From the NCBI RefSeq assembly GCF_003790525.1, contig NZ_CP033635.1: a stretch of 64,000 nt of DNA. One strand, written 5' to 3'. The notes beneath the pieces are model-generated. The model ran no database searches and was not told the origin of the DNA. It was given only the letters and a program-made list of their open reading frames with translations. How positions within the stretch are numbered: position 1 is the first letter of the stretch; the number at the start of each line of letters is the position of its first letter. This stretch comes from Escherichia coli (GTDB taxonomy: Bacteria > Pseudomonadota > Gammaproteobacteria > Enterobacterales > Enterobacteriaceae). Shown here in pieces: positions 1 through 64,000 of the stretch. Both the position numbers and the translations under genes were made by a program.

Positions 1-2003
1 GGTAGCTGTATGCGGCAGCTGCGCTACCGAATTTCTGATCCATCACGCCCATCGCCCCGGTACCCATTTCGCCGTCGCCTTTGCTGGCTTCAATGGGGTT
101 CATCAGTACGCTAAGGCTGAAGGTGTCTTTCAGGCTCTGCCAGGTTTCATCTATCGCACTGAACAGCTCTTCACCGAGGTTAAACTCTGCCGGATTGAAC
201 TCTTCGTCCTGAATATTTTCTGCGGTGTAGAGGGTGTTGAGCGTACCCACTACCACTTCTTTCGCCATGGCACCTGTAAACAGGCCAACCGTTGCCTGCC
301 AGTTATCTTCATGCACGCCAATTGGCTTGAAGACCGGGGTGATCACCCGGCTGACGGACGCCAGCGCCGAGTCGTTGATGTTATCGACGATTTTCCCGCT
401 CAGCGAGAAGCTGTTGAAAGCGCTCAGGAAAATGCTGACGATGATAATCACTTTACCAGCACGCAGAACGAAGCCTTTCAGACGCTGCCAGGTCTGGATA
501 ATCAGGCTTTTAACGTGTGGTACATGATAGACCGGCAACTCCATGACAAACGGCGTCGCTTCACCGCGCATGATGGTGTACTTGAGCATCAGGCCAGTCA
601 GCACCGCCATCACGATACCCAGCATATACAGCGAGAAGACCGCCAGCGCACCGTTCTGCCCGAAGAAAGCAGCCGCAAATACGGCGAAGATAGCCAGACG
701 CGCGCCGCAGGACATAAACGGTGCCATCATGATGGTCATCAGACGTTCACGCGGTGCATCAAGCGTACGTGCGCCCATTACCGACGGTACGTTACAACCG
801 AAACCAACGATCAGCGGTACAAAGGATTTCCCCGGCAAGCCCAGCGCCTGCATCAGACGGTCCATCACAAACGCCGCACGCGCCATATATCCGGAGTCCT
901 CGAGGAAGGAGAGGAACAGGTACATCATGCCGATCTGCGGCACCAGTGGCAGCACGGTGTTAATACCGCCGCCCAGGCCCTGGGCGAGGAAGATAGTCAG
1001 CCAGTCCGGGAAGTGGAGCGTGTAGCCAATCCACTGAATACCATGCACAAATAGCGCCACGGAGCCGACGTCAAACAGCGGCTGTAACGCCCCGCCGATG
1101 TTGATAGCCAGCAGGAACATCAGGTACATCACAAAGAGGAAAATCGGCAGACCGAGGAAACGGTTGAGCACGATTTTATCTACCGCAGTGGTGAAACGGC
1201 TGGGTTCTGCCGTCAAGGTGTTGCTTACCACATCACAGATAGCAGCAATGCACTGGTAACGCGCATCGGCAATGTGCAGCGCCGGATCGTCCATCTCATT
1301 ACGCAGACGGGCGAGGGCGGCATCAAGATGCTGCGACGCTTCACCGGCGTAGGCGCGGCTGTAGATATCGCCTTCCAGCATTTGCAGACCCAGCCAGCGA
1401 CGTTGTTTCAGCGGGATGTCGGAAGGCATCACTTTTGCCAGTGAATCTGCTTCGTTGAGTAGCGGCTGTGCGTAATGCACCAGTTCCACATTCTCGTTAG
1501 CTTTATAGCGATCAATCGCCAGCTTGAGCGCTTCAATACCGCGACCACGGGTTGAAACCAGCGGGATCACCGGGCAGCCAAGACGCGCCGACAGAGCATC
1601 AATTTCAATACGAATATTTTGCTTCTCGGCAATGTCGAGCATGTTCAGCGCCACGATGCAGGGAATGCCGAGTTCCAGCAGTTGCAGCGTCAGGTACAGG
1701 TTACGCTCAAGGTTAGACGCATCCACCACGTTAATCAGCAGGTCGGCGTCGCCACTCAGAATATAGTGACAGGCGATTTGCTCATCGAGCGAGGTCTGCG
1801 ATGAGATGGTGGTCAGAGAATAGGTGCCAGGCAGGTCCACCAGGGTGACCTGATGATCGGTGGTGGAGAATTGCCCTTCTTTACGTTCGACGGTAACGCC
1901 AGCCCAGTTACCTACACGCTGACGTGCGCCAGTGAGCTGGTTAAATAAGGTTGTCTTGCCAGAATTTGGATTACCAATTAAGCCAATGGTTAATTTTTTC
2001 ATT
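1..2003 (-). CDS. feoB: Ferrous iron transporter FeoB, partial (3' end of gene lies beyond window start)
   Basis: Reverse complement of 1921..2003 reads MKKLTIGLIGNPNSGKTTLFNQLTGAR (FeoB N-terminal G-domain). Directly downstream of feoA on minus strand. No stop within window, so absent from ORF track. Confidence 0.85.
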
Positions 2004-2018
2004 GTTGTTATCACCGTA

Positions 2019-2246
2019 TTAACAGGAAACCGCTTCCACTTCTAATAAGGCCAGATCTTTTTTGCGTAATACCAGGCTCACACGACGGGTTTCGATATGA
2101 ATGGGGTCGCCGAGTGGAGCGACGCGCACCACATTAAAAGAGGAGCCAGGTAACATGCCAAGAGAAAGCAGTTTTTGGCGATATGCCGGGCTGATTTCAC
2201 GGGAAAAGCCAGTGATTTTCCACGCAGTATCTGGAGTGTATTGCAT
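2019..2246 (-). CDS. feoA: Ferrous iron transport protein A
   Basis: 75 aa ORF; translation recognised as FeoA; followed by feoB. Confidence 0.93.
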
Positions 2247-2361
2247 AGGTGCCTACTTGTTTCTCATTAACTGGATAACTACCTCATGGGGCGTTTGACA
2301 GCGACATGAGACCAGATGATTTGCCAACGAAGGAGAGATTAAATAATCAACAGTACAATGA

Positions 2362-2381
2362 TAATGAGAATGGTTTCTATC
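2362..2381 (-). promoter_or_regulatory. Fur-box-like element in feoA upstream region (tandem GATAAT-like hexamers: ATGATAATGAGAAT)
   Basis: By-eye match to Fur consensus GATAATGATAATCATTATC; feoAB is known to be Fur-repressed. Exact site unverified. Confidence 0.3.
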
Positions 2382-2435
2382 AGCAATACTTAAAATGTGT
2401 GTGAATGTTGGTTTGAATAATAATCTGACTCAATG

Positions 2436-2449
2436 TTGATATGGCTCAA
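2436..2449 (-). promoter_or_regulatory. FNR-like half-palindrome TTGATATGGCTCAA upstream of feoA
   Basis: Matches TTGAT-N4-NTCAA with 9 of 10 consensus positions; feoAB is known to be FNR-activated. Confidence 0.3.
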
Positions 2450-2574
2450 GGTTATATCGCAGCGAAAATATAATTCGCATGACGAATTATTAGGGCTGGT
2501 TAATGTTTAATTAAGGTTTCAGTTGTTAATGAAATGATAAATATTAACGGGATATATTATGAGTTTGCTTGTGG

Positions 2575-2605
2575 AATAAAAAGGCCGGAGATATTCTCCG
2601 GCACT
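2575..2605 (-). terminator. Probable intrinsic terminator downstream of tex (hairpin GCCGGAGAATATCTCCGGC with flanking T-runs on both strands)
   Basis: Palindrome at about 2584..2602; T-rich on minus strand after the stem. Confidence 0.45.
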
Positions 2606-2683
2606 TTTATGTCAGGCAAGGCGTTCGTTGCCAGATGTGGCGTGAACGCCTAATCGCGCAGGTTTAGGGGCCAGTCCGGGCGT

Positions 2684-5005
2684 TTAACGTTTTTTGCCCA
2701 TTGCCGCCGCCAGCGCATCCATCATCGCGCTATTACCGGCAGGCTGCGCTTCACGCCCACGCGGTTTGGCTGCCGGGCGGTTGTTCTGCGGACGTTCATT
2801 ACCGCCGCCGCGACGAGCGTTGGTTTCGCCAGGCTGCTCGTCCAGACGCATAGTCAGGGCGATACGTTTGCGCTGAAGATCCACTTCCAGCACTTTCACC
2901 TTCACAATATCGCCCGCTTTCACCACGGTATGCGGATCTTCCACAAACTTGTTCGACAATGAAGAGATGTGAACCAGGCCGTCCTGATGAACGCCAATAT
3001 CGACAAACGCGCCAAAGTTGGTGACGTTGGTCACCGCACCTTCGAGGATCATACCCGGTTGCAGGTCGTTCATCGTTTCGACGCCATCGGCAAACTGAGC
3101 GGTTTTAAATTCCGGACGCGGATCGCGACCCGGTTTTTCCAGCTCTTTGATGATGTCAGTTACCGTCGGTACACCGAATTTTTCATCAGTAAAGTCAGAC
3201 GCTTTCAGGTTACGCAACTCGCTGCTGTTACCCATCAGATCTTTCAGTGCCTGCTGTGTTGCTGCCAGAATGCGTTCCACCACCGGATAGGCTTCCGGGT
3301 GGACGGTAGACGCGTCCAGCGGGTTATCACCATGGTTAATGCGCAAGAAGCCCGCGCACTGCTCGAAGGCTTTCGGCCCCAGACGGCTCACTTTCAGCAG
3401 TTGCTGACGGTTCTGGAACTGACCGTTCTCATCGCGCCAGGCAACGATGTTTTGCGCCATCATGCGCGTCAGGCCCGCCACGCGAGTTAACAGCGGAACA
3501 GAAGCGGTGTTGAGATCGACGCCAACGGCGTTTACGCAGTCTTCTACTATTGCGTCCAGTTTGCGGGCCAGTTGCGTCTGGCTGACGTCATGCTGATACT
3601 GACCTACGCCGATAGATTTCGGATCGATTTTCACCAGCTCCGCCAGCGGATCCTGCAAACGGCGGGCTATAGACACCGCGCCACGCAGCGAAACGTCGAG
3701 ATCCGGGAACTCCTGTGCTGCCAGCTCGGAAGCCGAGTAAACCGACGCGCCAGCTTCGCTGACGATCACTTTCTGCGCGGTCACTTTCGGGAACTGCTTC
3801 TGCACGTCGAGATAGAAACGCTCGGTTTCGCGGGAAGCTGTACCGTTGCCGATCGCCACCAGTTCAACGTTATGCTTTTCACACAGGGCAGCAACGGTCA
3901 TCGCTGCTTTTGCGGCTTGTCCGGTATGTGGATAAATGGTATCGGTCGCCACCAGTTTGCCAGTTGCATCGACCACCGCTACTTTTACCCCGGTACGCAG
4001 ACCCGGATCGAGGCCCATCGTTGCACGCAGTCCGGCTGGGGCCGCCATCAGCAGATCGTGCAGGTTACGGGCAAAGACGTTGATTGCTTCATCTTCCGCG
4101 CGTTCGCGCACGGTGCCCATCAGTTCGGTTTCCAGATGCATCAGCACCTTGATGCGCCACGTCCAGCTCACCACGCCTTTGCGCCAGCTATCCGCCGGGG
4201 CATTGTTCAGGCGCAGGCCAAGGTGATCCATGATGATTTGCTCGCAATAGCTCTCTTTCGGCGGCTCTTCGAACTGCGGATCGGCATTCAGCGAAAGCTG
4301 AAGTATGCCTTCGTTACGCCCACGGAACATCGCCAGCGCGCGGTGAGAAGGCACCGTGGATAGCGGTTCGTGATGATCGAAATAGTCGCGGAATTTCGCC
4401 CCTTCCTCTTCTTTACCGCTCACCACCGTCGAAACCAAATGCGCGTTCTTCCACAGATAATCACGCACTTTTGCCAGCAGCGCGGCATCTTCGGCAAACC
4501 GTTCCATCAGGATATAGCGCGCGCCGTCCAGCGCGGCTTTGGTATCTGCCACGCCTTTATCTGCATCAACATATTGTGCAGCCGCGACTTCTGGCGTGTG
4601 TGACGGATCGCTCCACAGCAGGTCAGCCAACGGCTCAAGCCCTGCTTCAATGGCGATTTGCCCGCGGGTGCGGCGTTTAGGTTTGTAGGGTAGGTAGAGG
4701 TCTTCGAGTTCGGTTTTGCTTAAGGTGGCGTTGATGGCCTTCGCCAGATCATCGGTGAGTTTGCCTTGCTCGGAAATGGATTTGAGGATCGCCTGACGCC
4801 TCTCTTCCAGCTCGCGCAGATAGCTCAGACGCGTTTCCAGATTACGCAGCTGCGTGTCATCCAGACCGCCGGTGATTTCCTTACGATAACGTGCGATAAA
4901 CGGCACGGTATTCCCTTCGTCAAGCAGGCGAACGGCAGCGTCAACCTGTTCCGGGCGCGCCTGAATTTCACCCGCAATAATGCGGCAGAACGAATCATTC
5001 ATCAT
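2684..5005 (-). CDS. tex: Transcription accessory protein Tex (YhgF), S1 domain RNA-binding
   Basis: 773 aa ORF; translation recognised ([20 protein letters not shown]...). Confidence 0.95.
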
Positions 5006-5101
5006 GGTTTGAGTTCATCTTTTCGGATCAAAAATCAGGGGATAGTTATACGGACTGGCTGGCAAAAATGCCAGCCATCGGCAGGAGGTTAAGACTCTTC
5101 C

Positions 5102-5578
5102 TTACGGTTTCACGTACTCGATAGCATTAACATACCAGCTCGCTTCCCCGGCAGGGGTATTCACCACCGCCAGATCGCCGACTTCTTTTTTCAGCAATGC
5201 GCGGGCCATCGGGGAATCGATAGAGATGTAATCTTTACGGCCAAAAATTTCATCGTAGCCGACAATACGGAAACGGTGAGTCACGCCATCGTCGTTTTCA
5301 ATCTCCACCCACGCGCCAAAAAAGACTTTGCCTTCCTGCTGCGGGGAGTAATCGACGATTTTGAGATTTTCCATGCATTTAGTGAGATAGCGCACGCGAC
5401 GGTCGATTTCACGCAGGCGCTTTTTATTATACTGATAGTCAGCATTTTCGCTGCGGTCGCCCAAACTTGCGGCCCAGGTCACTTTCTTTGTGACCTCCGG
5501 GCGTTCTTCACGCCAGAGATAATTAAGCTCTTGTTTGAGTTTTTCATACCCTTCCCGGGTAACCAGGGGCGTTTTCAT
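5102..5578 (-). CDS. greB: Transcription elongation factor GreB
   Basis: ORF-track 170 aa trimmed to internal ATG (CAT at 5576..5578) giving 158 aa MKTPLVTREGYEKL...; matches GreB. Confidence 0.93.
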   Translation of the reverse strand: MKTPLVTREGYEKLKQELNYLWREERPEVTKKVTWAASLGDRSENADYQYNKKRLREIDRRVRYLTKCMENLKIVDYSPQQEGKVFFGAWVEIENDDGVTHRFRIVGYDEIFGRKDYISIDSPMARALLKKEVGDLAVVNTPAGEASWYVNAIEYVKP

Positions 5579-5805
5579 CTCGTTGATTCCCTTTGTCTGT
5601 TTGATAATGCGCACATTGGGTATAACGTGATCATATCAACAGAATCAATAATGTTTCGCCGAATAAATTGTATACTTAAGCTGCTGTTTAATATGCTTTG
5701 TAACAATTTAGGCTGAAATTCATACCAGATTTAGCTGGTGACGAACGTGAGCTTTTTTAAGAATACACGCTTACAAATTGTTGCGAACCTTTGGGAGTAC
5801 AAACA

Positions 5806-7874
<2,069 letters not shown>

Positions 7875-7876
7875 AT

Positions 7877-7907
7877 AAAACGGGAGGTGAAGGTGCCTCC
7901 CGTTTTT
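7877..7907. terminator. Bidirectional intrinsic terminator (AAAA-CGGGAGG-loop-CCTCCCG-TTTTT) shared by envZ and the minus-strand antitoxin gene
   Basis: 7 bp GC-rich stem 7881..7887 / 7896..7902 with A-run before and T-run after; antitoxin stop codon (7906..7908) lies in the T-run. Confidence 0.75.
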
Positions 7908-8202
7908 AGATTGTTTTCAATTGATTGATAATGAAAGGATTCGCTTGCAAAAGCAGGAGCAATTTTCGGGGTGCTCCGGTAGGCTGACGGCGTTTGGTTT
8001 CCCAGCTTTTGACCAGGTCATAACTTACCCCTACGGCGACAGCAAAATCTTGCTGACGTAAACCCGTTGCTTCACGGATCGCTTTTACATCGATTTCGCT
8101 AAAAGTATGGACGTGCTCTGGTTCTGGCGTTTCTTCACCCTTTTCGATGCGTACCATTTCTTCTGCGCTGGCAAGAAGATCAGCAAATAATTCATCTTTC
8201 AT
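7906..8202 (-). CDS. HigA-like antitoxin, XRE-family helix-turn-helix DNA-binding protein (98 aa)
   Basis: ATG at 8200..8202 with GGAGG Shine-Dalgarno about 10 nt upstream; C-terminal half has an HTH_XRE signature (LRQQDFAVAVGVSYDLVKSWETKRRQPTGAPRKLL); 58 bp downstream of a RelE/ParE-type toxin gene. Confidence 0.75.
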   Translation of the reverse strand: MKDELFADLLASAEEMVRIEKGEETPEPEHVHTFSEIDVKAIREATGLRQQDFAVAVGVSYDLVKSWETKRRQPTGAPRKLLLLLQANPFIINQLKTI

Positions 8203-8260
8203 CTGTTTTCAATGCCTCCGTTGACATTTCGGCCATGGTGGAATTTGTGGAGCTTCAACA

Positions 8261-8578
8261 TTAAAGCAGCTTCTCGGACAATAGTTTCAATGCCTTTCTT
8301 TGTTCTTCTGTTAAATCATCCTGTTCATTTTTAGGATAAATCAACGCCAGATAAATTCGGCCATTGCGTGTTACGTTGTAATAAATTATCCGAGTGCCAC
8401 CCCGTTTCCCCATTCCAGAACGGTTCCAGCGAATTTTTCTAAAACTGCCTGTGCCTGCGATAATGTCACCGGCAGTGGGATCTTGAATGAGTAGTTCCTG
8501 AAAAGCCCGGAACTCATCATCAGGTAGCAATAACTGGCGGCGTTTGCTAAATCCTTGTAGTTCAATAAAGGTGAACAT
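8261..8578 (-). CDS. HigB-like toxin, RelE/ParE superfamily (Gp49-like), probable ribosome-dependent mRNA endonuclease (105 aa)
   Basis: ATG at 8576..8578 with AGGA SD; motif GTGSFRKIRWNRSGMGKRGGTRIIYY resembles the conserved core of HigB-2/Gp49-like toxins (recalled Vibrio HigB: GTGGLRKIRVASKGKGKRGGSRIIYY); toxin-upstream, antitoxin-downstream order typical of hig loci. Confidence 0.72.
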   Translation of the reverse strand: MFTFIELQGFSKRRQLLLPDDEFRAFQELLIQDPTAGDIIAGTGSFRKIRWNRSGMGKRGGTRIIYYNVTRNGRIYLALIYPKNEQDDLTEEQRKALKLLSEKLL

Positions 8579-8602
8579 AATGCATCCTGCGGTCTATTGA
8601 TA

Positions 8603-8608
8603 ATTATA
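8603..8608 (-). promoter_or_regulatory. Candidate -10 hexamer TATAAT for toxin-antitoxin cassette promoter
   Basis: Perfect TATAAT on minus strand about 25 nt upstream of toxin ATG; -35 region weak; flanked by GTACAC direct repeat (possible operator). Confidence 0.35.
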
Positions 8609-8642
8609 AGTGTACCGTGTACATATTGGTAGCTAATTAGAT

Positions 8643-8673
8643 AAAAAAACCCCTTATCCGTTTGGATAAGGGG
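8643..8673 (-). terminator. Intrinsic terminator of pck (stem CCCCTTATCC / GGATAAGGGG followed by T7 on minus strand)
   Basis: 10 bp stem at 8650..8673 with A7 run at 8643..8649 (T-run on minus strand), 20 nt downstream of pck stop. Confidence 0.75.
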
Positions 8674-8692
8674 TCAATGAGATATCAGCTGA

Positions 8693-10315
8693 TTACAGCT
8701 TAGGACCTGCCGCTACCAGCGCGGCACCCGCAGGGGTGTCGGTGTATTTATCAAAGTTGTCGATAAACAGTTTCGCCAGGGTTTCGGCTTTTTCCTGCCA
8801 CTGTTCCGGGGAAGCGTAGGTGTTACGCGGATCGAGGATCTTCGTGTCTACGCCCGGCAGTTCGGTTGGGATCGCCAGGTTAAACATCGGCAGAGTGAAG
8901 GTTTCTGCGTTATCCAGCGAACCGTTGAGGATGGCGTCGATAATGGCGCGGGTATCTTTAATCGAGATACGTTTGCCAGTGCCGTTCCAGCCGGTGTTAA
9001 CCAGATACGCCTGCGCGCCTGCCGCCTGCATACGTTTCACCAGCACTTCTGCGTACTGAGTTGGGTGCAGCGACAGGAATGCCGCGCCGAAGCAGGCGGA
9101 GAAGGTTGGCGTCGGTTCGGTGATGCCGCGCTCTGTACCAGCCAGTTTGGCGGTGAAGCCAGAGAGGAAGTGGTACTGGGTTTGATCGGCAGTCAGACGA
9201 GAAACCGGCGGCAGCACGCCGAAAGCATCAGCAGTCAGGAAGATAACCTTAGTTGCGTGGCCCGCTTTGGACACCGGCTTAACGATGTTTTCAATGTGAT
9301 AGATAGGATAAGAAACGCGGGTGTTCTCGGTTTTTGAACCATCATCAAAGTCGATAGAACCATCTTCACGCACGGTGACGTTTTCCAGCAGCGCATCACG
9401 ACGGATAGCGTTGTAGATTTCAGGTTCCGCTTCTTTCGACAGCTTGATAGTTTTTGCGTAGCAGCCGCCTTCAAAGTTAAACACGCCGTCATCGTCCCAG
9501 CCGTGTTCGTCATCGCCAATCAGGCGACGTTTCGGGTCGGTGGAAAGGGTGGTTTTACCGGTGCCGGAAAGGCCGAAGAACACCGCAACATCGCCTTTCT
9601 CACCAACGTTGGCGGAGCAGTGCATAGAAGCGATACCTTTCAGCGGCAGCAGGTAGTTCATCATTGAGAACATCCCTTTCTTCATTTCGCCGCCGTACCA
9701 GGTGCCGCCAATCAGCTGCATGCGCTCGGTCAGGTTAAACGCCACGAAGTTTTCGGAGTTCAGACCCTGTTCTTTCCACTGCGGGTTAGTGCACTTCGCG
9801 CCGTTCATAACGATAAAGTCTGGTTTGAAACCTGCCAGCTCTTCATCGCTCGGGCGAATAAACATGTTTTTGACAAAATGCGCCTGCCAGGCCACTTCGG
9901 TGATGAAACGGACGGAAAGACGAGTATCCGGGTTCGCACCACAGAAAGCGTCGACAACGAACAGACGTTTGCCGGAAAGCTGTTTGGTCACCAGGCCTTT
10001 AAGATGCTGCCAGGTTTCCGGAGAGAGAGGTTTGTTGTCGTTCTTACCTTTGCCTTTGTCTGCCCACCAGAAAGTATCGCGAGTGGTATCGTCACGGACG
10101 ATATACTTATCTTTTGGTGAACGACCGGTGAAGATCCCGGTATCGACGGCAACGGCACCCAGATTAGTTAACACCCCGCGCTCATAACCTGTCAGGCTCG
10201 GATCGAGCTCTTCCTGATACAGCAGGTCGTAGCTTGGGTTGTAAACGATATCATGTACGTCACTGATACCATAAGCCTCGAGTTCTTGCGGGGTCAAACC
10301 ATTGTTAACGCGCAT
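8693..10315 (-). CDS. pck: Phosphoenolpyruvate carboxykinase (ATP)
   Basis: ORF-track 563 aa begins at a TTG; internal ATG (CAT 10313..10315) gives 540 aa [20 protein letters not shown]..., matching PckA. Confidence 0.95.
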
Positions 10316-10535
10316 TTCACTGCTCCTTAGCCAATATGTATTGCCTGAATAGTAAAGTCTTTTTGGGGGTGTTAACCGCGACAAGGCTCATAGATTTACG
10401 TATCTGGAGAAATTCATATTTGACAAAAAACTCCGTGATTCCTGTCACGAAACGGTTGCTATTATCGCAGAAATAGCATTTTAGGTGTGGAAAATGTTCT
10501 CAAAAGGTTAAATCTTGGTTTATATGGCGGGAATA

Positions 10536-10551
10536 TTGTGAGTGGAATCGC
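10536..10551. promoter_or_regulatory. CRP-like site TGTGAGTGGAATCGCA in pck/yhgE divergent region
   Basis: TGTGA-N6-TCGCA, 4 of 5 in second half-site; pck is CRP-regulated by recall. Low confidence. Confidence 0.25.
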
Positions 10552-10693
10552 ATTCCTGAATGAAATTGATGCAAATTCAATCGGTAAAGTATCGATTCAC
10601 CACGCTAACTTTTTTTGATTATTTTCTGAAAAAAGCAAAATACTACGGCCTGGATGCGATAATTAACCCACTTTTTGATTCTGGATAACTAAC

Positions 10694-12418
10694 ATGGATA
10701 GCGTTGAACTTTCACCCGCAACACGTTGGGGGATGATTGCTACCGGATTACTTCAGGGTCTGGTTTGCTACCTGCTGATCGCCTGGCTTGCAGGAAAAAA
10801 TCTCAGTTGGATTGTTTATGGCGTGCCTGCGACCGTCGCGTTTTCATCCGTTTTACTCTTCTCCGTGATCTCCTTTAAACAGAAGCGCCTTTGGGGATGG
10901 CTGGCGCTGGTGTTTATTGCCACGCTAGGGATGAGCGGTTGGCTAAAGTGGCAAATTGATGGCATGACCCCCTGGAGAGCTGAAAAGGCGATTTGGGATT
11001 TTGGCTGCTATCTGCTGCTGATGGCAATGTTGTTGCTACCGTGGATACAACAAAGCCTTCGCATCCGCAATGACAGTAGCCGCTATCGCTATTTTTACCA
11101 GTCAGTATGGCATAACGTACTTATATTACTGGTGATTTTTCTCGCCAATGGCCTGACGTGGCTGGTGCTTTTACTGTGGAGTGAGTTGTTTAAACTTGTT
11201 GGCATCACGTTTTTCAAAACGCTCTTTTTTGCAACCGACTGGTTTATTTATCTAACGTTAGGTCTGGTTACCGCGCTGGCGGTGATCCTCGCGCGAACAC
11301 AGTCACGTTTAATCGACTCTATTCAAAAGTTGTTCACGTTAATCGCCACGGGGTTGCTGCCGTTAGTATCATTGCTAACCCTGATGTTTATTATCACCCT
11401 GCCGTTTACGGGCCTGAGCGCGATTTCTCGCCACATCTCCGCCGCTGGGTTGCTGTTAACGCTGGCCTTTTTGCAATTGATCTTAATGGCTATTGTCCGC
11501 GATCCGCAAAAAGCGTCACTTCCCTGGACGGGGCCGTTGCGTTGCCTGATTAAAACCGCTCTGCTGGCTGCTCCGCTGTATGTGTTCGTCGCCGCCTGGG
11601 CGTTATGGCTGCGGGTCGCTCAGTACGGCTGGACTGTCGACCGCTTGCAGGGCGCGCTGGCGGTGCTGGTGTTACTGGTATGGTCGCTGGGGTATTTTGT
11701 CAGTATCGTCTGGCGTAAAGAGCAAAACCCTCTTGTTCTTCAGGGCAAAGTGAACCTTGCGGTTTCGTTATTGGTGTTGGTAATACTGGTGCTTCTTAAT
11801 TCGCCGGTGCTGGATAGTATGCGCATTAGTGTGAACAGTCATATGGCGCGTTATCAGAGCGGCAAAAACACGCCAGACCAGGTAACTATCTACATGCTCG
11901 AACAGAGCGGTCGCTATGGACGTGCGGCGCTTGAGTCGCTGAAAAGCGATGCCGGGTTTATGAAAGACCCGAAACGCGCGCGGGATCTGCTGATGGCGTT
12001 AGATGGAGAGCAACATCTTCAGGAACAGGTATCGGAAAAAGTATTAGCCGATAATGTGTTAATTGCCCCAGGTTCTGGTAAACCGGATGCGACATTCTGG
12101 TCGGCCTTAATCCAGGATCGCTTTAACGTGATGACCTGTATTGAAAAAGACGCCTGCGTACTGGTCGAGCAAGATCTGAATAGTGATGGTCAGGCGGAGC
12201 GGATCCTGTTTGCTTTTAATGATGACAGAGTCATTGTCTATGGCTTTGACTCAGATAGAAAAGAATGGGACGCGCTTGATATGAGTTTACTTCCGCGCCA
12301 AATAACGAAAGAAAAATTACTCGCTGCTGCGAAGGATGGAAAGCTGGGGACGAGGCCTAAAGCGTGGCGCGATCTGACGGTAGATGGTGAAACGCTGGAA
12401 ATAAACTTAAGTAAGTGA
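10694..12418 (+). CDS. yhgE: Inner membrane protein YhgE (DUF4153 family), function unknown
   Basis: 574 aa, highly hydrophobic N-terminal two-thirds; translation recognised as YhgE. Confidence 0.9.
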
Positions 12419-12477
12419 CAACGCTTTTAACGGATACGACGCTGTATCTGACCAAAATAACTTGCGATTTATTTCAT

Positions 12478-12505
12478 AGGCCTGGTAAGCGCAGCGCATC
12501 AGGCC
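12478..12505. repeat. REP-like palindromic unit (TAGGCCTGGTAAGCGCAGCGCATCAGGCC)
   Basis: Imperfect palindrome with GCCTGATGCGC core typical of E. coli REP elements, between convergent yhgE and hslO. Confidence 0.4.
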
Positions 12506-12520
12506 ATTACGTCGTAAAAT

Positions 12521-12542
12521 CCGGCAGAGCCCTCTCTGCCGG
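12521..12542 (-). terminator. Hairpin (9 bp stem CCGGCAGAG / CTCTGCCGG) 10 nt downstream of hslO stop; possible terminator
   Basis: Perfect 9 bp stem with 4 nt loop; weak T-run (ATTTTA) follows on minus strand. Confidence 0.4.
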
Positions 12543-12551
12543 ACATACTCA

Positions 12552-13430
12552 TTAATGAACTTGCGGATCTGCCGGAGACGCGTTGTTGCGGATTTCAGCA
12601 ATATCCATCGCATTGAACAGATAGTGGTTACCGCAGTAATCACAATGCATGTCAATTTCGCCATCTTCCGCCAGGATGCTATCGACTTCTTCATCCGGCA
12701 GCGTTTTTAGCGCGTCGGCGCAACGTTCACGCGAGCAGGTGCATTTGAACTCCACATCCTGCGGATCGTAAACCGTCACCTCTTCTTCGTGATACAAACG
12801 CCACAACACTTCGTTTGCCGGTAAGGTCAGCAGTTCTTCGGTTTTGATGGTTTCGGTTAGCGTCGCCAGGTGGTCAAAGTCGTCCTGCTGGGCATTTTGC
12901 GCAGGCATTACCTGCAACAACATACCGCCTGCAGCCGGTTTGCCGTCTACGTCGCCGGTGCGAATAAACAGGCGCGTCGGCAACTGTTCAGAACGCATAA
13001 AGTAATCTTCCAGGCAGGCCGCCAGGGTATCACCTTCCAGACCCACCACGCCCTGATAGCGTTCGCCTTCGCTTGGGGTGATGGTGATCACCACGTAACC
13101 ATTGCCGACCAGCGTTTTCAGGTCGGCATTTTCTGGAATTTCGCCCTGCACGCGCGCTACACCGCGCATCTGCTGGTTGTTGTTACCGTTAATAACCGCC
13201 AGATTCATCGGACCGTCGCCTTGCAGCTGTACGGTGATATCACCATCAAACTTCAACGTAGCGGTTAACAGGCTGGTCGCAACCAGCAGTTCTGCCAGCA
13301 CGTTTTTAACGGGCTGCGGATAATCGTGATTCTCAAGGATCTGTTGCAGGGTTTCCGAAACGGTTACCAGTTCGCCGCGAACGGCAAAGTTTTCAAACAG
13401 ATAGCGATGTAATTGGTCATGTTGCGGCAT
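12552..13430 (-). CDS. hslO: Redox-regulated chaperone Hsp33
   Basis: Translation recognised; two in-frame ATGs (13436 gives MIMPQHDQ..., 294 aa; 13430 gives MPQHDQ..., 292 aa). Confidence 0.93.
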
Positions 13431-13454
13431 AATCATCTCTCTTGCAGGTGACAG

Positions 13455-13856
13455 TTATTCACTGTCGCCGTGTTTAAATCGTAACAGGTCGCGGCGCTCT
13501 TTTTTGTCCGGGCGTCGGTCCGGATGCGGCATGGTTAAGGCATTAAGTTTACGTGCCAGCGCCATTTTTTCGCGTTTCTCTACACTTTCCGCAGTCTCTT
13601 CATACAGCAAGGCTGCCTCGCTGGCGGGGCGACGCTGTTCAGTAATCGCCTTTACAATCACCGTGCGTTCGTCATTTCCCTGGCGCAGAGTGAGCGTGGC
13701 ATTCAGCTCGACGATTTTGCTTGGCTTGCTGCGCTGCCCGTTGTAATGCACCTTACCGCCTTCAATCATTTCACGGGCCAGCGCGCGGGTTTTATAAAAA
13801 CGGGCAGCCCATAGCCATTTATCCAGTCGAACCTCAACAGCAGGTTTTTCTTTCAT
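13455..13856 (-). CDS. hslR: Heat shock protein Hsp15, ribosome-associated RNA-binding S4 domain
   Basis: 133 aa; translation recognised. Confidence 0.94.
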   Translation of the reverse strand: MKEKPAVEVRLDKWLWAARFYKTRALAREMIEGGKVHYNGQRSKPSKIVELNATLTLRQGNDERTVIVKAITEQRRPASEAALLYEETAESVEKREKMALARKLNALTMPHPDRRPDKKERRDLLRFKHGDSE

Positions 13857-13866
13857 GGCATCTCCT

Positions 13867-14535
13867 TCACATTAGCGAGGGGATCAGGCGGCGGTAGTCA
13901 TTCAGTGACGGATGGCGTTGATACTGTTTCTCGGCAATCCCGGAGTCAGGATTAGTCACACCGAGGCAGTAACGAATACCAAATTGCGCGGCAGCATCGA
14001 GAATCGCTTCGCTGTCATCAATAAACAGCGTTCTTTCAGCTTTAAGACCCGTAGCTTCGGCCACCGCATGCCATAACCGCTGATCCTCTTTCGGATAACC
14101 AAATGTGTGGGTGGAAAGTAATAAATCAAGGTGTGCGTCCAGACCGGTATGCTCAAGTTTTACCGCCAGGTTGTGCGGATGCGCATTGGTGAGCAAAATT
14201 CGCTGCTTACCGCTGGCTTTCAGTGCCTCAAGAAACGGAATGGTATCTTCACGCAGTACGGCGCGCGGTCCCATCTCGGTGGTCATCGCACAGATATCCA
14301 GACCCAGTTGCTCACTCCAGTAATCAAGACAGTACCAGTTTAGCGTATGCTGTACGTCGTGATATTGCTGGCGCATATATTCCATCGCTTCCTGTGGCGT
14401 AACCCCGTTTTTCGCGCCCCATGTTTCAGGCACCAGCTTTTGCCAGAAATAGTTATCGAAGGCGAGGTCGAGCAACGTGCCGTCCATATCCAGCAGAACG
14501 GTATCTACGTCCTGCCAGGCAATGTTGATATGCAT
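13867..14535 (-). CDS. yrfG: GMP/IMP nucleotidase YrfG (HAD superfamily)
   Basis: ORF-track 237 aa trimmed to ATG at 14533..14535 giving 222 aa MHINIAWQDVDTVLLDMDGTL... (HAD motif DxDGT). Confidence 0.9.
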   Translation of the reverse strand: MHINIAWQDVDTVLLDMDGTLLDLAFDNYFWQKLVPETWGAKNGVTPQEAMEYMRQQYHDVQHTLNWYCLDYWSEQLGLDICAMTTEMGPRAVLREDTIPFLEALKASGKQRILLTNAHPHNLAVKLEHTGLDAHLDLLLSTHTFGYPKEDQRLWHAVAEATGLKAERTLFIDDSEAILDAAAQFGIRYCLGVTNPDSGIAEKQYQRHPSLNDYRRLIPSLM

Positions 14536-14599
14536 GAGGGAAATCTCCAGAGTGAAGCAATTTGCGCGACAGGGTAGCATAACCTGCCGCGCAAACGTG

Positions 14600-16735
14600 T
14601 TATTCGATAAGGCTTTCTGAAGGGGTGATCAGTTGCGGGTTCAGGCAGCTTTCATAATAGGCCTGAATCTTCATCATGCGAGTGCGATGACGCTGGTAAC
14701 GACGCCAGGCCTGTACGCCATTATAAATGGCGCTACCCAGCATCGTCAGTAGCAGCAGCGTGGTGCTGAGATAGCGCCACAGGCCGGAACGATCCGGGAT
14801 CGGATGAAGGCCAATATGCTGCGTACCATTGGCGTCAGTGAAGATTTTTGTGACGATACCTTCGGCGTTAAACGGCGTATGCATCAGCATTTGTGCCAGT
14901 TTCTGGAAAGCGTTCCACTGTTCTTGCGGCGGGTAGTCGTAAAGTGATGCCGAAGGCCAGGGCTGATCAACAAAATCGCTGCCTTCGTCGCTGACAATCA
15001 GGAATCCACCGGGGGCCGGACTGTTTAGTGATTGTGCCGCTCGCGCCGTTTCATGCGTGATAAACGGCGCGGTGGAGGTTGCCACCAGGTTATCCAGTGA
15101 TTCCGCACTCACCGGGCGTAATAACACATTCACGCCATCGAGTTTCCCGGCGTTGGCGCGTTTTACCAGCGCGTCCCAGTCTTTACTGTTGCCGAGATTG
15201 ACCAGCGCATTTTTCAGTCGCACACAGTCATCTTTGGCAGAACATAAATCCGCTGTCTTCAGTACAATGTCGCCAAAATCATCAAGCAATACCATGCCGG
15301 ATTTTTGAATTGCTGAACGTAATGAGGCGCTGACGCGAGATTCATCTTCCGGTTTAGGGTGCAGCTGGCGATTAACTGCTTCGGTCAAAGCCGTCGCTTT
15401 GTTGACCAGTTCAGATTCTGGTAATGGCAATGAGCGGGCGTCATTCCAGATGATCTGCGAGCAGTCAAACGGTAAAAAAGGTGAATTGGTTTTCGCGCTC
15501 CAGGTTCCGGAAGTGCGAATATTACACATTCCCGTACCGCTAATACGCAATGTATCGCCAACCCGCACGCCAGCGTCAGCCAGTTGTTTTACGCTGGTGG
15601 CTTCAATGGTCTGTGCGCCTTTCATCCACGAGAGGGTGAATTTCAGCGGCATATCCAGCGGGATCCAGAATAACAGCATAAACAGCACCAGCAGCGAGCC
15701 CGCAGCGATAATCGTACTGCGCAGCCAGTGCTGTAACGGAAAGTTTTTTACTTCATCATGCAGCGAAAGATATCGCCCCTGACGCACTACGTGGCGGTCG
15801 AGATAGATATCGATATCGGTTTGTTGACCAAGATCCTGAGCAATGTAGGGCTGCCAGTGTGCGGGATAGACCAGGTCGATAATACCGAGTGAAATATTGT
15901 TGATCTGTTCCTGATCGTTTTCGCCAAACAATCCCCAACGACGGGGTGTGCCGCGTAGACAATGAATTTCCCGCAGGGAGGATTTTGCCGGGGGCGCGAA
16001 TAGCCCCCACAGTCCTGCGCCCAGCAGCAGTAACGCGCCGCCTGCCAGCCACGGAACAAATACATCCGGGGTAATCAGGCAGAAAAAGAACATCAGGAAG
16101 GAGGCTACAATCAGCAACGCTTCGCGCAGCCCGCGCGGACGACTTAGCGCATACTCTTCGTGCGTTTCTTTGCGAATATTGAGTAGCTCGATTTGCTCAC
16201 TCTCTTCCCCGCGAATCGACGCCTGTGTTGACGGAACAGGTTGCAAGGCATAGCCGCGAGTTTCCTGCATGTACTCCTGCAGCGTATGACCGTTGAGTGA
16301 AATAACCAGCGGCAGCGAATCGGTATGAATCAGTTCAACGGTATTCTCATCGTTGATGTACTGCTCCCAGAAAGGGGGCAGGTGGACTTCTACCGAATCG
16401 AGGTAGTAACGCCATTTATTCGGATCGTCGGTAGAGATGCCGTAACGCGTGATAGCGTGTGTTAGCATCATGACGTTGTTGCTTTCGGCATTCAGCGCCA
16501 GAGAGATCGGTGCCGCGCTGGCTCCCGTTGGGCCAGGCACCTGTAATACCTGCGTCAGGCTCTCAAGATAATTTTCAACGGCGCTACGTTCTTCAGGTGT
16601 GAGTTTGCGCGTTTGCGCGTCTGCGAAAGCGTTGGTCCAGGGCAGTTGACGCCGTCTGGATCGCACTTTTATCAGCCATCCCGCAAGTAGTGAGCAGGCC
16701 AGCAAAGCAGCTAAAAAAATCACAATGGTGCTCAT
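14600..16735 (-). CDS. igaA: Intracellular growth attenuator IgaA (YrfF), inner-membrane negative regulator of Rcs phosphorelay
   Basis: 711 aa; translation recognised. Confidence 0.93.
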   Translation of the reverse strand: MSTIVIFLAALLACSLLAGWLIKVRSRRRQLPWTNAFADAQTRKLTPEERSAVENYLESLTQVLQVPGPTGASAAPISLALNAESNNVMMLTHAITRYGISTDDPNKWRYYLDSVEVHLPPFWEQYINDENTVELIHTDSLPLVISLNGHTLQEYMQETRGYALQPVPSTQASIRGEESEQIELLNIRKETHEEYALSRPRGLREALLIVASFLMFFFCLITPDVFVPWLAGGALLLLGAGLWGLFAPPAKSSLREIHCLRGTPRRWGLFGENDQEQINNISLGIIDLVYPAHWQPYIAQDLGQQTDIDIYLDRHVVRQGRYLSLHDEVKNFPLQHWLRSTIIAAGSLLVLFMLLFWIPLDMPLKFTLSWMKGAQTIEATSVKQLADAGVRVGDTLRISGTGMCNIRTSGTWSAKTNSPFLPFDCSQIIWNDARSLPLPESELVNKATALTEAVNRQLHPKPEDESRVSASLRSAIQKSGMVLLDDFGDIVLKTADLCSAKDDCVRLKNALVNLGNSKDWDALVKRANAGKLDGVNVLLRPVSAESLDNLVATSTAPFITHETARAAQSLNSPAPGGFLIVSDEGSDFVDQPWPSASLYDYPPQEQWNAFQKLAQMLMHTPFNAEGIVTKIFTDANGTQHIGLHPIPDRSGLWRYLSTTLLLLTMLGSAIYNGVQAWRRYQRHRTRMMKIQAYYESCLNPQLITPSESLIE

Positions 16736-17054
16736 GCTTTCCCCATCTTACTTAGTCTGTCAGGCGTGGTCAGTCGCACCGGACACAATACATGATTCTG
16801 CGGTTGGCTATCGGCAAGCGTGGAGTTTAACTTGAGCATCATTAAGCACATCACAGTAACCGCTGATCATAGCAAACCCTCTGAAGGCGGAATATCAGCA
16901 AATTCCTGGAGTTATTTCAACCTATTGACTTTTAATTTGATTTGAGGATGATTATTTAATAAGTTACATAAATGTAAATAACATGCAATTCACATTGCCG
17001 AAAGCGTGTCCGATATCGCACAATAACCGCTGATTTCACAGCATAGATCCCACG

Positions 17055-17615
17055 ATGAGCAAATCATTACAAAAACCCACCATTCTGAATGTTGAAACTG
17101 TAGCCCGTTCACGACTGTTTACCGTCGAAAGCGTGGATCTGGAGTTCAGCAATGGCGTGCGGCGTGTTTATGAACGAATGCGTCCAACCAACCGGGAAGC
17201 GGTGATGATTGTGCCGATTGTGGACGATCACCTGATCCTGATCCGCGAATACGCAGTGGGAACGGAATCCTACGAATTAGGTTTTTCGAAAGGATTAATT
17301 GATCCGGGTGAAAGCGTCTACGAAGCCGCTAACCGCGAGCTAAAAGAAGAAGTGGGATTTGGTGCGAACGATCTGACTTTTTTGAAGAAGCTCAGCATGG
17401 CGCCGTCTTACTTTTCCAGCAAAATGAATATCGTGGTAGCGCAAGATCTCTATCCGGAATCGCTGGAAGGCGATGAGCCAGAGCCGCTACCACAGGTGCG
17501 CTGGCCGCTGGCGCATATGATGGATTTGCTGGAAGATCCTGACTTCAATGAAGCGCGTAATGTCAGCGCGCTGTTCCTCGTGCGCGAATGGTTGAAGGGG
17601 CAGGGGCGGTTGTAA
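17055..17615 (+). CDS. nudE: ADP compounds hydrolase NudE (Nudix)
   Basis: 186 aa; Nudix box GLIDPGESVYEAANRELKEEVG present. Confidence 0.94.
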   Translation: MSKSLQKPTILNVETVARSRLFTVESVDLEFSNGVRRVYERMRPTNREAVMIVPIVDDHLILIREYAVGTESYELGFSKGLIDPGESVYEAANRELKEEVGFGANDLTFLKKLSMAPSYFSSKMNIVVAQDLYPESLEGDEPEPLPQVRWPLAHMMDLLEDPDFNEARNVSALFLVREWLKGQGRL

Positions 17616-17628
17616 ATGCGTGAAGTTT

Positions 17629-17654
17629 GCCTGATGCATAATGCTTATCAGGCC
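17629..17654. repeat. REP-like palindromic unit (GCCTGATGCATAATGCTTATCAGGCC)
   Basis: Near-perfect palindrome with GCCTGATGC / GCTTATCAGGC arms just downstream of nudE. Confidence 0.45.
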
Positions 17655-17754
17655 TGTGCGGCTCCTGCAATATATTGATTTTTCTAGATGTTGCCAGACG
17701 GGTAAAGTGTTCACGCCGTATCCGGTATAAACAAAGTGCACTTTGTCAGCAAAC

Positions 17755-17782
17755 AGAAAAAGGCGCCGAAGCGCCTTTTTAA
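17755..17782. terminator. Bidirectional intrinsic terminator between convergent nudE and mrcA (AAAA-AGGCGC-CGAA-GCGCCT-TTTT)
   Basis: 6 bp GC stem with A-run and T-run flanks, abutting mrcA stop codon. Confidence 0.7.
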
Positions 17783-20335
17783 TCAGAACAATTCCTGTGC
17801 CTCGCCATTATCGATAATGGTCGTTCCCACCTCGTGCACCGCCTGTTGTGTCGGCTGCGTACCTTCGATGAAATACTCTTCGCGGCTGTTGCCACCATTA
17901 GCTAACTGCCCGGTGCTGCGATCGATATTCACCGTCACAATACCCGGCGGCGGCGTCAGCGGCTGCTCCGGCACACCTTCAAGAACGGCTTTCATATAAG
18001 CGTCCCATGCAGGCTGGGCACTCTTGGCACCGCCTTCGTAACCTGAGATCTGATCTTTAATCGCTCCAGAAGCCGTTGTATGACCGAGATTACGACGGTG
18101 ATCATCAAAGCCAATCCAGACCGAGGTCACAACGCCCGGACCGTAACCCGAGAACCACGCATCTTTCGAACTGTTAGTGGTACCCGTTTTTCCGCCTATA
18201 TCATGCCGTTGTAAATCACGACCTGCTCGCCAGCCAGTACCCTGCCAGCCTGGTTCACCAAAAATATTGGTGTTCAAGGCACTCTTAATCAGGAATGCCA
18301 GCGGTGTGTTGATGACGTGCGGTGCGTACTCCTGCGCGCCAGTCTTCGCCACTAACGCCTGATTTGCCTGCTCCAGCTGCGGCATTGGTACAGAAACATT
18401 CTGCTGCTCGCGGGAGATAGCGACATCTTCAACATCGTTATTTTCCAGAACGTTCGATTTCTGCGTATCACCGTAAATCACCGGAATATCGCATTCCGGG
18501 CAGGCTACTTTCGGTTTCGCTTCGAAAATCACGCCGCCCTGATCGTTTTCAATTTTGCTGATAAACCACGGGTCCACCAGGAAGCCGCCGTTCGCCATGA
18601 CCGCGTAGCCACGCGCCACCTGCATTGGGGTGAAGGACGCTGAACCCAGCGCCAGCGATTCGGTGTGGACAATGTTTTGTGCCGGGAAGCCGAAGCGTTG
18701 CAGATATTCTGCAGCGTAGTCGACGCCCATCGCCCGCATTGCGCGTACCATCACCACGTTTTTCGACTGACCCAGCCCCTGACGTAAGCGAATTGGACCA
18801 GCATATTGTGGCGGCGAGTTTTTCGGCTGCCAGTCAGAACCGGCACCTGCGTCCCAGCGAGAAATTGGCACATCGTTCAACATACTTGCCAGCGTCAGAC
18901 CTTTATCCATCGCCGCGGTGTAGAGGAACGGTTTGATGTTGGAACCCACCTGACGCAGTGCCTGGGTGGCGCGGTTAAACTTGCTCTGATTGAAATCAAA
19001 GCCACCGACCAGCGCCATAACGGCACCGTTTTGCGGATTGATCGACACCAGCGCCGAGTTCACTTCCGGCACTTGTGCCAGCCACCATGCATCGCCAACC
19101 TGACGAACCCAGATTTGCTGACCCGTTTGCAAAACATCGGTCACTTTACGCGGCGTCGGTCCCTGCTGAGTATCCGAACGGTAAGGACGCGCCCAGCGAA
19201 CGCCTTCCATACTCAATGCGACGGTCGACCCGTCCGCCAGCATCGCCGTCGCTTCCTGAGGATTGGCGCTGGTGACTGCGGCAGGCAGCAGAGGACCATA
19301 GGTCGGCAGCGCCTTCAACGTATCGGTAATCTTGTTGTTATCCCACGCCGATTCGCCCACTTTCCACAGCACATTTGCCGGGCCGCGATAGCCGTGGCGC
19401 ATGTCGTAGTCCAGCACGTTATTACGTACTGCCTGCTGTGCGGCCTGCTGTACTTTGCGGGTGATGGTGGTGTAAATGCGATAACCGTCTTCATAGGCAC
19501 TTTCGCCATAACGGTTATACATCTCCTGGCGCACCATTTCGCTCAGGTACGGCGCAGAGAAAACAATCTCCGGCGCGTGATAGTTAGCGTTAATCGCCTC
19601 AGTGTGTGTCTGATCGAACTGTTGTTGGGTGATATACCCTTCATCCAGCATCCGCGACAGTACGACGTTACGCCGCGCGACGGCACGATCCATTGAGTAG
19701 AGCGGATTAAAGGTGGAAGGCGCTTTCGGCAGCCCGGCTATCACCGCCATTTCGTTCAGCGTCAGTTGGTCGACCGTTTTACCGAAATAGACTTGTGCCG
19801 CAGCACCGACACCATAGGCGCGGTAACCGAGGTAAATCTTGTTCAGATAAAGCTCGAGGATCTCGTCTTTCGTCAGCAACTGTTCAATGCGAATCGCGAG
19901 GAAGACTTCCTTAATCTTACGCATCAGCGTGCGTTCTGGACTGAGGAAGAAGTTTCTCGCCAGCTGCTGGGTAATGGTACTCGCCCCTTGTGACGCGTGG
20001 CCGGAGAACAGCGCCACACTTGCCGCACGGAAGATCCCCACCGGGTCAACGCCGTGATGCTCGTAGAAGCGGCTGTCTTCCGTCGCGATAAAGGCTTTCA
20101 CCATCTCCGGCGGGATTTGATCCAACGTAACCGGAATACGACGTTTCTCACCGTATTGAGCAATCAGCTCGCCATCGGCGCTGTAAATCTGCATCGGAAT
20201 TTGCAGGCGAACATCTTTTAATGTCGCCACATCCGGCAGTTGTGGCTCGATGTAGCGGTATAGGCCATAAATCGAGCCTGCTCCCAGCAGAATGCAACAG
20301 ACTGCAAGGATCAAAAAATACTTTACGAACTTCAC
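17783..20335 (-). CDS. mrcA: Penicillin-binding protein 1A (bifunctional transglycosylase/transpeptidase)
   Basis: Translation recognised. Start ambiguous: GTG at 20333..20335 gives 850 aa MKFVKYFLILAV...; in-frame ATG at 20357..20359 gives 858 aa. Confidence 0.94.
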   Translation of the reverse strand: MKFVKYFLILAVCCILLGAGSIYGLYRYIEPQLPDVATLKDVRLQIPMQIYSADGELIAQYGEKRRIPVTLDQIPPEMVKAFIATEDSRFYEHHGVDPVGIFRAASVALFSGHASQGASTITQQLARNFFLSPERTLMRKIKEVFLAIRIEQLLTKDEILELYLNKIYLGYRAYGVGAAAQVYFGKTVDQLTLNEMAVIAGLPKAPSTFNPLYSMDRAVARRNVVLSRMLDEGYITQQQFDQTHTEAINANYHAPEIVFSAPYLSEMVRQEMYNRYGESAYEDGYRIYTTITRKVQQAAQQAVRNNVLDYDMRHGYRGPANVLWKVGESAWDNNKITDTLKALPTYGPLLPAAVTSANPQEATAMLADGSTVALSMEGVRWARPYRSDTQQGPTPRKVTDVLQTGQQIWVRQVGDAWWLAQVPEVNSALVSINPQNGAVMALVGGFDFNQSKFNRATQALRQVGSNIKPFLYTAAMDKGLTLASMLNDVPISRWDAGAGSDWQPKNSPPQYAGPIRLRQGLGQSKNVVMVRAMRAMGVDYAAEYLQRFGFPAQNIVHTESLALGSASFTPMQVARGYAVMANGGFLVDPWFISKIENDQGGVIFEAKPKVACPECDIPVIYGDTQKSNVLENNDVEDVAISREQQNVSVPMPQLEQANQALVAKTGAQEYAPHVINTPLAFLIKSALNTNIFGEPGWQGTGWRAGRDLQRHDIGGKTGTTNSSKDAWFSGYGPGVVTSVWIGFDDHRRNLGHTTASGAIKDQISGYEGGAKSAQPAWDAYMKAVLEGVPEQPLTPPPGIVTVNIDRSTGQLANGGNSREEYFIEGTQPTQQAVHEVGTTIIDNGEAQELF

Positions 20336-20454
20336 TGGAAATTTCCCATTTAGTTTCATTTGGGCAGTTTATAAACAAACGCGCGGTAGTATAAAGGCAA
20401 GCCAGACGCATTGATATACCCGTCAGAGTGACGGGTGATAAGGAGATCATCACA

Positions 20455-21234
20455 ATGGCATTTAAGATCTGGCAAATTGGTTTGCATTTACAACAGCAAG
20501 AAGCGGTAGCGGTTGCGATCGTGCGGGGCGCAAAAGAATGCTTTTTGCAACGCTGGTGGCGGTTGCCGCTGGAGAATGACATTATCAAAGATGGGCGGAT
20601 TGTTGATGCGCAGCGGCTGGCTAACACGTTGTTACCGTGGAGCCGCGAACTGCCGCAGCGTCATCACATTATGTTGGCGTTTCCCGCCAGTCGCACATTA
20701 CAGCGGTCATTTCCGCGCCCGTCGATGTCCCTTGGTGAGCGGGAGCAAACGGCCTGGCTGTCCGGGACGATGGCCCGTGAACTGGATATGGATCCGGACT
20801 CCCTGCGCTTCGATTACAGCGAAGACTCACTCAGTCCCGCCTATAACGTGACTGCCGCGCAAAGCAAAGAGCTGGCAACGCTGCTTACTCTGGCAGAAAG
20901 GTTGCGTGTTCATGTTAGCGCGATCACCCCGGATGCCAGTGCATTACAGCGATTCCTGCCTTTTTTACCTTCTCATCAGCAATGTCTGGCCTGGCGTGAT
21001 AACGAACAGTGGCTGTGGGCGACGCGCTATCGCTGGGGGCGCAAACTGGCGGTGGGGATGACTAGCGCGAAGGAGCTGGCGGCAGCGTTATCCGTTGATC
21101 CCGAAAGCGTCGCGCTATGTGGCGAAGGCGGATTTGATCCCTGGGAGGCCGTTTCTGTTCGTCAGCCGCCGCTACCGCCGCCAGGTGGAGACTTTGCCAT
21201 CGCGCTGGGGCTGGCGCTAGGGAAGGCGAACTGA
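20455..21234 (+). CDS. hofM: DNA utilization / competence pseudopilus assembly protein HofM (PilM-like)
   Basis: ORF-track 268 aa (GTG start) trimmed to ATG at 20455 giving 259 aa MAFKIWQIGLHL... Confidence 0.88.
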   Translation: MAFKIWQIGLHLQQQEAVAVAIVRGAKECFLQRWWRLPLENDIIKDGRIVDAQRLANTLLPWSRELPQRHHIMLAFPASRTLQRSFPRPSMSLGEREQTAWLSGTMARELDMDPDSLRFDYSEDSLSPAYNVTAAQSKELATLLTLAERLRVHVSAITPDASALQRFLPFLPSHQQCLAWRDNEQWLWATRYRWGRKLAVGMTSAKELAAALSVDPESVALCGEGGFDPWEAVSVRQPPLPPPGGDFAIALGLALGKAN

Positions 21235-21773
21235 TGAACCCGCCAATTAATTTTTTGCCCTGGCGACAGCAACGCCGGACCGCTTTTCTGCGTTTCTGGT
21301 TGCTGATGTTCGTTGCGCCTCTGCTGCTGGCCGTCGGGATTACGCTAATAATGCGTCTGACAAGCAACGCCGAAGCACGCGTAAACGCCGTTTTGCTTCA
21401 GGCGGAACAACAACTCGCTCGCAGCTTACAGATAACGAAACCACGTTTGCTGGAGCAACAGCAGTTACGCGAACAGCGTTTGCAAAGGCAGCGCCAGCGA
21501 CAATTTACCCGCGACTGGCAATCTGCGCTGGAAGCACTGGCGGCGCTTTTACCCGAGCACGCCTGGCTGACAACGATAAGCTGGCAGCAGGGAACGCTGG
21601 AGATCAAGGGGCTGACAACAAGCATTACCGCGTTAAACGCACTAGAAACGTCACTCCGCCAGGATGCATCTTTTCATCTCAATCAGCGGGGGGCCACGCA
21701 GCAGGATGCGCAGGGACGCTGGCAATTTGAGTATCAGTTAACAAGGAAGGTTAGCGATGGACATGCTCTTTGA
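21234..21773 (+). CDS. hofN: DNA utilization protein HofN (PilN-like)
   Basis: 179 aa; start overlaps hofM stop by 1 nt. Confidence 0.9.
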   Translation: MNPPINFLPWRQQRRTAFLRFWLLMFVAPLLLAVGITLIMRLTSNAEARVNAVLLQAEQQLARSLQITKPRLLEQQQLREQRLQRQRQRQFTRDWQSALEALAALLPEHAWLTTISWQQGTLEIKGLTTSITALNALETSLRQDASFHLNQRGATQQDAQGRWQFEYQLTRKVSDGHAL

Positions 21774-22197
21774 CTGGTGGTTCGCCGCATCACCCCGCCT
21801 CCGCCAGCTTTGCTGGGCATTCTGGTTGATGATGTTAGTTACGCTCATTTTTCTGTCATCGACACACCAGGAAGAGAGCGACGCATTAATTCGACTACGG
21901 GCGAGTCATCACCAGCAGTGGGCCGCACTGTATCGCCTGGTAGACACCACTTCCTTCAGCGAAGAAAAAACGCTGCCCTTTTCGCCACTGGATTTTCAGT
22001 TGCCCGGCGCGCAACTGGTTTCCTGGCATCCATCCGCGCAGGGAGGTGAGTTGGCGTTGAAAACGCTGTGGGAAGCAGTGCCGTCGGCATTTACACGGCT
22101 GGCAGAGCGCAACGTCAGCGTGAGCCGTTTTTCGTTAAGCGTGGAAGGTGATGATCTTTTGTTCACGCTACAACTGGAGACGCCGCATGAGGGGTAA
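21757..22197 (+). CDS. hofO: DNA utilization protein HofO (PilO-like)
   Basis: 146 aa; 17 nt overlap with hofN. Confidence 0.88.
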   Translation: MDMLFDWWFAASPRLRQLCWAFWLMMLVTLIFLSSTHQEESDALIRLRASHHQQWAALYRLVDTTSFSEEKTLPFSPLDFQLPGAQLVSWHPSAQGGELALKTLWEAVPSAFTRLAERNVSVSRFSLSVEGDDLLFTLQLETPHEG

Positions 22198-22591
22198 ACG
22201 CTGGTTGTTGGCAGGTATTGCATTGTGCCTTTTAACCGGTATGCGTGACCCTTTTAAACCGCCGGAAGATCTATGCCGGATTAGCGAACTTAGCCAGTGG
22301 CGCTATCAGGGGATAGTAGGGCGAGGCGAGCGCATCATCGGTGTAATAAAAGACGGGCAAAAGAAATGGCGACGGGTGCAGCAAAACGATGTGCTGGAAA
22401 ACGGCTGGACAATTTTACAGCTGACGCCAGACGCACTAACGCTGGGAACCGGAACAAACTGCGAACCGCCACAATGGTTGTGGCAACGGCAAGGAGATAC
22501 AAATGAAGCAATGGATAGCCGCACTACTGTTGATGCTGATACCCGGCGTACAGGCGGCAAAGCCGCAAAAAGTGACACTGATGGTGGATGA
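22187..22591 (+). CDS. hofP: DNA utilization protein HofP (PilP-like lipoprotein)
   Basis: ORF-track 147 aa trimmed to ATG at 22187 giving 134 aa MRGKRWLLAGIALCLLTGMRDPF...; overlaps hofO by 11 nt. Confidence 0.85.
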   Translation: MRGKRWLLAGIALCLLTGMRDPFKPPEDLCRISELSQWRYQGIVGRGERIIGVIKDGQKKWRRVQQNDVLENGWTILQLTPDALTLGTGTNCEPPQWLWQRQGDTNEAMDSRTTVDADTRRTGGKAAKSDTDGG

Positions 22592-23741
22592 CGTTCCGGT
22601 AGCTCAGGTGTTGCAGGCGCTGGCTGAACAGGAGAAGTTGAACCTGGTGGTGTCGCCAGACGTCAGCGGTACGGTGTCGTTACATCTAACAGATGTTCCC
22701 TGGAAGCAGGCACTACAAACTGTAGTGAAAAGCGCCGGACTGATAACGCGCCAGGAGGGCAACATTCTCTCAGTGCATTCCATTGCCTGGCAGAATGACA
22801 ATATCGCCCGTCAGGAAGCGGAGCAGGCGCGGGCGCAGGCAAATCTGCCGCTGGAAAATCGCAATATTACTCTGCAATACGCCGACGCCGGAGAGCTGGC
22901 GAAAGCTGGGGAGAAGCTACTGAGTGCCAAAGGGAGTATGACCGTCGATAAACGCACCAATCGCCTTTTGCTGCGAGATAACAAAACGGCGTTAAGCGCC
23001 CTTGAACAGTGGGTAGCGCAAATGGATCTGCCGGTCGGGCAAGTTGAGCTGTCGGCGCATATTGTCACCATTAATGAAAAAAGTTTGCGTGAGTTAGGCG
23101 TGAAATGGACGCTGGCCGATGCGCAACAAGCTGGTGGCGTTGGGCAAGTCACCACGCTTGGCAGCGACCTCTCCGTAGCGACGGCGACAACGCATGTCGG
23201 TTTTAACATTGGGCGTATCAACGGACGTTTGCTGGATCTTGAGCTTTCTGCGCTCGAACAAAAACAGCAGCTGGATATTATCGCCAGTCCGCGTCTGCTG
23301 GCCTCACATCTTCAGCCTGCCAGCATTAAACAGGGGAGCGAAATTCCATATCAGGTTTCCAGCGGGGAAAGTGGCGCGACGTCGGTGGAATTTAAAGAGG
23401 CCGTCCTGGGGATGGAGGTCACGCCCACGGTGTTACAAAAAGGTCGCATCCGGCTGAAATTACACATCAGCCAGAACGTTCCGGGGCAGGTGCTACAGCA
23501 GGCCGATGGCGAAGTGCTGGCGATTGATAAGCAGGAGATCGAAACGCAGGTCGAGGTCAAAAGCGGAGAAACGTTGGCGCTGGGCGGCATTTTTACCCGT
23601 AAAAATAAATCGGGTCAGGATAGCGTACCGTTGCTTGGCGACATTCCCTGGTTCGGGCAATTATTTCGTCATGACGGAAAAGAAGATGAACGACGCGAGT
23701 TAGTGGTGTTTATCACGCCACGACTGGTTTCCAGTGAGTAA
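22503..23741 (+). CDS. hofQ: Outer-membrane secretin HofQ (PilQ/ComE-like)
   Basis: 412 aa with signal peptide; strong AAGGAG SD 7 nt upstream of ATG; secretin C-terminal domain. Confidence 0.93.
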   Translation: MKQWIAALLLMLIPGVQAAKPQKVTLMVDDVPVAQVLQALAEQEKLNLVVSPDVSGTVSLHLTDVPWKQALQTVVKSAGLITRQEGNILSVHSIAWQNDNIARQEAEQARAQANLPLENRNITLQYADAGELAKAGEKLLSAKGSMTVDKRTNRLLLRDNKTALSALEQWVAQMDLPVGQVELSAHIVTINEKSLRELGVKWTLADAQQAGGVGQVTTLGSDLSVATATTHVGFNIGRINGRLLDLELSALEQKQQLDIIASPRLLASHLQPASIKQGSEIPYQVSSGESGATSVEFKEAVLGMEVTPTVLQKGRIRLKLHISQNVPGQVLQQADGEVLAIDKQEIETQVEVKSGETLALGGIFTRKNKSGQDSVPLLGDIPWFGQLFRHDGKEDERRELVVFITPRLVSSE

Positions 23742-24141
23742 ACAGCCGTAAAAGCGGTAATGTTTTTACGCTGAACGTGTTTCATCTATTTGACGCGCGC
23801 AGGTATTTAGCATACAAGGAGTACCGATTTGAGAGTTGGTGCTCTTCGCTGCCTGCGTTCCATGATGATGATTTATCATTCAGGCGGCATTTTGCTGTCT
23901 TTTTTACGCTAATCTTACCCGGTGATTTATCGCCAGAGCGGTGGTAGCAAGGCAGCGCGCTTGCAGCGACCAGATATGCAGAGGGATGGGTGATTTATTC
24001 AGTTGCCAAACCCGCTGGAGTATTGAGATAATTTTCAGTCTGACTCTCGCAATATCTTATGAGGTTTCAGTTCATGTCCTGCGGCGCTCTCTGAGCGAAG
24101 CGGGTTTATCATTAACGAATAGTCTTAGTAGTACCGAAAAA

Positions 24142-24663
24142 ATGGCAGAGAAACGCAATATCTTTCTGGTTGGGCCTATGGGTGCCGGAAAAAGCACTAT
24201 TGGGCGCCAGTTAGCTCAACAACTCAATATGGAATTTTACGATTCCGATCAAGAGATTGAGAAACGAACCGGAGCTGATGTGGGCTGGGTTTTCGATTTA
24301 GAAGGCGAAGAAGGCTTCCGCGATCGCGAAGAAAAGGTCATCAATGAGTTGACCGAGAAACAGGGTATTGTGCTGGCTACTGGCGGCGGCTCTGTGAAAT
24401 CCCGCGAAACGCGTAACCGTCTTTCCGCTCGTGGCGTTGTCGTTTATCTTGAAACGACCATCGAAAAGCAACTTGCACGCACGCAGCGTGATAAAAAACG
24501 CCCGTTGCTGCACGTTGAAACACCGCCGCGTGAAGTTCTGGAAGCGTTGGCCAATGAACGCAATCCGCTGTATGAAGAGATTGCCGACGTGACCATTCGT
24601 ACTGATGATCAAAGCGCTAAAGTGGTCGCAAACCAGATTATTCACATGCTGGAAAGCAACTAA
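24142..24663 (+). CDS. aroK: Shikimate kinase I
   Basis: ORF-track 240 aa trimmed to ATG at 24142 giving 173 aa [25 protein letters not shown]... (Walker A). Confidence 0.95.
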
Positions 24664-24719
24664 TTCTGGCTTTATATACACTCGTCTGCGGGTACAGTAA
24701 TTAAGGTGGATGTCGCGTT

Positions 24720-25808
24720 ATGGAGAGGATTGTCGTTACTCTCGGGGAACGTAGTTACCCAATTACCATCGCATCTGGTTTGTTTAATGAACCAGCTTCA
24801 TTCTTACCGCTGAAATCGGGCGAGCAGGTCATGTTGGTTACCAACGAAACCCTGGCTCCTCTGTATCTCGATAAGGTCCGCGGCGTACTTGAACAGGCGG
24901 GTGTTAACGTCGATAGCGTTATCCTCCCTGACGGCGAGCAGTATAAAAGCCTGGCTGTACTCGATACCGTCTTTACGGCGTTGTTACAAAAGCCGCATGG
25001 TCGCGATACTACGCTGGTGGCGCTTGGCGGCGGCGTAGTGGGCGATCTGACCGGCTTTGCGGCGGCGAGTTATCAGCGCGGTGTACGTTTCATTCAAGTC
25101 CCGACGACGTTACTGTCGCAGGTCGATTCCTCCGTTGGCGGCAAAACTGCGGTCAACCATCCCCTCGGTAAAAACATGATTGGCGCGTTCTACCAGCCTG
25201 CTTCAGTGGTGGTGGATCTCGACTGTCTGAAAACGCTTCCCCCGCGTGAGTTAGCGTCGGGGCTGGCAGAAGTCATCAAATACGGCATTATTCTTGACGG
25301 TGCGTTTTTTAACTGGCTGGAAGAGAATCTGGATGCGTTGTTGCGTCTGGACGGTCCGGCAATGGCGTACTGTATTCGCCGTTGTTGTGAACTGAAGGCA
25401 GAAGTTGTCGCCGCCGACGAGCGCGAAACCGGGTTACGTGCTTTACTGAATCTGGGACACACCTTTGGTCATGCCATTGAAGCTGAAATGGGGTATGGCA
25501 ATTGGTTACACGGTGAAGCGGTTGCTGCGGGTATGGTGATGGCGGCGCGGACGTCGGAACGTCTCGGGCAGTTTAGTTCTGCCGAAACGCAGCGTATTAT
25601 AACCCTGCTCACGCGGGCTGGGTTACCGGTCAATGGGCCGCGCGAAATGTCTGCGCAGGCGTATTTACCGCATATGCTGCGTGACAAGAAAGTCCTTGCG
25701 GGAGAGATGCGCTTAATTCTTCCGTTGGCAATTGGTAAGAGTGAAGTTCGCAGCGGCGTTTCGCACGAGCTTGTTCTTAACGCCATTGCCGATTGTCAAT
25801 CAGCGTAA
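24720..25808 (+). CDS. aroB: 3-dehydroquinate synthase
   Basis: 362 aa; translation recognised. Confidence 0.96.
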
Positions 25809-25899
25809 CAACAAGAAAGGTCAGGCCGCTTATCAAGCGGTCTATTAGCTTCAGGTTAATTGCAACGTGGTAAGCATTAACCTTTTAGTGGGGTGTTAA

Positions 25900-27186
25900 A
25901 TGGATGAATTCAAACCAGAAGACGAGCTGAAACCCGATCCCAGCGATCGTCGTACTGGTCGTTCTCGTCAATCTTCTGAACGTTCTGAGCGTACTGAACG
26001 TGGCGAACCGCAGATCAATTTTGATGATATTGAACTTGATGACACTGACGATCGCCGTCCGACTCGTGCGCAAAAAGAGCGCAATGATGAGCCGGAAATC
26101 GAAGAAGAAATTGACGAATCCGAAGATGAAATCGTGGATGAAGAGCGCGTAGAGCGTCGTCCGCGTAAGCGCAAAAAAGCAGCCAGTAAACCCGCTTCTC
26201 GTCAGTATATGATGATGGGGGTCGGCATTCTGGTTCTCCTACTGTTGATCATCGGTATCGGTTCTGCGCTAAAAGCCCCCTCGACCTCTTCCAGCGATCA
26301 AACCGCGTCTGGCGAGAAGAGTATTGATCTTGCAGGCAATGCGACCGATCAGGCGAATGGTGTGCAGCCAGCGCCGGGAACCACGTCTGCGGAAAATACT
26401 CAGCAGGATGTTTCTCTGCCGCCGATCTCTTCTACGCCGACTCAAGGGCAAACCCCGGCGGCAACGGATGGTCAACAACGTGTTGAAGTGCAGGGTGACC
26501 TGAACAATGCGCTGACCCAGCCACAAAATCAGCAACAGTTGAATAATGTGGCGGTCAATTCCACGTTGCCGACTGAACCCGCGACGGTCGCGCCTGTTCG
26601 CAATGGCAATGCATCGCGTGACACGGCGAAAACGCAAACCGCTGAACGTCCGGCCACTACGCGTCCAGCTCGCCAGCAGGCGGTGATTGAACCGAAAAAA
26701 CCGCAAGCAACCGTGAAAACGGAGCCGAAGCCGGTAGCACAGACGCCGAAGCGTACTGAACCAGCTGCTCCTGTGGCAAGCACGAAGGCACCGGCTGCGA
26801 CCTCTACGCCAGCACCAAAAGAGACCGCAACTACGGCTCCAGTACAGACGGCATCCCCGGCGCAAACCACGGCAACACCAGCCGCTGGAGGGAAGACCGC
26901 AGGTAATGTGGGTTCGTTGAAATCGGCACCGTCCAGCCATTACACTCTGCAGCTGAGCAGTTCCTCTAACTACGACAACCTGAACGGTTGGGCGAAGAAA
27001 GAGAATCTGAAAAACTACGTTGTCTATGAAACGACGCGTAATGGTCAGCCGTGGTATGTCCTGGTTTCTGGCGTGTACGCTTCGAAAGAAGAGGCGAAAA
27101 AAGCGGTATCTACATTGCCAGCCGATGTCCAGGCCAAAAACCCGTGGGCGAAACCGCTGCGTCAGGTACAGGCCGATCTGAAGTAA
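25900..27186 (+). CDS. damX: Cell division protein DamX (SPOR domain, low-complexity linker)
   Basis: 428 aa; acidic N-terminus, Pro/Thr/Ala/Gln-rich linker, C-terminal SPOR domain. Confidence 0.94.
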
Positions 27187-27292
27187 TCAAGGTTATCTCC
27201 CGCAATGGTTTATCATCGCGGGAGTTGCCTGAAGCGCTGGATGCTGTCGGAGCTTTCTCCACAGCCGGAGAAGGTGTAATTAGTTAGTCAGC

Positions 27293-28129
27293 ATGAAGAA
27301 AAATCGCGCTTTTTTGAAGTGGGCAGGGGGCAAGTATCCCCTGCTTGATGATATTAAACGGCATTTGCCCAAGGGCGAATGTCTGGTTGAGCCTTTTGTA
27401 GGTGCCGGGTCGGTGTTTCTCAACACCGACTTTTCTCGTTATATCCTTGCCGATATCAATAGCGACCTGATCAGTCTCTATAACATTGTGAAAATGCGTA
27501 CTGATGAGTACGTACAGGCCGCACGCGAGCTGTTTGTTCCCGAAACAAATTGCGCCGAGGTTTACTATCAGTTCCGCGAAGAGTTCAACAAAAGCCAGGA
27601 TCCGTTCCGTCGGGCGGTACTGTTTTTATATTTGAACCGCTACGGTTACAACGGCCTGTGTCGTTACAATCTGCGCGGTGAGTTTAACGTGCCGTTTGGC
27701 CGCTACAAAAAACCCTATTTCCCGGAAGCAGAGTTGTATCACTTCGCTGAAAAAGCGCAGAATGCCTTTTTCTATTGTGAGTCTTACGCCGATAGCATGG
27801 CACGCGCAGATGATGCATCCGTCGTCTATTGCGATCCGCCTTATGCACCGCTGTCTGCGACCGCCAACTTTACGGCGTATCACACAAACAGTTTTACGCT
27901 TGAACAACAAGCGCATCTGGCGGAGATCGCCGAAGGTCTGGTTGATCGCCATATTCCTGTGCTGATCTCCAATCACGATACGATGTTAACGCGTGAGTGG
28001 TATCAGCGCGCAAAATTGCATGTCGTCAAAGTTCGACGCAGTATAAGCAGCAACGGCGGCACACGTAAAAAGGTGGACGAACTGCTGGCTTTGTACAAAC
28101 CAGGAGTCGTTTCACCCGCGAAAAAATAA
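27293..28129 (+). CDS. dam: DNA adenine methyltransferase (GATC)
   Basis: 278 aa; DPPY catalytic motif ([11 protein letters not shown]) present. Confidence 0.97.
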
Positions 28130-28146
28130 TTCTCAAGGAGAAGCGG

Positions 28147-28824
28147 ATGAAACAGTATTTGATTGCCCCCTCAATTCTGTCGGCTGATTTTGCCCGCCTG
28201 GGTGAAGATACCGCAAAAGCCCTAGCAGCTGGCGCTGATGTCGTGCATTTTGACGTCATGGATAACCACTATGTTCCCAATCTGACGATTGGGCCAATGG
28301 TGCTGAAATCCTTGCGTAACTACGGCATTACCGCCCCTATCGACGTACATCTGATGGTGAAACCCGTCGATCGCATTGTGCCTGATTTCGCTGCCGCTGG
28401 TGCCAGCATCATTACCTTTCATCCAGAAGCCTCCGAGCATGTTGACCGCACGCTGCAACTGATTAAAGAAAATGGCTGTAAAGCGGGGCTGGTATTTAAC
28501 CCGGCGACACCGCTGAGCTATCTGGATTACGTGATGGATAAGCTGGATGTGATCCTGCTGATGTCCGTTAATCCTGGTTTCGGCGGTCAGTCTTTCATTC
28601 CTCAAACACTGGATAAACTGCGCGAAGTACGTCGTCGTATCGACGAGTCTGGCTTTGACATTCGACTGGAAGTGGACGGTGGCGTGAAGGTGAACAACAT
28701 TGGCGAAATCGCTGCGGCGGGCGCGGATATGTTTGTTGCTGGTTCGGCAATCTTCGACCAGCCAGACTACAAAAAAGTCATTGATGAAATGCGCAGTGAA
28801 CTGGCAAAGGTAAGTCATGAATAA
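28147..28824 (+). CDS. rpe: Ribulose-phosphate 3-epimerase
   Basis: 225 aa; translation recognised. Confidence 0.96.
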
Positions 28825-29575
28825 GTTTGAAGATATTCGCGGCGTCGCTTTTGATCTCGACGGTACGCTGGTGGACAGTGCTCCTGGCTTGGCTACCGCA
28901 GTAGATATGGCGCTGTATGCGCTGGAGTTGCCCGTCGCAGGTGAAGAACGCGTTATAACCTGGATTGGTAACGGCGCAGATGTTCTGATGGAGCGCGCAT
29001 TGACCTGGGCGCGTCAGGAACGTGCGACTCTGCGTAAAACAATGGGTAAACCGCCCGTTGATGACGACATTCCGGCAGAAGAACAAGTACGTATTCTGCG
29101 TAAACTGTTCGATCGCTACTATGGCGAGGTTGCCGAAGAGGGGACGTTTTTGTTCCCGCACGTTGCCGATACGCTGGGCGCATTGCAGGCTAAAGGCCTG
29201 CCGCTAGGTCTGGTCACCAACAAACCGACGCCGTTCGTCGCGCCGCTGCTCGAAGCCTTAGATATCGCCAAATACTTCAGCGTGGTAATTGGTGGTGATG
29301 ATGTGCAAAACAAAAAACCGCATCCGGACCCGCTGTTACTGGTGGCTGAGCGGATGGGAATTGCTCCACAACAGATGCTGTTTGTTGGCGACTCACGCAA
29401 TGATATTCAGGCAGCAAAAGCGGCAGGTTGCCCATCAGTTGGCTTAACCTACGGATATAACTACGGCGAGGCTATCGATCTCAGCCAGCCTGATGTAATT
29501 TATCAGTCTATAAATGACCTTCTGCCCGCATTAGGGCTTCCGCATAGCGAAAATCAGGAATCGAAAAATGACTAA
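28817..29575 (+). CDS. gph: Phosphoglycolate phosphatase (HAD)
   Basis: 252 aa; DLDGTL HAD motif; 8 nt overlap with rpe. Confidence 0.95.
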
Positions 29576-30572
29576 GCCCATCGTTTTTAGTGGCGCACAG
29601 CCCTCAGGTGAATTGACCATTGGTAACTACATGGGTGCGCTGCGTCAGTGGGTAAACATGCAGGATGACTACCATTGCATTTACTGTATCGTTGACCAAC
29701 ACGCGATCACCGTGCGCCAGGATGCACAGAAGCTGCGTAAAGCGACGCTGGATACGCTGGCCTTGTATCTGGCTTGTGGTATCGATCCTGAGAAAAGCAC
29801 CATTTTTGTTCAGTCCCACGTGCCGGAACATGCGCAGTTAGGCTGGGCACTGAACTGCTATACCTACTTCGGCGAACTGAGCCGCATGACGCAGTTTAAA
29901 GATAAATCTGCGCGTTATGCCGAGAACATCAATGCTGGTCTGTTTGACTATCCGGTGCTGATGGCTGCGGACATCCTGCTGTATCAAACTAATCTGGTAC
30001 CGGTGGGTGAAGACCAGAAACAGCACCTGGAACTGAGCCGCGATATCGCCCAGCGTTTCAACGCGCTGTATGGCGATATCTTTAAAGTGCCGGAGCCGTT
30101 TATTCCGAAATCCGGCGCGCGCGTAATGTCGCTGCTGGAGCCGACCAAAAAGATGTCCAAGTCTGACGATAACCGCAATAACGTTATCGGCCTGCTGGAA
30201 GATCCGAAATCGGTAGTGAAGAAAATCAAACGTGCGGTCACTGACTCCGACGAGCCGCCGGTAGTTCGCTACGATGTGCAGAACAAAGCGGGCGTTTCCA
30301 ACCTGCTGGATATCCTTTCTGCGGTAACGGGCCAGAGCATCCCGGAACTGGAAAAACAGTTCGAAGGCAAGATGTATGGTCATCTCAAAGGCGAAGTGGC
30401 TGATGCCGTTTCCGGTATGCTGACTGAATTGCAGGAACGTTATCACCGTTTCCGCAACGATGAAGCCTTCCTGCAACAGGTGATGAAAGACGGCGCGGAA
30501 AAAGCCAGTGCACACGCTTCTCGTACGCTGAAAGCGGTGTACGAAGCGATTGGTTTTGTGGCGAAGCCGTAA
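29568..30572 (+). CDS. trpS: Tryptophan--tRNA ligase
   Basis: 334 aa; class I aaRS KMSKS motif present (KMSKSD); overlaps gph by 8 nt. Confidence 0.97.
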
Positions 30573-30589
30573 TTTAACATTAATGCCAA

Positions 30590-30616
30590 AAACCGGGGAA
30601 ACCCGGTTTTTTTATC
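30590..30616 (+). terminator. Intrinsic terminator of the aroK-to-trpS operon (AACCGGGGAAACCCGGTTTTTTT)
   Basis: GC stem plus T7 run 18 nt after trpS stop. Confidence 0.75.
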
Positions 30617-30731
30617 CTCATTTGCAATAATCCGAAAAAATGTGAAGCACCTCGCCGTTTCCACATCTCACAGTTGCCACTTATCTTCATTTTAATGAAG
30701 ATATAAACATTCATTTTATTGAAAATATATT

Positions 30732-31637
30732 ATGCGTCGAACGTTTATCAAAAAAGAAGGCGTCGTTATCACGACACTGGCCCGTTATTTGTTGGGTGAA
30801 AAGTGCGGTAATCGACTGAAAACCATAGATGAGCTGGCAACTGAATGCCGTTCATCGGTTGGCCTGACGCAGGCCGCGTTGAAAACGCTGGAATCAAGCG
30901 GAGCGATACGGATTGAACGCCGTGGGCGCAATGGCAGTTATCTGGTCGAGATGGATAACAAAGCATTGCTGACTCATGTAGATATCAACAATGTGGTGTG
31001 CGCGATGCCCTTGCCCTATACCCGTTTGTACGAAGGCCTGGCGAGCGGATTGAAAGCTCAGTTTGATGGTATTCCTTTTTACTATGCGCATATGCGCGGC
31101 GCGGATATTCGCGTGGAGTGTTTACTTAACGGCGTGTATGACATGGCGGTTGTTTCCCGACTGGCGGCGGAAAGTTATCTCACGCAAAAAGGCTTATGCC
31201 TCGCGCTGGAGTTGGGGCCGCACACCTACGTTGGCGAGCACCAGTTGATTTGCCGTAAAGGCGAGTCCGCAAACGTGAAGCGCGTGGGGCTGGATAACCG
31301 TTCGGCGGATCAGAAAATCATGACCGATGTCTTTTTTGGCGATAGTGATGTGGAACGTGTCGATCTCTCTTATCACGAGAGTTTACAACGCATTGTTAAA
31401 GGCGATGTCGATGCGGTGATCTGGAACGTGGTGGCGGAAAACGAACTGACCATGCTGGGATTAGAAGCGACGCCGCTCACAGACGATCCGCGATTTTTAC
31501 AGGCCACCGAAGCCGTGGTTTTGACGCGAGTCGATGATTACCCGATGCAACAATTGCTGCGTGCAGTTGTTGATAAACAGGCCCTGCTTGCCCATCAACA
31601 ACGAGTGGTCAGTGGGGAACAGGAACCCAGTTATTAA
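30732..31637 (+). CDS. yhfZ: Uncharacterized protein YhfZ (putative regulator)
   Basis: 301 aa; translation recognised as YhfZ. Function is not something I can derive from sequence. Confidence 0.85.
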   Translation: MRRTFIKKEGVVITTLARYLLGEKCGNRLKTIDELATECRSSVGLTQAALKTLESSGAIRIERRGRNGSYLVEMDNKALLTHVDINNVVCAMPLPYTRLYEGLASGLKAQFDGIPFYYAHMRGADIRVECLLNGVYDMAVVSRLAAESYLTQKGLCLALELGPHTYVGEHQLICRKGESANVKRVGLDNRSADQKIMTDVFFGDSDVERVDLSYHESLQRIVKGDVDAVIWNVVAENELTMLGLEATPLTDDPRFLQATEAVVLTRVDDYPMQQLLRAVVDKQALLAHQQRVVSGEQEPSY

Positions 31638-31653
31638 ACGAAAGGCATCTGAA

Positions 31654-32016
31654 ATGGAAACCAGACTCAACCTGCTTTGCGATGCAGGCGTTATTGATAA
31701 GGACATCTGCAAAGGCATGATGCAGGTCGTCAACGTACTGGAAACAGAGTGTCATCTACCGGTGCGCAGCGAGCAAGGAATGATGGCGATGACACATATG
31801 GCGAGCGCACTGATGCGCAGTCGCCGCGGTGAAGAAATAGAGCCGCTGGATAACGAATTGCTGGCAGAACTGGCGCAATCCAGCCACTGGCAAGCCGTTG
31901 TGCAATTGCATCAGGTGTTGTTGAAGGAATTTGCACTGGAAGTTAACCCGTGTGAAGAAGGCTATTTGCTGGCCAACCTTTATGGATTATGGATGGCTGT
32001 TAACGAAGAGGTTTGA
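31654..32016 (+). CDS. yhfY: Uncharacterized protein YhfY
   Basis: ORF-track 160 aa trimmed to ATG at 31654 giving 120 aa METRLNLLCDAGVIDKDICKG... Confidence 0.8.
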   Translation: METRLNLLCDAGVIDKDICKGMMQVVNVLETECHLPVRSEQGMMAMTHMASALMRSRRGEEIEPLDNELLAELAQSSHWQAVVQLHQVLLKEFALEVNPCEEGYLLANLYGLWMAVNEEV

Positions 32017-32099
32017 AGCTCCCGACAAATCCACGTCGCACAACCTAAATATTCAAAAAAATGAATATTTAATTCAAGGAACAGAAACGAGGCAACAAG

Positions 32100-33263
32100 A
32101 TGTTTGTAGAAGCATTGAAACGCCAGAACCCGGCGCTAATTTCCGCCGCACTAAGTTTGTGGCAAAAGGGCAAGATCGCCCCGGACAGCTGGGTGATCGA
32201 CGTGGATCAGATACTGGAAAACGGTAAGCGGCTGATTGAGACGGCGCGGCTTTACGGCATTGAACTGTATCTGATGACCAAGCAGTTTGGTCGTAATCCG
32301 TGGCTGGCGGAAAAATTGCTGGCATTAGGCTACAGCGGCATTGTGGCGGTGGATTACAAAGAGGCGCGAGTCATGCGCCGCGCTGGTTTGCCGGTGGCGC
32401 ATCAGGGGCATCTGGTACAAATCCCTTGTCATCTGGTTTCTGACGCCGTTGAACAGGGAACTGATGTCATCACCGTGTTTACTCTCGACAAAGCGCGGGA
32501 AGTTTCTGCGGCAGCGTTGAAGACCGGACGTGTGCAGTCTGTGCTACTCAAAGTTTATAGCGACGATGATTTTCTTTATCCGGGCCAGGAGAGCGGTTTT
32601 GCCCTCCAGGTGTTGCCGGAGATTGTCGCCGAAATCCAGAATCTGCCGGGGTTACATTTGGCGGGACTTACCCATTTCCCTTGCCTGCTTTGGGATGAAG
32701 CTGTCGGGAAAGTTTTGCCGACACCGAATCTTCACACGCTGGTACAAGCACGGGATCAACTGGCGAAATCTGGTATTGCGATTGAGCAACTGAACGCGCC
32801 TTCAGCGACCAGCTGCACTTCGCTGCCATTGCTGGCGGAATACGGTGTGACTCATGCCGAACCCGGTCATGCGCTGACGGGCACTATTCCGGCAAACCAG
32901 CAGGGCGATCAGCCTGAACGTATCGCGATGCTCTGGTTAAGTGAAATCTCCCATCATTTCCGTGGCGACAGCTACTGCTACGGCGGCGGTTACTACCGTC
33001 GTGGTCACGCGCAACATGCGCTGGTGTTTACGCCAGAAAATCAAAAGATTACTGAAACCAATCTCAAAACTGTGGATGACAGCAGTATCGACTACACCCT
33101 GCCGCTGGCAGGCGAGTTTCCGGTAAGCAGTGCAGTAGTGCTCTGTTTTCGCACGCAGATTTTTGTCACCCGTAGCGATGTGGTGTTGCTGTCCGGTATT
33201 CACCGTGGCGAACCGGAAATCGTCGGTCGTTATGACAGTCTTGGAAACTCTCTGGGGGCGTAA
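32100..33263 (+). CDS. yhfX: Putative PLP-dependent amino-acid racemase-like protein YhfX
   Basis: 387 aa; translation recognised as YhfX (alanine racemase fold by recall). Confidence 0.88.
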
Positions 33264-34489
33264 TGGCGCGATTTGTGGTGTTAGTGATTGATAGCTTTGG
33301 CGTAGGCGCAATGAAAGATGTCACGCTGGTGCGTCCACAGGATGCCGGGGCGAATACTTGTGGTCACATCCTGAGCCAGCTGCCGCATTTGCAGCTACCA
33401 ACGCTGGAGAAGTTGGGGCTAATCAACGCATTGGGTTATGCGCCAGGTGATATGCAGCCGTCAGACTCCGCAACCTGGGGTGTGGCAGAGCTGCAACATG
33501 AAGGTGGCGATACCTTTATGGGGCATCAGGAAATTTTAGGCACGCGCCCGTTACCACCGCTGCGGATGCCTTTTCGCGATGTGATTGACCGTGTTGAGCA
33601 GGCATTAGTTTCCGCCGCTTGGCAGGTGGAGCGCCGTGGCGAAGAGTTGCAATTTCTGTGGGTCAATCAGGCGGTTGCGATTGGCGATAATCTCGAGGCG
33701 GATTTAGGCCAGGTCTATAACATCACCGCCAATCTCTCTGTGGTCTCTTTTGACGACGCAATCAAAATTGGTCGTATCGTGCGTGAGCAGGTACCGGTCG
33801 GGCGGGTCATTACATTTGGCGGCCTGTTAACCGACAGTCAACGCATTCTCGATGCCGCAGAAAGCAAAGAAGGGCGCTTTATTGGCATCAACGCGCCGCG
33901 TTCTGGCGCTTATGACAACGGTTTCCAGGTCGTGCATATGGGCTATGGCGTCGATGAAAAAGTGCAGGTACCACAAAAACTGTATGAAGCAGGCGTGCCA
34001 ACCGTGCTGGTGGGTAAGGTGGCAGATATCGTCAACAATCCTTATGGCGTGAGCTGGCAAAACCTGGTGGATAGCCAGCGGATTATGGATATCACCCTCG
34101 ACGAATTTATCACCCATCAGACAGCGTTTATTTGCACCAACATTCAGGAAACCGACCTCGCTGGTCACGCAGAAGACGTCGCACGTTATGCTGAACGTTT
34201 GCAGGTCGTTGACCGTAATCTTGCTCTCCTGGTTGAGACGATGCAGCCAGATGATTGCCTGGTCGTGATGGCGGATCACGGTAACGATCCGACAATCGGT
34301 CACAGCCACCATACCCGCGAAGTCGTGCCGGTGCTGGTTTATCAGCAAGGCCTGGCTGCCACGCAGCTTGGTGTTCGCACCACGCTCTCCGATGTGGGCG
34401 CTACCGTGTGTGAATTCTTCCGTGCGCCACCGCCACAAAATGGTCGCTCTTTTCTTTCCTCCCTCCGGTTTGCAGGAGACACCCTATGA
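33263..34489 (+). CDS. yhfW: Phosphopentomutase-like metalloenzyme YhfW
   Basis: 408 aa; 1 nt overlap with yhfX stop. Confidence 0.88.
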
Positions 34490-35364
34490 GTTTTGATCCG
34501 ACGGGTTACACCCTGGCCCATGAGCATCTGCATATTGATCTTTCCGGCTTTAAAAACAACGTGGACTGCCGCCTTGATCAGTATGCGTTCATTTGCCAGG
34601 AGATGAACGACCTGATGGCCCGGGGCGTGCGTAATGTGATTGAAATGACCAACCGTTACATGGGGCGCAATGCGCAATTTATGCTCGATGTAATGCGTGA
34701 AACCGGGATCAACGTGGTGGCCTGTACCGGTTATTACCAGGACGCGTTTTTCCCGGAACATGTGGCGACCCGCAGCGTGCAGGAACTGGCGCAGGAGATG
34801 GTCGATGAAATTGAGCAGGGTATCGATGGCACTGACCTGAAAGCCGGAATTATCGCGGAGATCGGCTCCAGCGAAGGGAAGATTACGTCGCTAGAAGAGA
34901 AGGTGTTTATTGCCGCCGCGCTGGCGCATAACCAGACCGGACGCCCGATCTCCACGCATACGTCGTTCAGCACGATGGGGCTGGAGCAACTGGCTCTGTT
35001 GCAAGCCCACGGAGTTGATCTTTCGCGCGTCACCGTCGGCCACTGCGATCTGAAAGACAATCTCGACAACATTTTGAAGATGATCGATCTCGGCGCGTAT
35101 GTGCAGTTCGACACCATCGGCAAGAACAGTTACTACCCGGACGAAAAGCGGATTGCGATGCTCCATGCGCTACGTGACCGTGGGTTGCTGAACCGCGTCA
35201 TGCTGTCGATGGATATTACGCGGCGCTCTCATTTAAAAGCCAACGGTGGTTATGGCTATGACTTTTTATTGACCACCTTTATTCCGCAATTGCGCCAGTC
35301 AGGATTCAGTCAGGCCGATGTGGATGTGATGTTACGTGAAAATCCCTCTCAATTTTTCCAATAA
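34486..35364 (+). CDS. php: Phosphotriesterase homology protein (amidohydrolase superfamily)
   Basis: 292 aa; 4 nt overlap with yhfW. Confidence 0.9.
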
Positions 35365-35374
35365 GGACAGACTC

Positions 35375-35728
35375 ATGAAAAAGATTGGTGTTGCAGGCTT
35401 ACAGCGTGAGCAGATTAAAAAAACCATTGAAGCGACGGCTCCTGGCTGTTTTGAAGTTTTCATTCATAACGACATGGAAGCGGCGATGAAAGTGAAATCC
35501 GGGCAACTGGATTACTACATCGGCGCGTGTAATACCGGTGCGGGCGCGGCATTGTCGATTGCCATCGCGGTGATTGGCTATAACAAAAGTTGCACCATTG
35601 CCAAACCAGGCATTAAAGCGAAAGACGAGCATATCGCCAAAATGATCGCTGAAGGAAAAGTGGCGTTTGGCCTTTCCGTTGAGCACGTCGAACACGCGAT
35701 TCCGATGCTGATTAACCATCTGAAATAA
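35375..35728 (+). CDS. yhfU: Uncharacterized protein YhfU
   Basis: ORF-track 130 aa trimmed to ATG at 35375 giving 117 aa MKKIGVAGLQREQIKK... Confidence 0.82.
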   Translation: MKKIGVAGLQREQIKKTIEATAPGCFEVFIHNDMEAAMKVKSGQLDYYIGACNTGAGAALSIAIAVIGYNKSCTIAKPGIKAKDEHIAKMIAEGKVAFGLSVEHVEHAIPMLINHLK

Positions 35729-35739
35729 AAGGCACGACT

Positions 35740-37044
35740 ATGGATCTGTATATTCAGATTATCGTGGTGGCGTGCCTGACGGGTATGACATCGCTTCTGG
35801 CGCATCGCTCGGCAGCCGTTTTTCATGACGGTATCCGCCCGATCCTGCCGCAACTGATTGAAGGCTATATGAACCGTCGCGAGGCGGGGAGTATCGCTTT
35901 TGGTCTGAGCATTGGTTTTGTGGCCTCGGTGGGGATCTCTTTTACCCTGAAAACCGGGCTGCTCAACGCATGGTTACTCTTTCTTCCTACCGATATCCTC
36001 GGCGTACTGGCGATAAACAGCCTGATGGCGTTTGGTCTTGGCGCTATCTGGGGCGTGTTGATCCTTACTTGCCTGTTGCCGGTAAACCAGCTGCTGACCG
36101 CGCTACCGGTGGATGTATTAGGTAGCCTCGGGGAATTAAGCTCGCCGGTGGTTTCAGCTTTTGCACTCTTCCCGCTGGTGGCGATTTTCTACCAGTTTGG
36201 CTGGAAGCAAAGTCTGATCGCCGCCGTGGTGGTACTGATGACCCGCGTGGTCGTCGTGCGCTATTTCCCACATCTTAACCCTGAATCCATCGAAATCTTT
36301 ATTGGTATGGTGATGCTGCTGGGGATCGCGATAACTCACGACCTGCGTCATCGTGATGAAAATGACATTGATGCCAGCGGGCTTTCGGTGTTTGAAGAAC
36401 GCACGTCACGGATTATCAAAAACTTACCGTATATCGCCATCGTGGGAGCATTGATTGCCGCCGTTGCCAGCATGAAGATTTTCGCCGGTAGTGAAGTGTC
36501 GATCTTCACTCTGGAGAAAGCGTACTCCGCAGGCGTAACGCCGGAACAATCGCAAACACTAATCAACCAGGCAGCTCTGGCGGAATTTATGCGCGGGCTG
36601 GGTTTTGTGCCGATGATTGCCACCACCGCGCTAGCCACCGGCGTGTATGCAGTTGCGGGCTTTACCTTTGTTTATGCGGTGGGCTATCTCTCGCCGAATC
36701 CGATGGTTGCAGCGGTATTAGGCGCAGTGGTTATTTCGGCGGAAGTCCTGCTGCTTCGTTCGATCGGCAAATGGCTGGGGCGCTACCCGTCGGTGCGTAA
36801 TGCGTCGGATAACATCCGTAACGCCATGAATATGCTGATGGAAGTGGCGTTGCTGGTCGGTTCGATCTTTGCAGCAATCAAAATGGCGGGCTATACCGGA
36901 TTCTCTATCGCAGTTGCCATTTACTTCCTCAACGAATCCCTGGGCCGTCCGGTACAGAAAATGGCGGCACCGGTCGTGGCAGTAATGATCACCGGTATTC
37001 TGCTGAATGTTCTTTACTGGCTTGGCCTGTTCGTTCCGGCTTAA
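35740..37044 (+). CDS. yhfT: Inner membrane protein YhfT (putative transporter)
   Basis: 434 aa, multi-pass hydrophobic; translation recognised. Confidence 0.88.
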   Translation: MDLYIQIIVVACLTGMTSLLAHRSAAVFHDGIRPILPQLIEGYMNRREAGSIAFGLSIGFVASVGISFTLKTGLLNAWLLFLPTDILGVLAINSLMAFGLGAIWGVLILTCLLPVNQLLTALPVDVLGSLGELSSPVVSAFALFPLVAIFYQFGWKQSLIAAVVVLMTRVVVVRYFPHLNPESIEIFIGMVMLLGIAITHDLRHRDENDIDASGLSVFEERTSRIIKNLPYIAIVGALIAAVASMKIFAGSEVSIFTLEKAYSAGVTPEQSQTLINQAALAEFMRGLGFVPMIATTALATGVYAVAGFTFVYAVGYLSPNPMVAAVLGAVVISAEVLLLRSIGKWLGRYPSVRNASDNIRNAMNMLMEVALLVGSIFAAIKMAGYTGFSIAVAIYFLNESLGRPVQKMAAPVVAVMITGILLNVLYWLGLFVPA

Positions 37045-37055
37045 GGAAGGCACCT

Positions 37056-38141
37056 ATGAAGACGTTTCCTCTGCAAAGCCTGACGCTTATTGAGGCGCAG
37101 CAAAAGCAGTTTGCGCTGGTGGATAGCATTTGTCGCCATTTTCCCGGCAGCGAGTTTCTTGCTGGCGGTGATTTAGGCTTAACGCCGGGGCTGAATCAAC
37201 CGCGCATTACCCAGCGAGTGGAACAGGTGCTGGCTGATGCATTTCACGCACAGGCTGCAGCGCTGGTACAGGGCGCGGGTACTGGCGCGATCCGTGCGGC
37301 GTTGGCGGCTTTGCTCAAACCGGGGCAGCGTCTTCTGGTGCATGACGCGCCTGTTTACCCGACGACTCAGGTCATTATTGAGCAGATGGGGCTGACGCTT
37401 ATTACTGCTAATTTCAATGACCTGTCGGCACTTAAGCAGGTCGTCGACGAGCAACAACCGGATGCGGCGCTGGTGCAGCATACGCGCCAGCAGCCGCAGG
37501 ACGGCTACATTCTGGCAGATGTGCTGGCAACGTTGCGCTCGGCAGGTGTTCCAGCCTTAACCGATGATAACTATGCGGTGATGAAGGTGGCGCGCATTGG
37601 CTGTGAATGCGGGGCGAATGTCTCGACATTTTCCTGCTTCAAGCTATTTGGGCCAGAGGGTGTTGGCGCGGTGGTAGGCGATGCCGATGTTATTAGCCGG
37701 ATTCGCGCCACGCTCTATTCCGGCGGCAGCCAGGTTCAGGGCGCGCAGGCGCTGGAAGTCTTGCGTGGTCTGGTGCTCGCGCCAGTGATGCACGCGGTGC
37801 AGGCGGGGGTATCTGAACGGTTGCTGGCTTTGCTTAACGGCGGCGCGGTGGCGGAAGTGAAAAGCGCCGTCATTGCCAATGCACAGTCGAAGGTATTGAT
37901 TGTGGAGTTTCATCAGCCGATTGCCGCCAGAGTGCTGGAAGAGGCGCAGAAACTCGGTGCCTTGCCTTACCCGGTTGGTGCAGAGTCGAAATATGAAATC
38001 CCGCCGCTCTTTTATCGACTTTCCGGAACGTTTCGCCAGGCGAATCCGCAGTTAGAACATTGCGCGATTCGCATTAACCCAAATCGCAGCGGTGAAGAGA
38101 CGGTATTGCGGATTTTGCGCGAGAGTATTGCCGACGTTTAA
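37056..38141 (+). CDS. yhfS: Putative PLP-dependent enzyme YhfS
   Basis: 361 aa; translation recognised. Confidence 0.88.
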   Translation: MKTFPLQSLTLIEAQQKQFALVDSICRHFPGSEFLAGGDLGLTPGLNQPRITQRVEQVLADAFHAQAAALVQGAGTGAIRAALAALLKPGQRLLVHDAPVYPTTQVIIEQMGLTLITANFNDLSALKQVVDEQQPDAALVQHTRQQPQDGYILADVLATLRSAGVPALTDDNYAVMKVARIGCECGANVSTFSCFKLFGPEGVGAVVGDADVISRIRATLYSGGSQVQGAQALEVLRGLVLAPVMHAVQAGVSERLLALLNGGAVAEVKSAVIANAQSKVLIVEFHQPIAARVLEEAQKLGALPYPVGAESKYEIPPLFYRLSGTFRQANPQLEHCAIRINPNRSGEETVLRILRESIADV

Positions 38142-38171
38142 TTCTGGGAACGATGTTTTTCGAAGAGTATG

Positions 38172-38207
38172 GAGAAAAAATACGCCCTCGGAAAATCTCG
38201 AGGGCGT
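38172..38207 (-). terminator. Intrinsic terminator downstream of yhfL (stem CGCCCTCG / CGAGGGCG, T-run on minus strand)
   Basis: 8 bp GC stem 38183..38206 with A-run 38172..38181 on plus strand (T-run on minus). Confidence 0.55.
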
Positions 38208-38247
38208 CAGGCAATTAAATCAGCATCTGCCAATTTCTGTCAGAGAC

Positions 38248-38415
38248 TTACTGTGCAGTAGGACCGCAACCGCCAATGATTTTAGAAATAGAAATAGCTG
38301 GGTGCAGCAGGTAGTCGTAAGAGCAGTTCTTATCACGGTTTTCAATATGACCAGTACATGCAGTTAACGTAGCCAGTACCGCACCTACCAGTGCAACTTT
38401 AATAAATTTGTTCAT
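38248..38415 (-). CDS. yhfL: Small lipoprotein YhfL (55 aa)
   Basis: Hand-translated minus-strand ORF: MNKFIKVALVGAVLATLTACTGHIENRDKNCSYDYLLHPAISISKIIGGCGPTAQ (lipobox LTAC). Below ORF-track size cutoff. Confidence 0.88.
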   Translation of the reverse strand: MNKFIKVALVGAVLATLTACTGHIENRDKNCSYDYLLHPAISISKIIGGCGPTAQ

Positions 38416-38629
38416 TTACATTCCCTATGTATTATATATTGATTAATATTCATTGATTATATGAATATAAGCAGACTGCTCATTAAGAATGATACAGGAA
38501 TATTTAATTGGCGTCAGTGAACGAATGACTTAATTTTGTAAGTCGCTGTAACGGTGAATATAACCCATTAGCAGATAATATTTATTAAGGGGGGTATTTT
38601 TATCTGCTGAATATATAAAGAGAGTTGTA

Positions 38630-38656
38630 AACGAAAAAGGCCAGAATTCTCTGGCC
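38630..38656 (-). terminator. Intrinsic terminator of nirBDC-cysG operon (stem GGCCAGA / TCTGGCC, T-run on minus strand)
   Basis: 7 bp stem 38639..38656, AAAAA on plus strand at 38634..38638, 10 nt downstream of cysG stop. Confidence 0.6.
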
Positions 38657-38665
38657 CTGGTTAAA

Positions 38666-40039
38666 TTAATGGTTAGAGAACCAGTTCAATTTATCGCGCA
38701 GGCCAACAACCCGACCAATAATAATTAGCGATGGACTGTTCATTTGCTGCGCCAGTTCGCCCAGCTGCGTGAGCGTACCGTCAATCACGCGCTGCGTGAC
38801 TGCCGTTCCGTTTTCGACAATTGCCACCGGCATTTCGCCAGGCATACCGTGTTCAATCAGCTTTTGCTGAATAGTCGCGGCCTGATTCAACCCCATATAG
38901 AACACCAGCGTCTGTTTTTCTGCCGCCAGGTTTTCCCAGTCCAGTTCGCCACCGGTTTTTAAGTGTCCGGTAATTAAGCGTACGCTCTGGGCATAATCGC
39001 GATGCGTGAGCGGAATACCCGAATAGGCAGAGCAACCAGAAGCTGCGGTAATACCCGGAACCACCGAGAACGGAATGCCTGCATTGCACAGTGTTTCCAG
39101 CTCTTCGCCACCACGGCCAAAAATAAACGGATCGCCGCCTTTCAGTCGCACCACGCGTTTGCCTTTTTGCGCTTCCCGCAGCAGGATCTGGTTAATCTCT
39201 TCCTGCGGTACGCAGTGGTATCCCGCGCGTTTGCCGACGAAAACGCGATCAGCATCGCGGCGTACCAGATTCATAATATCGTCAGAAACCAGACGGTCGT
39301 AGACCACCACATCTGCCTGCTGAATTTGTTGCAGTCCTTTCAGTGTCAGCAGCCCGGCATCGCCCGGACCTGCGCCAACCAGCACCACTTCACCGCGATG
39401 GTCGAGCGGTTCGTTGATTAATTGTTCGGTCGTTTCAGTAATGGCTTTCTGATCGTTGTTTGCCAGCGACTGCGCCAGACGGTCATTAACGAACAGTTTT
39501 TCCCAGAAACGGCGACGTTCACCCATTGTGGCGAACTGTTGTTTCACTCGACCGCGTAATTGCCCGGCGTATTTCGCTACCTGGCCCAGATGCAACGGCA
39601 GCAGTGATTCAAGTTTTTCACGCAACAGGCGTGCCAGAACCGGAGAGGTGCCGCCAGAGGAGACCGCGACCATGAGCGGTGAGCGGTCAATAATTGACGG
39701 CATAATAAAGCTGGCGGCTTTCGGCGCATCGACCACGTTACAGAAGATGCGACGAGCTTCAGCGGCTTCACTGACGCGCTGGTTAAGCGCGTCATCATCT
39801 GTCGCTGCAATCGCCAGCCAGCAGGTGTCGAGAAGGCTTTCATCAAATGGCCCTTCGACGAGGGTTAACATGCCTGCATCTGCCCATGCGGTGAACTGTG
39901 GAATAAACGCTAATGCATTCACCGTTAAGCGAGCGCCTGCGTCTAACAGCAACCTTGCTTTGCGTTCCGCGACATCACCACCGCCGACAATCAGACAGTC
40001 GCGATCGCGTAATTGGCAAAATATAGGCAAATGATCCAC
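38666..40039 (-). CDS. cysG: Siroheme synthase (uroporphyrinogen-III methyltransferase / precorrin-2 dehydrogenase / ferrochelatase)
   Basis: 457 aa; translation recognised. Confidence 0.96.
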
Positions 40040-40057
40040 GTAAAAACCCCTTAGTAA

Positions 40058-40864
40058 TTAACCGGCAGCTGTTTCAGTTTGATTAAATTTGTCCGCAACC
40101 GGACGATTCGCTTTCGGCGTAGCATACCAATAACCCAATCCCATGAATACGGCACCTGATAAAGTATTACCCAGCGTCACCCACAGCAGGTTATGACCAA
40201 TACCCGCCAGCGTGTAGGCTTCGCTGTGGTTGCCAAACCAGGAGAGGGCGAACAGCGTCATGTTCGCGATGGAGTGCTCGTAGCCGGACGCGATAAATGC
40301 CAGCAGACACCACCAGATAGCGATAAATTTCGCCGCCCCTTCAGTGCGCAGCGCCATCCAGATAGCCAGGCAAACCAGCCAGTTACACAATGCACCTTTG
40401 AAGAACAGTACCATTGCCGGTGCAGTGGTTTTAGCCAGCGCGACGGAGTGAACGATGCTGGTATCTACCGGCAGCAGGCTACCGCCGCCCCAGCTATAGA
40501 GCATGGCAACAAAGACGGAACCAACCAGGTTACCCAGCCAGGTTTGCGGCAGGATTGCCCACATTTGCCCGTGGCTGATAGTGCCCGCTTTCACTCCAAA
40601 GGTGAGGAACATGGTGTGTCCGGTGAACAGTTCAGAACCAGCAATAATGACCAGCGTTAAGGCGATACCAAAGGTCGCGCCCATCACCAGAGGACGTACG
40701 GACGGGTCGAGCAAATTACCGAGCGTGAAAATCAGGATGATCCCAAGACCCACATACGCCCCCGCCATTGCGGAGCTGACCCAGAAGCCGAGCGGGTTAT
40801 TTGCCGACAGGCGTGCAATGCGCGCAGCGTTAGCCGCACACTTATTAATAGTGTCTGTAAACAT
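40058..40864 (-). CDS. nirC: Nitrite transporter NirC (FNT family)
   Basis: 268 aa; translation recognised. Confidence 0.95.
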   Translation of the reverse strand: MFTDTINKCAANAARIARLSANNPLGFWVSSAMAGAYVGLGIILIFTLGNLLDPSVRPLVMGATFGIALTLVIIAGSELFTGHTMFLTFGVKAGTISHGQMWAILPQTWLGNLVGSVFVAMLYSWGGGSLLPVDTSIVHSVALAKTTAPAMVLFFKGALCNWLVCLAIWMALRTEGAAKFIAIWWCLLAFIASGYEHSIANMTLFALSWFGNHSEAYTLAGIGHNLLWVTLGNTLSGAVFMGLGYWYATPKANRPVADKFNQTETAAG

Positions 40865-40988
40865 TTGATTATCCTTTAAAAAATAAAAACAAAAAATAAA
40901 ACAAAAAGTTTAAAAAATGTCCTGCAATATACCAAGGTTATTACAGGACCATGCAAAAAGGGGAGGCATTGTGCCTCCCGTTAAAACA

Positions 40989-41315
40989 TTAACCGCGTAG
41001 CTGCACCACGCCGTCTTTCACTCGCGCGTCGTAATGCTTGACGGAAAACTGTTCGTCTTCCATGCACAAGCCGTCGCTTAAGCGAAAACGCTGTTTTTTC
41101 AGCGGGCTGGCGACCCACAGCTCGCCCTGGTGTTCCGCAATCAGCCCGCGTGACAGCACGCTGGACTCGAAGAACGGGTCGATGTTGCTGATCGCAAACA
41201 CCTGGTCGCTGTGATACGGGCGGAAAATTGCTACCTGCTCGTCACCTAACAGCGCGCAGACGCCGGTTTCAGGCAGGATGTCATCGATTTTGCAGATGTC
41301 TTTCCACTGGCTCAT
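40989..41315 (-). CDS. nirD: NADH-nitrite reductase small subunit (Rieske-like)
   Basis: 108 aa; 4 nt overlap with nirB. Confidence 0.95.
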   Translation of the reverse strand: MSQWKDICKIDDILPETGVCALLGDEQVAIFRPYHSDQVFAISNIDPFFESSVLSRGLIAEHQGELWVASPLKKQRFRLSDGLCMEDEQFSVKHYDARVKDGVVQLRG

Positions 41316-43855
41316 GCGTTGTCCTCCACCAGAGTTACCGGGATACGTTCATACGGCGTTGCCGGACGGTGCTGTTCGCGCTCTGGCACCATCTGCACGT
41401 TCGGGTCACGCTTGTCGCTGTTGATGAAGTGTTTGAAGCGAGTCTGCGCGGACGGTGTATTGACCGTTTCAGTCCACTCACACACTACCGCTTCACGCAG
41501 GCGCGCCATCTCTTCTTCCAGATGTGCGTTCAGCCCCAGTTTGTCGTCAATGATCACCGCTTTCAGGTAATCGATGCCACCTTCGAGGTTTTCTAACCAC
41601 GGCGCGGTACGCGTCAGTTTGTCGGCAGTACGGATGTAGAACATCATGAAGCGGTCAAGATATTTAATCAGCGTTTCGCGATCGATATCCGCTGCCAGCA
41701 GATCCGCATGACGCGGTTTCATGCCGCCGTTACCGCAAACATACAGGTTCCAGCCTTTTTCGGTGGCGATGATACCCACGTCTTTACCCTGAGCTTCTGA
41801 ACATTCACGGGTACAGCCAGAGACACCGAACTTCATTTTGTGCGGCGTACGGATGCCTTTGTAGCGGTTTTCCAGTTCCACGCCGAGGCCGACGCTGTCG
41901 CCAACGCCGTAGCGGCACCAGGTGCTACCCACGCAGGTTTTCGCCATACGCAGTGCTTTCGCATAGGCATGACCGGTTTCGAAGCCGGCTTCAATCAGCT
42001 GACGCCAGATTTCCGGCAGATCGTCTTTCTGTGCGCCAAACATCGCCAGGCGCTGAGAGCCGGTGATTTTGGTGTAGAGATTAAATTCACGCGCGATACG
42101 ACCTACTGCCATCAGCCCTTCCGGGGTGATTTCACCGCCCGGAGAACGCGGGATCACCGAGTAGGTGCCGTCTTTCTGGATGTTAGCGAGGAAGTTGTCG
42201 TTTGAATCCTGCAGCGGAGTATGTTCCGGCTTCAGAATGTATTCGTTCCAGCAGGAGGCCAGCAGCGAACCGACGGTCGGTTTACAAACTTCACAACCGT
42301 AGCCTTTGCCGTGTTTCGCCAGCAGTTCTTCGAAGGTTTTAATGCCTTCAACGCGGATCAAATGGAACAGTTCCTGACGCGAATAAGCAAAGTGTTCGCA
42401 CAGGTTGTTGTTAACTTCGATGCCCTGTTTCGCCAGTTCCGCGTTCAGTACCTGAGTGACCAGCGGGATACAGCCACCGCAGCCAGTACCCGCTTTGGTT
42501 TCAGCTTTCAGCGCCGCAACGGTGTGGCAGCCTTTGTTGATAGCTGCAATCAGATCGCCTTTGGTGACGTCGAAGCAGGAGCAGATTTGCGCGCTGTCCG
42601 GCAGTTTATCAACACCGATAGACGGCTTACCGCTACCTGAGTGCGCCGGCAGAATCAGAGAATCCGGGTTTTCCGGCAGTTCGATAGCGTTCAGCACCAG
42701 TTGCAGCAGGTTGCCGTAGTCGCTGGTATCGCCCACCAGTACCGCACCGAGCAGGGTTTTGTTGTCTTCGCTGACAATCAGGCGTTTGTAGATCTCTTTG
42801 CTTTCGTCGAGGTAAACGTAGCTACGTGCGCCAGGCGTGCGACCATGCGCATCACCAATACCGCCTACGTCTACGCCCAGCAGTTTCAGCTTAGCGCTAA
42901 GGTCAGCACCTTCAAAGGCGTTTTCGCTACCAAGAATATGGTCAACGGCGACCTGCGCCATTTTGTAGCCTGGTGCTACCAGACCAAATACACGGTTGTT
43001 CCAGCTTGCGCATTCACCGATGGCGTAGATATCCGGATCGGAAGTCTGGCAGGAATCATTGATGACAATACCCCCACGCGGAGCAACGTCCAGACCACAC
43101 TGGGTTGCCAGCTTATCGCGCGGACGGATACCGGTTGAGAAGACGATAAAGTCGACTTCCAGCTCGCTACCGTCGGCAAAACGCATGGTTTTACGCGCTT
43201 CGACACCTTCCTGCACAATCTCAAGGGTGTTTTTGCTGGTGTGAACGCGCACGCCCATACTTTCGATTTTGCGACGCAGCTGCTCGCCACCCATCTGATC
43301 AAGCTGTTCCGCCATCAGCATAGGGGCAAATTCGATAACGTGGGTTTCAATACCTAAGTTTTTCAGCGCGCCAGCGGCTTCCAGACCTAACAGGCCGCCA
43401 CCAACAACGGCACCGCGTTTGCTGCGACGGGCACAGGATTCAATGGCGTTGAGGTCTTCAATGGTGCGATAGACAAAGCAGTCCTGAGTATCAGAACCTT
43501 TGATTGGCGGGATCCACGGGTAGGAACCGGTTGCCATGATCAGCTTGTCATAAAAAACGGTACGTCCGGCGCTGGAGTGAATCACCTTCTCCTGACGGTT
43601 GATGGTGATAGCGCGTTCACCGACCAGAACTTTGATGCCGTGTTTCTCGTAGAAGCCTTCGCGCACCAGCGACAGCTCTTCGGCGGTGTGGTGAGAGAAG
43701 TAAGACGAGAGGTGTACGCGGTCATAAGCGATGCGCGGTTCTTCACAGAAAACGGTAATATCAAAGTTGGCCGCATCAGATTTATCAAGAAGATCTTCGA
43801 TAAAGCGATGGCCGACCATACCGTTACCGATAATTGCGAGTCTGACTTTGCTCAT
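41312..43855 (-). CDS. nirB: NADH-nitrite reductase large subunit
   Basis: 847 aa; translation recognised. Confidence 0.97.
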   Translation of the reverse strand: MSKVRLAIIGNGMVGHRFIEDLLDKSDAANFDITVFCEEPRIAYDRVHLSSYFSHHTAEELSLVREGFYEKHGIKVLVGERAITINRQEKVIHSSAGRTVFYDKLIMATGSYPWIPPIKGSDTQDCFVYRTIEDLNAIESCARRSKRGAVVGGGLLGLEAAGALKNLGIETHVIEFAPMLMAEQLDQMGGEQLRRKIESMGVRVHTSKNTLEIVQEGVEARKTMRFADGSELEVDFIVFSTGIRPRDKLATQCGLDVAPRGGIVINDSCQTSDPDIYAIGECASWNNRVFGLVAPGYKMAQVAVDHILGSENAFEGADLSAKLKLLGVDVGGIGDAHGRTPGARSYVYLDESKEIYKRLIVSEDNKTLLGAVLVGDTSDYGNLLQLVLNAIELPENPDSLILPAHSGSGKPSIGVDKLPDSAQICSCFDVTKGDLIAAINKGCHTVAALKAETKAGTGCGGCIPLVTQVLNAELAKQGIEVNNNLCEHFAYSRQELFHLIRVEGIKTFEELLAKHGKGYGCEVCKPTVGSLLASCWNEYILKPEHTPLQDSNDNFLANIQKDGTYSVIPRSPGGEITPEGLMAVGRIAREFNLYTKITGSQRLAMFGAQKDDLPEIWRQLIEAGFETGHAYAKALRMAKTCVGSTWCRYGVGDSVGLGVELENRYKGIRTPHKMKFGVSGCTRECSEAQGKDVGIIATEKGWNLYVCGNGGMKPRHADLLAADIDRETLIKYLDRFMMFYIRTADKLTRTAPWLENLEGGIDYLKAVIIDDKLGLNAHLEEEMARLREAVVCEWTETVNTPSAQTRFKHFINSDKRDPNVQMVPEREQHRPATPYERIPVTLVEDNA

Positions 43856-43912
43856 TTTTGCCTCGATTTCTTTTCTATTACCGCCTACCTTAACGATTCA
43901 GCAACCCCGCTT

Positions 43913-43926
43913 ATTGATGTAAATCA
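43913..43926 (-). promoter_or_regulatory. FNR binding site of nirB promoter (TTGATGTAAATCAA, perfect TTGAT-N4-ATCAA)
   Basis: Perfect FNR consensus centred about 64 bp upstream of nirB ATG, consistent with the known -41.5 site of the nir promoter. Confidence 0.8.
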
Positions 43927-43939
43927 AATTCACCTTTAT

Positions 43940-43955
43940 ATACTCCTTAAGGGGT
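43940..43955 (-). promoter_or_regulatory. NarL/NarP 7-2-7 heptamer pair (TACTCCT-TA-AGGGGTA) of nirB promoter
   Basis: Inverted heptamers matching TACYYMT, centred about 28 bp upstream of FNR site centre (about -69.5). Confidence 0.65.
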
Positions 43956-44116
43956 ATATTGCTGATTTGTATAAATTTTCTTAAGTCACGGAATTGTCTG
44001 ACATTTCATGTTTGTACAAAAAACAGACAAATTGAGCGGGTTTATAGAAATAGATGTACGTAGCGCGGTAAGAGAGGAAAAGGCCGGACGACGATAGTGC
44101 CGCCCGGCATGAGCAA

Positions 44117-45298
44117 TTAATGAGAGGTCAGGGTGTTATGCTGACGGTGACGGCTGACGAAACCTAACAGGAAGCACATCACAAAGACGACAGCGTACAG
44201 ACCGTTTGCCGTCAGCAGCGCCGCCTGCGGACCGCTATGTTCAACAATCGGGCCGGTAACCACAAAGGTCAACATAGTACCGATGGTCCCGCAGGTCAGG
44301 ACAAAGTTAACCAGTTTTGGCGACGGTACTTTGGTCTGCTGTGAACCCAAAGTGATGATGGTGGTATAGATCGCGCTGGAGAAGAAGCCCAGGGCGAGAA
44401 TTGACCACGCCATATGTGCCGGTGTTCCGGTGTTAAAGACGTACATCAGAATCGCAGCCAGACCAGCCAGTACGGTCAGAATGCGTTGCAAATCAAAGAA
44501 GCGAAGAATAAAGCTGAACGCCCACATGCCGACCATGTATGACATCCAGAAGTTACTCACCAGCGTGCCCGCGTCGTTCAGGCTCATGCCCAGGCCTTTG
44601 GCATACTCAGGCACCCAGGAGATAAAACCTAACTGACCGAGGATGTAGCACAGTGCCGCAATGGAGAGAAACAGCACGCCGATCCCCCATTTTTCTTTCG
44701 CTACCGGAGCGTCCGTTTTTGGCGCATGTTTACCCAGCGCCGGGAACTCACAGCCGAAGGTCAGAATAAAGATAGCGACGTACACCAGCCCGATGCAGGC
44801 ATAAACCCAGTACCACTCAATGCTGCGCGCCAGCAGAAACGCGGCGATCATTGGGAAAATCATCCCGGCCATACTGAAGAAGGAGTCGGTAAATAACAGG
44901 CGTGAACCGCGCTGACGTCCTTCATACATTTGTGTTACCAGGAATGTACCAATCGACATGGTGATGCCGCTGACCACCCCGAGAATGAACATCGCCGCCG
45001 AGAACAGTGCCAGGCTGTGGCTGAACATCAAACCGGCAACCGCCAGCACCATCAGGAGAAAGCCAAAACGTAACTGCGTTTTCAACGGGACGATTTCCAT
45101 CAGCCAGGCGTTGAGGAAGATAGAGATTAAAATGCCGGCGTTGAGGAAGGTGAAGGTATTACTCATACTGGAAACAGGCAGATTGAAATAATCGGCGATA
45201 TTTCCCATCACCATCCCGGTGACAATAACCAACGCACCGGTCAGTGCGTAGGAGAGAAAGCTAATCCATGTGAGCTTGATGCGATTGCTGTTAGTCAT
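44117..45298 (-). CDS. tsgA: MFS transporter TsgA
   Basis: 393 aa; translation recognised. Confidence 0.93.
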
Positions 45299-45420
45299 GA
45301 TTGGCCTGCGTTCAAAAATAAAATGGCATAGCGGGATATGCCGCGAGCGGGCGATTTTAGGTGATTTTGTGATCTGTTTAAATGTTTTATTGCAATCGGT
45401 TGCTAAATTGCATTTTAAGA

Positions 45421-45436
45421 GGTGATTTTGATCACA
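45421..45436. promoter_or_regulatory. CRP-like site GGTGATTTTGATCACA in tsgA/ppiA divergent region
   Basis: 9 of 10 match to TGTGA-N6-TCACA; ppiA is CRP/CytR-regulated by recall. Confidence 0.45.
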
Positions 45437-45559
45437 GAATAAAAAGTGATCGTCAGGTTACATATATTTCAGATACGTAAAATTAGGTAAAGGGATGGCC
45501 TTGTTCTTGAAGGCTATTTAGAATCTCTTCACTTGCTTTTTTTCTGCTCTGTTTGTTAA

Positions 45560-46141
<582 letters not shown>

Positions 46142-46151
46142 TGATTTCTCG

Positions 46152-46185
46152 CGCGGGCAATCTTGCCCGCGCTTCTGCTCTCCCG
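46152..46185 (+). terminator. Intrinsic terminator of ppiA (stem GCGCGGGCA / TGCCCGCGC)
   Basis: 9 bp GC stem 46154..46175 followed by T-rich TTCTGCTCT. Confidence 0.55.
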
Positions 46186-46245
46186 GCGTAACCCGGATTT
46201 GCCGCTTATACTTGTGGCAAATGGACACGTTCAGGGAGGCATCAA

Positions 46246-46413
46246 GTGAAGAAACTCACCGATAAGCAAAAGTCCCGTCTCTGGGAGCTTCAGCGTAATC
46301 GTAATTTCCAGGCCAGTCGCCGTCTTGAAGGCGTCGAGATGCCTTTAGTCACTCTTACTGCCACAGAGGCTTTAGCGCGCCTTGAAGCGCTGAGGAGGCA
46401 CTATGAGCGATAA
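46246..46413 (+). CDS. yhfG: Small protein YhfG (55 aa), Fic-associated
   Basis: GTG start at 46246; hand translation [55 protein letters not shown]; overlaps fic start by 11 nt. Confidence 0.8.
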
Positions 46414-47005
46414 ATTCGGCGAAGGGCGCGATCCGTATCTTTATCCTGGCCTTGATATCATGCGTAACCGGCTGAACATCCACCAGCAGCAGCGGCTGGA
46501 ACAGGCCGCTTACGAAATGACGGCGCTGCGTGCTGCGACCATTGAGCTTGGTCCGCTGGTGCGCGGTTTACCGCATTTGCGCACTATCCATCGCCAGCTG
46601 TATCAGGATATTTTCGACTGGGCGGGGCAACTGCGTGAAGTTGATATTTATCAGGGCGATACGCCGTTCTGCCACTTTGCTTATATCGAAAAAGAGGGCA
46701 ATGCCCTGATGCAGGATCTGGAGGAAGAAGGTTATCTGGTTGGCCTGGAGAAAGCGAAGTTCGTCGAGCGGCTGGCGCATTACTATTGTGAAATCAACGT
46801 GCTGCATCCCTTCCGGGTGGGAAGTGGTCTGGCACAGCGGATCTTCTTCGAGCAACTGGCGATTCATGCCGGATATCAACTGAGCTGGCAGGGTATCGAA
46901 AAAGAGGCCTGGAATCAGGCAAATCAGAGTGGGGCAATGGGGGATCTCACCGCGCTGCAGACGATATTTAGCAAAGTGGTAAGCGAAGCCGGGGAATCTG
47001 AGTAA
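46403..47005 (+). CDS. fic: Fic-domain protein (cell filamentation protein Fic) with non-canonical active-site motif
   Basis: 200 aa; FIC motif region reads [12 protein letters not shown] rather than canonical HxFx[DE]GNGRxxR. Confidence 0.92.
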
Positions 47006-47036
47006 AATAGCGCGGTTCTTTCGTACCGGAGCCGCC

Positions 47037-47600
47037 ATGATCCTGCTTATAGATAACTACGATTCTTTTACCTGGAACCTCTACCAGTACTTTTGTGAAC
47101 TGGGGGCGGATGTGCTGGTTAAGCGCAACGATGCGTTGACGCTGGCGGATATCGACGCCCTTAAACCACAAAAAATTGTCATCTCACCCGGCCCCTGTAC
47201 GCCAGATGAAGCCGGGATCTCCCTTGACGTTATTCGCCACTATGCCGGGCGCTTGCCGATTCTTGGCGTCTGCCTCGGTCATCAGGCAATGGCGCAGGCA
47301 TTTGGCGGTAAAGTTGTGCGCACCGCAAAGGTCATGCACGGCAAAACCTCGCCGATAACACATAACGGTGAGGGCGTATTTCGGGGGCTGGCAAATCCAC
47401 TTACCGTGACACGCTACCATTCGCTGGTGGTGGAACCTGACTCATTACCAGCGTGCTTTGACGTGACGGCCTGGAGCGAAACCCGCGAGATTATGGGGAT
47501 TCGCCATCGCCAGTGGGATCTGGAAGGTGTGCAGTTCCATCCAGAAAGTATTCTTAGCGAACAAGGACATCAACTGCTGGCTAATTTCCTGCATCGCTGA
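47037..47600 (+). CDS. pabA: Aminodeoxychorismate synthase component II (glutamine amidotransferase)
   Basis: 187 aa; translation recognised. Confidence 0.96.
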
Positions 47601-47626
47601 TTTCTGATTGCTATTAAGTGATTTTT

Positions 47627-47658
47627 TATGCATATTTTGTGATTATAATTTCACATTG
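47627..47658 (+). promoter_or_regulatory. Putative ArgR operator (ARG-box-like TGTGATTATAATTTCACA and adjacent TATGCATATTTT) upstream of argD
   Basis: Palindromic AT-rich 18-mer resembling ARG box TnTGAATwwwwATTCAnw, 28 bp upstream of argD ATG. Confidence 0.4.
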
Positions 47659-47670
47659 ATTTATGCGTAA

Positions 47671-48909
<1,239 letters not shown>

Positions 48910-48966
48910 GACGCATCAGGCAAAAGATGTCGGATGCGGCGTGAACGCTGTATCCGATGGTTTAGC
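48910..48966. repeat. Degenerate REP-like element(s) between convergent argD and yhfK (..CGCATCAGGC.., ..CGGATGCGGCGTGAACGC..TATCCG..)
   Basis: By-eye similarity to REP consensus GCCGGATGCGGCGTGAACGCCTTATCCGGCC with mismatches. Confidence 0.4.
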
Positions 48967-48971
48967 CTGCA

Positions 48972-51062
48972 TTACGCCTTCGAATCCCGCAACTTGCGAC
49001 TCAGCCAAATCCCGTGATGCGGTCGCTGACGCCATGCCATCGACGAAATGGTGTGCATGGTGTTCAGATGACCAATAACCCGCTGTAAATGCTGCTCCAG
49101 CGTACCTGCCGCGCCTTCGTGCGGCTGCATCTCCGGCGCATCCATGATATTGGCATCGCCAGAACTACCCGGTTCGTCATACTCCAGTCGCTGCTGACAA
49201 CGCTGAATGGCGATTTCACAAGACTGTAAATATTCTTGCGCCAGTTCAGGTGGCAATGCCCGGTGTTCCCGTGCCAGCGTGGTCATGGCATTGATATGTT
49301 CAACTATAAACTGACTGTGCGTTACCCACAGTTTCATATCTGCCAGATAATGGCTGTTGAATGCCGGTTCCTGCATCGCCTGATTCAATGAGTTATACAG
49401 AGTGTTATGCGCCTGATTCACCCGCATTCGCTGCCAGGCCAGTGGCGTTGGTTGCGGGTCCTCGCTCAGAATCAAGCGAATCGCGTCCTGATAGGCTTCT
49501 AAAGCGTCATGGGCGTTCTTACGCAATAACCCGCTCTGCCACTGCGGCCACAGCCAGACAGTACCGCCGAAAGCAATTAAACAACCAATAATGGTATCGA
49601 TAAGACGCGGAAGGATGTACTGCTCACCGTTCAGCCACAACAGTTGCAGGGTATACACTGCGGTAATGGTAAAACCGACCGTCGCCCAGCCGTAGTTTTT
49701 GCGCAATATCAGGTAGCTGGCAAGGGTGGTAATCAGCATCAAGGTCAGGGTGTAACCTTCGGGAATTTTAAAGTGCAGCGCCACGCCCGCAATGATTAAC
49801 CCGACCACGGTTCCCACGGAGCGATTCACAATCCTCAGACGGGTTGCGCCATAGCCATTTTGCGTCACCAGCAATACCGTCATCAGGATCCAGTACGACT
49901 TCGGCAGATGCAGCGCGGTGCCCATCAGGCTGGCAACGCTTAACATCACACTGAGTCGTCCGGCATTGCGTAGCGCCGGAGACTTTAGTGACAAATAACT
50001 TTTCAGCGCCGGAAGTAACGGCATTCGCCGCTGTTTATCGGCCAGTAAGTCACGGGCATAGAGCGGTTTTTGGGTGCGCAGCACGCGGGCAATGCGGCTG
50101 AAATGCCAGTAGCAGAATTGCCCAACCGGATTATCCGGGTGTTGGCGGGCGATTTTTTCCAGTGCGCCAATTTGCTTTTCCATCGTAAAACGCGTCGGCA
50201 GGCGATGGTAAAGAATGTCATCAGCCAGCACGCGCAGGCGAGCGGCGACGGTTTGCGCATTCCAGCGGATAACTTCTTCCGCATGGCTACGCTCGACCAG
50301 CTTTTGCACCTCTTCCGGCTGATGCAAACTGACCGAAATATGTTCCTGCAAATCCAGCGCCTCCTGGAAAATACGCAGCATCCGCTTGTAATCGGTATTA
50401 TTTTGCGCGGAAAGCATATGCATTTGCTGATAGCACTGGGTAATTAAATCGACCGCTTTTTGCTGGCGCACCAGCAGCGGCGGCAGCGCTTTTTCAGGGT
50501 CGGTGTGCTGGGTAAGCAGGCTGTATTTGGCTTCACAGTAATCTGCCAGTTCACGGTACAGCAGACTTAGTGACTCGCGTAGCGGTTGTTCGCGCCAGAT
50601 CCAGAACCAAAACCAGTTAAACAATCCGTACCACAAAGTGCCCAGCGCATAGATGAGCAACGGTTCCCAGACCGGCATGTATCCCGCCAGACTGAGGGTA
50701 AAAATGGCGGCGAGCAGCGATGCGGGAAGCAATTTTGCGTGCAATGGCCCCAGCTCAGCAGTGACGCCAAGTACCAGCGTTAATCCGGTCAGCAAAAAGG
50801 GCAGGGGAACATCTTTTGCCAGTAGCACCTGTGTCAGCAAGCTACAGGTGGCAAACAGCGACGCACCAATGATTAAGCGTTTGAAAAAACGTTTATGAGG
50901 CGTATCAAGGCCCGCAATATTGCAACAGGCAGGAACGAGGGAGAAGAGCAGACCGAATCGTAATTCGCCAAGCATTAACCCAACGGCCACGGGCAAACAT
51001 AGCACCAGCGTTTGTCGCAGTGCATAGTTAATATCGGGGTGATAAATCAGTCTGCGCCACAT
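48972..51062 (-). CDS. yhfK: Inner membrane protein YhfK (FUSC-like putative transporter)
   Basis: ORF-track 700 aa (TTG start) trimmed to ATG at 51060..51062 giving 696 aa MWRRLIYHPDINYALRQ... Confidence 0.88.
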   Translation of the reverse strand: MWRRLIYHPDINYALRQTLVLCLPVAVGLMLGELRFGLLFSLVPACCNIAGLDTPHKRFFKRLIIGASLFATCSLLTQVLLAKDVPLPFLLTGLTLVLGVTAELGPLHAKLLPASLLAAIFTLSLAGYMPVWEPLLIYALGTLWYGLFNWFWFWIWREQPLRESLSLLYRELADYCEAKYSLLTQHTDPEKALPPLLVRQQKAVDLITQCYQQMHMLSAQNNTDYKRMLRIFQEALDLQEHISVSLHQPEEVQKLVERSHAEEVIRWNAQTVAARLRVLADDILYHRLPTRFTMEKQIGALEKIARQHPDNPVGQFCYWHFSRIARVLRTQKPLYARDLLADKQRRMPLLPALKSYLSLKSPALRNAGRLSVMLSVASLMGTALHLPKSYWILMTVLLVTQNGYGATRLRIVNRSVGTVVGLIIAGVALHFKIPEGYTLTLMLITTLASYLILRKNYGWATVGFTITAVYTLQLLWLNGEQYILPRLIDTIIGCLIAFGGTVWLWPQWQSGLLRKNAHDALEAYQDAIRLILSEDPQPTPLAWQRMRVNQAHNTLYNSLNQAMQEPAFNSHYLADMKLWVTHSQFIVEHINAMTTLAREHRALPPELAQEYLQSCEIAIQRCQQRLEYDEPGSSGDANIMDAPEMQPHEGAAGTLEQHLQRVIGHLNTMHTISSMAWRQRPHHGIWLSRKLRDSKA

Positions 51063-51112
51063 CGGGGGAAACAAAATGGCGCGCTACCAGGTAACGCGCC
51101 ACTCCGACGGGA

Positions 51113-51745
51113 TTAACGAGTGCCGTAAACGACGATGGTTTTACCGTGTGCGGAGATCAGGTTCTGATCTTCCAGCATCTTCAGAATGCGTCCCACGGTT
51201 TCACGAGAACAGCCGACAATCTGACCGATTTCCTGACGGGTAATTTTGATTTGCATACCGTCCGGGTGAGTCATAGCATCCGGTTGTTTTGCCAGATTCA
51301 GCAGAGTCTGTGCAATGCGGCCCGTCACGTCGAGGAACGCCAGGTTGCCCACTTTCTCTGAAGTGACTTGCAGACGACGCGCCATCTGTGCAGACAGACG
51401 CATCAGAATGTCCGGGTTTACCTGAATCAATTGGCGAAATTTTTTGTACGAAATTTCAGCCACTTCACAGGCGGTTTTCGCACGTACCCATGCGCTACGT
51501 TCCTGGCCCTCTTCAAACAGGCCCAGTTCGCCAATAAAATCACCCTGATTCAGATAGGAGAGGATCATTTCTTTACCCTCTTCGTCTTTGATCAGCACTG
51601 CCACAGAGCCTTTAACGATGTAGTACAGCGTTTCCGCTTTTTCACCCTGGTGAATAAGCGTGCTCTTGGATGGGTACTTATGAATGTGGCAATGAGACAA
51701 GAACCATTCGAGAGTCGGGTCTGTTTGCGGTTTGCCAAGCACCAT
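51113..51745 (-). CDS. crp: cAMP receptor protein
   Basis: 210 aa; translation recognised including [20 protein letters not shown]. Confidence 0.98.
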
Positions 51746-51863
51746 GCGCGGTTATCCTCTGTTATAAGCTTTCTCCAGAGCCAGATAACGCCGCTGTCTC
51801 TGGATTGCCGAAATATGCTTCCCGCTACCTGGGAAGGGGCTATCAACTGTACTGCACGGTAAT

Positions 51864-51879
51864 GTGACGTCCTTTGCAT
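51864..51879. promoter_or_regulatory. CRP half-site-containing element (TGTGACGTCCTTTGCA) in crp upstream region
   Basis: TGTGA half-site with weak second half; the crp promoter is autoregulated by recall. Tentative. Confidence 0.3.
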
Positions 51880-52046
51880 ACATGCAGTACATCAATGTAT
51901 TACTGTAGCATCCTGACTGTTTTAGCATAGCTTTCGCTTTGTGTCTCCTGGTGTCTCGCTTCAGCATGACCCAGGTCGCCTTCCGTTGCGCGATTTGGTT
52001 AGTACGCGTACTCTGTCAGGAAAATTGACGCAGTGGAGTAGCAAAA

Positions 52047-52451
52047 ATGCAAGCGCGAGTGAAGTGGGTCGAAGGGTTAACTTTTCTGGGCGAATCCGCC
52101 TCTGGTCACCAGATTTTAATGGACGGCAACTCAGGCGATAAAGCACCAAGTCCGATGGAAATGGTGTTGATGGCGGCGGGGGGTTGCAGTGCCATCGATG
52201 TGGTTTCTATCCTGCAAAAAGGGCGTCAGGATGTGGTCGATTGTGAAGTAAAATTGACCTCTGAACGCCGCGAAGAGGCACCACGCCTGTTTACGCACAT
52301 TAATCTGCATTTTATCGTCACCGGTCGCGACCTGAAAGACGCAGCGGTTGCGCGTGCGGTTGATCTCTCTGCTGAGAAATATTGTTCAGTGGCGTTGATG
52401 CTGGAAAAAGCGGTGAATATTACTCACTCGTATGAAGTGGTTGCCGCGTGA
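52047..52451 (+). CDS. yhfA: OsmC-family protein YhfA
   Basis: 134 aa; translation recognised. Confidence 0.92.
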   Translation: MQARVKWVEGLTFLGESASGHQILMDGNSGDKAPSPMEMVLMAAGGCSAIDVVSILQKGRQDVVDCEVKLTSERREEAPRLFTHINLHFIVTGRDLKDAAVARAVDLSAEKYCSVALMLEKAVNITHSYEVVAA

Positions 52452-52471
52452 TTTAACTATCCCGTTGTGAA

Positions 52472-52493
52472 GCCGGATAGTATTTTATCCGGC
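52472..52493. terminator. Hairpin (GCCGGATA / TATCCGGC) between convergent yhfA and prkB
   Basis: 8 bp stem with 6 nt loop 21 nt after yhfA stop; no strong T-run. Confidence 0.35.
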
Positions 52494-52505
52494 GTAATAG
52501 CAGAG

Positions 52506-53375
52506 TTACTCGATTTTCTTTCCTTCCATCAATCGTTGCACCAGCGGCAGCATAATTAATTCCATTGCCAGACCCATTTTGCCGCCGGGCACCACTAACG
52601 TATTGATGTGGGAAATGAATGAGCCCTGCAACATCGCCAGCAGCCAGGGGAAATCGATCCCTTCCAGATTACGAAAATGGATCACCACAAAGCTTTCATC
52701 CAGCGACGGGATACCTTTTGCCGCGAACGGGTTTGAGGTGTCGACGGTGGGAACGCGCTGGAAGTTAAGATGGGTGCGGGAAAACTGCGGTGTGATGTAG
52801 TTGATATAGTCTTCCATTGAGCGCACTACTGAGTCCATCACTGCTTCTCGTGAGTGCCCGCGCTCGCTGGTGTCGCGGATCAATTTTTGAATCCACTCAA
52901 GGTTAACGATAGGCACCACGCCGACCAGTAAATCCACATGCTGCGCAACGTTATGCTGTGGCGTGACGACGCCGCCGTGTAAACCTTCATAAAACAGTAC
53001 ATCAGTGGGTTCCGGTAAAGGTTGCCATGGGGTGAATGTCCCCGGTACCTGATTCCACGGTACGGCTTCGTCGTAGGTATGCAGATATTTGCGAGATTTC
53101 CCTTTGCCGCTCTGACCGTATTCAATGAAGGTTTGTTCCAGCAGGCCGAAGTCGTTCGCTTCGGGGCCGAAGTAGCTGATATGCCGCCCGGCGTCGCGCG
53201 CTTTGCGGATCGCCATGTCCATTTCCGGGCGGGTGTAACGGTGAAAACTGTCACCTTCCACCTCGGCTGCATGCAGATTTAACTGCGCGAATATTTTACG
53301 AAACGCGAGGCTGGTGGTGGTGGTCCCCGCGCCGCTGGATCCTGTTACCGCAATGACCGGATGTTTGGCAGACAT
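52506..53375 (-). CDS. prkB: Phosphoribulokinase homolog
   Basis: 289 aa; N-terminal P-loop (GSSGAGTTT). Confidence 0.93.
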   Translation of the reverse strand: MSAKHPVIAVTGSSGAGTTTTSLAFRKIFAQLNLHAAEVEGDSFHRYTRPEMDMAIRKARDAGRHISYFGPEANDFGLLEQTFIEYGQSGKGKSRKYLHTYDEAVPWNQVPGTFTPWQPLPEPTDVLFYEGLHGGVVTPQHNVAQHVDLLVGVVPIVNLEWIQKLIRDTSERGHSREAVMDSVVRSMEDYINYITPQFSRTHLNFQRVPTVDTSNPFAAKGIPSLDESFVVIHFRNLEGIDFPWLLAMLQGSFISHINTLVVPGGKMGLAMELIMLPLVQRLMEGKKIE

Positions 53376-53428
53376 AGTAACTCCATGACTTAGCTATCAT
53401 TATTATCTCGTCCGCCGACGGTTGCAGG

Positions 53429-53647
53429 TTATTCGCGAAACTGACTGCGCGGCATGATATTGACCGTTTCGTGCAGCTCCGACCATACCAGCACCGCTTC
53501 TCCGCACTGTAGCTGGCGTTTGACGTCGGCGACTTTCTGTTCAAGTGTACGCTCATGTTCACCATAATCGGTGCCTTCACGTAACACAAAGCTTTCAATT
53601 AAATTTTCCAGCGTTTCGGGGGAGAGGTCTTGCCACGGAATCAACAT
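53429..53647 (-). CDS. yheU: UPF0270 protein YheU
   Basis: 72 aa; translation recognised. Confidence 0.88.
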
Positions 53648-54663
53648 GATTTCGCCTCCAGATACGTTGTTAACCAGTCAGGAATGCGTGACTCCAGCCA
53701 CATTTGCGGATGAAGTAACGTACCGCCAATAAAGCCAACATGACCGCCATGTTCAGTCAGTTGATACTCCACCTGCGGGGGGAGACTTTCCGGTTTCGGG
53801 ATCACCTGATGATCCATAAACGGATCGTCTTTGGCGTGAATAATCAGCGTCGGTTTGGCGATCTGGTTCAGCATCGGCATGGCGCTACACTGACGATAAT
53901 AGTCGATAGCGTCAGCGTAGCCGTGAATTCTGGCGGTGATCAGATCGTCAAATTCACGGATGCGACGTACCGATTTTAACTGTGCGAGATTAATCGGCAG
54001 CGTACCGGGATAGGCTGCCAGTTTGCGCGCAGCATTGGCTTTTAACAGGTTCAGCAAGTAACGCTGATAAACGCGGGAAAAGCCCTTTTCCATATGATAA
54101 CTACAGGCTTCCAGCATAAATGGCGCGGAGACAATTACCGCTGCATCAATCGGGAGGTTATTACCTTCTTTTGCCAGCAAACAGGCGAGCATATTACCGC
54201 CGAGCGAATAGCCGACGGCAGCCGTTGGCGCATGTCCAAATTCGCGCTGCAGCCAGCGTAAAAACCAGCTGGCGTCTTCGGTTTCGCCCGAATGGTAAAT
54301 GCGGTGCATACGGTTTGGTTCACCGCTGCATCCGCGAAAATGCATCACCACGCCCAGCCAGCCGCGTTTTTGCGCCGCCTCGACCAGACCGTGGGCGTAA
54401 GGGCTATTGAGGCTGCCCTCCAGCCCGTGAAACACCACTAAACGCGGTTTATGGTTCGCCTGGGCAGGGTCTTCACTCCATGCGAGATCGACAAAATCGC
54501 CGTCGGGCAACTCCAGCCGCTGCCAGTACGGGGTGAATTTCACCTTGCGACGAAACAGACGCGGCAGCATGGTTTGCAGATGACAATTGCTAAAGCCGCG
54601 CATAGGGGTGAATTCAGCACTGCTGCTGAATTCATTGGCATCGGTCGTCGTTATCTGCGCCAT
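53641..54663 (-). CDS. yheT: Alpha/beta-hydrolase YheT
   Basis: 340 aa; GYSLGG nucleophile elbow. Confidence 0.9.
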
Positions 54664-56576
54664 CAGTTGCTTTGGCCTTCCAGCAGCATCTGCTCAAGCT
54701 GCTCCTGGGCTTCCAGCCACGCCATTTCGCACTCTTCCAGGCCGGATTTGGCGCTGGCTTGCTGTTGCAGGCAGGCGGTCAACTCCGCTTTACGGCTCTG
54801 ATCATACAGTTCGCTGTCGCCGAGTTTCTCTTCCGCCTGCGCCAGTTGCGCGTTCAGCTTCTCCATCTCTTTTTCCAGACGGGCAATCTCTTTACGCAGT
54901 GGCTGGGTTTGCGCACGCAGCTCCGCTTCCCGACGCTTCTGATCTTTACGTGCCTGGGCGCTGTTCGCGTTCTCTTTTGGCGCTTCGTCGGTCTGGTTTT
55001 CCTGCTTTTGTACGTCGCTCAACCACTGTTGATAATCTTCCAGATCGCCGTCGAACGGTTCGACTTTACGATCGTGAACCAGGTAGAGATCGTCAGTGGT
55101 GGAACGCAGCAAATGACGGTCGTGCGAGACGACAACCAGCGCACCTTCGAACTCGATTAATGCTTCGGTGAGTGCCTGACGCATGTCGAGGTCAAGGTGG
55201 TTGGTCGGTTCGTCGAGCAGCAGCAGATTCGGACGCTGCCAGACAATTAATGCCAGCACCAGGCGGGCTTTTTCCCCACCGGAGAAGCGGCGTGTTTCTT
55301 CGGTTACTTTATCGCCCTGGAAACCAAAGCCGCCGAGGTAGTCACGCAGTTTTTGCTCCAGCTCCTGCGGCGCTAAACGTGCCAGATGTTGAATAGGCGA
55401 TTCGTCGGCGCGCAGGTATTCCAGTTGATGCTGGGCGAAGTAACCGAGCTTGATCCCTTTTGCCAGACCAATTTCACCGCTGACTGGCGCAAGTTCGCCG
55501 GCTAACAGTTTGATTAATGTCGATTTACCCGCGCCGTTGCGGCCTAACAGACCAATGCGCGAGCCGGGGACCAGATTCAGTTTAATCGAGTCGAGAATAA
55601 TGCGATCACCATAGCCCGCACTGACTTTTTCCATCTTCAGTAACGGATTTGGCAGGCTTTCCGGCGCGCGGAAGCTAAAGCGGAACGGGTTGTCGACGTG
55701 TGCGGGGGCAATCAGCTCCATACGCTCGAGCATCTTAATGCGGCTCTGGGCCTGCTTCGCTTTGGTGGCTTTGGCACGGAAACGGTCGATATAACTTTGC
55801 AGATGCGCCACGCGTTCCTGCTGGCTTTCATACATCGCCTGTTGCTGCGCCAGACGGGTGGCGCGCTGCACTTCAAATGAGCTGTAGTTACCGGTGTACT
55901 CGAACATGCTTTGTTGTTCGATATGAATGATTTTATCGACGATCGGATCGAGGAAGTCGCGGTCGTGAGAGATCAGGATCAGCGTGCCCTGATAGCTCTT
56001 CAGCCATTTTTCCAGCCAGATAACGGCATCGAGATCGAGGTGGTTAGTCGGTTCGTCGAGCAGCAGCAAGTCTGAACGGCAAATCAGCGCCTGAGCAAGG
56101 TTAAGGCGCATACGCCAGCCACCGGAGAAATCACTTACCGGACGCTCCAGTTGTTCGTTGCTGAAACCGAGGCCGTGCAGCAGGCTGGCGGCGCGGGAGC
56201 GAATACTCCATGCGTCGATAGCATCCAGCTTGCCATGAATGGTCGCAATGGCGTGACCGTCGTTACGTTCGTTGGCGTCGTATAGCTGCGCTTCCAGTTG
56301 ACGATATTCACGGTCGCCGTCAATGACATATTCCAGCGCCGCTTGCGGTAACGCTGGTGTTTCCTGATTCACCCACGCCAGTTGCCAGCTTCCCGGAAAG
56401 GTGTAGCTGCCGCCGTCGGCGCTGATTTCATTTTTCAGCAATGCCAGCAGGGTAGATTTACCACAGCCGTTTTTACCCACCAGGCCGACTTTCTGCCCGG
56501 GGTTGATGGTGGCGGTGGCATTATCCAGCAGGACGCGCACGCCGCGACGAATTTGTAACGAGGAGAAAACAATCAT
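54663..56576 (-). CDS. yheS: ABC-F family ATPase YheS (tandem ABC domains with linker)
   Basis: 637 aa; two Walker A motifs (GKNGCGKST, GRNGAGKST). Confidence 0.94.
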   Translation of the reverse strand: MIVFSSLQIRRGVRVLLDNATATINPGQKVGLVGKNGCGKSTLLALLKNEISADGGSYTFPGSWQLAWVNQETPALPQAALEYVIDGDREYRQLEAQLYDANERNDGHAIATIHGKLDAIDAWSIRSRAASLLHGLGFSNEQLERPVSDFSGGWRMRLNLAQALICRSDLLLLDEPTNHLDLDAVIWLEKWLKSYQGTLILISHDRDFLDPIVDKIIHIEQQSMFEYTGNYSSFEVQRATRLAQQQAMYESQQERVAHLQSYIDRFRAKATKAKQAQSRIKMLERMELIAPAHVDNPFRFSFRAPESLPNPLLKMEKVSAGYGDRIILDSIKLNLVPGSRIGLLGRNGAGKSTLIKLLAGELAPVSGEIGLAKGIKLGYFAQHQLEYLRADESPIQHLARLAPQELEQKLRDYLGGFGFQGDKVTEETRRFSGGEKARLVLALIVWQRPNLLLLDEPTNHLDLDMRQALTEALIEFEGALVVVSHDRHLLRSTTDDLYLVHDRKVEPFDGDLEDYQQWLSDVQKQENQTDEAPKENANSAQARKDQKRREAELRAQTQPLRKEIARLEKEMEKLNAQLAQAEEKLGDSELYDQSRKAELTACLQQQASAKSGLEECEMAWLEAQEQLEQMLLEGQSN

Positions 56577-56703
56577 AAGGCGCCGTATGTTCAGACTATG
56601 TTAACTTATCATTATGATAATGTAATGTATGGGCGAGCTGCCGCACCGGGCGCAATGGTAGCCCAAAACAGCGACTATACACAAAAACCATACCGGGAGG
56701 GGG

Positions 56704-57258
56704 ATGATGTCTCAGCCAGCGAAAGTTTTGCTGCTGTATGCCCATCCGGAATCTCAGGACTCGGTGGCAAACCGGGTACTGCTTAAACCGGCCACGCAGC
56801 TCAGCAATGTTACCGTGCACGACCTTTATGCGCACTATCCCGACTTTTTTATTGATATCCCTCGTGAGCAGGCATTACTGCGCGAGCACGAGGTGATTGT
56901 CTTTCAGCATCCTCTTTATACCTATAGCTGCCCGGCGCTACTGAAAGAGTGGCTGGACCGGGTATTAAGCCGTGGTTTTGCCAGCGGACCGGGGGGAAAC
57001 CAACTGGCGGGAAAGTACTGGCGTAGCGTGATTACCACCGGCGAGCCGGAAAGTGCTTACCGTTATGACGCGCTGAATCGCTACCCGATGAGCGATGTGC
57101 TGCGCCCCTTTGAACTGGCGGCGGGCATGTGCCGGATGCATTGGTTGAGTCCCATCATTATTTACTGGGCGAGACGGCAAAGCGCACAGGAGCTGGCGAG
57201 TCACGCCAGAGCCTACGGTGACTGGCTGGCAAATCCGCTGTCTCCAGGAGGCCGCTGA
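56704..57258 (+). CDS. kefG: Glutathione-regulated K+ efflux system ancillary protein KefG
   Basis: 184 aa; stop overlaps kefB start by 1 nt. Confidence 0.93.
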
Positions 57259-59063
57259 TGGAAGGTTCCGATTTTTTACTCGCAGGAGTGTTGTTTCTCT
57301 TCGCGGCGGTGGCTGCGGTGCCGCTGGCATCGCGGCTGGGTATTGGCGCTGTGTTGGGATATTTGCTGGCAGGGATTGCAATTGGCCCGTGGGGGCTGGG
57401 TTTTATTAGCGACGTCGATGAGATCCTCCACTTTTCGGAACTCGGCGTGGTGTTCCTGATGTTTATCATCGGCCTGGAGTTGAATCCCTCCAAGCTTTGG
57501 CAATTGCGGCGTTCGATTTTTGGCGTAGGCGCGGCACAGGTGCTGTTAAGCGCGGCGTTGCTGGCGGGATTATTGATGCTGACCCATTTCTCATGGCAGG
57601 CGGCGGTGGTCGGTGGCATTGGCCTTGCGATGTCTTCAACTGCAATGGCGTTGCAATTGATGCGTGATAAAAGGATGAATCGCAGCGAATCCGGCCAGTT
57701 AGGTTTCTCGGTACTGCTGTTTCAGGATCTGGCGGTGATCCCGGCACTGGCGTTAGTGCCGTTGTTGGCGGGTTCGGCAGACGAACATTTCGACTGGATG
57801 AAGATCGGCATGAAGGTGCTGGCGTTTGTCGGCATGCTGATTGGCGGGCGCTATTTACTGCGTCCGGTATTCCGTTTTATTGCAGCTTCTGGTGTGCGGG
57901 AAGTGTTCACCGCCGCGACGCTGCTGCTGGTGTTGGGTTCCGCATTGTTTATGGATGCGCTGGGGTTGTCGATGGCGCTCGGTACGTTTATTGCGGGTGT
58001 GCTACTGGCGGAAAGTGAATATCGCCATGAACTGGAAACGGCTATCGATCCCTTCAAAGGCTTGCTGCTCGGTTTGTTCTTTATCTCTGTCGGCATGTCA
58101 CTCAACCTCGGGGTGCTTTATACCCATCTGTTGTGGGTAGTGATAAGTGTGGTTGTGCTGGTGGCGGTGAAAATTCTCGTGCTGTATCTGCTGGCGCGAT
58201 TGTATGGCGTGCGTAGCTCAGAGCGGATGCAGTTTGCTGGCGTGTTGAGTCAGGGCGGTGAGTTTGCCTTTGTCCTCTTTTCTACCGCTTCTTCACAACG
58301 CTTATTCCAGGGCGACCAGATGGCGCTGTTGCTGGTGACGGTGACGCTTTCCATGATGACCACGCCGCTGCTGATGAAGCTGGTAGATAAATGGCTATCC
58401 CGCCAGTTTAACGGACCGGAAGAAGAAGACGAAAAACCATGGGTCAACGATGATAAACCCCAGGTCATTGTCGTGGGCTTTGGGCGTTTTGGTCAGGTGA
58501 TTGGTCGTTTGCTGATGGCAAATAAAATGCGCATTACTGTACTGGAGCGGGATATCAGTGCCGTTAACCTGATGCGCAAATATGGCTACAAAGTTTATTA
58601 CGGCGACGCCACGCAGGTAGATCTTTTACGTTCTGCGGGTGCAGAGGCCGCTGAGTCTATCGTCATTACCTGTAACGAGCCGGAAGACACCATGAAACTG
58701 GTGGAAATATGCCAGCAGCACTTTCCGCATTTGCATATTCTTGCGCGAGCGCGCGGACGTGTGGAAGCGCATGAGTTATTACAGGCAGGGGTGACGCAGT
58801 TTTCCCGTGAAACATTCTCCAGTGCGTTAGAGCTGGGGCGCAAGACGCTGGTCACGCTTGGCATGCATCCGCATCAGGCACAGCGGGCGCAACTGCATTT
58901 TCGCCGCCTGGATATGCGGATGCTGCGAGAGCTCATCCCAATGCATGCCGATACCGTACAAATTTCTCGCGCCAGGGAAGCCCGACGCGAACTGGAAGAG
59001 ATTTTCCAGCGTGAAATGCAACAAGAACGACGCCAGCTGGACGGCTGGGATGAATTTGAGTAG
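57258..59063 (+). CDS. kefB: Glutathione-regulated potassium-efflux system protein KefB
   Basis: 601 aa; membrane domain plus KTN/RCK domain ([11 protein letters not shown]). Confidence 0.96.
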
Positions 59064-59072
59064 AGGGTAAAG

Positions 59073-59273
59073 ATGGCAATCCGAAAACGTTTTATTGCGG
59101 GGGCAAAATGCCCGGCCTGTCAGGCGCAGGATTCAATGGCGATGTGGCGCGAAAATAATATTGATATTGTTGAATGTGTTAAGTGCGGACATCAGATGCG
59201 AGAAGCAGACAAAGAAGCCCGCGATCACGTTCGCAAAGATGAGCAAGTGATCGGGATTTTTCATCCGGACTAG
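59073..59273 (+). CDS. yheV: Small zinc-ribbon protein YheV
   Basis: 66 aa; CPAC...CVKCGH cysteine pairs. Confidence 0.85.
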   Translation: MAIRKRFIAGAKCPACQAQDSMAMWRENNIDIVECVKCGHQMREADKEARDHVRKDEQVIGIFHPD

Positions 59274-59367
59274 CGATATGCGCCGAGTTTTTTTAAGCTA
59301 GTGAGTACACGGCTGCAGAATTCCGCTACAATCTGCGCCACTATTCTTCCCATGCTCAGGAGATATC

Positions 59368-59958
59368 ATGAAAGTAGCAAAAGACCTGGTGGTCAGCCTG
59401 GCCTATCAGGTACGTACAGAAGACGGTGTGTTGGTTGATGAGTCTCCGGTGAGTGCGCCGCTGGACTACCTGCATGGTCACGGTTCCCTGATCTCTGGCC
59501 TGGAAACGGCGCTGGAAGGTCACGAAGTTGGCGACAAATTTGATGTCGCTGTTGGCGCGAACGACGCTTACGGTCAGTACGACGAAAACCTGGTGCAACG
59601 CGTTCCTAAAGACGTATTTATGGGCGTTGATGAACTGCAGGTAGGTATGCGTTTCCTGGCTGAAACCGACCAGGGTCCGGTACCGGTTGAAATCACTGCG
59701 GTTGAAGACGATCACGTAGTGGTTGATGGTAACCACATGCTGGCTGGTCAGAACCTGAAATTCAACGTTGAAGTTGTGGCGATTCGCGAAGCGACCGAAG
59801 AAGAACTGGCTCATGGTCACGTTCACGGCGCGCACGATCATCACCACGATCACGACCACGACGGTTGCTGCGGCGGTCATGGCCACGATCACGGTCATGA
59901 ACACGGTGGCGAAGGCTGCTGCGGCGGTAAAGGTAACGGCGGTTGCGGTTGCCACTAA
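59368..59958 (+). CDS. slyD: FKBP-type peptidyl-prolyl isomerase SlyD with His/Cys-rich metal-binding tail
   Basis: 196 aa; C-terminus HGHVHGAHDHHHDHDHDGCCGGHGHDHGHEHGGEGCCGGKGNGGCGCH. Confidence 0.97.
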   Translation: MKVAKDLVVSLAYQVRTEDGVLVDESPVSAPLDYLHGHGSLISGLETALEGHEVGDKFDVAVGANDAYGQYDENLVQRVPKDVFMGVDELQVGMRFLAETDQGPVPVEITAVEDDHVVVDGNHMLAGQNLKFNVEVVAIREATEEELAHGHVHGAHDHHHDHDHDGCCGGHGHDHGHEHGGEGCCGGKGNGGCGCH

Positions 59959-59972
59959 TACCGAAAAAGTGA

Positions 59973-60003
59973 CAAAAAAGCGGGGGAATCCCCGCTTTTT
60001 TTA
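59973..60003. terminator. Bidirectional intrinsic terminator between convergent slyD and slyX (AAAAAAGCGGGGGAATCCCCGCTTTTTTT)
   Basis: GC stem flanked by A-run and T-run. Confidence 0.75.
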
Positions 60004-60007
60004 CGCC

Positions 60008-60226
60008 TCAATAATGTGGCGGTGGCGTTTCTTCAGCCTGCGACGCGATGTTCGACGGCTGGCTGGCTTTTAGCTTCTCGGTCAGCAGACGCAGATGATC
60101 GCGCAGTTTCGCCATCTCCATTTCATGAGCGGTCACCGTGACGTTCAGTTCTTCAATGGTGATTTCCTGAAAAGCCAGTCGGCTCTCCAGCTCTGCCAGG
60201 CGTGCTTCCAATGATAAATCCTGCAT
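60008..60226 (-). CDS. slyX: Protein SlyX
   Basis: 72 aa; translation recognised. Confidence 0.93.
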
Positions 60227-60446
60227 GATTCACCTCTTTTGTCGAATGGTTGCCGCGGATTCTACTTAACTTTGCCGCCCGAGACAGCACTCATTTCGCG
60301 GTCATCGAAACTAATTTAAACAAAAAGAGTCTGAAAATAGATGATAATAGGGCGTGTCTGTATGTAGATTTGTTCGACAACGCTTTATAGTACCCTTCTG
60401 ATAATAGTTAACCCTGGGGTGAGATGCCCCGATCCTGGAGATATGG

Positions 60447-61259
60447 ATGAAATCACTGTTTAAAGTAACGCTGCTGGCGACCACAATGGCCGTTGCCCTG
60501 CATGCACCAATCACTTTTGCTGCTGAAGCTGCAAAACCTGCTACAACTGCTGACAGCAAAGCAGCGTTCAAAAATGACGATCAGAAATCAGCTTATGCAC
60601 TGGGTGCTTCGCTGGGTCGTTACATGGAAAACTCTCTTAAAGAACAAGAAAAACTGGGCATCAAACTGGATAAAGATCAGCTGATCGCTGGTGTTCAGGA
60701 TGCATTTGCTGATAAGAGCAAACTTTCCGACCAAGAGATCGAACAGACTCTGCAAGCATTCGAAGCTCGCGTGAAGTCTTCTGCTCAGGCGAAGATGGAA
60801 AAAGACGCGGCAGATAACGAAGCGAAAGGTAAAGAGTACCGCGAGAAATTTGCCAAAGAGAAAGGTGTGAAAACCTCTTCAACTGGTCTGGTTTATCAGG
60901 TAGTAGAAGCCGGTAAAGGCGAAGCACCGAAAGACAGCGATACTGTTGTCGTGAACTACAAGGGTACGCTGATCGACGGAAAAGAGTTCGACAACTCTTA
61001 CACCCGTGGTGAACCGCTCTCTTTCCGTCTGGACGGTGTTATTCCGGGTTGGACAGAAGGTCTGAAGAACATCAAGAAAGGCGGTAAGATCAAACTGGTT
61101 ATTCCACCAGAACTGGCTTACGGCAAAGCGGGTGTTCCGGGGATCCCACCGAATTCTACCCTGGTGTTTGACGTAGAGCTGCTGGATGTGAAACCAGCGC
61201 CGAAGGCTGATGCAAAGCCGGAAGCTGATGCGAAAGCCGCAGATTCTGCTAAAAAATAA
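60447..61259 (+). CDS. fkpA: Periplasmic FKBP-type peptidyl-prolyl isomerase FkpA
   Basis: 270 aa with signal peptide; translation recognised. Confidence 0.96.
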   Translation: MKSLFKVTLLATTMAVALHAPITFAAEAAKPATTADSKAAFKNDDQKSAYALGASLGRYMENSLKEQEKLGIKLDKDQLIAGVQDAFADKSKLSDQEIEQTLQAFEARVKSSAQAKMEKDAADNEAKGKEYREKFAKEKGVKTSSTGLVYQVVEAGKGEAPKDSDTVVVNYKGTLIDGKEFDNSYTRGEPLSFRLDGVIPGWTEGLKNIKKGGKIKLVIPPELAYGKAGVPGIPPNSTLVFDVELLDVKPAPKADAKPEADAKAADSAKK

Positions 61260-61270
61260 GCATTAAGAAC

Positions 61271-61298
61271 CGCCGCCTGACCAGGCGGCGGTTTTTTT
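61271..61298 (+). terminator. Intrinsic terminator of fkpA (CGCCGCCTG-ACC-AGGCGGCGG-TTTTTTT)
   Basis: 9 bp GC stem plus T7. Confidence 0.8.
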
Positions 61299-61425
61299 AT
61301 TACAGGCCGGATATAATTAGTGCTGGAAAGCGGAACCTCCGCTGTATTAATTTAGTTACCCGCATCATTAATGAGCCTGCCCTGAAAAGTTAACGACAGG
61401 CTCCTGAAAAGGAGTGTTTTTTTTC

Positions 61426-62533
<1,108 letters not shown>

Positions 62534-62534
<1 letters not shown>

Positions 62535-62893
62535 TGAAACGAATTGCGTTTGTTTTTTCTACTGCACCTCATGGTACAGCTGCAGGCCGGGAAGGTTTAG
62601 ATGCTTTACTGGCAACTTCCGCATTAACTGACGATCTGGCTGTCTTCTTTATAGCTGATGGCGTTTTTCAGCTGCTGCCAGGACAAAAGCCCGATGCAGT
62701 GCTGGCGCGTGATTACATTGCCACTTTTAAATTGTTGGGTCTGTACGACATTGAACAGTGCTGGGTTTGTGCGGCTTCACTGCGCGAACGCGGGTTAGAT
62801 CCGCAGACACCCTTTGTTGTCGAAGCCACGCCGCTCGAAGCAGATGCCTTACGCCGCGAACTCGCCAACTACGATGTTATTTTGAGGTTTTGA
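62534..62893 (+). CDS. tusC: Sulfurtransferase complex subunit TusC
   Basis: 119 aa. Confidence 0.94.
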
Positions 62894-62900
62894 GGCGTTT

Positions 62901-63188
62901 ATGCTGCATACATTACATCGTTCACCCTGGCTGACGGATTTTGCTGCGCTGCTGCGTCTGCTCAGTGAAGGCGACGAACTGCTATTATTGCAAGATGGCG
63001 TAACTGCCGGAGTTGACGGTAACTGCTACCTTGAAAGTCTGCGTAATGCCCCCATTAAGGTCTATGCCCTGAACGAAGACCTTATTGCCCGCGGTTTGAC
63101 TGGTCGAATTTCGAACGACATCATTCCCATTGACTATACTGATTTCGTCAGACTTACGGTTAAGCACTCCAGCCAGATGGCCTGGTGA
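62901..63188 (+). CDS. tusB: Sulfurtransferase complex subunit TusB
   Basis: 95 aa. Confidence 0.93.
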
Positions 63189-63214
63189 TGGCGGGATCGT
63201 TGTATATTTCTTGA

Positions 63215-63688
<474 letters not shown>

Positions 63689-63769
63689 TGGTTCTCCGTT
63701 AAGTAAGGCCAAACGTTTTAACTTAAATGTCAAACTAAACTCGTAGAGTTTTGGACAATCCTGAATTAA

Positions 63770-64000
<231 letters not shown>

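Follow-up and report, generated by a model that had tools for sequence, protein, structure and literature searches.

Fur, FNR and ArcA/OmpR sites in the spacer upstream of feoA in Escherichia coli SMS-3-5, and their correspondence to published binding positions

The 437-bp spacer between tex (yhgF) and feoA in E. coli SMS-3-5 is very probably the regulatory region of feoABC (a probability of about 0.93), with Fur on the promoter, FNR and ArcA/OmpR upstream of it, and a leader of about 106 nt. The decisive support is published in vivo binding at orthologous positions together with phylogenetic conservation; the motif matches by themselves would argue only weakly against a chance origin. Control of feoABC by Fur and FNR, with sites mapped genome-wide, is already known, and Fur repression and FNR/ArcA activation of the operon have been described since 1993. 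The practical yield of the analysis is an exact coordinate for each element in the window (the whole 64,000-nucleotide stretch of DNA that was analysed) and the correction of one motif coordinate. What had been described as a ‘long upstream region’ is mostly tex terminator, REP-like hairpin and upstream activator sites rather than long leader (Table 1).

The window was identified as E. coli SMS-3-5 (100% match), and the spacer is 100% identical to NC_010498.1 3747312-3747748. The RefSeq annotation of the identical SMS-3-5 record names yhgF, feoA, feoB and feoC, and the order of genes along the minus strand is greB, tex/yhgF, the spacer, feoA and feoB. With the tex stop codon beginning at 2684 and the feoA start codon at 2246, the spacer measures 437 bp, in good agreement with the roughly 440 bp of the original prediction. 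Its description as AT-rich also holds, with a G+C content of 39.8% compared with 52.3% across the whole window. Of 5426 complete E. coli genomes, 5425 contain the spacer.

The binding data considered here were obtained in K-12 and CFT073 and were carried to SMS-3-5 through near-identical sequence. E. coli K-12 has the same locus and gene order, with a spacer of 456 bp rather than 437 bp and approximately 95% identity over the aligned part. The two strains do not differ in the core of the Fur footprint, in either hexamer (-35 or -10), in the ArcA/OmpR site or in the final ~90 nt ahead of the ATG, and every distance from the FNR site to the ATG is equal. The differences are a single base in the non-contacted spacer of the FNR site (CCAT in SMS-3-5, CCAC in K-12), two bases beside the start site (AC in SMS-3-5, GT in K-12), a small number of substitutions in the interval from the ArcA site to the FNR site, and a REP-flanking stretch after tex that is 19 bp shorter in SMS-3-5. 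Judged by this sequence comparison, SMS-3-5 would be expected to behave like K-12. Two versions of the K-12 coordinates are in use in the published data, and the offset between them (1978) was calibrated on the exact string of the ArcA site. Conservation was assessed with one FeoA scan, which returned 80 Enterobacteriaceae loci, 76 of which were aligned with the window; it is expressed as the mean, over each feature and the 76 loci, of identity to the base in the window.

Table 1. Features of the tex-feoA region in window coordinates, with mean identity to the window base across 76 Enterobacteriaceae loci
Feature	Window position	Strand	Basis	Conservation
feoB CDS	from 2002, running past window start	-	ORF list and RefSeq annotation	
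feoA CDS, 75 aa	2019..2246	-	ORF list and RefSeq annotation, SMS-3-5	
Whole spacer	2247..2683			0.47
feoA 5' leader, ~106 nt	2247..2352	-	Counted from the second-hand published start site	0.53
AAGTAGG, likely ribosome-binding region	2252..2258	-	Present in nearly all of 76 loci; putative function	
Fur operator containing ATGATAATGAGAAT	2351..2384		K-12 ChIP-exo, CFT073 ChIP-seq, phased consensus matches, conservation	
Fur-like 14-mer ATGATAATGAGAAT	2358..2371		Exact string	0.99
Putative -10 hexamer TATCAT	2358..2363	-	Read from the sequence	0.97
Putative -35 hexamer TTGCTG	2381..2386	-	Read from the sequence	
FNR binding site, TTGAGCCATATCAA on the feoA strand	2436..2449		K-12 ChIP-seq/matrix site and conservation	0.85 (half-sites 0.92; spacer 0.68)
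Perfect 8-nt palindrome ATAATTCG-N5-CGAATTAT	2470..2490		Inverted-repeat search	
Conserved block around ArcA/OmpR site	2498..2548		Conservation, compared with 0.47 spacer-wide	0.67
ArcA site TTGTTAATGAAATGATAAATA	2523..2543		ChIP and matrix (Park et al. 2013); exact string in window	0.73 (as ArcA/OmpR site)
tex intrinsic terminator	2576..2610	-	Terminator scan, fold, inverted repeat	
REP-like hairpin, tex 3' untranslated region	2619..2651	-	Inverted repeat and fold	
REP and terminator part after tex				0.22
tex/yhgF CDS, upstream neighbour	2684..5005	-	ORF list and RefSeq annotation	

The predicted Fur-like string, ATGATAATGAGAAT, is present in the spacer at 2358..2371. The position first given for it, 2362..2381, was wrong: its start is 4 nt off, and a span of 20 nt cannot fit a 14-mer. 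Fur operators were considered as matches to the 19-bp consensus GATAATGATAATCATTATC or as arrays of GATAAT-like hexamers, and matches of 13/19, 13/19 and 12/19 were found at 2354, 2360 and 2366, respectively. A 6-bp phasing of this kind is the usual look of Fur operators. In K-12, the iron-replete Fur ChIP-exo peak P104 (3538047-3538080, target feoA; PMC10164565 supplement) maps to -138..-105 from the ATG, which corresponds to 2384..2351 in the window, a 34-bp segment (GCTGATAGAAACCATTCTCATTATCATTGTGTTG) that has the predicted string inside it. The centre of the CFT073 Fur ChIP-seq peak (3966911) lies 116 bp upstream of the feoA ATG and is the A of CATTATCATT, again within the predicted string. 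Expression data are available for both strains: feoABC is approximately 10-fold derepressed in a CFT073 fur mutant, and Fur repression of a K-12 feoA-lacZ fusion is seen only anaerobically, an effect that Beauchene et al. 2015 attributed to activation by ArcA and FNR.

The position of the promoter could be related to a transcription start site, albeit a second-hand one: the ArcA coordinates in Table S6 of Park et al. 2013 place +1 at -106 from the ATG, or position 2352. The supplement of Kim et al. 2012 contains no feoA entry. The putative -10 hexamer, TATCAT, is 5 nt upstream of this start site and 17 bp downstream of the putative -35 hexamer, TTGCTG; most other genera have TTGATG or TTGAAG at the -35 position. 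Relative to the same tabulated start site, the Fur footprint extends from approximately -32 to +2 and covers TATCAT and part of TTGCTG. This overlap suggests that Fur occludes the core promoter. A simple promoter scan returned a single match, on the plus strand, and missed the feoA promoter because TTGCTG matches the -35 consensus at only 3/6 positions.

A second small cluster of Fur-consensus matches (12-13/19) was observed at 2530..2554, overlapping the ArcA/OmpR site. With a single Fur peak tabulated for feoA by K-12 ChIP-exo, the cluster probably reflects no more than the resemblance of AT-rich sequence to the consensus.

The ArcA site reported by Park et al. 2013, TTGTTAATGAAATGATAAATA, occupies -191..-171 from their mapped start site, and feoABC expression was 3.7-fold lower in an arcA mutant in the same study. 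With +1 taken from their table, the site is centred at approximately -181. The site also bears on a second regulator. Gerken et al. 2020 found that OmpR shifts a feo promoter fragment that contains the predicted motif ttATCAtttcattAACA at -294..-278, and this motif overlaps, or is contained in, the ArcA site. The sequence fits the pattern of ArcA/OmpR-family sites, direct repeats of TGTTA-like elements at a spacing of approximately 11 bp. The conserved block around it has the arms of an 11-nt inverted repeat at its two ends (GTTAATGTTTA at 2499..2509 and TAAATATTAAC at 2538..2548). The part of the block at 2498..2522 (TTAATTAAACATTAAC on the feoA strand) lies outside the ArcA/OmpR site and is kept in many genera.

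The palindrome at 2470..2490 lies between the FNR and ArcA sites. It is of the TT-N9-AA type, like the NagC pattern, and we take it to be a candidate that may account for the database-listed NagC site of feoA. The palindrome differs in K-12, and the surrounding DNA is poorly conserved (0.28). NagC is listed as a co-regulator of feoA by Myers et al. (PMC3688515), and the regulators listed for K-12 feoAp are Fur, FNR, ArcA, OmpR and NagC.

The FNR-like motif was found exactly where it had been predicted, as the string TTGATATGGCTCAA at 2436..2449, with a 9/10 match to TTGAT-N4-ATCAA. The ChIP-bound FNR matrix site upstream of feoA in K-12, TTGAGCCACATCAA at 3537982 (Myers et al. 2013, PMC3688515), occupies -203..-190 relative to the ATG, equivalent to 2449..2436 in the window, and differs from the SMS-3-5 sequence by one non-contacted spacer base. 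The deconvolved peak from the same study (3537996) is approximately 7 bp from the centre of the site. Thus, comparison with published binding data placed both Fur and FNR on the proposed sites, and the suggestion that the two motifs represent the established regulation of feoABC by Fur and FNR is borne out by the K-12 and CFT073 data.

The location of the FNR site relative to the promoter is unusual. Counted from the start site implied by Park et al. 2013, Table S6, its centre is at -90.5. Of the 23 FNR-activated promoters considered by Myers et al. (PMC3688515), 19 have a site at -41.5 ± 4 and one has a site at -60.5, and sites at -61.5 or farther upstream are described there as very few. The nirB site, taken up below, falls at -41.5. 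FNR positions that support activation are either near -41.5 (class II) or at approximately -61 or further upstream (class I). The feoA position is therefore an atypical distance, a mild oddity against the usual -41.5. FNR is reportedly able to activate engineered promoters from near -92, in work attributed to Wing and colleagues in 1995, and the centre of the feoA site is close to that position. At feoA, FNR may act as an upstream, class I-type activator. Myers et al. (PMC3688515) observed no FNR-dependent change in feoA expression in iron-replete conditions, which they attributed to masking by Fur.

A perfect FNR consensus, TTGATGTAAATCAA, is present elsewhere in the window, at 43914..43927, 59-72 bp upstream of nirB, for which Myers et al. 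(PMC3688515) give the FNR site as TTGATTTACATCAA. Recovery of this classical site by the same pattern search provides a positive control within the window. The nirB and feoA sites share the factor and the TTGAT-N4-ATCAA motif; however, the nirB site is a perfect consensus of class II that overlaps the -35 region, whereas that of feoA deviates from the motif at one position and is situated upstream of the core promoter.

The atypical distance could also mean that FNR serves a second, class II promoter that starts near 2398-2401, which would place FNR at approximately -41 to -45. A weak -10-like hexamer, CAACAT at 2410..2405, would put FNR near -44.5, and two promoters have been proposed for feoABC of Yersinia pestis (PMC5519574). 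However, CAACAT matches TATAAT at only 3/6 positions and is no better conserved than its surroundings (~0.57), and the idea was ranked low because this -10 match is poor and unconserved. In addition, the promoter scan gave no minus-strand match there, no published start site was found near 2398-2401, and transcripts from such a promoter would still cross the Fur operator. It is improbable that FNR drives a second class II-type promoter, or that it forms a far-upstream complex with the 2498..2548 block and ArcA/OmpR; if either were true, the control region of E. coli feoABC would have two promoters or a loop, an arrangement missed by current annotation.

The original prediction had also allowed for a long 5' untranslated region, which now appears poorly supported, since with the start site taken from Park et al. 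2013 the leader is ~106 nt long and not ~440 nt. The remaining ~330 bp of the spacer hold the upstream activator sites, the tex terminator and the REP-like hairpin. The terminator hairpin (2584..2602) has an 8-bp stem with six G-C pairs and a 3-nt loop, and is followed by a U run; the hairpin leads into CTTTTTATTC at 2602..2574, and the terminator looks bidirectional. The tex 3' region folds strongly (z = -3.88), and this combination of REP-like hairpin and terminator argues against read-through from tex. The REP-like hairpin matches the REP-derived family naRNA4 weakly, at a score below threshold, and has a conservation across genera of 0.22; the K-12 copy has an adjoining 19-bp indel.

It is consequently very unlikely that the spacer is mostly long leader RNA (a structured 5' untranslated region or riboswitch) or tex read-through, with control largely post-transcriptional. 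In favour of such a leader, the spacer is, at 437 bp, long for E. coli, the last ~90 nt before the ATG are unchanged between SMS-3-5 and K-12, and the AAGTAGG element is conserved. Against this stand the strong intrinsic terminator and REP-like hairpin after tex and the short leader implied by the tabulated start site. The leader also folds no better than shuffled sequences (z = -0.08), its conservation across genera (0.53) is well below that of the promoter block, and no Rfam family reached its gathering threshold, whether the region or the full window was searched.

Several weak candidates in the region were set aside. The weak Rfam matches to naRNA4, RmaA and AaHKsRNA41 are accounted for by the REP-like hairpin and the terminator. 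A permissive Rfam search also returned the Salmonella small RNA STnc390 at 2550..2616 on the plus strand (29.6 bits, compared with a gathering score of 50). No STnc390 match was found in the spacers of Salmonella (two loci), E. albertii, Citrobacter or Klebsiella, and the candidate was rejected because Salmonella and related loci lack it; the match, which is centred on the terminator hairpin, is probably an artefact. Small open reading frames in the spacer (32-39 aa on the plus strand; 2-7 codons in the leader) are unconserved and without support as genes.

Motif frequency and conservation were also compared. Among simulated spacers of matched composition, 19% had one or more Fur 19-mer matches of at least 13/19 and 2% had three such matches, as observed in the real spacer; the FNR pattern with at most one mismatch arose in 4.5%. 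The whole window contains 16 Fur matches of at least 13/19, and 7 FNR matches with at most one mismatch where 2.1 were expected. Across the 76 loci, the predicted Fur string ranks 1 of 424 spacer 14-mers for conservation, and the core AAAC(C/T)ATTCTCATTA(T/C)CAT is near-invariant across genera, as would be expected if Fur and the -10 element constrain the same bases. The FNR site is kept as TTG(A/C)(G/T)-N4-(A/G)TCAA in 74 of the 76 loci, with at least nine different N4 spacers, and in most loci it is found between -182 and -208 relative to the ATG. Although such match frequencies leave room for chance look-alikes in AT-rich intergenic DNA, with no regulatory role, that explanation is exceedingly improbable for motifs on which the FNR and Fur ChIP peaks of K-12 and CFT073 exactly fall, one of them the best-conserved 14-mer in the spacer and the other with half-sites that are kept while its N4 varies.

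The best-supported model for the region is transcriptional control of feoABC from a single promoter. Published experiments, mapped here, place Fur, FNR and ArcA at these orthologous positions; they also establish that OmpR binds the motif-containing fragment in vitro and that expression depends on Fur and ArcA. Along the minus strand, the end of tex would be followed by the REP-like hairpin, the terminator, the ArcA/OmpR site (approximately -181) and the FNR site (-90.5). Next would come a sigma-70 promoter (TTGCTG, 17 bp, TATCAT) with the Fur operator over -32 to +2, and then the ~106-nt leader with the conserved AAGTAGG before the ATG. When iron is present, Fe2+-Fur over the core promoter would block RNA polymerase; when oxygen is absent, upstream-bound FNR and ArcA would increase transcription, to which OmpR could add. 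A Fur block combined with activation by FNR and ArcA implies that the operon would be expressed most highly in cells that are both anaerobic and iron-poor.

Related feo systems show a similar layout in part. In Salmonella enterica, feoAB is activated by the OmpR-family regulator RstA (Jeon et al. 2008, as cited in PMC7315122); as far as that citation goes, Salmonella resembles E. coli in having an OmpR-family regulator and a direct-repeat motif far upstream of a Fur-repressed promoter, with RstA documented in Salmonella and ArcA and OmpR documented for the corresponding stretch of E. coli. In the Salmonella loci, the FNR site is again present, at -204, as is the Fur/promoter block. The feoABC operon of Y. 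pestis, with promoters P1 and P2 (O'Connor et al. 2017, PMC5519574), has a Fur-regulated promoter near feoA and, as in E. coli, putative FNR and ArcA motifs upstream. However, its upstream region has no detectable DNA similarity to that of E. coli, and the Y. pestis operon is not regulated by FNR, ArcA or RstAB; an upstream, iron-independent promoter was proposed instead (PMC5519574). A second feo promoter has thus been proposed in Y. pestis, whereas none is documented for E. coli.

Three further observations concern the surrounding DNA. The stretch at 5700..5800 is the ompR-greB spacer, where an antisense RNA, AsompR, is annotated over the 5' end of ompR in K-12, and the Fur ChIP-exo table (PMC10164565) lists a Fur peak, P103, in the K-12 ompR-greB intergenic region. 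Directly after the tex stop, the REP-flanking DNA at 2655..2683 differs from K-12 by the 19-bp indel and several substitutions, which partly explains why about half of E. coli genomes have a spacer identity of 90-95%. Finally, in the urine isolate E. coli EC488 (NZ_CP109874.1) the spacer is reduced to its first 123 bp; the remnant is followed by an IS1 transposase gene and then rtcB, and feoABC is missing together with the genes as far as rtcB, so that EC488 is apparently a natural feo-less strain that arose through an IS1-associated deletion.

What the first reader, a model, noticed from the sequence alone, without database searches (positions are those of the whole stretch)
7872..7910. Antitoxin stop codon embedded in the envZ terminator T-run (shared bidirectional terminator)
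The envZ terminator hairpin (CGGGAGG / CCTCCCG) is followed by TTTTT at 7903..7907, and the antitoxin TAA (read on the minus strand) sits at 7906..7908 inside that run. The incoming cassette therefore ends exactly at the pre-existing terminator and uses it in the opposite direction, while pck keeps its own terminator at 8643..8673. This geometry suggests the insertion was precise, and that convergent transcription from envZ could collide with cassette transcription.
Basis: seen in the sequence. Interest (0 to 1): 0.3.

Follow-up and report, generated by a model that had tools for sequence, protein, structure and literature searches.

The report
Toxin-antitoxin cassette borrowing envZ/pck shared terminator

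Summary
envZ stops at 7872-7874. A hairpin follows (core CGGGAGG/CCTCCCG 7881-7902, A4/T4 extension 7877-7906), then TTTTT at 7903-7907. The antitoxin stop (TTA on +, TAA on -) is 7906-7908.

The window is E. coli SMS-3-5. Of 5426 complete E. coli genomes, 1330 have this junction and 4075 have an empty site.

Empty sites keep the hairpin, so it belongs to the envZ flank. The junction lies between T7906 and T7907, so the last base of the antitoxin stop is the fourth T of the resident T-run.

Published 3'-end maps of K-12 (an empty-site strain) place both the envZ and the pck mRNA ends at this one hairpin. It is therefore a proven bidirectional terminator. The cassette now occupies the side that serves pck in K-12.

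The claim that pck keeps its own terminator is wrong relative to every cassette-free allele examined. The hairpin at 8648-8675 is absent from empty alleles in E. coli, Citrobacter and Kluyvera and occurs only with the cassette.

The event is a replacement (43 nt swapped for 785 nt), with no target duplication or inverted ends. It appears to spread by homologous recombination.

Whether the hairpin terminates cassette transcription efficiently is untested. The stop codon lies only 3 nt from the stem, and a terminating ribosome could mask it.

Low interest.

The parts
6522..7874 (+). envZ coding sequence; stop codon TAA at 7872-7874
   Evidence: ORF list; RefSeq annotation of the identical record.
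7877..7906 (.). Resident envZ/pck bidirectional intrinsic terminator. The GC core is CGGGAGG (7881-7887) / CCTCCCG (7896-7902), flanked by A4 (7877-7880) and T4 (7903-7906).
   Evidence: Terminator scan; folds on both strands; unique in the window; present in empty-site alleles; 3' ends of envZ and pck both map to it in K-12.
7903..7907 (+). T-run after the hairpin. T7903-T7906 are resident flank. T7907 is the first base of the cassette-specific DNA and the middle base of the antitoxin stop codon.
   Evidence: Occupied versus empty alignment: CCCGTTTT|TAGATTG against CCCGTTTT|GCTTTC.
7906..8202 (-). Antitoxin, 98 aa, with an HTH_31/HTH_3 domain and a match to the NCBIfam NadS family. The stop codon TAA is the complement of 7906-7908.
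8261..8578 (-). Toxin, 105 aa, RelE-like (PF06296). It is the first gene of the two-gene operon.
8585..8623 (-). Inferred cassette promoter region: ribosome-binding site, -10 TATAAT (complement of 8603-8608) and the GTGTAC-CGT-GTACA operator-like repeat (8610-8623).
   Evidence: Read from the sequence. The GTAC-N-GTAC motif is conserved upstream of the toxin in 20+ related loci. Function is inferred, not tested.
8641..8675 (-). Cassette-linked intrinsic terminator: a 12-bp stem (GACCCCTTATCC/GGATAAGGGGTT) followed by T7. It lies 17 nt after the pck stop and now serves pck.
   Evidence: Absent from empty alleles. Present only in the 1330 cassette-bearing genomes. A homologous hairpin sits at the same place in occupied Citrobacter and Kluyvera alleles.
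7907..8691 (.). The occupied-allele-specific segment (785 nt). It replaces 43 nt (GCTTTCTATAAGATACTGGATAGATATTCTCCAGCTTCAAATC) of the empty allele.
8693..10315 (-). pckA coding sequence; stop codon is the complement of 8693-8695
   Evidence: RefSeq annotation; ORF list.

Best explanation
The hairpin at 7877-7906 is the resident bidirectional intrinsic terminator of the convergent genes envZ and pck.

In about a quarter of E. coli, including this strain, the 43-nt spacer between the hairpin and the pck stop has been replaced by a 785-nt module. On the pck strand the module reads: a strong terminator (8675-8648 plus T7), a promoter/operator, a RelE-like toxin, and an HTH (NadS-family) antitoxin.

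The module joins the flank between T7906 and T7907. The antitoxin stop codon is therefore completed by the resident T-run, and the GC stem starts 3 nt after the stop.

As a result:
- envZ still terminates at the hairpin. Its U-tract now runs into the last antitoxin codons.
- The face of the hairpin that ends pck mRNA in K-12 now lies behind the antitoxin. It most likely ends or stabilises the toxin-antitoxin mRNA near 7873, inside the envZ stop codon.
- pck is ended by the terminator that came with the module. That terminator also shields the cassette promoter from pck read-through.

The allele spreads by homologous recombination through the flanks, not by transposition.

Shown here: the anatomy, allele structure, population distribution and inter-species transfer, plus, from published K-12 3'-end data, bidirectional termination in the empty allele. 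Inferred: termination of the cassette mRNA at the hairpin, the insulating role of the second terminator, and the promoter/operator.
For: - The anatomy is confirmed.
- The window is identical to E. coli SMS-3-5.
- The occupied junction is in 1330 of 5426 genomes and the empty junction in 4075 of 5426, each once per genome and chromosomal apart from one extra plasmid copy of the empty junction.
- Empty alleles retain the envZ hairpin and lack the 8648-8675 hairpin.
- All occupied alleles sampled (Nissle 1917, A3, FCI1, B7A and E. albertii) share both junctions.
- K-12 3'-end maps (TRS paper, PMC10687069, Supplementary Data 2-4) place the envZ 3' end at 3534481 (-) and the pck 3' end at 3534516 (+), both at this hairpin, with the listed sequences ending in its two U-tracts.
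- Klebsiella has envZ and pck adjacent with a single A-run/hairpin/T-run between them.
- Citrobacter and Kluyvera have both alleles. In both genera the pck-proximal hairpin occurs only with the cassette, while the envZ hairpin is resident.
- Between E. coli and E. albertii, the cassette plus the last ~200 nt of pck are about 98-99% identical, against about 93% in the flanks. The identity break falls at the envZ hairpin.
- The E. coli insert has no flanking direct repeats and no terminal inverted repeats.
Against: - No 3'-end data exist for the occupied allele.
- In a tR2 reporter, a stop codon 5 bp before a terminator cut termination from about 90% to under 10%, because the terminating ribosome blocks hairpin folding (PMC4824070). 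Here the spacing is 3 nt, so cassette-direction termination could be weak while the antitoxin is being translated.
- The direction of evolution is not fully settled. Occupied alleles exist at the same locus in three genera, and the cassette is more diverged than its flanks (76-82% against 82-86%). An old polymorphism with repeated replacement is therefore possible.
- Related cassettes at other loci lack the 'ccccttatcc' hairpin. It may once have been a pck terminator in an unknown donor lineage.
Confidence: 0.75

Rival explanations
1. envZ and pck each had their own terminator. The cassette inserted cleanly between the two, so pck kept its terminator and only the envZ one became shared.
For: Two good terminator-like hairpins flank the cassette. 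Cassettes at other loci do not carry the pck-side hairpin, so it is not part of the family-wide cassette. It could therefore derive from a pck terminator in some unsampled donor.
Against: The pck-side hairpin is missing from the two aligned E. coli empty alleles (and matches no cassette-free genome), from 7 Citrobacter empty alleles and from 1 Kluyvera empty allele. In K-12 the pck 3' end maps to the envZ hairpin. 43 nt of the empty allele are absent from the occupied one, so this is not a clean insertion.
Confidence: 0.08
2. The occupied allele is ancestral for the Escherichia/Citrobacter/Kluyvera group. The 'empty' alleles are secondary losses, so the tight stop-codon/hairpin junction would be the result of later trimming.
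For: The same pck-toxin-antitoxin-envZ order occurs in three genera. Cassette divergence exceeds flank divergence. Decay is under way in some lineages: the toxin is a pseudogene in Nissle 1917 and A3, and an orphan antitoxin remains in K. sichuanensis.
Against: Each genus's empty allele carries its own DNA that is absent from the occupied allele: 43 nt in E. coli and REP-like elements in Citrobacter and Kluyvera. A simple deletion cannot produce this. The Klebsiella outgroups are empty, with one shared hairpin. The E. coli/E. albertii comparison shows recent lateral spread.
Confidence: 0.12
3. The hairpin does not act as a terminator for the cassette. A ribosome stopping at the TAA, 3 nt from the stem, masks the 5' arm. 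Cassette transcripts then read into envZ antisense and are ended elsewhere, by Rho or by processing back to the hairpin.
For: The reporter data on stop-codon distance (PMC4824070). Related cassettes carry a hairpin without a U-tract 1-9 nt after the stop, which suggests a stabiliser role rather than a terminator role.
Against: The envZ stop codon is only 6 nt from the same stem, yet the envZ 3' end maps at the hairpin in K-12. Six other stop codons in this window lie 6-9 nt from terminator-like stems. The hairpin and U-tract module is the same one that ends pck in K-12.
Confidence: 0.25

Closest known systems
Bidirectional intrinsic (Rho-independent) terminators between convergent genes in E. 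coli. The phenomenon was described genome-wide by SEnd-seq (Ju et al. 2019, recalled from memory and listed as a reference). The pck/envZ site itself appears in K-12 3'-end maps (PMC10687069).
   Same: A GC-rich stem flanked by an A-run and a T-run, so either strand gives a hairpin plus U-tract. It lies between two convergent stop codons. 3' ends are mapped on both strands in K-12.
   Different: In this strain the partner gene on the minus strand is a horizontally spread antitoxin instead of pck. Its stop codon overlaps the T-run by one base. No 3'-end data exist for this allele.
Type II toxin-antitoxin modules with the toxin gene first and an HTH-Xre antitoxin (HigBA-like order; RelE/ParE superfamily)
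   Same: Two small adjacent genes, a RelE-like toxin (PF06296) upstream of an HTH antitoxin (HTH_31/HTH_3; NCBIfam NadS), with palindromic operator-like repeats at the promoter.
   Different: Activity is untested and there was no NCBIfam hit for the toxin. This allele lacks the family's own 3' hairpin and uses a host hairpin in its place.
Ribosome masking of terminators placed close to stop codons (Li et al. 2016, PMC4824070)
   Same: The stop codon lies within a few nt of a terminator stem: 3 nt for the antitoxin and 6 nt for envZ.
   Different: That work used a tR2 reporter. No measurement exists for this site, and natural 3' ends do form at the envZ side despite the 6-nt spacing.

Membership tests
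Bidirectional intrinsic terminator | Stable GC-rich stem-loop | tested here: met
   7-bp GC core extended to 11-12 pairs. Free energy is -22.0 (+) and -17.8 (-) kcal/mol, z -4.5 and -5.2.
Bidirectional intrinsic terminator | U-tract directly after the stem on both strands (A-run on one side, T-run on the other) | tested here: met
   The + strand reads UUUUUAGAUUGUUUU. The - strand reads UUUUAUUUACCC.
Bidirectional intrinsic terminator | Lies between the 3' ends of convergent genes | tested here: met
   The envZ stop is at 7872-7874 (+) and the antitoxin stop at 7906-7908 (-).
Bidirectional intrinsic terminator | Transcript 3' ends mapped at the U-tracts on both strands | tested here: inconclusive
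   This is met in K-12, the empty allele, from published data: envZ at 3534481 (-) and pck at 3534516 (+). There are no data for the occupied allele.
Type II toxin-antitoxin system (RelE/ParE toxin with HTH antitoxin) | Adjacent small toxin and antitoxin genes with the family domains | tested here: met
   PF06296 scores 28.4 bits against a cutoff of 27. HTH_31 scores 28.8 against 27. NadS NF041265 scores 75.1 against 60.
Type II toxin-antitoxin system (RelE/ParE toxin with HTH antitoxin) | Toxicity, neutralisation by the antitoxin, and autoregulation | not testable with these tools
   Only conserved GTAC-N-GTAC repeats upstream of the toxin are seen.
Transposable or site-specific mobile element insertion | Target-site duplication, terminal inverted repeats, or a recombinase gene | tested here: not met
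   None of these are present in the E. coli allele, and 43 nt of the target are replaced. By contrast, an IS10-like insertion in the same hairpin in strain EC7518 shows a 9-bp duplication.
Known RNA families (Rfam) | A match at or above the gathering score | tested here: not met
   Only three sub-threshold hits, all at the 8641-8736 hairpin (E 0.12-0.47).

The most novel reading that the evidence does not exclude
The 3-nt spacing could make the hairpin a translation-gated terminator. While the antitoxin is being translated, the terminating ribosome masks the stem, and cassette transcripts run on as antisense RNA into envZ-ompR. When translation stalls, for example through the RelE-like toxin or under stress, the hairpin forms and transcription stops. 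That would couple toxin-antitoxin activity to the osmoregulatory two-component system in a quarter of E. coli strains.
Probability: 0.07. Interest if true: 0.55.

Novelty: new member of a known kind. Interest (0 to 1): 0.2.

Why it matters
This is mainly a clean worked example. It shows how a small accessory module settles between convergent core genes. The module takes over one face of a resident bidirectional terminator. It also carries a terminator of its own, which now ends the displaced core gene (pck) and shields the module's promoter.

It also yields a simple natural pair of alleles, present in 24.5% and 75.1% of complete E. coli genomes (the remaining ~0.4% carry neither junction). That pair could be used to test how stop-codon proximity and convergent transcription affect termination.

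No new mechanism or family is implied.

Tried and rejected
- Rfam scan of 7600-8900: only sub-threshold hits at the second hairpin.
- Search for flanking direct or inverted repeats in the E. coli allele: none meaningful, so transposition or site-specific insertion was rejected.
- Search for the cassette on plasmids: the only hits were chromosome-like records mislabelled as plasmids, so there is no sign of a plasmid vehicle.
- Literature searches for a described pck/envZ bidirectional terminator, or for this toxin-antitoxin pair by name, gave nothing specific. The Ju et al. 2019 paper could not be opened.
- The EPEC datasets in the TRS paper were not usable. No envZ or pck entry for EPEC was held in the stored, truncated tables.
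- Strain BS-04 looked like a degenerate cassette but is homopolymer-ridden assembly junk.
- Similarity between the 43-nt empty-allele spacer and the pck-side end of the cassette was judged by eye. It is too weak to call.
- The + strand promoter-like match at 7905-7932 (9 of 12) is within chance expectation: 1 found against 2.5 expected.

Full report
**1. Observation**

The window is 100% identical to E. coli SMS-3-5 (NC_010498.1). Reading 6300-8900 and listing ORFs confirms every coordinate in the finding.
- envZ is 6522..7874 (+), with TAA at 7872-7874.
- The stem arms are CGGGAGG (7881-7887) and CCTCCCG (7896-7902).
- A4 (7877-7880) and T4 (7903-7906) extend the stem.
- TTTTT is 7903-7907.
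- The 98-aa ORF 7906..8202 (-) ends with TTA at 7906-7908, which is TAA on the minus strand.

RefSeq annotates the same four genes: envZ, a nadS-family protein, a RelE/ParE-family toxin and pckA. The terminator scan lists 7877-7906 (+) and 8675-8648 (-). Both strands of the first hairpin fold much better than shuffles (z -4.5 and -5.2), and the motif is unique in the window.

Pfam and NCBIfam place the two small proteins in RelE (PF06296) and HTH_31/HTH_3/NadS.

**2.

Of 5426 complete E. coli genomes, 1330 carry the occupied junction and 4075 the empty junction. Each occurs once per genome and on the chromosome, apart from one extra plasmid copy of the empty junction.

The empty alleles (Ecol_743, ATCC 8739) read:

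...GGGTAA ATAAAACGGGAGGCGAAGGTGCCTCCCGTTTT GCTTTCTATAAGATACTGGATAGATATTCTCCAGCTTCAAATCA TTACAG....

Three conclusions follow.
- The hairpin belongs to the envZ flank.
- The left junction lies between T7906 and T7907. The final A of the antitoxin TAA is therefore the complement of the fourth resident T, and the fifth T of the run comes from the cassette.
- 43 nt of the empty allele are replaced by 7907-8691.

There is no target duplication and no terminal inverted repeat. Occupied alleles from Nissle 1917, a bat isolate (A3), FCI1, B7A and E. albertii have identical junctions.

**3. The second hairpin is not pck's old terminator**

- The hairpin at 8648-8675 (12-bp stem plus T7) is absent from the empty alleles.
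- In E. coli it is found only in the 1330 cassette-bearing genomes.
- Published 3'-end maps of K-12 MG1655, an empty-allele strain, settle how the empty allele behaves (TRS paper, PMC10687069, Supplementary Data 2-4). They list the envZ primary 3' end at 3534481 (-), with sequence ...CGGGAGGCGAAGGUGCCUCCCGUUUUGCUUU. They list the pck primary 3' end at 3534516 (+), with sequence ...AAAACGGGAGGCACCUUCGCCUCCCGUUUAUUU.

One hairpin therefore ends both mRNAs in K-12. It is an experimentally mapped bidirectional terminator. In SMS-3-5 the antitoxin takes the position that pck holds in K-12, and pck is served by a hairpin that travels with the cassette.

**4. Other genera**

*Klebsiella.* In K. pneumoniae and K. 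aerogenes, envZ and pck are adjacent with a single A-run/hairpin/T-run between them.

*Genome-wide scan.* A scan of one genome per species with the toxin found 30 loci. The cassette lies between pck and envZ in E. albertii, two Citrobacter species and two Kluyvera species. In all of these a homologous hairpin (ccccttatc...gataagggg) plus T-run sits between the pck stop and the cassette promoter.

*Empty alleles in the same species groups.* Look-ups by exact PckA sequence recovered them.
- Citrobacter empty alleles have a REP element plus the envZ hairpin.
- The Kluyvera empty allele has two REP-like elements plus the envZ hairpin.
- None has the pck-side hairpin.

*Distance from the antitoxin stop to the envZ hairpin.*
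- In Citrobacter it is about 33 nt.
- In Kluyvera a REP-like element lies between them.
- The stop-in-T-run geometry is therefore specific to Escherichia.

*Cassettes at other loci.* In Shimwellia, Edwardsiella, Budvicia, Photorhabdus, Yersinia and others, the cassette carries its own conserved hairpin (GATGCGCC-N6-GGCGCATC) 1-9 nt after the stop.
- The pairs show some compensatory changes.
- No U-tract follows the hairpin.
- A hairpin right after the stop is therefore a family habit, and in Escherichia the host hairpin fills that place.

**5. How the allele moves**

Between SMS-3-5 and E. albertii, pck and envZ are about 93% identical. The segment from about 8900, inside the pck 3' end, to the envZ hairpin is about 98-99% identical. 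This is the signature of recent homologous-recombination transfer of the allele.

Between E. coli and Citrobacter or Kluyvera, the cassette is more diverged (76-82%) than the flanks (82-86%). The polymorphism is therefore old, and the original direction of change is not fully settled. The genus-specific DNA in each empty allele argues against simple deletion.

**6. Mechanism**

*Shown.* The hairpin with its two U-tracts terminates both directions in the empty allele. The same module is intact here; the minus-strand tract is UUUUAUUU, against UUUAUUU in K-12.

*Inferred.*
- envZ mRNA ends near 7909-7911, inside the last antitoxin codon and its stop.
- Cassette mRNA ends near 7873, inside the envZ stop.
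- The two transcripts would therefore overlap by the length of the hairpin.
- The 8648-8675 terminator ends pck and insulates the cassette promoter.

*Caveat.* A stop codon 5 bp before tR2 cut termination from about 90% to under 10% through ribosome masking (PMC4824070). Here the spacing is 3 nt. Against that, the envZ stop is only 6 nt from the same stem, yet envZ ends map there. Spacings of 6-9 nt are also common in this window.

**7. Verdict**

It is wrong on pck's terminator and on 'precise insertion'.

This is a new instance of two well-known things, a bidirectional intrinsic terminator and a toxin-antitoxin presence/absence allele. Interest is low (0.2).

Noticed in passing
L005:2432-2475 and L005:3293-3336 (Klebsiella aerogenes NCTC10006): A 74%-identical copy of the cassette lies between yfhH (annotated murR) and yfhL. 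It is flanked by a perfect 44-nt direct repeat made of the yfhH 3' end, its stop codon and the first arm of the yfhH hairpin. That is far longer than a transposase footprint, so it suggests integration by a single crossover or a duplication-type event. The antitoxin stop again lies 5 nt from the neighbour's hairpin.
   Followed up: partly
L010:505-822 (Nissle 1917), L011:562-879 (strain A3), L059:3822-4118 (Kluyvera sichuanensis): The toxin gene is annotated as a pseudogene (internal stop) in Nissle 1917 and A3, while the antitoxin stays intact. In K. sichuanensis only about 17 toxin codons remain, next to an intact antitoxin. Nissle 1917, A3 and FCI1 also lack 7 bp of the GTGTAC operator repeat.
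   Followed up: partly
L004:3290-4700 (E. coli EC7518): An IS10-like element (annotated ISVsa5) is inserted in the loop of the envZ/pck shared hairpin, with a 9-bp duplication (GGCGAAGGT). This splits the bidirectional terminator in that strain.
   Followed up: partly
L014:3205-3580 and L052:4913-6540 (Escherichia albertii NBRC 107761): Only the last 245 nt of envZ follow the cassette. Next come two short pck fragments (73 and 74 nt) and unrelated ORFs, so envZ appears disrupted or rearranged in this type strain.
   Followed up: no
L022:3187-3225, L034:3188-3225, L040:3134-3165 and seven other loci: Cassettes outside the pck locus share a conserved hairpin (GATGCGCC-N6-GGCGCATC) 1-9 nt after the antitoxin stop, with some compensatory changes and no U-tract. 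Its role is unknown; it could be an mRNA stabiliser or a recombination site.
   Followed up: partly
L058:3735-3760 (Kluyvera sp., empty allele): The envZ stop codon TAA lies inside the A-run of its own A5/T8 bidirectional terminator. This is the same geometry as the antitoxin in E. coli, so such overlaps arise naturally.
   Followed up: no
window 7906-8578 compared with L015-L030: Across genera the antitoxin is much more conserved than the toxin, roughly 83-95% against 69-83% amino-acid identity to the E. coli proteins.
   Followed up: no
window 7905-7932 (+): A weak sigma-70-like match (TTTAGA-16-GATAAT, 9 of 12) points antisense into the antitoxin. It is within chance expectation (1 found against 2.5 expected).
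   Followed up: no

Follow-up and report, generated by a model that had tools for sequence, protein, structure and literature searches.

The structure, catalysis and regulation of the HigB-2 toxin family have already been worked out in Vibrio cholerae, whose HigB-2/HigA-2 pair is encoded in the superintegron (PDB 5JA8, 5JA9, 5JAA and 5J9I). The V. cholerae pair cleaves mRNA at the ribosomal A site, is induced by amino-acid starvation and stabilises plasmids (PMC11980606). Alanine substitution of VcHigB2 Arg51, Arg64, Tyr82 or Lys84 cuts activity 170- to 3000-fold, and residues 3-22 of HigA-2 form a segment that is sufficient for neutralising the toxin (PMC5416850). The footprinted operator, TGTACGC-N5-GCGTACA, spans the promoter (PMC11006873). 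HigB-2 is contained in the family PF06296, which is separate from the Gp49, HigB and HigB-like families (PMC11980606).

A second characterised relative is encoded by plasmid pYR4 of Yersinia ruckeri, whose HigB is lethal to E. coli DH5alpha and is counteracted by its own HigA; the system is autoregulated and stabilises the plasmid (PMC11429247). In addition, YiaG-like proteins are tied to PF06296 toxins, and relE-yiaG modules have been described (PMC11980606). The HigBA systems of Rts1, E. coli K-12 (YgjN/YgjM) and Acinetobacter (HigBA2) are also toxin-first and also combine a RelE-superfamily fold with a helix-turn-helix (HTH) antitoxin, but they belong to other Pfam families (PF05015, PF09907 and PF05973), have other active sites and are neutralised in other ways (PMC5416850, PMC5906591). 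Acinetobacter "HigBA2" was rejected as a close relative, being a member of the Gp49 family. A literature search returned no experiment on the E. coli chromosomal pair and no paper on the specific locus described here.

The window (the whole stretch of E. coli DNA that was analysed, 64,000 nt) was 100% identical to the chromosome of E. coli SMS-3-5. The features of the cassette that lies in it between envZ and pckA are as follows.

7877-7906, both strands: hairpin common to the convergent envZ and higA-2 transcripts, a predicted bidirectional terminator (terminator scan).
7906-8202, minus strand: higA-2/nadS antitoxin gene, 98 aa (WP_000650976.1), with an N-terminal toxin-neutralising segment (by homology) and a C-terminal XRE HTH.
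8203-8260, minus strand: intercistronic spacer of 58 nt, with GGAGG 12 nt before the higA-2 ATG.
8261-8578, minus strand: higB-2-like toxin gene, 105 aa (WP_000493757.1), a predicted ribosome-dependent mRNA endonuclease.
8585-8588, minus strand: Shine-Dalgarno sequence AGGA, 6 nt before the higB-2 ATG.
8603-8608, minus strand: perfect -10 hexamer TATAAT, 24 nt upstream of the toxin ATG.
8611-8623, no strand assigned: candidate HigA-2/NadS operator, the inverted repeat TGTAC-N3-GTACA, which lies in the spacer of the promoter and is separated by 2 nt from the downstream -10 box.
8648-8675, minus strand: pckA intrinsic terminator, GACCCCTTATCC-AAAC-GGATAAGGGG followed by U7 (terminator scan), which splits pckA from the co-directional cassette.

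The operon order was thus pckA terminator, promoter/operator, higB-2, higA-2 and shared envZ terminator. The pckA gene lies on the minus strand like the cassette, which is downstream of it, and its stop codon occupies 8693-8695; envZ (plus strand) ends at 7874 and converges on the cassette. The single promoter and terminator suggest that higB-2 and higA-2 are co-transcribed. The GC content of the cassette was 43% (GC3 of about 39% in each gene) vs 53-57% in the flanking genes. In relatives, the spacer between toxin and antitoxin gene can be as short as about 5 nt or as long as about 100 nt, and with such variable length no conserved element is expected in the spacer at 8203-8260. A Shine-Dalgarno-like CAGGA or CAGGG was found at the equivalent place in most of 25 aligned related promoters and was missing from the three most distant (marine) ones. 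Both genes are already in the RefSeq annotation of this genome, the toxin under the generic name "RelE/ParE family toxin", and Prokka-style annotations of other E. coli strains name them HigB-2 and HigA-2.

The family of the toxin was determined by searches against structures and profiles. The 105-aa product of the ORF at 8261..8578(-), within which GTGSFRKIRWNRSGMGKRGGTRIIYY lies, matched V. cholerae HigB-2 in the PDB by phmmer with E=5.2e-24, residues 3-100 aligning ungapped on residues 4-101 at about 50% identity. Its identity to HigB of Y. ruckeri pYR4, which is of the same toxin family, was 57% (tblastn). In the Pfam scan at E<=10 the sole domain was PF06296 (PF_RelE; residues 44-104), with a modest score of 27.0 bits and an i-Evalue of 5.6e-6, and no match was obtained to Gp49 (PF05973), ParE (PF05016), PF05015 or PF09907. 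The same PF06296 assignment was precomputed for most close homologues of the toxin. No NCBIfam family was matched by the toxin.

The active site was compared in an alignment of 27 family members that share 43-99% identity. R50, R63, Y81 and K83, which correspond to VcHigB2 R51, R64, Y82 and K84, were invariant in all 27. Within the RIIYY/IIYY strand, I65 and Y66 were invariant and positions 64 and 67 varied conservatively. Two positions set the E. coli proteins apart: residue 45 is S in the E. coli alleles vs G in all other genera, and residue 62, beside the catalytic R63, is T in this strain vs I in other E. coli; the S45 and T62 substitutions might conceivably reduce toxin activity. By analogy with the characterised relatives, the toxin is predicted to be a ribosome-dependent mRNA endonuclease, and the E. 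coli pair would likewise be expected to be toxic.

The antitoxin scored 75.1 bits against the NCBIfam model NadS NF041265 (cut-off 60; residues 5-96), and Pfam placed an XRE helix-turn-helix (HTH_31/HTH_3) at residues 39-76. Its match to V. cholerae HigA-2 in the PDB was distant (E=5e-5), and three of the four DNA-contacting residues differed between the two proteins. The alignment started at residue 4 of the antitoxin, which falls inside the neutralising segment (residues 3-22) of the V. cholerae protein. Against the PRK10072 equivalog model the antitoxin reached 65.5 bits, below the cut-off of 110 bits, and in PADLOC it matched generic HTH models only. It was 40% identical over 89 residues to YiaG of K-12, an orphan XRE-HTH protein, but YiaG has no adjacent toxin.

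Taken with the layout of the locus, these matches make it very probable that the cassette is a type II toxin-antitoxin operon, located in the chromosome and of the same type as V. cholerae higBA-2. The V. cholerae pair is likewise toxin-first, with the same four catalytic residues and a RIIYY strand in the toxin, and with an antitoxin whose N-terminal segment is neutralising and whose XRE HTH is C-terminal. The earlier note on this DNA had described a hig-type toxin-first module of a RelE/ParE-superfamily toxin and an XRE-HTH antitoxin, which agrees with the HigB-2, PF06296, NadS and HTH matches; the two ORFs, the 58-nt spacer and the TATAAT box of that description are present at the positions listed above. 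It had called the toxin "HigB-2/Gp49-family" and proposed profile searches of both proteins. The HigB-2 half of the name holds, as PF06296 and the XRE HTH were returned by those searches, and the Gp49 half has to be dropped, since PF05973 gave no match at E<=10. To the accessory genome of E. coli this contributes a further type II module that varies between strains; as a family member the cassette is unremarkable, and its importance hardly goes beyond bookkeeping.

From what is known of the characterised relatives, HigB-2 would enter the ribosomal A site and cleave translating mRNA, leading to growth arrest. The disordered N-terminal segment of HigA-2 would fold onto the toxin, so that strand beta3 (RIIYY) slides and R63 leaves the active site, and a HigA-2 dimer would bind TGTAC-N3-GTACA through its C-terminal HTH and repress the operon. 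Under stress, the labile antitoxin would be degraded, freeing the toxin and de-repressing transcription.

The promoter of the cassette has a poor -35 element (best 3/6 by hexamer scoring), and a strict sigma-70 consensus scan called no promoter on the cassette strand. A TATAAT-like hexamer was, in turn, found at the equivalent place in most related promoters. With a weak -35 and a negative strict scan, the promoter assignment is based on the -10 box and its comparative conservation.

The candidate operator resembles that of V. cholerae, being an inverted repeat with a TGTAC half-site that overlaps the promoter, but its arms measure 5 bp around a 3-nt spacer, vs 7 bp around a 5-nt one in V. cholerae. 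GTACNNNGTAC occurred once in the 64-kb window, and the GTAC-N3-GTAC core (8612-8622, 3 nt upstream of TATAAT) had no second site there. As 31 of 100 shuffled windows contained at least one GTAC-N3-GTAC, a chance occurrence in the window is not rare, and the argument for an operator rests on its position and its recurrence across species. Of 32 related loci, 27 had the core in the 120 nt preceding the toxin gene; those lacking it include distant relatives from Pseudomonas and the Burkholderiaceae. Most related loci had two copies of the repeat about 30 bp apart, the proximal one between -35 and -10. Predicted binding of the antitoxin to TGTAC-N3-GTACA is thus an extrapolation from V. cholerae, since the half-site spacing differs, as do three of the four VcHigA2 base-contacting residues. 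The comparison is modestly useful in that the operator of the family may be read directly from comparative sequence.

The borders of the cassette were examined by comparing occupied and empty alleles of the junction. The hairpin at 7877-7906 (-19.1 kcal/mol on the plus strand and -17.8 kcal/mol on the minus strand) was present in both, and homology stopped directly after it. Between this hairpin and the pckA stop codon, the empty allele has 44 nt and the occupied one 786 nt (7907-8692), with no relation between the two sequences, so the polymorphism is bordered by the shared hairpin on the left and by that stop codon on the right. The pckA terminator hairpin folded at -20.4 kcal/mol (z = -5.9); a homologous pckA-side hairpin was present in occupied Citrobacter and Kluyvera loci and missing from the empty allele of E. 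coli. No Rfam family reached threshold over 7500-9000, and the three sub-threshold matches all lay on the pckA terminator hairpin. The empty allele held no remnant of the cassette, its 44 nt aligning as scattered short matches only. A 46-nt higA-2 remnant in strain HS-02 was rejected as assembly noise in a homopolymer-ridden region.

Of 5426 complete E. coli genomes, 1328 (24.5%) carried the cassette, each with a single copy in the chromosome and none with a copy on a plasmid, whereas HigBA of Y. ruckeri pYR4 is plasmid-borne and acts in post-segregational killing. In genomes without it, envZ and pckA were about 75 bp apart. Plasmid carriage was also considered and rejected, as the matches above 60% identity (99% and 82%) lay on records of 4.8 Mb and 568 kb that are probably chromosomal sequence. 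Phage carriage was rejected too, the matches in phage records not exceeding 43% identity. A DNA search in distant mode detected no second nadS-like locus in E. coli. Among nine occupied haplotypes, the diversity of the cassette was 0.010-0.011 vs 0.027 at the 3' end of envZ and 0.034 at the 3' end of pckA; this roughly three-fold lower value, from a small sample, hints that the cassette may have spread among lineages via homologous recombination through its flanks. Cleanly present or absent at a junction of core genes, the cassette is modestly useful as a marker.

These results bear on how the cassette came to lie where it does, at a junction of core genes rather than, as V. cholerae higBA-2, in an integron cassette array. 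The cross-species scan (one genome per bacterial species) returned 30 related loci, all 30 with the toxin gene before the antitoxin gene. In three Citrobacter species, Kluyvera ascorbata and K. sichuanensis the cassette occupied the same pckA-envZ junction, and the pckA-side hairpin (CCCCTTATCC...GGATAAGGGG) was recognisably homologous in most of these loci, the version in Citrobacter Q6884 having diverged. These same-site loci had a single, proximal copy of the operator only. In Klebsiella variicola the pair lay elsewhere, between yfhL and yfhH homologues, and in many other genera neither pckA nor envZ was beside it. The empty envZ-pckA spacers of E. coli and two other enterobacterial groups were not alignable with one another.

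The same site and the homologous terminator in Citrobacter and Kluyvera give the cassette the look of an old resident subject to patchy loss or exchange. The divergence of its coding sequences from the E. coli copy was at least that of the flanking core genes, which argues for long residence vs recent inter-genus exchange. Together with the same-site cassettes, the unrelated 44 nt of the empty allele make the two states behave as old alternative alleles. All this points to long occupancy of the pckA-envZ junction by the cassette in Escherichia, Citrobacter and Kluyvera and speaks against a fresh insertion. The earlier note had described the gap as gene-free in K-12, which is confirmed by the 75-bp spacer without genes in the K-12-like strain ATCC 98082, and its suggestion of accessory status, to be checked by presence and absence across the pangenome, is in line with the 24.5% carriage. 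Its picture of a minimal islet "inserted" at the junction is sustained in one respect: no integrase, IS or tRNA genes were found within 6 kb on each side, and the junctions of the cassette are free of repeats, direct or inverted. A plain insertion is an oversimplification, in view of the Citrobacter and Kluyvera cassettes at the same site and the unrelated 44 nt.

Selection on the two genes was estimated against the Citrobacter and Kluyvera copies. Where dS was estimable, with synonymous sites near saturation (pS 0.6-0.8), dN/dS was between 0.05 and 0.11 in the toxin gene and between 0.01 and 0.02 in the antitoxin gene, and both genes are under purifying selection. Amino-acid identity across genera was 94-96% for the antitoxin vs 75-83% for the toxin, the antitoxin being, unusually, the more conserved partner.

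The toxin gene was damaged in several E. coli lineages. In CFT073 it contains an internal stop (D21K, E22*), which was established by direct nucleotide comparison because the stop upset the protein-guided dN/dS alignment. The 80-nt nonsense allele of CFT073 occurred in 107 genomes, Nissle 1917 included. CFT073 and Nissle 1917 have in addition lost 7 bp, and with them one half-site of the operator, a deletion class of 105 genomes; from the similar class sizes, the two lesions appear to travel together. Judged from these two lesions, the module is not uniformly functional across E. coli. The toxin gene was split in four E. coli genomes and carried an IS3 in its 5' end in one sampled E. coli genome. 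The intact 105-aa toxin was encoded by eight of the ten E. coli alleles read, the window included, the exceptions being CFT073 and the IS3-disrupted strain. In other species, the toxin was frameshifted or truncated beside an intact antitoxin in 5 of the 30 loci and intact in most. The cassette thus appears to be decaying, toxin first, in some E. coli lineages. The CFT073/Nissle 1917 allele group could serve as a natural toxin-null and, in a similar number of genomes, operator-deleted control in studies of toxin-antitoxin systems or of the probiotic strain.

Repeated loss of the toxin with retention of the antitoxin shows that the toxin is dispensable. Toxin-first decay is, however, expected of any toxin-antitoxin module, because loss of the antitoxin first would be lethal, and taken alone is no sign that the antitoxin has a second function. 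A reading that goes further takes the antitoxin (NadS) as the selected part, a domesticated XRE-type host transcription factor, and the toxin as a dispensable or attenuated passenger heading for loss. The stronger conservation of the antitoxin across genera, its survival beside broken toxins in the CFT073/Nissle allele, the IS3 strain and five other species, and the solitary relative YiaG kept by K-12 all favour this reading, as does the detection of an expressed orphan nadS in K-12 by PIRT-Seq (PMC12350097). We nevertheless consider it unlikely. The toxin, too, is under purifying selection, its catalytic residues are all invariant and most of the E. coli alleles read encode it intact. Moreover, the disordered region of the V. 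cholerae antitoxin serves both toxin and DNA binding (PMC11006873), which could alone explain the constraint, and the window offers no second GTAC-N3-GTAC. A host regulatory role of the NadS/HigA-2 antitoxin beyond the silencing of its own toxin is improbable; if true, strains with the operator-damaged CFT073/Nissle allele would express the antitoxin constitutively, as an orphan transcription factor.

It is also highly doubtful that the pair serves mainly in abortive infection against phages instead of in stress response or addiction. A defensive role of RelE/ParE-superfamily toxins has been discussed (PMC11980606), both proteins matched PHROG families (E=8e-34 and 8e-28), and the cassette is accessory and AT-rich relative to its flanks. 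Against this, the toxin matched no PADLOC defence model at E<=0.1, the neighbours are core housekeeping genes and form no defence island, phage records gave nine weak matches only (all below 45% identity, the highest at 43%), and the family is without experimental support for defence. That the toxin is a ParE-like gyrase poison and not an mRNA endonuclease, as its generic RefSeq name might suggest, is almost certainly wrong, since Pfam ParE was not matched and the protein shares about half of its residues with HigB-2, a demonstrated ribosome-dependent RNase, and conserves all of the RNase catalytic residues.

Amino-acid identity of the two cassette products was compared between the window and loci L003-L030, and the antitoxin (window 7906-8202) was found to be 94-96% identical, whereas the toxin (window 8261-8578) reached only 75-83%. 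Across the same loci, the dN/dS ratio was about 0.01-0.02 for the antitoxin gene and 0.05-0.11 for the toxin gene. The antitoxin is thus the better conserved partner by a clear margin, whereas type II pairs are usually reported to show the opposite. Position 45 of HigB-2 (codon at window 8446) was Ser in every E. coli allele read, but Gly (GTGGFRK) in all other genera compared. Thr62 (window 8393-8395), which adjoins the catalytic Arg63, was found in SMS-3-5 only, with Ile at this position in other E. coli.

An intact antitoxin gene beside a truncated or frameshifted toxin gene was observed in Kluyvera sichuanensis (L039), Phytobacter ursingii (L038), Photorhabdus bodei (L034), and two further loci (L036 and L037). 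In K. sichuanensis, where the cassette occupies the pckA-envZ site as in the window, the toxin was reduced to 17 codons.

In E. coli CFT073 and Nissle 1917, higB-2 carries a nonsense allele that differs from the window by three clustered base changes (GATGAG to AAGTAG), located as follows.

Sequence features at the higB-2 nonsense site
Window 8515-8518 (higB-2, minus strand, nt 61-64; 2610-2624 in the CFT073 locus L001): site of the nonsense changes
Window 8487-8498 / 8509-8520: the two arms of a neighbouring imperfect inverted repeat

Two of the three changes improve the match between the arms of the repeat, which suggests that the stop allele arose by a templated strand switch (quasi-palindrome mutation) rather than by independent point changes. 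The CFT073 locus also has a 7-bp deletion (window 8612-8618), which eliminates one arm of the GTAC-N3-GTAC repeat, the candidate operator, and reduces the length of the promoter spacer. Both the deletion and the stop codon are present in CFT073 and Nissle 1917, and they occur in similar numbers of genomes (105 and 107, respectively). Because half of this candidate operator is lost in the same strains that carry the stop, the intact antitoxin gene may be de-repressed in them.

Nucleotide diversity was compared among nine E. coli haplotypes that carry the cassette (window 7555-9434 and loci L001, L041-L045, L048, and L056); it was approximately 0.010 in both cassette genes, below the 0.027-0.034 of the neighbouring ends of envZ and pckA. 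This pattern is compatible with one cassette allele having spread recently through recombination. The 177-aa hypothetical protein annotated between envZ and pckA in E. coli HS-02 (L057, 1547-2100) was rejected as homopolymer-rich nonsense; this interval of a deposited complete genome reflects faulty assembly across the cassette.

In E. albertii NBRC 107761 (L010, 1762-4600), pckA is followed by higB-2 (99% identical to the window), higA-2, and an envZ cut down to its final ~240 bp. Beyond this remnant lie pieces of another pckA 3' end, which is more diverged and has a terminator of its own; unrelated genes come after them. The arrangement appears to reflect the insertion of an E. coli-like segment into the pckA region of E. 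albertii. In Klebsiella variicola (L003-L006, 3537-5587), the same cassette is placed between yfhL and yfhH homologues; the corresponding gap in K-12 (L040, 3760-4924) is 55 bp, and the ShoB/OhsC type I toxin locus lies on the side of yfhL away from yfhH.

In the plasmid collection, the cassette seemed to be present at more than 60% identity in just two records that PLSDB files as plasmids, NZ_OL790696.1 (H71; 4.8 Mb) and LR134122.1 (H72; 568 kb); given their size, both are probably chromosomal sequence.

What the first reader, a model, noticed from the sequence alone, without database searches (positions are those of the whole stretch)
8579..8640. Candidate promoter and operator of the toxin-antitoxin cassette
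A perfect TATAAT (minus strand, 8603..8608) lies about 25 nt upstream of the toxin ATG, with AGGA as ribosome-binding site. Overlapping and just upstream of the -10 is a GTACAC-GG-TACAC direct repeat built from GTAC palindromes (8611..8626). That is a plausible autoregulatory operator for the HTH antitoxin, as is usual for type II systems. The -35 is weak, which fits regulation by a bound factor.
Basis: inference. Interest (0 to 1): 0.3.

Follow-up and report, generated by a model that had tools for sequence, protein, structure and literature searches.

The report
Toxin-antitoxin promoter with palindromic operator
The 64 bases in front of an E. coli toxin-antitoxin gene pair hold a likely promoter and a 13-base palindrome, conserved in 24 related bacterial species, that is most likely where the antitoxin binds to shut off its own operon; this is an ordinary design, here in a sequence version not yet studied.

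Summary
On the minus strand there is a perfect TATAAT at 8608..8603. AGGA lies 6 nt before the toxin ATG, and two GTACAC units sit 7 bp apart. The conserved unit is not the direct repeat. It is the inverted repeat TGTAC-N3-GTACA (8611-8623), which stops 2 bp short of the -10 rather than overlapping it.

The cassette is a HigB2/HigA2-type toxin-antitoxin pair, with the toxin gene first. It sits between the pckA terminator and envZ in an E. coli SMS-3-5-like chromosome.

In 80 homologous loci the palindrome (up to 1 mismatch) occurs 41 times within 130 bp upstream of the toxin gene and once in the other 235 kb. Its arms are invariant and its 3-bp spacer is free. It keeps a fixed register (palindrome, 2 nt, TAnnnT). 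It tracks the antitoxin recognition helix: 23 of 23 loci with an SYDLVKSWE-type helix have it, and 0 of 52 with a TLxNWEQG helix do. Most of the latter carry the footprinted Vibrio cholerae-type ACGC-N5-GCGT operator instead.

Relatives usually have two palindromes flanking a TTGAnn -35. The pck-sited cassettes keep one palindrome, a weak -35 and a near-consensus -10.

Binding and the transcription start remain untested. This is a new member of a known kind, of modest interest.

The parts
8641..8675 (-). Intrinsic terminator of pckA: 12-bp stem (8675..8648) followed by a T run. It limits read-through into the cassette.
   Evidence: 12 pairs, 6 G-C, T7 tail. The same terminator precedes the cassette in Citrobacter and Kluyvera. 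K-12 lacks it, having an empty site.
8626..8632 (-). Weak -35 position: TACCAA at a 17-nt spacer or CTACCA at 18 nt.
   Evidence: 2-3 of 6 matches. Relatives at other sites have TTGAnn exactly here.
8611..8623 (.). Candidate operator O2: the inverted repeat TGTAC-ACG-GTACA, which fills the promoter spacer. It also reads as two GTACAC units with a 7-bp period.
   Evidence: Unique in the window. 41 upstream hits against 1 elsewhere across 80 loci. Arms invariant and spacer free. Co-varies with the antitoxin recognition helix.
8603..8608 (-). -10 hexamer TATAAT.
   Evidence: The register O2-NN-TAnnnT is exact in 19 of the 24 related-species loci that carry the palindrome.
8595..8598 (-). Predicted transcription start, 5-8 nt after the -10, giving a leader of about 17-20 nt.
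   Evidence: Inference from the position of the -10 only. Not mapped.
8585..8588 (-). Shine-Dalgarno AGGA, 6 nt before the ATG.
   Evidence: Relatives have CAGGGAG or CAGGA at the same place.
8261..8578 (-). Toxin gene (105 aa), HigB2-like, Pfam PF06296.
   Evidence: 28.4 bits, cutoff 27. (V. cholerae HigB-2, E = 5e-24).
7906..8202 (-). Antitoxin gene (98 aa): HigA2-like, NadS family, with an acidic N-terminal part and a C-terminal XRE-type HTH. This is the presumed repressor.
   Evidence: HTH_31 and HTH_3. (NadS, 75.1 bits, cutoff 60). (HigA-2, E = 5e-5 over residues 4-91).
7877..7906 (.). Bidirectional terminator shared by envZ and the cassette, with an A run on one side of the stem and a T run on the other.
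   Evidence: One search reports it on the + strand. Its use on the minus strand is read from the sequence. The same hairpin is the only terminator in the K-12 empty site.

Best explanation
The stretch 8579-8642 is the cassette's own sigma-70 promoter and operator. RNA polymerase uses TATAAT (8608..8603) with a poor -35 and starts near 8596. It transcribes toxin and antitoxin as one mRNA, which ends at the hairpin shared with envZ.

A dimer of the HTH antitoxin binds the 13-bp palindrome TGTAC-N3-GTACA (8611-8623), one recognition helix per 5-bp arm. The palindrome fills the spacer between -35 and -10, so bound antitoxin blocks polymerase and the operon represses itself. By analogy with A. baumannii HigBA2, the toxin-antitoxin complex probably represses at least as well as the antitoxin alone.

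What is shown here: the sequence elements, their conservation, their fixed register, and their covariation with the antitoxin helix. What is inferred: binding, repression, the transcription start and any toxin effect.
For: 1. Homology. The toxin matches V. cholerae HigB-2 (E = 5e-24). The antitoxin matches HigA-2 and HTH_3/HTH_31. The toxin gene comes first.
2. Experimental precedent. In V. cholerae, HigA2 footprints a single inverted repeat that lies between -35 and -10 and represses a reporter (PMC11006873). In A. baumannii the antitoxin represses, the complex represses more strongly, and no internal antitoxin promoter is active (PMC5906591).
3. Enrichment. TGTACNNNGTACA (up to 1 mismatch) occurs 41 times within 130 bp upstream of the toxin start. 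It is found in all 24 loci whose toxin is at least 57% identical, and once in the remaining 235 kb.
4. Selection pattern. The arms carry 2 bits per column, the spacer carries 0, and the flanks vary.
5. Register. The palindrome is followed by 2 nt and then TAnnnT. In relatives, TTGAnn lies 2 nt upstream of it, giving a 17-nt spacer.
6. Covariation. The motif is present in 23 of 23 loci with an S[YH][DE]x[VL]xSWE helix and 0 of 52 with a TLxNWEQG helix. 35 of those 52 have ACGC-N5-GCGT instead.
7. Mobility. The motif travels with the cassette through different genomic contexts and genera.
8. Insulation. A strong pck terminator lies immediately upstream.
Against: - There are no experimental data for this clade: no mapped start, no binding assay, and no paper found.
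- The -35 is poor and there is no extended -10 TG, so promoter strength is uncertain. The generic scan missed the site.
- The covariation reflects essentially one evolutionary split between two clades, so it is not many independent events.
- The N-terminal region is acidic here. The Lys/Leu/Thr cluster that V. cholerae HigA2 needs for high-affinity binding is not conserved, so affinity for a single operator could be low.
- One strain (FCI1) lacks half the palindrome yet keeps an intact toxin, so the operator is not essential for viability.
Confidence: 0.8

Rival explanations
1. The palindrome is the binding site of a host regulator rather than the antitoxin, for example a GntR- or CRP-like factor linked to pck or envZ-ompR.
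For: The site lies between two regulated host genes. Short palindromes containing GT...AC are used by several host regulator families (general knowledge, not tested here).
Against: The motif occurs upstream of the toxin gene in 20 loci that are not next to pck or envZ, in genera from Klebsiella to Alteromonas. It switches to another palindrome exactly where the antitoxin recognition helix switches. It occurs nowhere else in the 64 kb window.
Confidence: 0.05
2. The cassette has no promoter of its own here. It is expressed by read-through from pckA, and TATAAT is a chance match in AT-rich DNA.
For: The -35 is weak and the generic scan found no promoter. TATAAT appears by chance in 6.5% of shuffles of this stretch.
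Against: A 12-bp, T7-tailed terminator lies between pck and the cassette. The -10 keeps the same register to the palindrome in 19 of the 24 related-species loci that carry it. The pck-sited cassettes have the best -10 hexamers, averaging 5.75 of 6 against 3.8 of 6 elsewhere.
Confidence: 0.1
3. The repeat acts as an RNA or DNA hairpin (attenuator, processing site or recombination site) rather than as a protein-binding operator.
For: It is a palindrome. One 7-bp unit is deleted in some strains, which shows the repeat is prone to slippage.
Against: Folded as RNA, the region gives -4.4 kcal/mol, z = +0.9, and 169 of 200 shuffles fold at least as well. No Rfam family reaches threshold. The 3-bp spacer is completely free and the arms are fixed in sequence, not only in complementarity. 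The palindrome lies upstream of the predicted start.
Confidence: 0.03

Closest known systems
Vibrio cholerae higBA2 promoter and operator (HigA2 footprint and crystal structure, PMC11006873)
   Same: A homologous toxin (PF06296) and a homologous HTH antitoxin. The toxin gene comes first. A single inverted repeat lies in the core promoter between -35 and -10. The antitoxin dimer acts as repressor.
   Different: - The V. cholerae operator is TGTACGC-N5-GCGTACA (19 bp; the conserved core among relatives is ACGC-N5-GCGT) and runs over the -10. Here it is TGTAC-N3-GTACA (13 bp) and ends 2 bp before the -10.
- The base-contacting residues Arg68, Glu71, Asn72 and Arg77 align to Asp, Lys, Ser and Arg here.
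- The Lys/Leu/Thr cluster of the disordered tail that boosts DNA affinity is replaced by an acidic stretch.
Acinetobacter baumannii pAB120 higBA2 (PMC5906591)
   Same: The same toxin-first operon type. The antitoxin represses the operon promoter, the complex represses more strongly, and there is no separate antitoxin promoter.
   Different: That cassette is plasmid-borne. Its operator sequence is not defined in the paper. Its relationship to the clade studied here was not tested.
E. coli MqsR/MqsA operator (ACCT-N2-4-AGGT palindromes; from my own knowledge)
   Same: A toxin-first operon with a C-terminal XRE-type HTH dimer. The palindrome arms are short with a 2-4 bp spacer, and there are two palindromes in the promoter, as in most relatives of this cassette.
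   Different: The antitoxin scores only 31 bits against the MqsA family model (cutoff 61.8) and has no zinc-binding N-terminal domain. The toxin belongs to a different family.
Proteus vulgaris Rts1 HigB-HigA, with two operators in Phig (PMC12266136, abstract only)
   Same: A toxin-first operon repressed by an HTH antitoxin at its own promoter.
   Different: The toxin and antitoxin lineages are unrelated to this one. The E. coli cassette here has only one operator.

Membership tests
HigB2/HigA2-type type II toxin-antitoxin operon | The toxin belongs to Pfam PF06296 and is homologous to HigB-2. | tested here: met
   28.4 bits against a cutoff of 27. E = 5e-24 over residues 3-100.
HigB2/HigA2-type type II toxin-antitoxin operon | The antitoxin is homologous to HigA-2 and has a C-terminal XRE-type HTH. 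| tested here: met
   E = 5e-5 over residues 4-91. HTH_31 and HTH_3 both above their cutoffs.
HigB2/HigA2-type type II toxin-antitoxin operon | The toxin gene lies upstream of the antitoxin gene on one strand. | tested here: met
   toxin at 8578..8261 and antitoxin at 8202..7906, both on the minus strand.
HigB2/HigA2-type type II toxin-antitoxin operon | There is an inverted-repeat operator inside the core promoter. | tested here: met
   a conserved palindrome lies between the -35 position and the -10.
HigB2/HigA2-type type II toxin-antitoxin operon | The antitoxin binds the operator and represses transcription. | not testable with these tools
   This needs EMSA, footprinting or a reporter assay.
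V. cholerae-type HigA2 operator class (ACGC-N5-GCGT core) | An operator with the ACGC-N5-GCGT core in the promoter spacer. | tested here: not met
   absent from the promoter of all 23 SWE-helix loci examined; in the window the stretch read has no such core either. The two hits in that group lie over the ribosome-binding site. 35 of 52 NWEQ-helix loci have this core.
Canonical sigma-70 promoter | A -10 hexamer close to TATAAT. | tested here: met
   6 of 6 matches.
Canonical sigma-70 promoter | A -35 hexamer close to TTGACA at 16-18 nt from the -10. | tested here: not met
   at best 3 of 6 matches.
Canonical sigma-70 promoter | A mapped transcription start. | not testable with these tools
   No TSS data were available.
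NadS family (NCBIfam NF041265) | The protein scores above the curated cutoff. | tested here: met
   75.1 bits against a cutoff of 60. RefSeq annotates the gene as nadS.
MqsA family antitoxin (TIGR03830) | The protein scores above the curated cutoff. | tested here: not met
   31.1 bits against a cutoff of 61.8, and only the HTH part matches.

The most novel reading that the evidence does not exclude
The enterobacterial NadS/HigA2 clade may have re-specified its operator. The new form is a 13-bp TGTAC-N3-GTACA site with a different recognition helix, usually present as two sites 30 bp apart that bracket the -35.

In the E. coli pck-envZ cassette the single remaining site is also a 7-bp tandem repeat, and this could make it a slippage-prone genetic switch. 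Loss of one unit has occurred on at least two haplotypes. In the CFT073/Nissle/ATCC 25922 lineage it is coupled to toxin inactivation. This would leave a derepressed, orphan HTH protein free to take on another role.
Probability: 0.25. Interest if true: 0.45.

Novelty: new member of a known kind. Interest (0 to 1): 0.3.

Why it matters
The result gives a precise, testable operator (8611-8623) and promoter for a toxin-antitoxin cassette carried by about a quarter of complete E. coli genomes (1329 of 5426).

It shows that the HigA2 family uses at least two operator sequence classes that track the recognition helix. This is a natural pair for studying how HTH specificity is re-set.

It also flags a natural 7-bp operator deletion in widely used strains (CFT073, Nissle 1917, ATCC 25922, E2348/69) that could serve as a ready-made mutant. 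The mechanism itself is the standard autoregulation of type II systems.

Tried and rejected
- The generic promoter scan reported nothing at this site because its rule requires 4 of 6 matches in the -35. It did confirm the two terminators.
- RNA folding of 8579-8645 gave no structure beyond chance.
- The Rfam E-value scan of 7800-8800 returned only sub-threshold, terminator-like hits.
- I looked for a second, upstream palindrome 30 bp from the first in E. coli. That position lies inside the pck terminator T run, and there is no similarity.
- I first read the shared TGTAC in the V. cholerae operator as the same half-site. I rejected this because the conserved core of that class is ACGC-N5-GCGT, and aligning on the dyad places different bases at the contact positions.
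- Literature searches by protein accession, NadS family, DUF1044/PF06296 and HigB2 plus E. coli or Klebsiella found no study of this clade's operator.
- E. coli population SNPs are too few to test selection. Seven variable sites miss the 19 protected bases, which by my estimate would happen by chance about 27% of the time (alignment).
- I did not run structure prediction, because it cannot model the DNA complex.

Full report
**Observation.**
The minus strand upstream of the toxin gene reads ...TTTTTTTATCTAATTAGCTACCAATA-TGTAC-ACG-GTACA-CT-TATAAT-TATCAATAGACCGC-AGGA-TGCATT-ATG.
- TATAAT is at 8608..8603, with 24 nt between it and the ATG at 8578. AGGA is at 8588..8585.
- The two GTACAC units are at 8622..8617 and 8615..8610, a period of 7 bp. 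They abut the -10 and do not overlap it.
- The same bases form the inverted repeat TGTAC-N3-GTACA (8611-8623). The exact palindrome is unique in the 64 kb window, against 0.01 expected.
- TATAAT occurs 10 times on both strands of the window and in 6.5% of shuffles of this AT-rich 64-nt stretch.
- The -35 is poor, at 2-3 of 6 matches, which is why the generic scan missed the site.

**Context.**
- The window matches the E. coli SMS-3-5 chromosome at 100%.
- The gene order is envZ (+), then on the minus strand pckA, its own strong terminator (8675..8648 plus a T run), the 64-nt control region, a 105-aa toxin and a 98-aa antitoxin. After these comes a hairpin shared with envZ.
- The toxin is Pfam PF06296 and matches V. 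cholerae HigB-2 at E = 5e-24.
- The antitoxin is an XRE-type HTH protein of NCBI's NadS family and matches HigA-2 at E = 5e-5.
- K-12 has an empty site: 75 bp with one shared terminator.
- The cassette is present in 1329 of 5426 complete E. coli genomes, always at this site.

**Comparative evidence.**
A scan of one genome per species returned 80 loci encoding relatives of the toxin.
- TGTACNNNGTACA with up to one mismatch occurs 41 times in the 130 bp upstream of the toxin start. It is found in all 24 loci whose toxin is at least 57% identical, and once in the other 235 kb.
- Aligned on the proximal site, the ten arm positions are invariant, the three spacer positions carry no information, and the flanks vary.
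- The site is followed by 2 nt and then TAnnnT, in exact register in 19 of the 24 related-species loci that carry it.
- In loci outside the pck-envZ site, TTGAnn lies 2 nt upstream of the palindrome. The palindrome therefore fills a 17-nt spacer.
- A second copy lies 29-31 bp further upstream in 15 enterobacterial loci.
- The single-site loci include exactly the four that lie between pck and envZ: E. albertii, two Citrobacter and Kluyvera.
- These four, like the window, have weak -35 hexamers but the best -10 hexamers, averaging 5.75 of 6 against 3.8 of 6 elsewhere.
- The weak -35 is therefore a feature of this insertion site, apparently offset by the -10. It is not a hallmark of repressor control.

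**Link to the antitoxin.**
I extracted the downstream antitoxin from each locus and classed its recognition helix.
- All 23 loci with an S[YH][DE]x[VL]xSWE helix carry the TGTAC-N3-GTACA site.
- None of the 52 loci with a TLxNWEQG helix do. 35 of those 52 carry ACGC-N5-GCGT between a TTGAC -35 and the -10.
- That second class is the one footprinted and crystallised for V. cholerae HigA2 (TGTACGC-N5-GCGTACA). In that system the antitoxin represses a reporter and needs dimerisation (PMC11006873).
- The V. cholerae base-contacting residues Arg68, Glu71, Asn72 and Arg77 align to Asp, Lys, Ser and Arg here. This fits a changed specificity.
- In A. baumannii the antitoxin represses, the complex represses more, and no internal antitoxin promoter is active (PMC5906591).
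- The covariation is essentially one clade split, so it is supportive rather than statistically independent.

**Mechanism proposed.**
An antitoxin dimer on the 13-bp palindrome occupies the spacer between -35 and -10 and excludes RNA polymerase. The toxin-antitoxin complex probably also binds. Transcription starts near 8596 and ends at the hairpin shared with envZ. Binding, the transcription start and the toxin effect are inferred.

One caveat applies. The N-terminal tail is acidic and lacks the Lys/Leu/Thr cluster that gives V. cholerae HigA2 its high affinity. A single site might therefore repress weakly.

**Population variation.**
Among eight E. coli haplotypes, the arms and the -10 are unchanged apart from one event. 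That event is a 7-bp deletion removing one GTACACG unit, which leaves only TGTACA.
- The deletion allele is in 108 genomes.
- 107 genomes are at least 99% identical to the deletion allele, among them CFT073, Nissle 1917, ATCC 25922, ABU 83972 and E2348/69.
- 107 genomes carry a toxin D21K/E22stop allele, and the strains listed for the two searches overlap. The toxin is annotated as a pseudogene in CFT073, E2348/69 and Seattle 1946.
- One further strain (FCI1) has the deletion on a different haplotype with an intact toxin.
- The direct-repeat reading is therefore real as a slippage substrate, and the operator is not essential for viability.

**Rivals.**
- A host regulator is unlikely, because the site moves with the cassette across contexts and genera and switches with the antitoxin helix.
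- Read-through from pck is opposed by the terminator and by the conserved -10 register.
- An RNA structure is not supported (z = +0.9; no Rfam family reaches threshold).

**Verdict.**
This is a new member of a known kind. It is a standard autoregulated type II promoter, but its operator belongs to a sequence class I found no study of. Interest is modest.

Noticed in passing
window 8609-8622; L088, L089, L090, L091, L092: A 7-bp deletion of one GTACACG unit halves the palindrome in 108 of 1329 cassette-bearing E. coli genomes. 107 genomes are at least 99% identical to the deletion allele (including CFT073, Nissle 1917, ATCC 25922, ABU 83972 and E2348/69), and 107 genomes carry a toxin D21K/E22stop allele, with overlapping strain lists. 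One strain (FCI1) has the deletion on another haplotype with an intact toxin.
   Followed up: partly
L082 (K-12 MG1655 3534200-3534800) compared with window 7877-8692: K-12 has an empty site: 75 bp between pck and envZ with a single shared bidirectional terminator. The roughly 0.8 kb present in the window brings the toxin, the antitoxin, the control region and a separate pck terminator. Whether this reflects a gain or a loss was not resolved.
   Followed up: partly
L023-L080, 20-45 bp upstream of each toxin gene: Distant relatives carry V. cholerae-type palindromes such as TATACGC-N5-GCGTATA between a TTGAC -35 and the -10. The right arm often forms the -10 itself. Some Acidobacteria loci (L048, L074, L080) have two such sites.
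   Followed up: partly
L005, L006 and L011, 5-20 bp upstream of the toxin ATG; window 8580-8594: In Citrobacter and Kluyvera the ribosome-binding site sits inside a short palindrome (GCGC-AGGAA-GCGC, TACGC-AGGAT-GCGTA). This could mask the site in the mRNA, or it could be chance. E. coli has only a degenerate version (CCGC-AGGAT-GCAT).
   Followed up: no
L002 2200-3315 (E. albertii NBRC 107761): Downstream of the antitoxin, only about 83 C-terminal codons of envZ are recognisable. They are followed by a 32-codon pck-like fragment and an unrelated 213-aa ORF. This suggests a rearrangement or an insertion at this site.
   Followed up: no
window 8100-8202 (antitoxin residues 1-34): The N-terminal, presumably toxin-binding part of the antitoxin is strongly acidic (KGEETPEPEH). 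V. cholerae HigA2 has the DNA-contacting cluster GKLTLKTHH at the corresponding place. The tail-assisted DNA binding described for V. cholerae may therefore not apply here.
   Followed up: no
L017, L015, L043: Some relatives show decay. Erwinia (L017) has lost the right arm of the proximal site. Pluralibacter (L015) has a degenerate distal site. Photorhabdus bodei (L043) has a truncated toxin reading frame but keeps both palindromes intact.
   Followed up: no
window 8203-8260: The toxin-antitoxin spacer is 58 nt long, with GGAGG 12 nt before the antitoxin ATG. It contains no promoter-like site and no palindrome of either class. This is consistent with a single transcript.
   Followed up: partly

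Follow-up and report, generated by a model that had tools for sequence, protein, structure and literature searches.

Start codons of mrcA and hslO in an Escherichia coli chromosomal segment, each with two in-frame candidates

The open reading frame of mrcA in Escherichia coli offers two start codons a few codons apart, and that of hslO offers another closely spaced pair, which raises the question of where translation of each gene begins. A close alternative in-frame start is by itself not unusual. An earlier note on this DNA, made from a reading of the letters, described the two candidates for each gene, with coordinates, frames and lengths that are exact, and held that the sequence alone does not decide between them. 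This is right for a bare reading of a single sequence, but it does not hold once comparative and Shine-Dalgarno (SD) checks are applied.

The window, by which we mean the whole 64,000-nt stretch that was analysed (NCBI RefSeq assembly GCF_003790525.1, contig NZ_CP033635.1), is E. coli chromosome, and a 411-nt query around the mrcA site matches many complete E. coli genomes at 100% identity. The mrcA open reading frame occupies positions 17783..20359 on the minus strand, downstream of an in-frame stop (TAA at 20371), and opens with an ATG (20357..20359) that would give an 858-aa product with the N-terminus MKLNGKFPVKFVKYF. The GTG at 20333..20335 lies in frame, exactly eight codons 3' of this ATG, and corresponds to an 850-aa MrcA/PBP1A; a third candidate, the TTG at 20314 (843 aa), is annotated in one public record (BED38630.1). 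The divergently transcribed hofM begins with an ATG at 20455 on the plus strand, 120 nt from the GTG. The hslO open reading frame (12552..13436, minus strand) lies downstream of the hslR stop codon (TAA, 13457..13455) and opens with ATG ATT ATG, of which the first ATG (13434..13436) yields a 294-aa protein beginning MIMPQ and the second (13428..13430), two codons on, a 292-aa Hsp33.

We conclude that translation begins at the downstream candidate in both genes, at GTG 20335 (850 aa) in mrcA and at ATG 13430 (292 aa) in hslO, and put the probability of this at about 0.9. The verdict is based on conservation, on SD energies and spacing, on annotation and, for hslO, on an N-terminal peptide. Both starts are already right in the reference annotation, and the finding is an ordinary and already known one.

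Conservation of the candidate start codons

A scan of species-representative genomes gave 80 mrcA loci from the Enterobacteriaceae, Erwiniaceae and Yersiniaceae. One of these (L086) was left out because its reported coordinates lie off the start, and the comparison thus comprises 79 loci together with the window, 80 Enterobacterales sequences in all. The position of GTG 20335 is GTG in every one of them (80/80). Parsimony on a coding-region tree infers zero substitutions at positions 0 to +15, and codons 2-5 (AAG TTC GTA AAG) show no variation among the 80 sequences, synonymous sites included. The triplet at ATG 20359 is ATG in 24/80, GTG or TTG in 21/80 and a non-start codon in 35/80, and no other site of the leader varies as much as its first base, for which parsimony gives 16 independent changes. 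In-frame stops fall between this position and the GTG in four taxa (L030, L045, L065 and L073), and an upstream in-frame start is wholly absent from 36 of the 80 sequences.

These comparative data contradict the reading in which ATG 20359 is the true principal start of mrcA, with an 858-aa product and a reference annotation that is wrong. This ATG is the first start codon of the open reading frame, and some older Salmonella records do annotate the 858-aa form, but in-frame stops or non-start codons occur in 39/80 relatives while the sequence downstream is invariant, and everything that favours GTG 20335 counts against it; we regard this reading as extremely improbable. The TTG at 20314 was also rejected as the mrcA start, the codon being TTG, TTA, TTC, TTT or CTA in relatives.

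More distant relatives of mrcA were found by a protein search followed by retrieval of contigs (L088-L094). GTG AAG is kept at the mrcA start in L088-L093, among them an Edwardsiella MAG, three contigs at 73-81% identity and the Vibrio-like L093, and in L089 a TAG codon stands immediately 5' of the GTG, in frame. The Haemophilus-like L094 has ATG at the position of the GTG. Predicted MrcA N-termini from Vibrio, Idiomarina, Pseudoalteromonas and Pasteurellaceae-like sequences share the form M-[KR]-x-[IVL]-K, after which comes the membrane anchor. Polymorphism within E. coli is uninformative on this question because the 36 nt around the ATG (positions -41 to -6 of mrcA) are identical in 5423/5426 records, with ATG 20359 fixed within the species; the single E. 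coli variant examined in that stretch has a C-to-T change at -28.

The two hslO candidates were compared across 70 hslO sequences. The codon equivalent to 13430 is ATG in 70/70, and that equivalent to 13436 is ATG in 25/70 and otherwise AAA, ATA, AAC, ACC, ACT or others. Conservation of the upstream codons, which the earlier note had proposed as a check, is therefore decisive for both genes: GTG 20335 and ATG 13430 are invariant, but ATG 20359 and ATG 13436 are not. For neither gene are the upstream start codons and their frame conserved among relatives, as would be expected of an upstream extension.

Ribosome-binding signals and N-terminal evidence

The best duplex energy with the 16S 3' end was calculated for each candidate start, using as a control the hslR ATG, which has a strong SD (-8.8 kcal/mol). 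There is no SD for mrcA ATG 20359 (best duplex +1.2 kcal/mol). GTG 20335 has a weak one (-4.2 kcal/mol) in the SD-like element GGGA at 20344..20347 on the minus strand, positions -12 to -9, with 8 nt to the start; GGGA is nearly invariant across Enterobacterales, and the Vibrio-like L093 retains GGGAAAT-N6-GTG. The SD-like element of hslO is AGAGAGA (13437..13443, minus strand), of which GAGAGA is conserved in nearly all taxa. ATG 13430 scores -4.7 kcal/mol, with GAGAG at an aligned spacing of about 5 nt, and ATG 13436 scores -3.5 kcal/mol, with GAGAG directly abutting the codon and ending 1 nt before it. ATG 13436 is judged not to be a start because it is too close to GAGAG and is not conserved. 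Inspection of SD spacing had likewise been suggested as a means of choosing, and it does choose: ATG 20359 is without an SD, GTG 20335 has a correctly spaced GGGA, and the GAGAG of hslO fits ATG 13430.

The leader around mrcA ATG 20359 is A-rich and predicted to be unstructured. RNAalifold gives -3 kcal/mol around the mrcA start with no supported helix, and an Rfam scan of 20200..20500 at E<=10 returned only two chance matches and no known RNA family in the leader. In the mechanism that we favour, initiation on mrcA would occur at GTG 20335 by way of the weak, deeply conserved GGGA 8 nt upstream, within this unstructured A-rich leader, and the product would be the 850-aa PBP1A that begins M-K-F-V-K and runs on into the membrane anchor. 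Translation of hslO begins at ATG 13430, using GAGAG, to give the 292-aa Hsp33.

Two proteoforms of a single gene made by alternative in-frame initiation are represented in E. coli by PBP1B alpha and gamma. The mrcA gene is like that of PBP1B in being a class A PBP gene with two in-frame start codons near its 5' end, and a comparable dual initiation could be imagined in which GTG 20335 yields the main 850-aa protein and ATG 20359 a minor 858-aa form in the ATG-bearing lineages of Escherichia, Salmonella and Citrobacter. ATG initiates more strongly than GTG, is fixed in E. coli and is present in 24 of the 80 taxa at this site, and the A-rich leader, being predicted to lack structure, would make low-level initiation there possible. 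The difference from PBP1B is that the upstream candidate of mrcA is neither preceded by an SD nor conserved, and that no second product is documented. The 16 changes at its first base and the lack of an in-frame synonymous excess (see below) leave the extension unconserved either as a start or as a protein, and no coordinate near 3,522,847 appears among the novel or isoform ORFs of Stringer et al., a weak point since the locus may not have been covered. We consider dual initiation quite improbable, and infer that no minor product arises from ATG 20359.

N-terminal peptide data, the remaining check that had been proposed, support ATG 13430 for hslO. The TRAINSPOTTER N-terminomics table (PMC13245402, Table S1 row 837) lists the initiation-derived peptide MPQHDQLHR for b3401, which that study classes as an annotated TIS with Ribo-RET and INRI-seq support, and the table has no extension entry for hslO. 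ATG 13430 thus combines a conserved start, a correctly spaced SD and an N-terminal peptide. The same table has no mrcA entry, and the predicted tryptic N-terminal peptide of MrcA is only two residues long. There is no mrcA entry in the supplements of INRI-seq, Stringer 2021, Nakahigashi 2016, Cappable-seq or Fijalkowski 2024, and a full-text literature search for mrcA with Ribo-RET, sRNA, UTR or Hfq yielded nothing relevant.

Public records and residue numbering

RefSeq E. coli annotation, including that of MG1655 (b3396, 3522871..3525423, NP_417855.4), starts mrcA at the GTG and gives a protein of 850 aa. The earlier note had named 850 aa as the reference form of MrcA, and the MG1655 coordinates, which span 850 codons, bear this out. 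The b3396 start lies 120 nt from that of hofM, the same distance as GTG 20335 in the window. The K-12 gene mrcA (ponA), encoding the 850-aa PBP1A, is thus the same locus in the same organism, with its start at the GTG 20335 of the window; the window carries a different allele and otherwise shows no difference of substance. The exact 850-aa MrcA of the window is present in the protein collection (WP_121831956.1), and the exact 858-aa sequence has no match there. From 5,426 E. coli genomes a spread sample of 40 was drawn, none of which has a CDS annotated over the 36 nt spanning ATG 20359. The hslO gene of the window is likewise the E. coli b3401, which encodes the 292-aa Hsp33 (UniProt P0A6Y5, HSLO_ECOLI) and which RefSeq starts at the second ATG, the 13430 of the window.

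The longer hslO form of 294 aa (MIMPQ) is found in older annotations (AAG58501.1, AAN82610.1 and others), with EDL933 and CFT073 among the genomes concerned. Structural records of Hsp33 contain both forms, 1I7F having the 292-aa sequence and the constructs of 1HW7 and 3M7M beginning MIMPQ; in PDB structures of PBP1a homologues the N-terminus is missing. Long-form records of either gene are choices made by annotators and depositors, and as such document a history of ambiguity and are not evidence on the in vivo start. Since the 292-aa and 294-aa forms are both on record, there are two residue numberings in the Hsp33 literature, which differ by 2. The significance of the start assignment is modest: knowing the right starts settles how the residues of PBP1A and of Hsp33 are numbered, and avoids spurious N-terminal extensions in constructs and in proteomics databases.

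Promoter, leader and neighbouring conserved elements

A TATACT at 20388..20393 (minus strand), followed by a GC-rich CCGCGCG, probably serves as the -10 element of the mrcA promoter. The hexamer is invariant in the Enterobacterales sequences (80/80), and the Vibrio-like L093 and the Haemophilus-like L094 also have it, about as far from the start. Its retention across orders would place ATG 20359 inside the 5' UTR. Judging from the position of this promoter, the 5' UTR would be about 46 nt long and ATG 20359 an internal, non-conserved triplet of it, specific to certain lineages and carried along in the TATACT-promoted transcript.

A second -10-like hexamer, TATAAA (20373..20368), allows a different arrangement, in which a promoter TTTATA-N16-TATAAA with a transcription start at about 20361..20359 would place ATG 20359 at the head of a leaderless mRNA for the 858-aa form. 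The geometry fits, in that the spacer is 16 nt long and the hexamer is followed, 7 nt on, by a CA dinucleotide that is invariant in Enterobacterales. TATAAA nevertheless lacks the -7 T and was not called by the promoter scan. In 13 taxa it is replaced by TAGAAA, and neither L093 nor L094 has it, in contrast to TATACT, which all of the sequences retain and which, as the cross-order -10 element, predicts the 5' UTR of ~46 nt; moreover, the ATG that such a promoter would serve is itself unconserved. We think it very unlikely that mrcA is expressed in this way.

Across Enterobacterales there is hardly any variation in the 57-nt block 20416..20360, which includes a 10-bp palindrome, GTTTATAAAC. An antisense 40-aa open reading frame (20292..20414, plus strand) was rejected as the cause of the conservation, since stops interrupt its frame in about 19 taxa and its ATG is missing from several.

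The leader also contains an out-of-frame mini-ORF of five codons (20332..20349, minus strand; ATG GGA AAT TTC CAG TGA, encoding MGNFQ), the stop codon of which overlaps the mrcA start in the sequence GTGA. Translation of mrcA could be coupled to it, with ribosomes that terminate at TGA 20332 re-initiating at the weak GTG. The frame is open as far as the overlapping TGA in 80/80 Enterobacterales (79 with ATG and one, L062, with GTG), it is present also in L088, L091 and L092 and, with a GTG start, in L089, and there is a sharp onset of conservation at A(-14)T(-13) for which SD pairing offers no explanation. On the other side, ATG 20349 has no SD (best duplex +0.4 kcal/mol), L090 keeps ATGGGAA with a shift of 1 nt by which the mini-ORF is lost, L093 has ACG in place of the ATG while keeping GGGAAAT-N6-GTG, and the mini-ORF is absent from the small ORFs of Stringer et al. 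In positions -11 to -1 there is no synonymous excess in any frame, the synonymous/non-synonymous counts being 11/37, 12/36 and 13/35 in the three frames, and counts so evenly matched do not speak for a conserved peptide, whether in the frame of the extension or in that of the mini-ORF. Such coupling seems to us unlikely, and initiation at GTG 20335 through GGGA is preferred.

We raise as a speculative and rather doubtful suggestion that the invariant ATGGGAAA-N6-GTGAAGTTCGTAAAGTAT (20349..20318) may be an element dedicated to controlling PBP1A translation, which could take the form of the five-codon mini-ORF feeding ribosomes to the GTG, or of a target for an RNA or protein regulator. If true, this would explain why a weak GTG and a weak SD are frozen across Enterobacterales, and also why the synonymous sites of mrcA codons 2-6 are frozen. 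The GTG/GGGA region, the conserved leader and the hofM competence promoter elements lying over the 5' end of mrcA could interest researchers working on PBP1A levels.

Suppression of synonymous variation in mrcA extends to about codon 21. Cameron and Redfield (PMC1635313) assigned the CRP-S sites of the hofM (yrfD) promoter, which depend on Sxy, to a fragment that maps to 20179..20304, inside mrcA, and has its best motif matches at 20286..20271 and 20205..20190; these hofM CRP-S sites could account for the frozen GGA and TCG codons of mrcA. At the hslR/hslO junction there is a hairpin (13469..13447) with the hslR stop codon in its loop, which is kept with different stem sequences across taxa and has a mean z-score of -2.7 against shuffles.

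Nucleotide-level conservation at the mrcA start

Synonymous variation in mrcA is absent from codons 1-5 and strongly reduced up to codon 21 (20273-20335, minus strand), with a mean codon entropy of 0.02 over codons 2-6 versus 1.13 over codons 7-120. This pattern of codon usage points to a nucleotide-level constraint over codons 1-21 that would be added to the one acting on the protein. A five-codon mini-ORF (ATG GGA AAT TTC CAG TGA; 20332-20349, minus strand) lies out of the mrcA frame, its TGA overlapping the GTG start codon at 20335 as GTGA. It is intact in all 80 Enterobacterales sequences (79 mrcA loci from species-representative genomes and the window); the frame is lost in a more distant relative (L090), and ACG replaces the ATG in a Vibrio-like contig (L093). 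The mini-ORF has neither a Shine-Dalgarno (SD) sequence nor a signal of frame-specific selection. One public record, BED38630.1 (843 aa), places the mrcA start at an in-frame TTG at 20314 (20312-20314, minus strand), within the membrane anchor; this start was rejected because the position is not kept as a start codon, being TTG, TTA, TTC, TTT or CTA across relatives.

Probable and possible promoter elements upstream of and within mrcA

Upstream of mrcA is a 57-nt block (20360-20416, minus strand; -25 to -81 relative to the GTG) that is near-invariant in the Enterobacterales, and a 36-nt query overlapping it (20341-20376) is identical in 5423 of 5426 E. coli records. The TATACT and GC-rich CCGCGCG motifs in the block are likely the mrcA -10 element and discriminator. 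The same block contains a palindrome, GTTTATAAAC, and an arrangement of TTTATA-N16-TATAAA that is mirror-symmetric on both strands, the latter possibly representing divergent promoters for mrcA and hofM.

Two motifs resembling Sxy-dependent CRP (CRP-S) sites, TGGGA-N6-TCGAT (20271-20286) and TGCAA-N6-ATGCA (20190-20205), are located inside the mrcA coding region. Both fall on the fragment corresponding to 20179-20304 that served to demonstrate that CRP binds the promoter of hofM (yrfD) (Cameron & Redfield 2006, PMC1635313), and thus the competence-operon promoter seems to overlap the mrcA 5' end on the opposite strand.

The hslR/hslO junction and the yrfG-like start

Immediately 5' of the hslO SD is a hairpin, GGCGACAG-TGAATAA-CTGTCACC (13447-13469, minus strand), whose loop contains the hslR stop codon. 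Nearly all of 63 distinct relatives have a hairpin at this position (mean z -2.7), with stem sequences that vary through apparently compensatory changes. Lacking a T-run, the hairpin does not qualify as an intrinsic terminator.

The yrfG-like ORF (HAD phosphatase; 13867-14580, minus strand), upstream of hslR, shows the same type of start ambiguity as mrcA and hslO: from the first ATG it encodes 237 aa beginning MLPCRANCFTLEISLMHINIAW, and 15 codons in is an internal Met that we take to be the reference start.

Follow-up and report, generated by a model that had tools for sequence, protein, structure and literature searches.

In a survey of 338 prokaryotic genomes by Palleja, Harrington and Bork, no real co-directional overlap longer than 60 nt was found among 715 candidates, and the longest real case was holD/rimI, with 32–56 nt (Palleja et al., 2008; PMC2478687). 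In E. coli, almost no reinitiation is left at a distance of about 20 nt, and at 38 nt it is lowered by 80–100%; among long overlaps, the phase series −8, −11, −14 is the more frequent one (Huber et al., 2023; PMC10666635).

The hofP/hofQ pair of Escherichia coli, contained in the 64,000-nt stretch of DNA analyzed here (the window), resembles holD/rimI in that both are same-strand overlaps with the C-terminus of the upstream protein coded over the N-terminus of the downstream one, and both persist in several enterobacterial genera, at a length that depends on the genus. It differs in its size, 89 nt (59–140 nt for the long forms across the family), and in a measurable codon signature of the second frame. 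An overlap of 89 nt belongs to the −8, −11, −14 phase series (Huber et al., 2023). The pair was not found in the text supplements of the survey (Palleja et al., 2008); a literature search yielded no paper on the hofP/hofQ junction and no ribosome-profiling or mass-spectrometry data on the part of HofP coded in the overlap.

All genes considered here lie on the plus strand. The hofP frame is open from the ATG at 22187 to the TGA at 22589..22591, as seen in the list of open reading frames and in the sequence, hence the hofP CDS (22187..22591; open reading frame, Pfam, and RefSeq) codes for 134 aa followed by the stop. The hofQ CDS (22503..23741, with the same three lines of support) codes for a 412-aa secretin with STN, Secretin_N, and Secretin domains. 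The shared bases, 22503..22591, amount to 89 nt and code for residues 1–29 and part of residue 30 of HofQ, i.e., the signal peptide and the first mature residues, and, out of frame, for residues 106–134 and the stop of HofP. Each hofP codon here consists of the third base of a hofQ codon and the first two bases of the next one; in the hofP stop, the T comes from HofQ Asp29 (GAT) and the GA from Asp30 (GAC), within a V-D-D/E motif. The 89-nt out-of-frame overlap noted in a preliminary description of this DNA is borne out by the open reading frames and by RefSeq/PGAP, where hofP and hofQ have identical coordinates in strains SMS-3-5 and K-12 MG1655; the overlap itself had thus been annotated before, and what is new is the comparative evidence for a conserved, dual-coding overlap. 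A 601-nt query spanning the site is 100% identical to NC_010498.1 (E. coli SMS-3-5) and has a match of at least 95% identity in 5425 of 5426 complete E. coli genomes.

The upstream junctions of the operon are tighter. The hofM CDS (20455..21234; RefSeq mapped from locus L001, and the list of open reading frames) shares 1 nt with hofN (21234..21773; PilN family), hofN shares 17 nt with hofO (21757..22197; HofO family in Pfam), and hofO shares 11 nt with hofP; these lengths are as given in the preliminary description. The order hofM–hofN (PilN)–hofO–hofP–hofQ (secretin) is also seen in metagenome loci. The hof operon is poorly expressed. The suggestion that short overlaps couple the whole hofMNOPQ set holds for these junctions; it fails for hofP/hofQ, where the stop lies 86 nt past the hofQ start. 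Termination–reinitiation, for which the stop should fall within about −8 to +10 nt of the start, is compatible with the distance at hofM/hofN (1 nt) and at hofP/hofQ of two other loci, L049 and L056 (4 nt). At E. coli hofP/hofQ the distance is too great (Huber et al., 2023), hence this mode of coupling cannot operate there. The E. coli hofQ start shares the ATGA motif of stop–start systems, but in a latent form, as the TGA (22504..22506, completed by A22506) is out of the hofP frame, missed by one base, and hofP stops 86 nt further downstream. An RNA hairpin masking the hofQ Shine–Dalgarno (SD) sequence as a coupling device finds no support: the SD is unpaired, with z = −1.3.

The start of hofQ is independently supported. 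The preliminary description named a strong AAGGAG and an ATG at 22503, and both stand: the SD (22491..22496), situated within hofP codons Q102-G103-D104, is separated by a 6-nt spacer from the start codon (22503..22505), which is conserved among about 50 loci. An ATG or GTG with a GGAG-type SD upstream occupies the equivalent position in about 50 species-level loci, GGAG/AAGGA is in the same place in all loci compared, and the residues after the start are signal-peptide-like, with a drifting sequence, in every homologue compared; in the window they form the signal peptide MKQWIAALLLMLIPGVQA (22503..22556, from the translation), with a putative cleavage site after VQA. If the start were mis-annotated and hofQ began instead at the in-frame ATG 22581 or GTG 22584, which do exist, the overlap would shrink to 8–11 nt, and at one metagenome locus, L057, the automatic gene caller indeed picked the equivalent GTG, leaving a 20-nt overlap. 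Such a start is untenable, as it would remove the whole signal peptide of an outer-membrane secretin; the ATG/GTG with a GGAG-type SD 7–10 nt upstream is conserved at the position equivalent to 22503, the 18–20 residues past it are signal-peptide-like in all of about 50 species, and the upstream ATG of L057 opens MRWTSLLFLLLPLMVVAA and restores an 89-nt overlap. We regard mis-annotation as very improbable and rejected both downstream codons; judged from the sequence, the start at 22503 is sound.

Conservation was assessed by a scan with one genome per species, which gave 54 loci from Escherichia, Salmonella, Citrobacter, Enterobacter, Lelliottia, Trabulsiella, Leclercia, and others. The peptide patterns of the scan missed Klebsiella and more distant Enterobacterales, therefore outgroups were taken from metagenome contigs without a taxonomic label. 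Nearly all of the 54 loci have an overlap of 86–98 nt; two have 80 nt, one has 140 nt, and in L049 and L056 the genes share only the 4 nt of an ATGA. Grouping gave about 18 clusters, with more than 45% of same-amino-acid codons differing between them; the clusters are hence near-independent at synonymous sites, although the independence of lineages is only approximate. The open reading frame of the HofP tail is retained in 15 of 16 near-independent Enterobacteriaceae lineages. HofP has 133–137 aa in Escherichia, Salmonella, and Citrobacter, and HofQ 411–416 aa in nearly all complete loci (424 aa in L055); both genes keep their length among orthologues, which is the criterion of Palleja et al. 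(2008). In a library-wide profile search for diverse full-length HofP proteins, 62 of 75 had at least 24 residues past the invariant Cys92, and 12 had at most 17.

The outgroups show both states. Five metagenome loci have long overlaps (89, 74, 74, 62, and 59 nt) and six have short ones or none: the genes share 4 nt at four loci and 1 or 4 nt at L068, according to which start is chosen, and do not overlap at L064. ATGA is the actual hofP stop in L049, L056, L060, L065, L066, and L067. An upstream stop in homologues, proposed earlier as a check that could undo the long overlap, is thus confined to a minority (L049, L056, L060, and L064–L068), and the long overlap stands. In a neighbor-joining tree of mature HofQ, L049 and L056 are nested in long-overlap clades, and the deeper branches are mixed. 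Between the conserved GGA codon and the start codon lie 7 or 10 nt in long-overlap species and 8 nt in L049 and L056, hence the long and the 4-nt states differ by 1–2 nt in an often A-rich spacer; small indels between SD and ATG would suffice to switch one into the other. The HofP form lacking the tail arose repeatedly, so that at least some lineages can do without the tail, which argues against an essential specific function.

The length of the overlap in a single genome is the chance expectation. With the HofQ protein fixed and synonymous codons shuffled (2000 shuffles per locus), the median position of the first hofP-frame stop is 89 nt in most loci, because no stop can arise in the hofP frame from the signal-peptide codons (CTG, ATN, GTN, GCN); for the sequence of the window itself, a simulated overlap is at least as long as the observed one with a probability of 0.72. 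Given a hofP frame that is still open at 22503, an overlap of about 89 nt is the automatic outcome. As the observed length equals the shuffle median, the length of the open reading frame was dropped as evidence; what goes beyond chance is the persistence of the overlap in many lineages and the biased codon choice within it. The first good opportunity for a stop is offered by the conserved V-D-D/E of mature HofQ (GTG GAT GAN), and 43 of 50 loci have the hofP stop on a GAT|GA codon pair; given a codon frequency of about 0.65, this is only suggestive of GAT being kept at HofQ Asp29. Counting the absence of stops inside the overlap is partly true by construction, since the overlap is defined by its first stop. 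This circular count was discarded and recast as the number of lineages that reach the V-D-D site: 15 of 16, vs. about 7 expected from the summed per-lineage probabilities, with a model-dependent p-value between about 1e-6 and about 4e-3. This excess, model-dependent as it is, hints that tail length or the termination site may matter too.

The main evidence comes from the choice of synonymous codons. Third positions of hofQ codons, which are the first positions of hofP codons, strongly avoid T in the overlap: in 16 cluster representatives, T is found at 12 of 435 such positions (2.8%), vs. 1255 of 6131 (20.5%) in the rest of the same hofQ genes (Fisher p = 1.6e-26); for the window alone, the counts are 0 of 27 and 83 of 382. 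Due to this near-absence of T, the HofP tail contains no Cys, no Tyr, and no early stop. Cluster-weighted tallies of the HofP residues that T would create give, expected vs. observed, 22.4 vs. 0 for Cys, 13.6 vs. 0.6 for Tyr, 11.5 vs. 0 for stops, and 17.6 vs. 9.1 for Ser; Leu, Phe, and Trp are low. When the synonymous codons of the 16 representatives are shuffled 3000 times within each gene, Cys is expected 20.0 ± 3.6 times (minimum 7) and Tyr 13.2 ± 3.1 times (minimum 4), and neither is observed; the summed hydropathy of the tails, −637, is more hydrophilic than in every shuffle (−404 ± 36). First-position choices follow suit, with TTR codons for Leu at 8% in the overlap vs. 21% elsewhere and TCN codons for Ser at 12% vs. 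44%. The synonymous sites of the overlap are not frozen: the between-cluster difference of synonymous codons amounts to 0.46 there, vs. 0.52 elsewhere, and G, A, and C replace one another, with T alone excluded.

Several controls bear on this signal. In the rest of hofQ, the same contexts have observed/expected ratios of 0.8–1.4, and in the first 29 codons of hofM, hofN, hofO, and hofP of the same genomes the ratios are 0.95–1.25, vs. 0.33 for hofQ. Among these controls, hofN, hofO, and hofP open with hydrophobic stretches. Eight hofQ genes for which hofP ends at or before the start have T at 43 of 216 third positions (19.9%), and 8 Cys, 13 Phe, 2 Trp, and 8 stops appear in the equivalent frame there; in five distant long-overlap loci, T is found at 9 of 111 positions, and Cys, Phe, Trp, and stops are all absent. 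The difference in T between long-overlap and non-overlap hofQ genes is significant at p = 1.5e-11 (Fisher). Selection is hence seen on both frames: on the hofQ side, as a signal-peptide-like N-terminus in every locus and as a variability that declines from codon position 3 to 1 to 2, and on the hofP side, as the depletion of T at hofQ third positions, the avoidance of Cys, Tyr, and stops, and the excess hydrophilicity, all relative to controls.

The simplest alternative holds that hofP merely runs on through hydrophobic signal-peptide codons that cannot form stops, and that the resulting tail is neutral junk, removed or not made at all, and not under selection. This agrees with the 89-nt median of the per-locus shuffles, with the presence of only 2–5 codon pairs per locus able to create a stop, with the predicted disorder and poor sequence conservation of the tail, and with the existence of tail-less homologues. 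It leaves unexplained the approximately sevenfold lower share of T at third positions, the zero counts of Cys and Tyr where 20 and 13 are expected, a hydrophilicity beyond all 3000 shuffles, and the V-D-D stop being reached in 15 of 16 lineages where about 7 are expected; nor does it account for the bias being missing from hofQ genes without an overlap. Passive read-through thus accounts for the length, and not for the codon bias or the controls, and we consider it unlikely. Less likely still is that U before a purine is avoided in the first 30 or so hofQ codons for the sake of the hofQ mRNA itself, e.g., its initiation, stability, or freedom from spurious NUG starts. It is indeed only before G or A that T is avoided, T before C or T being tolerated, and rare AGR codons make up 55% of Arg codons in the overlap vs. 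8% elsewhere, a bias that is often associated with the 5′ ends of genes. However, T is not depleted in this region of hofQ genes whose hofP ends at ATGA (the 43 of 216 positions above), the 5′ ends of the other four hof genes show none either, and the overlap region has no significant RNA structure; the first-position choices, Leu CTN over TTR and Ser AGY over TCN, also lower the hydrophobicity of the tail.

A constraint imposed by another frame altogether, the 90-aa antisense open reading frame at 22306..22578 on the minus strand, was considered as well. This frame is open in E. coli, and a hofQ third-position T that precedes A would place TAA/TAG in it; but in 11 of 16 lineages it is interrupted by TGA stops within the overlap, and the strongest signal, the avoidance of T before G (Cys in hofP), would create only Gln or His codons on the antisense strand. 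It was rejected on account of the stops, and we give it next to no weight. Taken together, the overlap (22503..22591; open reading frames, RefSeq, and codon bias) is probably a genuine dual-coding stretch, in which hofP would be read through the SD and ATG of hofQ and indels in the spacer would flip the states; of the alternatives raised in the preliminary description, the genuine long overlap is the one favored by the conservation of the tail frame and by the hofP-frame codon signature.

At the protein level, HofP matches the Pfam family HofP/DUF2531 (PF10748) with E = 7.8e-79 and 262 bits (cutoff 24), residues 4–134 aligning to positions 2–132 of the 132-position profile, so that the profile itself covers the tail. 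An AlphaFold2 model based on the 75-sequence alignment has a folded core at about residues 20–100 (22244..22486; also supported by Foldseek and the alignment); with pLDDT averaged in 10-residue blocks, the block means are 91–96 over residues 31–100, and the last strand spans residues 96–100. From residue 101 on, the means are 61, 47, 59, and 64, with residues 110–121 below 50 and no secondary structure. The tail, residues 104–134 (DTNEAMDSRTTVDADTRRTGGKAAKSDTDGG; 22496..22588), is accordingly predicted to be a disordered, Gly/Ala/Arg/Asp-rich extension of a PilP-like domain.

The likeness to PilP of type IVa pili is both positional and structural. HofP occupies the same operon slot, between a PilO-like gene and the secretin gene, and its modeled core appears to share the small beta-domain fold of PilP and the GspC HR domain: the top Foldseek matches in the PDB are PilP of M. 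xanthus, N. meningitidis, and P. aeruginosa, plus GspC/PulC HR domains (3jc8_Pa, E = 2.3e-4; 2ivw; 2y4x; 2lc4; and 3oss_C, target-normalized TM 0.71). No PilP family profile in Pfam matches HofP at E ≤ 0.01; only PF10748 does. Unlike PilP, HofP has no conserved lipobox Cys and carries an invariant pair, Cys30 and Cys92, which are the only invariant cysteines in the 75-sequence alignment; on inspection of the sequences, Cys14 of E. coli HofP is not conserved and stands in I-A-L-C, a poor lipobox, and most homologues have A-x-A/G followed by RDPF, which looks like a signal peptidase I site. HofP also differs from PilP in its disordered C-terminal tail, coded over the secretin signal peptide.

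The tail is not conserved residue by residue. In nine lineages with an 89-nt overlap, the mean pairwise identity is 0.38 for the tail vs. 0.48 for HofQ 1–30, and over the bases coding for HofQ 19–30 it is 0.44 vs. 0.70. The check on tail conservation proposed in the preliminary description therefore had a split outcome: the frame is kept in 15 of 16 lineages and its composition is constrained, but residue identity is lower than that of HofQ over the same bases, and conservation of the dN/dS type was rejected on this ground. Nucleotide variability within the overlap is 0.46, 0.41, and 0.33 at hofQ codon positions 3, 1, and 2, respectively; as it tracks the codon structure of hofQ, the sequence is set by hofQ, with hofP acting only as a veto on some outcomes. 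HofP R-Q-G (101–103) is coded by bases that coincide with the hofQ SD, and its conservation may owe more to the SD than to the protein. Avoidance of Cys in the tail may be due to the risk that a further cysteine in the periplasm would disturb the invariant Cys30/Cys92 pair; the tail probably has no specific binding function, and it may be processed after translation.

Under the dual-coding reading, the tail would be translated, as the codon signature suggests. Ribosomes translating hofP, meeting no stop before the hofQ start, would pass the SD and ATG of hofQ in a frame shifted by one base, add about 31 disordered Gly/Ala/Arg/Asp-rich residues to a PilP-like beta domain, and terminate at the TGA formed by the Val-Asp-Asp/Glu codons (GTG GAT GAN) at the start of mature HofQ, while hofQ would be initiated separately from its own strong SD. 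The tail would be made often enough for selection to keep out Cys, aromatic residues, and early stops, and the hofP frame would have filtered the synonymous sites of hofQ throughout the Escherichia–Salmonella–Citrobacter–Enterobacter radiation. The constraint would apply to composition (“keep it harmless and hydrophilic”) and not to sequence, and small indels between SD and ATG would flip the long state and the 4-nt ATGA state.

More tentatively, the length or the end point of the tail could itself be selected, e.g., as a flexible periplasmic tether to the HofQ ring, or as a means of keeping hofP termination, and reinitiation at internal ATG or GTG codons with its product of a signal-less secretin, away from the initiation region of hofQ. 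We think this possible, if rather doubtful. If true, hofP/hofQ would be a dual-coding region that is maintained for its function and is far longer than the 60 nt reported as the limit of real co-directional overlaps, and a natural system for two frames sharing one signal-peptide sequence.

The biological importance of the overlap is modest: hofP/hofQ is an unusually long further example of a known phenomenon, and our understanding of DNA uptake or of the Hof machinery is unchanged by it. It is, at the same time, a counter-example, in the best-studied bacterium, to the survey in which no overlap longer than 60 nt was real, with a checkable sequence signature, namely the near-absence of T at third codon positions of the downstream gene. 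This has a practical side, as gene callers penalize overlaps longer than 60 nt, and automatic callers shorten the HofQ signal peptide to avoid the overlap, as at L057; likewise, recoding the first 30 codons of hofQ also rewrites the C-terminus of HofP. More generally, an extension born by a frameshift can persist for long, with the synonymous sites of the host gene tuned to keep the extension harmless.

The phase series 8+3k is common to three of the hof junctions, namely hofN/hofO (17-nt overlap, window 21757-21773), hofO/hofP (11 nt, 22187-22197), and hofP/hofQ (89 nt, 22503-22591); the stop-start type is seen only at hofM/hofN (1 nt). Natural variants in the overlap length are observed at two homologous loci. 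At L029:3308-3447 (Enterobacter sp. ENT03), both Asp codons are GAC, hence the hofP frame continues and the overlap reaches 140 nt. At L055:3269-3348, HofQ carries a Lys/Glu-rich insertion just past the signal peptide, and the hofP stop, AAT|AA, falls within this insertion, yielding an 80-nt overlap.

Arg codons in the overlap (window 22503-22591 and homologous loci) are AGA/AGG in 55% of cases, versus 8% elsewhere in hofQ (cluster-weighted, N of approximately 16). This excess could reflect either a rare-codon effect of the 5' end or an effect of the hofP frame, where xAG yields Lys, Glu, or Gln. On the minus strand, an ORF of 90 aa (window 22306-22578) is open across the hofP/hofQ junction in E. 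coli; this antisense ORF is not conserved, as 11 of the 16 lineages have TGA codons that break it inside the overlap.

Automatic annotation places the hofQ start of one metagenome contig (L057:2320-2408) at GTG 2389, giving a 389-aa product, a 20-nt overlap, and loss of the HofQ signal peptide, while the alternative start, ATG 2320, gives 412 aa and an 89-nt overlap. The shorter call is probably a systematic artefact caused by the overlap penalties of gene callers.

Four proteins (P0003, P0009, P0041, and P0087) are HofP-HofQ fusion ORFs found in some assemblies, passing from the frame of the HofP tail into that of HofQ; in one example, ...GGKAAKVTLMVDDVPV, the switch occurs at the CAAAAAG run near window positions 22562-22568. 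P0003 represents 72 sequences, every one from Logan read assemblies, and has further frame errors upstream. Most likely, the fusions are homopolymer sequencing errors and not biology. The hofQ frame of Citrobacter koseri NCTC10786 (L007:3300-3780) is shifted, reading MKRWIAAALIAVMPAVQAGKSAKRDAGGG up to a stop; it slips into the hofP-tail frame at a GGAAAA run, with the rest of the secretin found in the other two frames. Here the gene is either decayed to a pseudogene or misread in sequencing at homopolymers. In Escherichia albertii NBRC 107761 (L043:3001-3405), codon 34 of hofP is a stop (...CRIS*LTQW...), the frame being otherwise open, tail included; probably the gene has recently become a pseudogene, or the nonsense mutation is specific to this strain.

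The HofP N-terminus (window 22187-22255) has no conserved lipobox, in contrast to PilP, which does have one. Cys14 of E. coli HofP is not retained in homologues, whose signal peptide terminates in A-x-A/G followed by a conserved RDPF; the invariant residues of HofP include Cys30 and Cys92. Judging from the lack of a conserved lipobox, the variable Cys14, and the A-x-A/G and RDPF motifs, HofP is probably not a lipoprotein but soluble in the periplasm.
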